This document shows, piece after piece, positions 1 to 15,800 of a stretch of DNA of 15,800 nt; position 1 is the stretch's first letter; every line of letters starts with the position of its first letter. Origin of the DNA: an uncultured archaeon. Its GTDB lineage: Archaea > Asgardarchaeota > Heimdallarchaeia > Heimdallarchaeales > Kariarchaeaceae. Made by a program: the position numbers and the translations under genes. Below the pieces are notes generated by a model that made no database searches, had not been told where the DNA came from, and was given only the letters and a program-made list of their open reading frames with translations. Location: positions 1 through 15,800 of the forward strand of contig CAZYCQ010000036.1 of NCBI GenBank assembly GCA_964645535.1. Reading direction: 5' to 3'.

Positions 1-64
1 CAACTGCAGTTTGTTTTATTTCTCTCTGTTGGCTCCTCCCTCCATTCCTACCAATTTTCAGCAT
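1..64 (-). CDS. Partial CDS (N-terminus, runs off the window edge); possibly RNase P protein component 4 (Rpp21-like)
   Basis: Manual translation from ATG at 64 (minus) gives MLKIGRNGGRSQQREIKQTAV... open to the edge. It is divergent from the FKBP gene. 'REIKQTAV' resembles the Rpp21 N-terminal helix (K.IA.ERI). Only 21 codons are visible. Confidence 0.3.
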   Translation of the reverse strand, partial: MLKIGRNGGRSQQREIKQTAV

Positions 65-110
65 AACAAACCAAATGCTTTAATTGTTCAAAACAGAAAC
101 TTAAATTTAG

Positions 111-803
111 ATGGAGAAAGTCACGGAAGGATCTTTTGTTAAAGTTGACTATATTGCCAAAAAGGCTGAAGACAATACTGTTTTTGACACTACCATTAAA
201 GAAATTGCCGAGAAGCATGGTATCTTTTCTCCCAGCAAATTCTATGAACCTATTCTCTTAGTAATTGGAAGAGAATGGCTTCCAAAGATTGTCGAGGATA
301 GTCTCTTGGGAAAAACCGTCGGTGAAAGCGTTGAGGTGGACGTTCCTTTCGCAGATGCCTTTGGTCCTCATGATCCTTCCAAGATCAAACTTGTACCTCG
401 ACGCGAATTCCAAAAATTGCAGATCAATCCCCAAAAAGGGGAATATGTCAATATCAGTGGACAAGAGGGACTAATTCTTTCCGTCTCCCCAGGAAGGGTA
501 CGCATTGACTTCAATCACAAACTAGCTGGTAAAGACCTCCATTATACCGTCACCATACGAAAAGTGATCAATGATGAGCTCGAAAAGATACAGGCACTTA
601 TCAACCGAAGACTTCCTGGTGCCGATATCTCTGATTCAATCATTGAAATCAATGGTGAAGCTCTTGATGTGATTCTTCCTGATAGGGTACGGTTTTATGA
701 ATACATCCAGTTTGCAAAAAAAAATATTGCCAAGGACATTGGTGCCATATTGGGGAAGTACACAGAAGTTCACTTCCATGAGACCTATCCCACAAAAGAA
801 TGA
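111..803 (+). CDS. slyD: FKBP-type peptidyl-prolyl cis-trans isomerase, archaeal long type (SlyD-like with IF domain and C-terminal extension)
   Basis: Motifs VKVDY, VFDTT, AFG..DP, RVRIDFNHKLAGKDLHY. The ~75 aa C-terminal domain is typical of long archaeal FKBPs. No His-rich tail. Confidence 0.92.
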   Translation: MEKVTEGSFVKVDYIAKKAEDNTVFDTTIKEIAEKHGIFSPSKFYEPILLVIGREWLPKIVEDSLLGKTVGESVEVDVPFADAFGPHDPSKIKLVPRREFQKLQINPQKGEYVNISGQEGLILSVSPGRVRIDFNHKLAGKDLHYTVTIRKVINDELEKIQALINRRLPGADISDSIIEINGEALDVILPDRVRFYEYIQFAKKNIAKDIGAILGKYTEVHFHETYPTKE

Positions 804-873
804 ACTCCAGTTGGGCGCATTCCAACAAGGTTGAGAAATATATCTTAATAAGCTAGATGACATTACCTTCGTT

Positions 874-1536
874 ATGGTAATTGGACTGGAAACATCCTTT
901 TCTGAACTCAAGAAATATACTGTCGTGGATAACGAAGGTGTTGAAGTTGGCAAACCAATTGACATTGTTTTTGAGATTGAAACGGATGTCCTTACAAAAT
1001 TAATCCTTGGGGGTTCGTTCATCGAGGAGATGAGAGAAAGATTGGGGTTGAAGGAAGACGATGACCCCGTAGTTTCTATTACGGACATTCAGAAAGTGGA
1101 AAACCAGACTATCACTTTGAATGTCTCAAAGGAAAACTTAGGACACAAACTTGAATCGGGGGCAATTGCCCAAAATGAACTTCTCTTCTCTGTTGTCTCA
1201 AAATACACAGTTTTCGCCAGCGACGGAGAAAAACTTGGTAGATTTATTGACGCGGTTATCCATGTGGACAACAGCTTGTCTTTTATCATAGGGGATTCAA
1301 TGTTCAAGGAATTCCTAGAGCGGGTGGGATTGACTCCCGACTTTGATCTTCTTGTTCCTTGTACCCAAATCAAGGAAATCCTTCCTGCTGAAAAGAAGGT
1401 CACTCTCGCCGTAACAAAAGATCTTCTGCTGACCACGCTTGATGGTCTTCCATACCAAGAGGGTATTGATAGGCTGAACATCTCCAGAAAAGCAGGTAGG
1501 GAAGCTGACTACATGAGATTCAAGGTTGCAAATTAA
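874..1536 (+). CDS. Tandem PRC-barrel domain protein (two barrels)
   Basis: Two internal repeats match the PRC consensus: FSELKKYTVVDNEGVEVGKPIDIVFE and FSVVSKYTVFASDGEKLGRFIDAVIH, each followed by the '(V/L)V(S/P)...I..I' strand. Confidence 0.8.
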   Translation: MVIGLETSFSELKKYTVVDNEGVEVGKPIDIVFEIETDVLTKLILGGSFIEEMRERLGLKEDDDPVVSITDIQKVENQTITLNVSKENLGHKLESGAIAQNELLFSVVSKYTVFASDGEKLGRFIDAVIHVDNSLSFIIGDSMFKEFLERVGLTPDFDLLVPCTQIKEILPAEKKVTLAVTKDLLLTTLDGLPYQEGIDRLNISRKAGREADYMRFKVAN

Positions 1537-1549
1537 GAAGGGAGAATCA

Positions 1550-2149
1550 ATGGGAATATATCCTATTCAGTTCTCAAAGATCCGCAGAAAAATTATTGTC
1601 GACTCTGAGGATGTCGAAATAGGTGAACCTGTAGATATCGGTTTCTCCTTGGAACTGGAACCTAAATTCTTTGTAGTGGGCGGAGGTTTCATTGAGGAGT
1701 TGCTGGAGATGCTAAAACGAAGAGAAGACGTGGATCAGTTGGTTAAACTTGATCAAATTGAATCCATATCTGATGCCATTTACCTCAATGTTGCAGAGAC
1801 TGAGCTTCTTCGATCAGAAAACCTTTCATTGATGGATGAAGGCATTGTTCTGTTCTCTGAGATTTGCAGAATCCCCCTTTTCGACGGCAACGGTATCCCT
1901 CTTGGAAATGTAAAGGACGTTGTTTTTTCTCCCGATAAGACCGAATTTATTTTCTCTGATCCCCAATTCAATAGGCAGATGGCAGAAAAAGGCTATGGTC
2001 AGCGGATTGAGTTTATTCTTCCAAAATCTTATTTCTCATTCCAGCCCGGTTTACTTTCGATTTCTCTGTTAAAAGAGGATATTGAAAATAAGGCACTCAA
2101 AGAGGTAGTTCCCAAGAAACGTGGCAAGCAAGTCATTGCCCCAGTTTAA
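1550..2149 (+). CDS. Tandem PRC-barrel domain protein (two barrels), paralog of upstream gene
   Basis: ATG at 1550 follows a GAAGGGAG SD-like site, so it is preferred over the 1526 start. Repeats FSKIRRKIIVDSEDVEIGEPVDIGF and FSEICRIPLFDGNGIPLGNVKDVVF. GGGFIEE matches GGSFIEE of the upstream gene. Confidence 0.78.
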   Translation: MGIYPIQFSKIRRKIIVDSEDVEIGEPVDIGFSLELEPKFFVVGGGFIEELLEMLKRREDVDQLVKLDQIESISDAIYLNVAETELLRSENLSLMDEGIVLFSEICRIPLFDGNGIPLGNVKDVVFSPDKTEFIFSDPQFNRQMAEKGYGQRIEFILPKSYFSFQPGLLSISLLKEDIENKALKEVVPKKRGKQVIAPV

Positions 2150-2916
2150 AGAAACATTCCCCGATCCGCCCCACTAGATTCCTTCTCATCATCCAAATTC
2201 TCTGTGGCATCCATCATGGATTGAATTTCTCTTTCAATGTTTTCAGCTTCCTTGATCAATTCTTCCACTCCACAATCTGTCCCAAGAAGGTCATTGACGA
2301 TTTCAACCGCATGGCTGGCGCCAATTGGATCCGGACGTGAACGTTCTGCATATGGGAGAATTGCAATTCCGGGAAAATCATACAATTCACAGTACATCAG
2401 CAGAAGGGCAAGTGGGCCTGTAACATAAAGTCCCTCATCAAGGCTAGGGACATTCGCGGCTGGAAACATTTCTCGGTACATGGTGGTGTAGACTGCCTTC
2501 GCAAGAACTTCCTCTTCTGTCCTCAAACGGGAGTCCAAACCGCCGATCAAAATAGCATTGCTCATCCGATTTGTTTTGGCCCATTGAACAACCGCCTTTG
2601 CAAACGCCCTATGCTCATACTTGTAGGGCTCGAAGAATGCTGCCAAGAAGACGACATTTCCCACCTTGTATATCTCAAATGGCAAAATCAAGTCATCATT
2701 TCTCACTGAGAGGAATGGGGGAAGGTACTCTGTCACCACAAATCCAATTCTTCTTGCACCAAGCTTCTGAATCATGTGATTTACTGCAATGAAACCAATC
2801 TTCCCGATTCCGTAAAAACCTGTGACTAACGTACAACCTGAAAGGTCTTCCCCATTTGTAAGGAATTCTATGGGATTGCTCCCCGTCTCAACCCGTTCTA
2901 TTTTTTTGTCGTCCAT
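2146..2916 (-). CDS. PAC2-family proteasome assembly chaperone homolog (PbaA/PbaB-like)
   Basis: LVTGFYGIGKIGFIAVNHMI, ILIGGL, VTGPLALLL, RPDPIGA, EELIKEAENIE helix, and acidic tail ending GMFL. Confidence 0.88.
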   Translation of the reverse strand: MDDKKIERVETGSNPIEFLTNGEDLSGCTLVTGFYGIGKIGFIAVNHMIQKLGARRIGFVVTEYLPPFLSVRNDDLILPFEIYKVGNVVFLAAFFEPYKYEHRAFAKAVVQWAKTNRMSNAILIGGLDSRLRTEEEVLAKAVYTTMYREMFPAANVPSLDEGLYVTGPLALLLMYCELYDFPGIAILPYAERSRPDPIGASHAVEIVNDLLGTDCGVEELIKEAENIEREIQSMMDATENLDDEKESSGADRGMFL

Positions 2917-2966
2917 TTCTTCCGATTATATGTACTCTGTCACCTATTAAATGACTTCCATTGTTT

Positions 2967-3965
2967 TCAAAGCAACCCTTTGAGGTAATTCCGATAATTT
3001 ACCCTGTAGGAAGGGTGGTATTCCGGTTCATTGTCCATAATCCTTTCAATCTCCTCTACAAGTTCTCTTGAAAGGTTAATTTCCCCTGCTGCCGCATTCT
3101 CTCTGACCTGTTCTGGCTTGCTCACCCCTGTGATCAGTGAGCTGATCTGTGGTCTGCTCAATGCCCAAGCCAGGGAAAGCTGAGTCAACGTCATATCATT
3201 TTCCTTGGCTAGCTCCCGCAATTTACGGAGTTTTGCAAAGACTTCTTCTGTCATCTCCCTCTCTGCCAACTTGTTGTACCTTGCGTGCCTTGAATCTTCT
3301 GGAATTCCGTCCAAATACTTGCCTGTGAGAATCCCTTGGGCAAGAGGCGACCAGACGGTAATTCCAATTCCATGGCCATCAATTGTATACCATAGCTCCT
3401 TTTCAATATAACGATCCAAAAGGTTGTATCTGGGTTGTTCCACAGCAGGTGGTCGAAGACCGAGTTCCTTGGCAATGCCGACTGCCCGTTCAATCTCCGC
3501 TGCAAACCATGTTGATGTTCCCCAATAATTGACAAGTCCCTCGTCAATAAGATTGTTCATGGTTCTGATGGTCTCTTCAAGTGGTGTTGAATAATCATAA
3601 CGATGACAGAAATAGATGTCTAAATAATCCGTGTTCAATCTGTGAAGGCTTTTCTCAATAGATTCCCGAATGTGCTTTTGAGATAGCCCTCGATCATTCG
3701 GGTTTTCTGACATCTTTCCGTAGACCTTTGAACTGATTACAAATTCAGCTCTGTCCCGATCTTTGAGGAACTCTCCAACGACTCGTTCAGATTCTCCTTT
3801 GTTATATACATCTGCCACATCAATAAAGTTTATTCCTTCCTCAACAGCAACTTCTAGACTATTGAGAGATGTCTGATCATCAACATTCATTCCAAAGGTC
3901 AACCATCCTCCAACACTGATCGCAGAGACTTTTGTTCCATATTTTCCCAATTTTCGGTATTGCAT
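2967..3965 (-). CDS. Aldo/keto reductase (Kv-beta/YghZ-like subfamily)
   Basis: MQYRKLGK.G.KVS..GGWLTFG, catalytic D..DVY, SSK, DIYFCHR, YWGTS, EQPRYN, WSPLAQGILTGKY. Confidence 0.93.
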   Translation of the reverse strand: MQYRKLGKYGTKVSAISVGGWLTFGMNVDDQTSLNSLEVAVEEGINFIDVADVYNKGESERVVGEFLKDRDRAEFVISSKVYGKMSENPNDRGLSQKHIRESIEKSLHRLNTDYLDIYFCHRYDYSTPLEETIRTMNNLIDEGLVNYWGTSTWFAAEIERAVGIAKELGLRPPAVEQPRYNLLDRYIEKELWYTIDGHGIGITVWSPLAQGILTGKYLDGIPEDSRHARYNKLAEREMTEEVFAKLRKLRELAKENDMTLTQLSLAWALSRPQISSLITGVSKPEQVRENAAAGEINLSRELVEEIERIMDNEPEYHPSYRVNYRNYLKGLL

Positions 3966-4075
3966 GCATTCCTATCCTTGCAGAAAATAAAAAGAATACG
4001 GATTTCCTAGTCAATTTCAACATCGTAACGGGAAACTTCCGATCAATTGAAATTCGAAGGCAGAATGATGGAAAT

Positions 4076-4927
4076 ATGATTAAAAACGTCTCAGTTATTG
4101 GTGCTGGCCAGATGGGTGCTGGAATTGCCCTTGTCTGTGCCATCAATGGATATGACGTTGTTCTCAATGATATTGAACAAAGGTTTATTGACAATGGTCT
4201 CAACAGGAACAAGGCGTGGCTTGAGAGACAAGTTGAAAAGGGAAGAATCACTCAAGAAAATGCAGACCAGATTTGGTCTCGGCTCACAGGTGAACTTGAC
4301 CTGCAATCTGCAGTCAAAAATGCAGATTTGGTCATTGAAGCCATCATCGAAAACTTGGAAATCAAGAAGGAACTCTGGAAAAAGGTTGGCGAATTTGCTC
4401 CAGCACATGCCATTTTCGGTTCCAACACTTCCTCCCTCTCCATCACAGAAATGGCGGTTGCTTCTGGCAGACCCGAGAAGTTTTTGGGAACCCATTTCTT
4501 CAATCCCCCTGTCATTATGAAAATCATTGAATTCATTAAAGGATATTCCACCTCTCAGGAAACCCTCGAAAAAGCCATTGAATTCGGAAAATCCTTGGAT
4601 ATGAAGACTGTTCTTGCCGCAGAAGCACCTGGTTTTATTGTGAATAGAATCCTTATTCCCATGCTCAATGAAGCATACTTTGCACTTCAGGAAGGCGTTG
4701 CGACCAAGGAGGATATCGATTTGGCCATTAAAATGGGACTGAACCATCCGATGGGTCCTTTTACTCTTAGTGATTTCATTGGACTTGACACTATCCTTTA
4801 CATTGCCGAATATCTCCATAAAGAACTAGGTGAGGATAAGTACCGTCCCTGCCCCCTGCTCAGGAAAATGGTACGTGCAGGAAAACTCGGACGCAAAACG
4901 GGTGAGGGTTTTTACAAATACGATTGA
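4076..4927 (+). CDS. hbd: 3-hydroxybutyryl-/3-hydroxyacyl-CoA dehydrogenase
   Basis: Start reassigned to ATG 4076 (MIKNVSVIGAGQMG Rossmann motif). Also DLVIEAIIE, SNTSSLSI, GTHFFNP, PGFIVNR, HPMGP, DFIGLD, GKLGRKTGEGFYKY. Confidence 0.93.
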   Translation: MIKNVSVIGAGQMGAGIALVCAINGYDVVLNDIEQRFIDNGLNRNKAWLERQVEKGRITQENADQIWSRLTGELDLQSAVKNADLVIEAIIENLEIKKELWKKVGEFAPAHAIFGSNTSSLSITEMAVASGRPEKFLGTHFFNPPVIMKIIEFIKGYSTSQETLEKAIEFGKSLDMKTVLAAEAPGFIVNRILIPMLNEAYFALQEGVATKEDIDLAIKMGLNHPMGPFTLSDFIGLDTILYIAEYLHKELGEDKYRPCPLLRKMVRAGKLGRKTGEGFYKYD

Positions 4928-4976
4928 TCCAGTCCAATGCCACTAATATTATATTTTCCCCTCCGAAAAAAGAAGC

Positions 4977-5378
4977 ATGGTATCGATCTCTCAAATCGCT
5001 ATCGCAGTGGAAGATATTGACAAAGCCAAAGGTGTTTTTGAAACTCTTATCGGCAAGCCTGCTAGCCAGCCCCATCTTGTTGAATCGCAAAATGTAAACG
5101 TCTCCTTTATCGAGGTCGGAGAAACCAAGATTGAACTCCTTGAACCTGCTGCTCCCCAAACTCCCATTACTAACTTTCTTGAGAAAAGAGGTGGTGGTAT
5201 TCACCATATAGGCATCAAGACCAACCAATTCGATGAGATGATTCAAAAGCTCAAATCCATGGGTGTCAGAACTCTTGGTGATCCCACTGTTGGTGCAGAA
5301 GGGCATCGTGTGATCTTTTTCCATCCCAAAGATACCTTTGGCGTTCTTATTGAACTCGAAGAGGCATCTGACGAATGA
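4977..5378 (+). CDS. mce: Methylmalonyl-CoA epimerase (VOC superfamily)
   Basis: KIELLEP, FLEKRGGGIHHI, GAEG..V.FFHPKDTFGVLIELEE. Confidence 0.87.
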   Translation: MVSISQIAIAVEDIDKAKGVFETLIGKPASQPHLVESQNVNVSFIEVGETKIELLEPAAPQTPITNFLEKRGGGIHHIGIKTNQFDEMIQKLKSMGVRTLGDPTVGAEGHRVIFFHPKDTFGVLIELEEASDE

Positions 5379-5908
5379 ATGAGGGCATTGACGACTGGGT
5401 TCTTATCCGTAAGAAATCCACAATTTCCACAAATGATGATGTGGCTGAACTTCTTGACAAGGGAATGGATAAAGTTGCAGTGATCAGCGAAATTCAGACT
5501 GGTGGAAGAGGAAGAAAAGGGAATTTTTGGCATTCCCCCCGTGGAGGAGTCTGGCTCAGCTTGGGGATGCATGCGGACGTTCCTGCCCAAGATCTGGTGA
5601 CTCCCTTCGTGGAAGGACTTGCGCAGGCTCTCACCCAAAAGTTTGGAACTTCTTTCTCCGTTAAACTCCCCAATGACATTTTCCTTAACAACAAGAAAGT
5701 GGCTGGAATTCTTATGGAAACAATAATTCAAAAAGATAGAATCCTAAGGGTTGTATTGGGAATTGGTATCAATGTAATTAATGAAATTCCTAAGGAACTC
5801 CATGAAATTGCCACTTCCCTTTCCCAAGAAGGTATTGAGGTAACGACTGATCAAGTCTTTGATCTAGTTTTCAAAATTGCATCGGATTTCCTCGACGGTC
5901 TCGCATGA
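5375..5908 (+). CDS. birA: Biotin--protein ligase, catalytic domain only
   Basis: STND, QTGGRGRKG.FWHSP, VKLPNDI, KKVAGIL.E, GIGINV, ATSL. ATGA overlap with mce. Confidence 0.85.
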   Translation: MNEGIDDWVLIRKKSTISTNDDVAELLDKGMDKVAVISEIQTGGRGRKGNFWHSPRGGVWLSLGMHADVPAQDLVTPFVEGLAQALTQKFGTSFSVKLPNDIFLNNKKVAGILMETIIQKDRILRVVLGIGINVINEIPKELHEIATSLSQEGIEVTTDQVFDLVFKIASDFLDGLA

Positions 5909-6002
5909 GAACCATAATTTAAAATCCTGAAATGCCGAATTGCAATTGCGTGAAATGATGAAAAGAGAGTCACCGATCTCGTTTGAGAAATGATTGAACA
6001 TC

Positions 6003-6659
6003 TTAATTCTGATCACGCAATTCCTGTGCTATCTTTGTAATGAATCTTCCTCGTTCAAGCATTGACCCTCTTCCAAATTCCTTGAACTGGTGGTAACTAC
6101 AGGAAATCCCCTTTTCCTCAAGCCTTTGGCTTAGCTTTTCCCGTTCAACCATGGTTGAATAGGTCTCAGATAGGACAAAAAGGACTTGATCAAAATTGTT
6201 TTGCAGAACAAACTGCTCAAGAATTCCGGAAAGGTTGCTTGACTTCCAAAAAGTCTTGAAGGTTTTTCCCTCTGGTGTCTTATCAACCGATTTGACATCA
6301 TAATTGCGAATAGGATCATCATAAAGAATTATGCCATAAAAAGGAGAGACAATGACCATATCGATTTTCTCATTTTCTTGAATTGCTTCCCACGCCTTTG
6401 TGGCGATTTGTGAATACGTTCTTCCAGTATACCTTCTGAAGGCAGGAAGCAATTGGATGCCGGGATTCTTGAAGCTAGGATGAATATCTGGACCTTCCGG
6501 TTCAACGATGAATTCAAGAACCTTCTTGCGCAATTGGAGCAGTGTGTCCGCAGCATCCGAGGAAAGATGGTCGATCATAGTTCCCCTTTCCTTGAAAAAT
6601 CTTGTCTCTCCTCCTTCCATTTTTGATTTTGAAGTGGCATTCACGATAAGCGTTTTCAT
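6003..6659 (-). CDS. YaaA/DUF328-like protein (peroxide stress/DNA-binding family)
   Basis: N-terminal strand + SKSK, LLPAFRRYTGRTY, IVSPFYGII..DPI.NYD, FWK, LSETY resemble the YaaA motifs PA..RY.G..Y and SxLYG...P.D.I..Y. Confidence 0.65.
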   Translation of the reverse strand: MKTLIVNATSKSKMEGGETRFFKERGTMIDHLSSDAADTLLQLRKKVLEFIVEPEGPDIHPSFKNPGIQLLPAFRRYTGRTYSQIATKAWEAIQENEKIDMVIVSPFYGIILYDDPIRNYDVKSVDKTPEGKTFKTFWKSSNLSGILEQFVLQNNFDQVLFVLSETYSTMVEREKLSQRLEEKGISCSYHQFKEFGRGSMLERGRFITKIAQELRDQN

Positions 6660-6702
6660 CGATTTCCTTATTGTCTTCGCATTCTTAATGTTACTCGTTC
6701 GG

Positions 6703-7116
6703 CTAACTGAAGTCTATCCGTTTTCTCTTGCTGTAATCTTCTGAAAACTTATAGAAGTGTGTAATGGTCATATCCCCCATCTTGTAGCATAAGAACACAG
6801 GCTCAAATTCTCTGAGGGTGATGAAATTGATGATTCCTCTTTCCCAATCATGTACAATGACATCATTTTGGAGGAATCTGAGCTTCAATTCATGGAGATG
6901 CTCACAAATCTGATCCAACTGAAATCGTTTAAAGGCAATCTGATCTGCATTTTCTCCTTTCATTCGCAGCAGTTCTTCCCTCAACTCCTTGTAACGGTGG
7001 AATAGGTCGACTGCTTCTCTGAGCATAGGCTCCAAAAAATGAATTTTCTCTTGTGCCTCTACAAGATGCAATGCTCGAACAGGAATCTCCTGTCTCGAGA
7101 ATAAGTCCTCATTCAT
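6703..7116 (-). CDS. DUF2203 family protein (divergent)
   Basis: Coiled-coil middle, then VHDWERGIINF ... VFLCYKMGD..ITHFY..SEDYSKRKRI, matching the DUF2203 pattern KD...GLVDF...LCW..GE..I..WH....GF.GR.P. Confidence 0.7.
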   Translation of the reverse strand: MNEDLFSRQEIPVRALHLVEAQEKIHFLEPMLREAVDLFHRYKELREELLRMKGENADQIAFKRFQLDQICEHLHELKLRFLQNDVIVHDWERGIINFITLREFEPVFLCYKMGDMTITHFYKFSEDYSKRKRIDFS

Positions 7117-7173
7117 CTGCCCTAAAACAGTTTTTCACTTAAATAACTTTTATTGTCAGAAGGTTCTGCCTTT

Positions 7174-8265
7174 TCAGTTATCCTTTGGAACCTGATCCTC
7201 TTCAATAATCCCAGTTCGTTCTAATGCCTTGACCACCGCCCTGCGTGTCACTCCTGTAGACAATATGGTGTACCGTTCTGGACGAATGGATTGGGCCATG
7301 AGGATTGCCTTCACTAGGGTCTCCGGTTCAACACCAATTTGACTTGCCTTAATTGGTGCTCCAATAATCTCCAAGGTTTCTTTAATTTCCTGCCAATTGC
7401 CTCCATGTAGGTACATCGTGAAAATTGACATCATGCCGACCTGTTCCCCATGAAGGGCTGGATGATCTACCAACTGATCTAAGCTGTGAGAAATCAAATG
7501 TTCAGCCCCACTTGCAGGACGAGATGAACCTTCTATGCACATGGCCATGGAACTGGTGATCAGTCCCTTGAATACATGATATGCGCCCTTGATTGGATCC
7601 TTTGCAATCTCTTCCCTTGCTTCAATCATGGATATCGCGGAAATTTCCGCCAATGTCGATGCATAGGATGACTTATGTTCTCCTGTGATCCGACGTGAGA
7701 GTTCCCAATCCATAATGGCTGTCTTATTTGAAATAACATCGGCACAGCCTGAGATCGTAAACCGTTTGGGTGCCTTCGCTAAAGTGGCAATATCCCCTAC
7801 CACCAATATCGGTGCTTTGGAAGGAAAGGATCCTTTCACATCAACACCATAGAGTGAAGCCCGTGCACTTGCAATTCCATCATGGGATGCCGCAGTTGGT
7901 ACTGAAACAAAAGGTATGTCATACTCAAAAGATGAGAACTTGCACACATCAATTACCTTGCCCCCTCCCACTGCCACAGCAAATGTTGCACCAACTTCCT
8001 TATAGAATTCCATGGCTCGTCGAGCCTCTTCCGTTGTTGCTTCCTTGATATTCAGGTTATGCACTGAATAGCCGGTATCTTCCAAAATCTGTTGAACTCT
8101 TTTTCCAGCCACATTGTATGTTCTATTTCCTGAGAGAAGTGCAACCTCACCTTTCAACTGAAGCTTTTTCAGATTTTCCGCAATATGGTCGATTGCATTG
8201 AGCTTGACATCAAAAAGGCGAGGAAGTTCGATAATTGGCCGATCGACTAATCGGGAAAAACTCAC
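7174..8265 (-). CDS. egsA: NAD(P)-dependent sn-glycerol-1-phosphate dehydrogenase
   Basis: GTG start. VGGGKVIDVCK, VPTAASHDGIAS, DWELS, SSRPASGAEHLISH.LD, ALHGEQVG, IRPERYTIL. Confidence 0.95.
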   Translation of the reverse strand: MSFSRLVDRPIIELPRLFDVKLNAIDHIAENLKKLQLKGEVALLSGNRTYNVAGKRVQQILEDTGYSVHNLNIKEATTEEARRAMEFYKEVGATFAVAVGGGKVIDVCKFSSFEYDIPFVSVPTAASHDGIASARASLYGVDVKGSFPSKAPILVVGDIATLAKAPKRFTISGCADVISNKTAIMDWELSRRITGEHKSSYASTLAEISAISMIEAREEIAKDPIKGAYHVFKGLITSSMAMCIEGSSRPASGAEHLISHSLDQLVDHPALHGEQVGMMSIFTMYLHGGNWQEIKETLEIIGAPIKASQIGVEPETLVKAILMAQSIRPERYTILSTGVTRRAVVKALERTGIIEEDQVPKDN

Positions 8266-8315
8266 AAATTTATTTCAGGAATCAAATTGATTAAACATAT
8301 CGATGGTCAAAGCTG

Positions 8316-8322
8316 AAAAAAA
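8316..8322 (-). terminator. Putative archaeal oligo(T) terminator of the binding-protein gene
   Basis: Run of 7 T on the minus strand immediately after the TAG stop at 8325-8323. Confidence 0.45.
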
Positions 8323-9699
8323 CTACCTTCTTCTTCTGTAATGCACAATTGTCGCAAAGCTTGCCAAGCTGAACAGAACAAGGTAGAAGCCAAATCCTGG
8401 GGCACTTCCGACTTTGGCGAAGGACGGGGTTTCGGTGCCTCCACCTGGCCACGTGATGGTACCTGTGATGGACATGCCATCTGTCTCACTCCATGAACCA
8501 ACTACCTTAAAGCTGTCACCCTGCAAGTTGAGGATGTCATAAAGTGCGTTCCTGTCTCCAAACTCATTAAAGGTAACTCTGCCGGTTGCACCTACAAAGT
8601 CACTCTTCTTCAATTCTGCAAGGAGTAGGTCACCATCAGTATAGTCCTTTCCTGCTTTAATCATTCTATCAAGGGCATAGGCAAACGCGTAGACTGCATC
8701 ATAAGCGAAAGTTGCAAAGGTGTTGGGGGTTCTGTCCCCACATCCTGTGTAATCATCGCTGGTCTTACCATTGCAGCTCTCCCAAATGTCAAGGAATTTT
8801 TCATATCCTGGTCCGCTTCCTCTGTTGGGGGCGGTTCCGATCATACCTTGCATTGCATCTTTGATCTCCGTATCAACCGTTCCGTCATCGTTTTCGAAAA
8901 CTGCCTCCTGCGTTGGACCGTCAGTACCGATCCAAACGTAATCCTCTCCGACAAGACCTACATCGTCTGCCTGTGAGAACACAGTTTTTGCATCACCCAC
9001 AATTGCGTTCAGGACGATGACATGTGCACCAGAATCTTTGATTGCTTGCAGTTGTGACTTGACATCGACAGCCCCTTGATCAAATCTTTGGGAGCTAAGG
9101 ATTTCAATTCCTTCTTCTCGAGCAGTTTCCTCAACCACTGTTATGCCTCCGAGACCATAGTCATCGGAAGTTGCCAAAGTCGCGATCTGGGTGAATCCCA
9201 TCTCCTTGATAATTTTGGCAATGGCAACTCCTTGTACTGAGTCTGGTGGGACAACCCTCAGGAAATAGGGATAGAGGGTTTTGTTTGAAAGGTCTGGATT
9301 TGTGGATGAATAGGAAATTTGGGGTACCTTACTTTGTTCTGCCACGCCTGCAACTGCTTTTGAGACAGCTGAGGAAGCAGCTCCAACAATCCCCACAGCT
9401 CCTTCATTGATTACGTCCTGTGCAACAGTCTTACCTACATCCGGCTTTGTCTGTGTGTCCCTGACTAGCAGGTTCAATGTATAGCCGTTCAATAGACTGT
9501 CATTTTCATTGATGATATCTACCGCCATTTGTGCGGCTGCTCTTCTTTCGACGCCTCCTCCTGCAAGAGTTCCTGTCAAGGGGAAGAGGCCGCCTATTTT
9601 GATTTCCGTGGTCTGACGCAGTTCAATTGCCTGAGCGCCTCCATAAGGCATCAGAAACACCAGACCCAACAGAAATAATGCTAGGGTTTTGTAATTCAT
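8323..9699 (-). CDS. ABC transporter amino-acid substrate-binding protein, Venus-flytrap/ANF-receptor type, with signal peptide and PGF-CTERM-like anchor
   Basis: Start reassigned to ATG 9699 (GGAGGT SD upstream, signal peptide MNYKTLALFLLGLVFLMPYGGAQA). IKIGGLFPLTG, VGAASSAVS, PQISYSST, YDAVYA, FVGATGRVTF. C-terminal APGF + TM helix + RRRR. Divergent from livFHMG. Confidence 0.9.
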   Translation of the reverse strand: MNYKTLALFLLGLVFLMPYGGAQAIELRQTTEIKIGGLFPLTGTLAGGGVERRAAAQMAVDIINENDSLLNGYTLNLLVRDTQTKPDVGKTVAQDVINEGAVGIVGAASSAVSKAVAGVAEQSKVPQISYSSTNPDLSNKTLYPYFLRVVPPDSVQGVAIAKIIKEMGFTQIATLATSDDYGLGGITVVEETAREEGIEILSSQRFDQGAVDVKSQLQAIKDSGAHVIVLNAIVGDAKTVFSQADDVGLVGEDYVWIGTDGPTQEAVFENDDGTVDTEIKDAMQGMIGTAPNRGSGPGYEKFLDIWESCNGKTSDDYTGCGDRTPNTFATFAYDAVYAFAYALDRMIKAGKDYTDGDLLLAELKKSDFVGATGRVTFNEFGDRNALYDILNLQGDSFKVVGSWSETDGMSITGTITWPGGGTETPSFAKVGSAPGFGFYLVLFSLASFATIVHYRRRR

Positions 9700-9713
9700 T
9701 TTTTCTAACCTCC

Positions 9714-9778
9714 AATCACAAAGACCGAATTTCTGCACATCTGTCTGAATTTCGAAAATGCAGTTGGTCTTTGCGATT
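9714..9778 (-). promoter_or_regulatory. Structured 5' leader (stem-loop) of the binding-protein mRNA
   Basis: Minus-strand AAUCGCAAAGACC pairs with GGUCUUUGUGAUU (13 bp, one G-U). Inner CUGCAU/GUGCAG stem. The SD GGAGG follows directly. Confidence 0.5.
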
Positions 9779-9799
9779 TGTCTTTCTTCCATCCTATAG

Positions 9800-9806
9800 T
9801 TTATAA
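9800..9806 (-). promoter_or_regulatory. Putative TATA box for the binding-protein gene
   Basis: TTATAAA on the minus strand in the AT-rich divergent region, about 22 nt upstream of the 5' end of the leader stem. Confidence 0.45.
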
Positions 9807-9914
9807 TATTTGTGGTTTGATGGAGTAGGAGTAAACAAAGTTCATATCTAAATTGAAAATTGCATGAACTAAGCACAATTATTTTTCTTTTCTTTTCAGA
9901 CTTTAACGGCAACA

Positions 9915-9924
9915 GATTTAAATC
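9915..9924 (+). promoter_or_regulatory. Putative TATA box/palindrome upstream of livF
   Basis: GATTTAAATC perfect palindrome containing TTTAAAT, about 47 nt upstream of the livF ATG. Confidence 0.35.
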
Positions 9925-9970
9925 CATTCGATAGTCAGAGACAAAGCACTAAATTCGGAAGGTAGCACCA

Positions 9971-10705
9971 ATGGTACAAAAGGTCATTGAAACACAAAAT
10001 CTCATTAGCGGCTACGGAAAATTGCAGATCATAAATGGGGTGGATATAGTTCTCAACAAGGGTGAATTGGTCACTATCATCGGCCCTAACGGATCCGGAA
10101 AATCCACCCTCATCAAGACAATAATTGGCTTGGTTCCTGCATGGTCTGGGCGTATCCTCATCAATGAGCAAATTGACATTACCGGGAAGAAACCTTATGA
10201 TATCATTTCCGAGGGAGTCCCCATTAATTATGTTCCTCAAGTAAACAATGTCTTTCCTACACTCTCAATTGAGGAAAATCTCCTGTTGGGTGCCTTGCCC
10301 CGTCGAAAGGATGGGAAAGAAGCCGTTTACAAAGATATGGAAGAAATCTTTCGCATCTTTCCACGTCTGAAAGAACGGAGATCTCAAAAAGCAGCTTTAC
10401 TATCCGGTGGTGAGCGTCAAATGCTTGCTCTTGGAAGAGCACTTATGTCCAATCCGGAAATCATTCTTCTCGATGAACCGACCGCCGCACTTGCCCCTGT
10501 TCTAGCTGATGAAATTTTCGAAAAAATTCTTCAACTCAAGGCTTTGGGGCTGAGCATACTTTTAGTGGAACAAAGAGCCACACGTGCCCTTAAAATCAGT
10601 GACAGAGGGTATGTCCTTGTCTCTGGTGAGGTTGCCTTCAGCGGCACAGCAAAGGAACTAATTGGCAACGAAAAAATTGGAGAACTCTATCTTGGCAAGA
10701 GGTGA
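9971..10705 (+). CDS. livF: Branched-chain amino acid (HAAT) ABC transporter ATP-binding protein, LivF-like
   Basis: Walker A GPNGSGKST, FPRLKER..Q.A..LSGGERQMLA, Walker B ILLDEPT, ILLVEQ, DRGYVL. Confidence 0.93.
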   Translation: MVQKVIETQNLISGYGKLQIINGVDIVLNKGELVTIIGPNGSGKSTLIKTIIGLVPAWSGRILINEQIDITGKKPYDIISEGVPINYVPQVNNVFPTLSIEENLLLGALPRRKDGKEAVYKDMEEIFRIFPRLKERRSQKAALLSGGERQMLALGRALMSNPEIILLDEPTAALAPVLADEIFEKILQLKALGLSILLVEQRATRALKISDRGYVLVSGEVAFSGTAKELIGNEKIGELYLGKR

Positions 10706-10711
10706 TGTGAT

Positions 10712-11956
10712 ATGAGCAATGAAGAAAACAATATCCAAACTCGCATTGAAAAAATTGATTCCGAGGAAATTGAGGAAGTAAAGGCACAAAAAACAACTTA
10801 TTTTGAGGAACATCCCGTTAAGGTGGTCGTACTTTCCTTGATTGTCATCCTCATACTTTCCTTTATCTTTACGGTGTACTTTAATCCATTCGGAATCAAT
10901 TTATTGCAACAATCATTGATTTCAATTGAAAGAGCCGCACTTTACATAATGGTTAGTGTAGGTCTTACATTAACCACCCGGGTGCTGAAATTCGGGAACT
11001 TTGCCCATGCAGAATTCCTTACTGTGGGCGTCTATACTGCCTTTGTCATTTCGTCCATTGATTTCTTCACGGGAACATGTTTTGGGGGTTTTTGCCTTGA
11101 CAACGTTTTTCTGATGATCATATATGTGTTCATATTCACTGGTCTCATGGGCATTCTTGGAGAGTATCTCGTCTTTGGTCCCCTTAGACGAAGGGATGCA
11201 ACTCCCCTTTCATTGATGGTCGCATCCATCGGTCTTGGATTGGTCATCCGACAGGTAATCGCAGAAATTTTCGACTCTACCTATAAACGTGTCGAGATCA
11301 AATACCCCGAATTCTTTGACAGCATTGGCGAGGGACTGCAAAATCTCGGCTTTCTCGGGAATCTGCTTGGCTTATGGTTCAACCAATTCACGGAGTTCAA
11401 TTTACCCGGTGGACGGTATGATGTCCGTCTTTCCCGAGACTTTGCTTGGGGCATCACTGTCATGGTTCTTCTCATCTGGGGAATGCGCCTGATTTTCACA
11501 AGAACCACCTTGGGAATTTCTATGAGGGCAACTGCTGATGATGCAAGCCTTGCCCAGATCAGTGGTATCAACACTGATTATGTCATCTATTGGACTTGGT
11601 TTATCGCAGCAGGCGTGACCGGTGTGGGGGCTTTCTTTCTCATTGCTCCCATCAACTTTATCCCTGCAAGCGGTTTCGCACAATTGCTCATCATCTTTGC
11701 AGTTGTCACCCTTGGAGGTTTTGACTCATTTGAAGGAACCTTGGTCAGTGGATTTATCATCTCCTTCATCCAGACCTTGACCATTCTTGTCAACAATGAG
11801 ATCCTCGAAATGGAAACCAGGCAAGGGCGAAAACTTGTGTTCTGGTCAACCAATCAGAATTGGTCTCTTGCAGGACCATTCTTCATAATTATCCTTGTCC
11901 TGATCTTCAGACCAAGGGGAATCTTCGGATTGATCGATCCGAAGGCGAAACTGTGA
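10712..11956 (+). CDS. livH: HAAT ABC transporter permease, LivH-like (with insertions)
   Basis: SVGLTL...LKFGNFAHAEF, ASIGLGL, RTTLG..MRATADD..LAQISGIN, VTLGG, LIFRPRGIFG. Confidence 0.9.
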   Translation: MSNEENNIQTRIEKIDSEEIEEVKAQKTTYFEEHPVKVVVLSLIVILILSFIFTVYFNPFGINLLQQSLISIERAALYIMVSVGLTLTTRVLKFGNFAHAEFLTVGVYTAFVISSIDFFTGTCFGGFCLDNVFLMIIYVFIFTGLMGILGEYLVFGPLRRRDATPLSLMVASIGLGLVIRQVIAEIFDSTYKRVEIKYPEFFDSIGEGLQNLGFLGNLLGLWFNQFTEFNLPGGRYDVRLSRDFAWGITVMVLLIWGMRLIFTRTTLGISMRATADDASLAQISGINTDYVIYWTWFIAAGVTGVGAFFLIAPINFIPASGFAQLLIIFAVVTLGGFDSFEGTLVSGFIISFIQTLTILVNNEILEMETRQGRKLVFWSTNQNWSLAGPFFIIILVLIFRPRGIFGLIDPKAKL

Positions 11957-11966
11957 GGTGTACAAA

Positions 11967-13535
11967 ATGTTCGACGAAGACCCAAAAACCATCAATTCCA
12001 TTATTGAGAACCGTATCGTGAAACGTGATGACCATTCCAAGAGCTACCTGTTGGCTGCTCTTTTTGGCATCCCTATTGGAATCCTCTTCTTCGTACCTAT
12101 CTTTCTTGGTACGGGATCCGCATCTGATTATATCCTCAGCACTTTTGCTCTCATTTTCATCTATGCCATCTTCTCCCTCAGCCTAAACCTCGAAGTGGGT
12201 TATTTGGGACTTCCCAACTTCGGTAAGGTAGCTTTTGTGGCTGTAGGTGGATACACTTTTGCCATTCTCGAAAGTAATGGACTGTTTAATGTCTGGATCA
12301 ACGTGATCTGGTCAATTGTTGCCACATGCGTGTTCGGAGTGGTTCTCACCCTTCCATCACTTCGATTGAAGGAAGATTACTTTGCCATAGCCACCATTGT
12401 CGCTGGAGAAATTGTCCGTATAACCGTGAACAACGAGGCTGCATTCGGAGGTTTTTCAGGAATAAAAGTACTGAACCCCATGTTTGTCGCCTACGATCCT
12501 GACGAGTTCATGACCCATTTCTTCATCAATCTTCCAAGCTTCCTGTTTACCCTTATTGTGGTGGGAATTACCTATGTAACCTACACCTATCGCAAACAGA
12601 GCATGGTTAAAATCTATTCTGAAGACAAGGCTGAACTCAAAGCATTTGAAGAAGCTGAAAAAGTAGCTGTTGTGCTCATGGTGCTTGGATTTGCCCTCAA
12701 TTTCATCAAGGCATTTGATTCCTCTCCATCATTTGGCGTCGACTTATTTCTGATCTTTCTCCTTCTCACCCTCCGTATGCGAATCAGTCTTTGGGGAAGA
12801 TCAAAACCCGAAGTTCCGGAAATATTTTTCATTATCCCCGCAGCTCTTGCTTTCATCCTTTTCATTGGGCGTTTTTTTGCCGACCCTGTCACTTCCATCT
12901 CAACTCCACAATGGTACAATACCCTTTTGGCATTCTCGGCATTAGTCCTGATTTATGCCGTCATTCAAAGCATTGATGCATCTCCTTTAGGCAGGACACT
13001 GAAAGCCATTCGAGAGGATGACACCAGTGCCATCTCCGTTGGCAAAAGCCTCCTGATATTTCGTCTCAAAGGGCTCATCCTTGCAAGTGCCATGGTCGGT
13101 CTGGCTGCACCCCTTTTCGTGTTTCAGTTGACTGGTGTTACCCCACTGACCTTCCTCCCCTTGCTTACCTTCACCCTTTATACCATGGTTATCGTAGGGG
13201 GAACTGCAAACAATAAGGGTGTCATCTTCGGAGCCGTGCTCTTTCAGATTCTTTCACAAGCCACTGCCAAGCTTTCCAATCTTAAGCTCGAATATCCATG
13301 GGGATCACCAGTTCGCCCCGAAAATTGGGCACTGATCATTACTGGTATTCTTCTCATTGTCTTCCTTATCTATGCTCCAGAAGGCATCTTCCCAGAAAAA
13401 CGCTATAACAATGAACGTTATTACGATATGTTGCATTATGCCGATCGAGTGGACGATGTCGAAACCAATGCCTTGCTGAACCTGATAGCCAAAGGAGCAA
13501 AATCCCCACTTCTTGACGGAGGTAAACAAGAATGA
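11967..13535 (+). CDS. livM: HAAT ABC transporter permease, LivM-like (enlarged)
   Basis: ATG 11967 is preceded by a GAGGTG SD (the alternative is GTG at 11958). SLNLEVGYLGLPNFG..AF, LRLKEDYFAIATI..GEI, SPLGR.LKAIREDD..A.S.GK, MVIVGG, PEGI. Confidence 0.9.
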   Translation: MFDEDPKTINSIIENRIVKRDDHSKSYLLAALFGIPIGILFFVPIFLGTGSASDYILSTFALIFIYAIFSLSLNLEVGYLGLPNFGKVAFVAVGGYTFAILESNGLFNVWINVIWSIVATCVFGVVLTLPSLRLKEDYFAIATIVAGEIVRITVNNEAAFGGFSGIKVLNPMFVAYDPDEFMTHFFINLPSFLFTLIVVGITYVTYTYRKQSMVKIYSEDKAELKAFEEAEKVAVVLMVLGFALNFIKAFDSSPSFGVDLFLIFLLLTLRMRISLWGRSKPEVPEIFFIIPAALAFILFIGRFFADPVTSISTPQWYNTLLAFSALVLIYAVIQSIDASPLGRTLKAIREDDTSAISVGKSLLIFRLKGLILASAMVGLAAPLFVFQLTGVTPLTFLPLLTFTLYTMVIVGGTANNKGVIFGAVLFQILSQATAKLSNLKLEYPWGSPVRPENWALIITGILLIVFLIYAPEGIFPEKRYNNERYYDMLHYADRVDDVETNALLNLIAKGAKSPLLDGGKQE

Positions 13536-14317
13536 CCGAATATATCCTCGAAGCAGAAAATATCCACAAGTACTTTGGAGGAGTCAAAGCCCTCAATGGT
13601 ACCACTGTCATGGTTGAAAAGGGTCAGTTGACGGCTCTTATCGGTCCCAACGGTAGCGGAAAAAGCACTTTCTTCAATGTTATCACAGGCTTTCTTGCTC
13701 CCGAACCCCACAGCGGAAAGATCAGGTTTTCCACTCACGACATCAAGAACATGCCGCCTGAAAAGATTCCCAGCTATGGTATGGTTCGGACATTCCAGCA
13801 CACCCGAAACTTTCCCAATATGACCGTTCTTGAAAATATGCTGGTATCTCCCTACCGCCAATCCGGTGAAAGCCTCATCTGGGGCTTCCTTGGCCGTGGT
13901 CTTTGGAAACGTGAAGATGCCGTCAATGTGAGGAAAGCCATTGCCATCCTCAAATTCCTAGAAATTGCCCATGTCATCGACCATCTCGCTGGAGAACTTT
14001 CAGGAGGACAACAGAAGCTTCTTGCAATTGGTAGATTGCTCATGACTGCACCTTCACTGCTTCTTCTTGATGAACCCGTTGCTGGTGTGAACCCAACACT
14101 GGCAAACAAGATCTTCGACCAAATCATCGAGCTGAAGAATACCAGCGGTATTGACATTCTCCTAATCGAGCACAATATGGATGTCGTCATGTCATTTTCC
14201 GATCATATCTTCGTCATGGCTGATGGAAAGGTGATTGCAGAAGGCGACGCCAGCACAATCCAGCAAGACAAGAAGGTTCTTGATGCCTATCTCGGAGAAA
14301 GTCCTGATGAAGCCTAA
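13532..14317 (+). CDS. livG: HAAT ABC transporter ATP-binding protein, LivG-like
   Basis: K.FGGVKAL, LIGPNGSGKST, G.VRTFQ, LSGGQQKLL, LLLDEP.AGVNP, IEHNMD, V.DAYLG. ATGA overlap with livM. Confidence 0.93.
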   Translation: MTEYILEAENIHKYFGGVKALNGTTVMVEKGQLTALIGPNGSGKSTFFNVITGFLAPEPHSGKIRFSTHDIKNMPPEKIPSYGMVRTFQHTRNFPNMTVLENMLVSPYRQSGESLIWGFLGRGLWKREDAVNVRKAIAILKFLEIAHVIDHLAGELSGGQQKLLAIGRLLMTAPSLLLLDEPVAGVNPTLANKIFDQIIELKNTSGIDILLIEHNMDVVMSFSDHIFVMADGKVIAEGDASTIQQDKKVLDAYLGESPDEA

Positions 14318-14397
14318 TTAATAAATCCTAACCAAAAAATTTATTAGGGGAACTGTGGCTGAGAATTCTTTAGAAGAACAAGGAGGACCGCTTCTTC

Positions 14398-15717
14398 ATG
14401 GGTCAAATTACCCTTGGATCAAAATATGATCTCAATCATCTAGAAAATTATCTCAATCCCCACATGAAAGGGTTCGAAAAATCACCAACATTGGCAATAA
14501 ATGAGCTCTCCATTCAACTGGAAAAGGAAGGAAAGACTGTTTACCGGTTCGGGTTTGGTCAATCCCCATTCCCAGTCCCCGAGTTCATGGTCAAGGAATT
14601 GCAGAACTACGCAAGGGAAAAGGATTACCTTCCCGTCGAAGGCCTGCCGGAACTGAGAGAAGCCGTAGCCAAATTTTACCGTGAGGTCAAAGGTTATGGC
14701 GATGTCTCGGCAGATGAAGTGCTTATCGCTCCTGGATCAAAGCAACTTCTCTTCCTCATCCAATTCGTTCTCAACGCGGAACTCCTTATCCCCGTCCCGT
14801 GCTGGGTCACCTATATCCCCCAAGCACGTCTGCTCGGACGCAAGTTCCATACTTTCCCCACTGATGCAGATTCAAATTGGGAACTCGACCCGGATCAGCT
14901 TGAGGACTACCTGAAACATCATCCCGATTCTCCCAAACTTCTCCTTCTCAATTATTACAACAATCCCACTGGTACCGAAGCCATGGTCGACAACCTCAAA
15001 CGCATTGCAGAAATTGCCCGGAAATATGGTCTTATTGTCGTTTCAGACGAAATCTATGATCGACTCACCTTTACCGATGAATACTGTTCCATCGCCCAAT
15101 ACTACCCTGAAGGAACCATCATCAGCAGTGGCCTTTCCAAATGGGCAGGTGCCGGGGGATGGCGACTTGGTACCTTCATCTTCCCCAAGCAGCTCAAGGA
15201 AATCCAGAAGGCATGTGCTGTCCTCGCCTCAGAAACCTATTCCTGTGTTGCTGCCCCCATCCAGTACGCCGCAATTTCCGCATATGAAAACCGAACCTTG
15301 ATGAAAAAATTCATCTCCAAATCCACAAAAATTCTCAAGATCATCTCCTCATATTGCTCCATGAGATTGAGGCAGGCAGGTATCAAAGTTAATCCGGCCG
15401 CAGGGGCATTCTATCTCTTCATTGATTTTGAAAAGTTCAGACCCAAACTTGCCAAACTGGAAATCACTACCGGACCCCAACTTATGGCTACCCTTTTGGC
15501 AGAATCCGGAGTTGCCCTTCTTCCTGGAACTGCCTTTGGCATGCCACCCGAATCCCTAACTGCACGGCTTGCCTACGTCGACTTCAATGGTGCTCATGCC
15601 CTTGAAAAGATATCTGAATATTTCGAATATGACAATGACCGAGAATTCCTCCTAGAAATTGCCCCACACATTGTCAAAGGAATCGATGCCCTTGTTCAAT
15701 GGGTCAAGCATCTCTAA
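14398..15717 (+). CDS. PLP-dependent aminotransferase class I/II (aspartate aminotransferase-like)
   Basis: AGGAGG SD upstream. FGFGQSPFPVP, GLPELREA, PGSKQ, NNPTG, SDEIY, SGLSKW..GGWRLG (PLP Lys), GAFY, GVALLPG.AFG. Confidence 0.9.
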   Translation: MGQITLGSKYDLNHLENYLNPHMKGFEKSPTLAINELSIQLEKEGKTVYRFGFGQSPFPVPEFMVKELQNYAREKDYLPVEGLPELREAVAKFYREVKGYGDVSADEVLIAPGSKQLLFLIQFVLNAELLIPVPCWVTYIPQARLLGRKFHTFPTDADSNWELDPDQLEDYLKHHPDSPKLLLLNYYNNPTGTEAMVDNLKRIAEIARKYGLIVVSDEIYDRLTFTDEYCSIAQYYPEGTIISSGLSKWAGAGGWRLGTFIFPKQLKEIQKACAVLASETYSCVAAPIQYAAISAYENRTLMKKFISKSTKILKIISSYCSMRLRQAGIKVNPAAGAFYLFIDFEKFRPKLAKLEITTGPQLMATLLAESGVALLPGTAFGMPPESLTARLAYVDFNGAHALEKISEYFEYDNDREFLLEIAPHIVKGIDALVQWVKHL

Positions 15718-15800
15718 ACTATCTTCGTGTTATAATTGAACACAAACCGCTTGTCATATGAAACTCCTTCCTCAATATCAAAATTGATTCGACCTGAAAC

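Follow-up and report, generated by a model that had tools for sequence, protein, structure and literature searches.

The window, i.e. the whole stretch of 15,800 nucleotides that was analysed, contains a gene for a membrane-anchored substrate-binding protein (P0001) lying head to head with livF-livH-livM-livG, with 271 bp between. The following features were assigned at the locus:

8323..9699, minus strand: P0001, a LIV-type substrate-binding protein of 458 aa, anchored in the membrane and carrying a Venus flytrap of eukaryote-like type
9628..9699, minus strand: predicted signal peptide of P0001, about residues 1-24 (hydropathy peak at residues 6-25; homologues start here)
9544..9546, minus strand: Arg52 of P0001, at the alignment position of the mGluR distal-carboxylate Arg
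8440..9612, minus strand: Venus flytrap of P0001 (type I periplasmic-binding fold), residues 30-420 (PF01094; model; GABA-B matches)
8920..9372, minus strand: alpha-amino-acid motif of P0001, S110, T133, R148, D153, Q156, Y181, G182 and D260 (strict match to the motif in PMC12965686)
8740..8775, minus strand: Cys309/Cys320 pair of P0001, in the loop after the conserved W306 (alignment)
8326..8403, minus strand: C-terminal PGF-type motif, one transmembrane (TM) helix and basic tail of P0001, a Heimdall-CTERM-like anchor
9700..9970, no strand: divergent intergenic region, 271 bp, AT-rich (sequence)
9971..10705, plus strand: livF-type ABC ATPase (best family PRK11614; tree)
10712..11956, plus strand: livH-type permease (PF02653; tree)
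11958..13535, plus strand: livM-type permease (PF02653, PRK11301)
13532..14317, plus strand: livG-type ABC ATPase (best family PRK11300)
14398..15717, plus strand: PLP aminotransferase of class I/II (archaeal aspartate aminotransferase NF041091 ranked first among families, below cut-off)

The P0001 reading frame (8323-9699, minus strand) was translated without a stop into 458 aa. The frame stays open upstream, giving 534 aa from 9927; position 9699 is the likely start since the hydrophobic signal core spans residues 6-25 and P0003, 88% identical to P0001, is likewise 458 aa long. Residues 433-458, absent from the first-pass annotation, form a C-terminal anchor made up of a PGF-type TM segment and the basic tail that follows it. 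The Heimdall-CTERM profile (NF045529) scored 16.4 bits on P0001, under its cut-off of 24, and was cleared by the homologue P0020 at 28.5 bits; among 57 relatives of P0001, a basic tail was present in 51 and a PGF-like motif in 38. With an N-terminal hydrophobic signal and a C-terminal helix followed by a basic tail, P0001 is predicted to be exported and surface-tethered. No cytoplasmic domain was found in P0001, which has just a few basic residues after the helix. In agreement with the first-pass annotation, a profile search of P0001 detected neither a 7TM (PF00003) nor a cyclase or other enzyme domain, the protein ending after its single C-terminal helix. The cysteine-rich NCD3G linker (PF07562) had no match in P0001, and the only two Cys residues are both located within the flytrap.

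The head-to-head arrangement with the liv genes had been proposed previously and was confirmed, with livF starting at 9971, livH at 10712, livM at 11958 and livG at 13532. A scan of 9700..9970 for bacterial-type (sigma-70) promoters performed no better than on shuffled sequence. The aminotransferase at 14398..15717 scored 187.8 bits against NF041091 (cut-off 550), and a homologue is found near the liv operon in several relatives. An archaeal glycerol-1-phosphate dehydrogenase gene is located on the other flank of P0001. Elsewhere in the window, a cluster encoding 3-hydroxybutyryl-CoA dehydrogenase, methylmalonyl-CoA epimerase and biotin ligase (3932-5908) fits amino-acid/acyl-CoA catabolism near an importer. 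Two adjoining PRC-barrel proteins of 220 and 207 aa (874-2149) are encoded downstream of an FKBP-type isomerase gene; this pair adjoins a proteasome assembly chaperone (PAC2) gene and is conserved in a same-genus genome.

Named homologues of P0001 belong to Kariarchaeaceae or Heimdallarchaeota, LC_2 among them. The host is read as a member of the Heimdallarchaeia, and hence as Asgard, the condition that the first-pass annotation had set for its origin hypothesis, and probably of the family Kariarchaeaceae; a 16S gene was not found in its assembly. Two DNA data sets, both hot-spring metagenomes from a single study and perhaps the source itself, carry the sequence, and no RNA data set was listed for it. 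Two sets of liv permeases are encoded by the host, each with its own adjoining binding protein, and P0001 is the only intact binding protein adjoining its livFHMG operon. The second liv system (G000 C1:14408-19927, minus strand) includes a binding protein of the ordinary type and an 861-aa permease in which LivH and LivM are fused. A further ordinary-type binding protein, closest to this C1 paralogue, carries a frameshift near 18400-18436 (G000 C11:17447-18929, minus strand) and is either a pseudogene or an assembly error. An orphan paralogue from P0001's own family (G000 C76:234-1607, minus strand), 45% identical and with eight N-x-S/T sequons, is without adjoining liv genes and has an orthologue in G053:C50. 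The host also encodes, apart from A', an RNA polymerase A'' homologue of 890 aa (G000 C9:18526-21198, plus strand) with an insert of roughly 430 aa, possibly an intein.

Relatives of P0001 were divided into two archaeal subfamilies, a Kari-type (including P0001) encoded divergently from its operon and a Hod-type, from Hodarchaeales, encoded in the same direction. The latter includes B3_Heim, which has been named Hodarchaeota (PMC8813620). Among 400 Asgard genomes searched, the P0001 type was recovered from four Heimdallarchaeia families (10/11, 2/3, 6/22 and 1/2 genomes, some of these matches being to the ordinary paralogue only) and was not found in two others (0/31 and 0/12 genomes). Outside the Heimdallarchaeia, a single genome of the 400 (G397, with 9% contamination) contained the type. 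This genome holds an entire Hod-type operon (L047, G397:C38), nested among Hodarchaeales copies, which represents transfer between Asgard classes or bin contamination. The order livF-H-M-G together with a binding protein was observed in 10 Kari-type genomes, where some loci are incomplete and two have an aminotransferase in between, and at 9 Hod-type loci; most ordinary paralogues instead accompany the order livH-M-G-F. Transporter trees united the Kari-type and Hod-type operons (LivF+LivG, 97.4/100; LivH+LivM, 98.8/100), and the binding protein of G078 tracks its transporter. Furthermore, both subfamilies share the same type of anchor. Identity across genera within the family is 35-88%, and Hod-type proteins are 40% identical to P0001. 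The linkage to liv genes and the co-descent with the transporter are consistent with the earlier proposal of a transport-dedicated prokaryotic protein.

Orphans without liv genes were present in both subfamilies (host C76, G053:C50, G057:C93, P0139 and P0059). Two orphan family members adjoin PAS two-component genes (L080:6301-9377 and L083:7517-11769; PAS-GAF-receiver and PAS histidine kinase), which was not seen as a conserved pairing. The archaeal family member P0190 (L160:5820-7799) has a short tail on the cytoplasmic side in which the Cys/His pattern is C2H2-like; the parts added in P0190, P0174, P0122, P0264 and P0130 (L083:7517-10261) are this C2H2-like tail, a beta-helix or tandem flytraps, the last of which are also found in many protist receptors. 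One Hod-type gene (L074:1959-3164, G078:C265) has an in-frame TAG in mid-domain, adjoins an intact-looking livF, and reflects a pseudogene, an error or recoding. No signalling-domain fusion was found among longer prokaryotic homologues in a weak search. A 7tm_3 match over the cut-off was not found in 83 Heimdallarchaeia genomes, where the control was also without a match, so that absence is not claimed. Gene-dense metagenome contigs yielded two intronless flytrap-7TM genes, which were considered as possible Asgard GPCRs and rejected, as both contigs are eukaryotic, with a Pol III RPC1 neighbour on one and a CPSF73-type neighbour on the other. Gene-dense eukaryotic contigs with uninterrupted flytrap-7TM genes were L085 and L158, one of these genes lying beside Ric8 and Pol III RPC1.

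According to the first-pass annotation, P0001 resembles a class C flytrap well beyond the likeness typical of bacterial LivJ/LivK. The profile comparison put PF01094 (ANF_receptor) ahead of PF13458 (Peripla_BP_6), at 279.6 against 164 bits (PF13458 cut-off 31.7), and the best 60 PDB sequence matches were all eukaryotic flytraps (mGluRs, AtGLR3.4 and GABA-B), with mGluR8 at 117.8 bits; the claim was upheld on both counts, the resemblance greatly exceeding what chance would give. On its own, the PF01094 score was not accepted as marking the eukaryote-like type, because ordinary paralogues reach 160 bits. The PDB, a sequence set independent of the author's choice, also served as a control: the best eukaryotic flytrap scored about 117 bits for P0001 and 100 for the Hod-type, compared with 62 and 52 for ordinary Heimdall paralogues and 52 for a bacterial relative, and the first PDB match of the host's ordinary paralogue was bacterial LivJ/K (111 bits). 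In an exhaustive search of 1.84 billion representatives, protist receptors were the best matches after about 65 archaeal relatives. The closest non-Asgard sequence was a Thecamonas flytrap-phosphodiesterase, 43% identical to P0001, and a eukaryotic flytrap-7TM protein was 41% identical; none of the ordinary prokaryotic binding proteins in the tree set exceeded 34% identity to P0001's group. Among the best 150 of the 1.84 billion, the full-length domains from neither Heimdall nor the eukaryote side belonged to tandem-domain proteins, whose single domains were placed in the outgroup. The best-partner count of 224/228 is inflated because the eukaryotic sequences were retrieved with P0001 as query.

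Structural comparison gave a similar ranking. The AlphaFold model of P0001 (pLDDT 95.8), whose alignment included eight eukaryotic rows, had five GABA-B chains as its top matches (Z 41.7-43.9, rmsd 2.4-2.8, 372-378 residues aligned), followed by Thermotoga LivK TM1135 at Z 40.4 (rmsd 3.0, 343 aligned), the lead of GABA-B over bacterial proteins being just 1-3.5 Z units. Foldseek and Atlas were consistent with this eukaryotic-first ranking. A homodimer prediction with 42 archaeal rows returned a score of 0.00, which is no answer and bears neither way.

The eight-residue alpha-amino-acid motif, as quoted in PMC12965686, is matched exactly by P0001. The motif was present in 14/26 ordinary prokaryotic and 25/49 eukaryotic domains; being equally common in both groups, it would indicate amino-acid binding and not receptor kinship. 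All nine motifs quoted in the first-pass annotation are present in P0001 (starts 126, 179, 254, 333, 355, 375, 387, 397 and 415), but the amino-acid-anchoring residues behind several of them belong to this generic motif. Derived characters that P0001 shares with eukaryotes include G37, F39, R52, P144, W306, R383, N391 and the C-terminal Trp region. Arg at position 52 was found in 83% of Kari-type, 100% of Hod-type and 39% of eukaryotic rows and is outside the outgroup's three commonest residues; it aligns with the distal Arg of mGluRs, R78 in mGluR1. The position of the distal Lys in mGluRs and of Glu in GABA-B1 is F328 in P0001, an aromatic residue, and LivJ/K and most protist domains agree with P0001 here. 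The glutamate pair of mGluRs, distal Arg plus distal Lys, is incomplete in P0001, R52 being kept and F328 replacing Lys. Because Arg52 is kept and F328 is aromatic, the best guess for the ligand is an amino acid that is probably polar or acidic, unless a broad range is bound; the nearby aspartate-aminotransferase-like gene fits an amino-acid ligand weakly. Two Cys residues were present in the W306 loop of 13/18 Kari-type, 5/12 Hod-type, 7/49 eukaryotic and 1/26 outgroup domains, and mGluRs carry two Cys in the loop matching C309/C320, where a Cys309-Cys320 disulfide is probable in P0001.

To place P0001 among flytrap domains, a main tree of 64 domains was constructed under LG+C20+F+G4, with the bootstrap not fully settled (0.989). 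This set leaves out seven long-branch rows and redundant rows; the flytrap trees include GLR-type channels and leave out animal iGluR N-terminal domains, natriuretic peptide receptors and partial hits. Many eukaryotic rows are metagenome proteins labelled via named members, domain architecture or tree position, and whole phyla were sampled for the outgroup in Asgard and Chloroflexota only. Kari-type, Hod-type and eukaryotic domains formed one clade (100/100; 1000/1000 bootstrap trees), also recovered at 99 in a 105-row quick tree, in a 383-row tree (FastTree) and, at 100/100, after the fastest 30% of sites were dropped. No long-branch warning was raised in the 64-row tree. FastTree also drew three Ktedonobacterales proteins in among the eukaryotes, an artefact, since under C20 they fell outside the clade. 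The next branches outside the clade were ordinary Hodarchaeales paralogues together with P0416 (95/83), and a constraint grouping the Heimdall proteins with eukaryotes outside was rejected (-124.6 log units, AU p=5e-6). In these trees P0001's family and the eukaryotic flytraps thus stand together, with every ordinary prokaryotic binding protein in the sample outside, which makes the family the nearest prokaryotic relative of eukaryotic receptor flytraps in this analysis. P0001 did not fall among ordinary LivK-type proteins, as the first-pass proposal requires.

Within the clade, Kari-type domains grouped with eukaryotes at 78/97 in the 64-row tree. AU tests did not reject eukaryote monophyly (p=0.52, with a bootstrap of just 3.6%), Kari+Hod (p=0.29), Hod+eukaryotes (p=0.31) and Kari-type nested with Thecamonas-type proteins (p=0.31). 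Unconstrained trees put the archaeal group among eukaryotes with a varying partner, i.e. Thecamonas-type, GLR-type (93/71) or none fixed. The proposal that P0001 is a prokaryotic sister of eukaryotic flytraps is therefore retained for the shared clade and not for the sister order, as sister, grade and nested arrangements all gave AU p 0.29-0.52. As the branching order is not fixed, the direction of descent rests on the Heimdall outgroups and on transporter co-descent, not on the root.

With the anatomy described above, its operon linkage, its co-descent with the transporter and its intact amino-acid motif, P0001 is most likely an ABC amino-acid binding protein of the lineage that gave eukaryotes their flytrap domain. 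With slightly less assurance, the favoured origin of the eukaryotic receptor flytrap is a single Heimdallarchaeia livF-H-M-G binding protein, passed down vertically through the Asgard host lineage and not taken from bacteria, of which P0001 would be a little-changed descendant and the orphans a step off the transporter. The opposite direction is unlikely, i.e. transfer of an early receptor ectodomain from a eukaryote into Kariarchaeaceae or the Kari/Hod ancestor, with loss of the signalling module, gain of an archaeal anchor and takeover of the binding-protein position in a liv operon that was already there. It is consistent with protist receptors as the best non-Asgard matches (41-43%, slightly above the 40% of the Hod-type), the archaeal group among eukaryotic lineages in unconstrained trees, the AU result for nesting with Thecamonas-type proteins, the patchy distribution across Heimdallarchaeia, and a report that other genes have moved between Hodarchaeales and Kariarchaeaceae (10.1101/2025.02.26.640444). 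However, the nested partner shifts with method and was never starred, the transporters of the Kari-type and the Hod-type share a single clade and the same gene order, both archaeal binding-protein families have the same anchor type, the next outgroups are again Heimdall proteins, and the GC and GC3 of P0001 are those of neighbouring genes. A recent transfer is excluded because the family is deep, as the identities across genera indicate.

A role for P0001 mainly as a sensor, signalling via a separate membrane partner and not serving transport, appears quite improbable. Several family members are orphans, two of these lie beside PAS-type two-component genes and P0190 has a cytoplasmic tail, all of which would suit such a role. 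P0001, by contrast, has just a few basic residues past its helix and is the sole intact binding protein in a conserved livFHMG linkage; each host permease set has its own binding protein, and the 7tm_3 search with its unmatched control and the weak search for prokaryotic signalling fusions yielded none. Least credible of all is an ordinary archaeal LivK-type protein that resembles receptors because it evolved slowly, because the amino-acid chemistry is shared or because bacterial relatives are missing from the sample, a reading in line with the generic core ligand motif, PF01094 scores of 113-160 bits in ordinary paralogues and up to 147 in Chloroflexota, the limited whole-phylum outgroup sampling, and bacterial and Thermoplasmatota clusters at 0.94-0.95 in the ESM Atlas, but already contradicted by the 64-row tree, in which a site-heterogeneous model gives the stem full support and a long branch, and by the AU rejection, and opposed by derived residues outside the pocket common to P0001 and eukaryotes, the same-genome paralogue that matches bacterial LivJ/K first, and plasmid-borne bacterial matches of only 80 bits (22-30%).

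In the favoured reading, P0001 would bind the substrate for an ABC importer of the HAAT/LIV family as one of its subunits, exported and then held outside the membrane by its C-terminal helix. As in other members of the family, its lobes would close on an L-alpha-amino acid and pass it to LivH/LivM, with LivF/LivG driving import. The Kari-type and Hodarchaeales families would both derive from one livF-H-M-G system of Heimdallarchaeia, and the eukaryotic flytraps (class C GPCRs, GLR channels, receptor phosphodiesterases, kinases and cyclases) most likely from the same binding-protein lineage, its flytrap being fused to signalling modules later.

In function, P0001 would be a binding protein of the LivJ/K kind; a class C GPCR it is not. 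With LivJ/LivK-type proteins (E. coli LivJ/K; TM1135, PDB 3TD9; PF13458) it has in common the two-lobed type I fold, the amino-acid motif, the livFHMG role and the aromatic residue at the side-chain position of F328. Identity to E. coli LivK is only 23%, the LivJ/K family NF011933 scored 72.8 bits on P0001 (cut-off 477), and the superposition on GABA-B covers about 30 residues more than the one on TM1135. Unlike LivJ/K, P0001 has Arg52, two paired Cys in its W306 loop and a TM anchor at the C-terminus, and belongs to a separate clade. Class C GPCR flytraps are its best sequence and structure matches, fall with it in one clade in all trees, and share the seven derived residues listed above and the C-terminal extension; P0001 differs from these receptors in being encoded with an ABC transporter and having no 7TM, cysteine-rich domain or cytoplasmic part. 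It also has Phe in place of the distal Lys/Glu of mGluR/GABA-B1 and lacks the large mGluR insertions. The plant-type GLR channel AtGLR3.4 (PDB 7LZH) aligns with P0001 over nearly the whole domain (114.8 bits) and GLR-type rows occur in its clade, whereas P0001 is without the S1/S2 ligand domain and the channel. The catalytic tail of the 43% identical flytrap-phosphodiesterase (Thecamonas trahens AMSG_07791) is likewise missing from P0001. A flytrap with a membrane anchor only, as in P0001, is described for the GPI-anchored EhVFT of Entamoeba (PMC12965686), a likeness by description and not by sequence.

The relationship between the flytrap and bacterial binding protein folds has long been known (PMC2670285, PMC13466386), with identities of 7.5-8.5% between GABA-B and bacterial proteins (PMC2670285). 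No description of a specific close Asgard donor of the eukaryotic flytrap was found in the literature searched, and the main text of PMC12962969 and PMC7997004 contains no mention of an Asgard flytrap link. A bioRxiv preprint (10.64898/2026.10.28.762692) includes, in one phrase, 'a class C GPCR' in its list of structural clusters that join Asgard archaea and eukaryotes; that cluster may or may not be P0001's family. In the usual account, the flytraps of class C GPCRs are related to periplasmic binding proteins of bacteria, with which they share very little identity, and the donor goes unnamed. A transporter-tied prokaryotic family with up to 43% identity, from the archaeal class closest to eukaryotes, offers both a candidate donor and a close outgroup, with which receptor trees can be rooted, the first ligand can be asked, and it can be tested whether dimerisation and glutamate preference predate fusion to 7TM, channel or enzyme modules.
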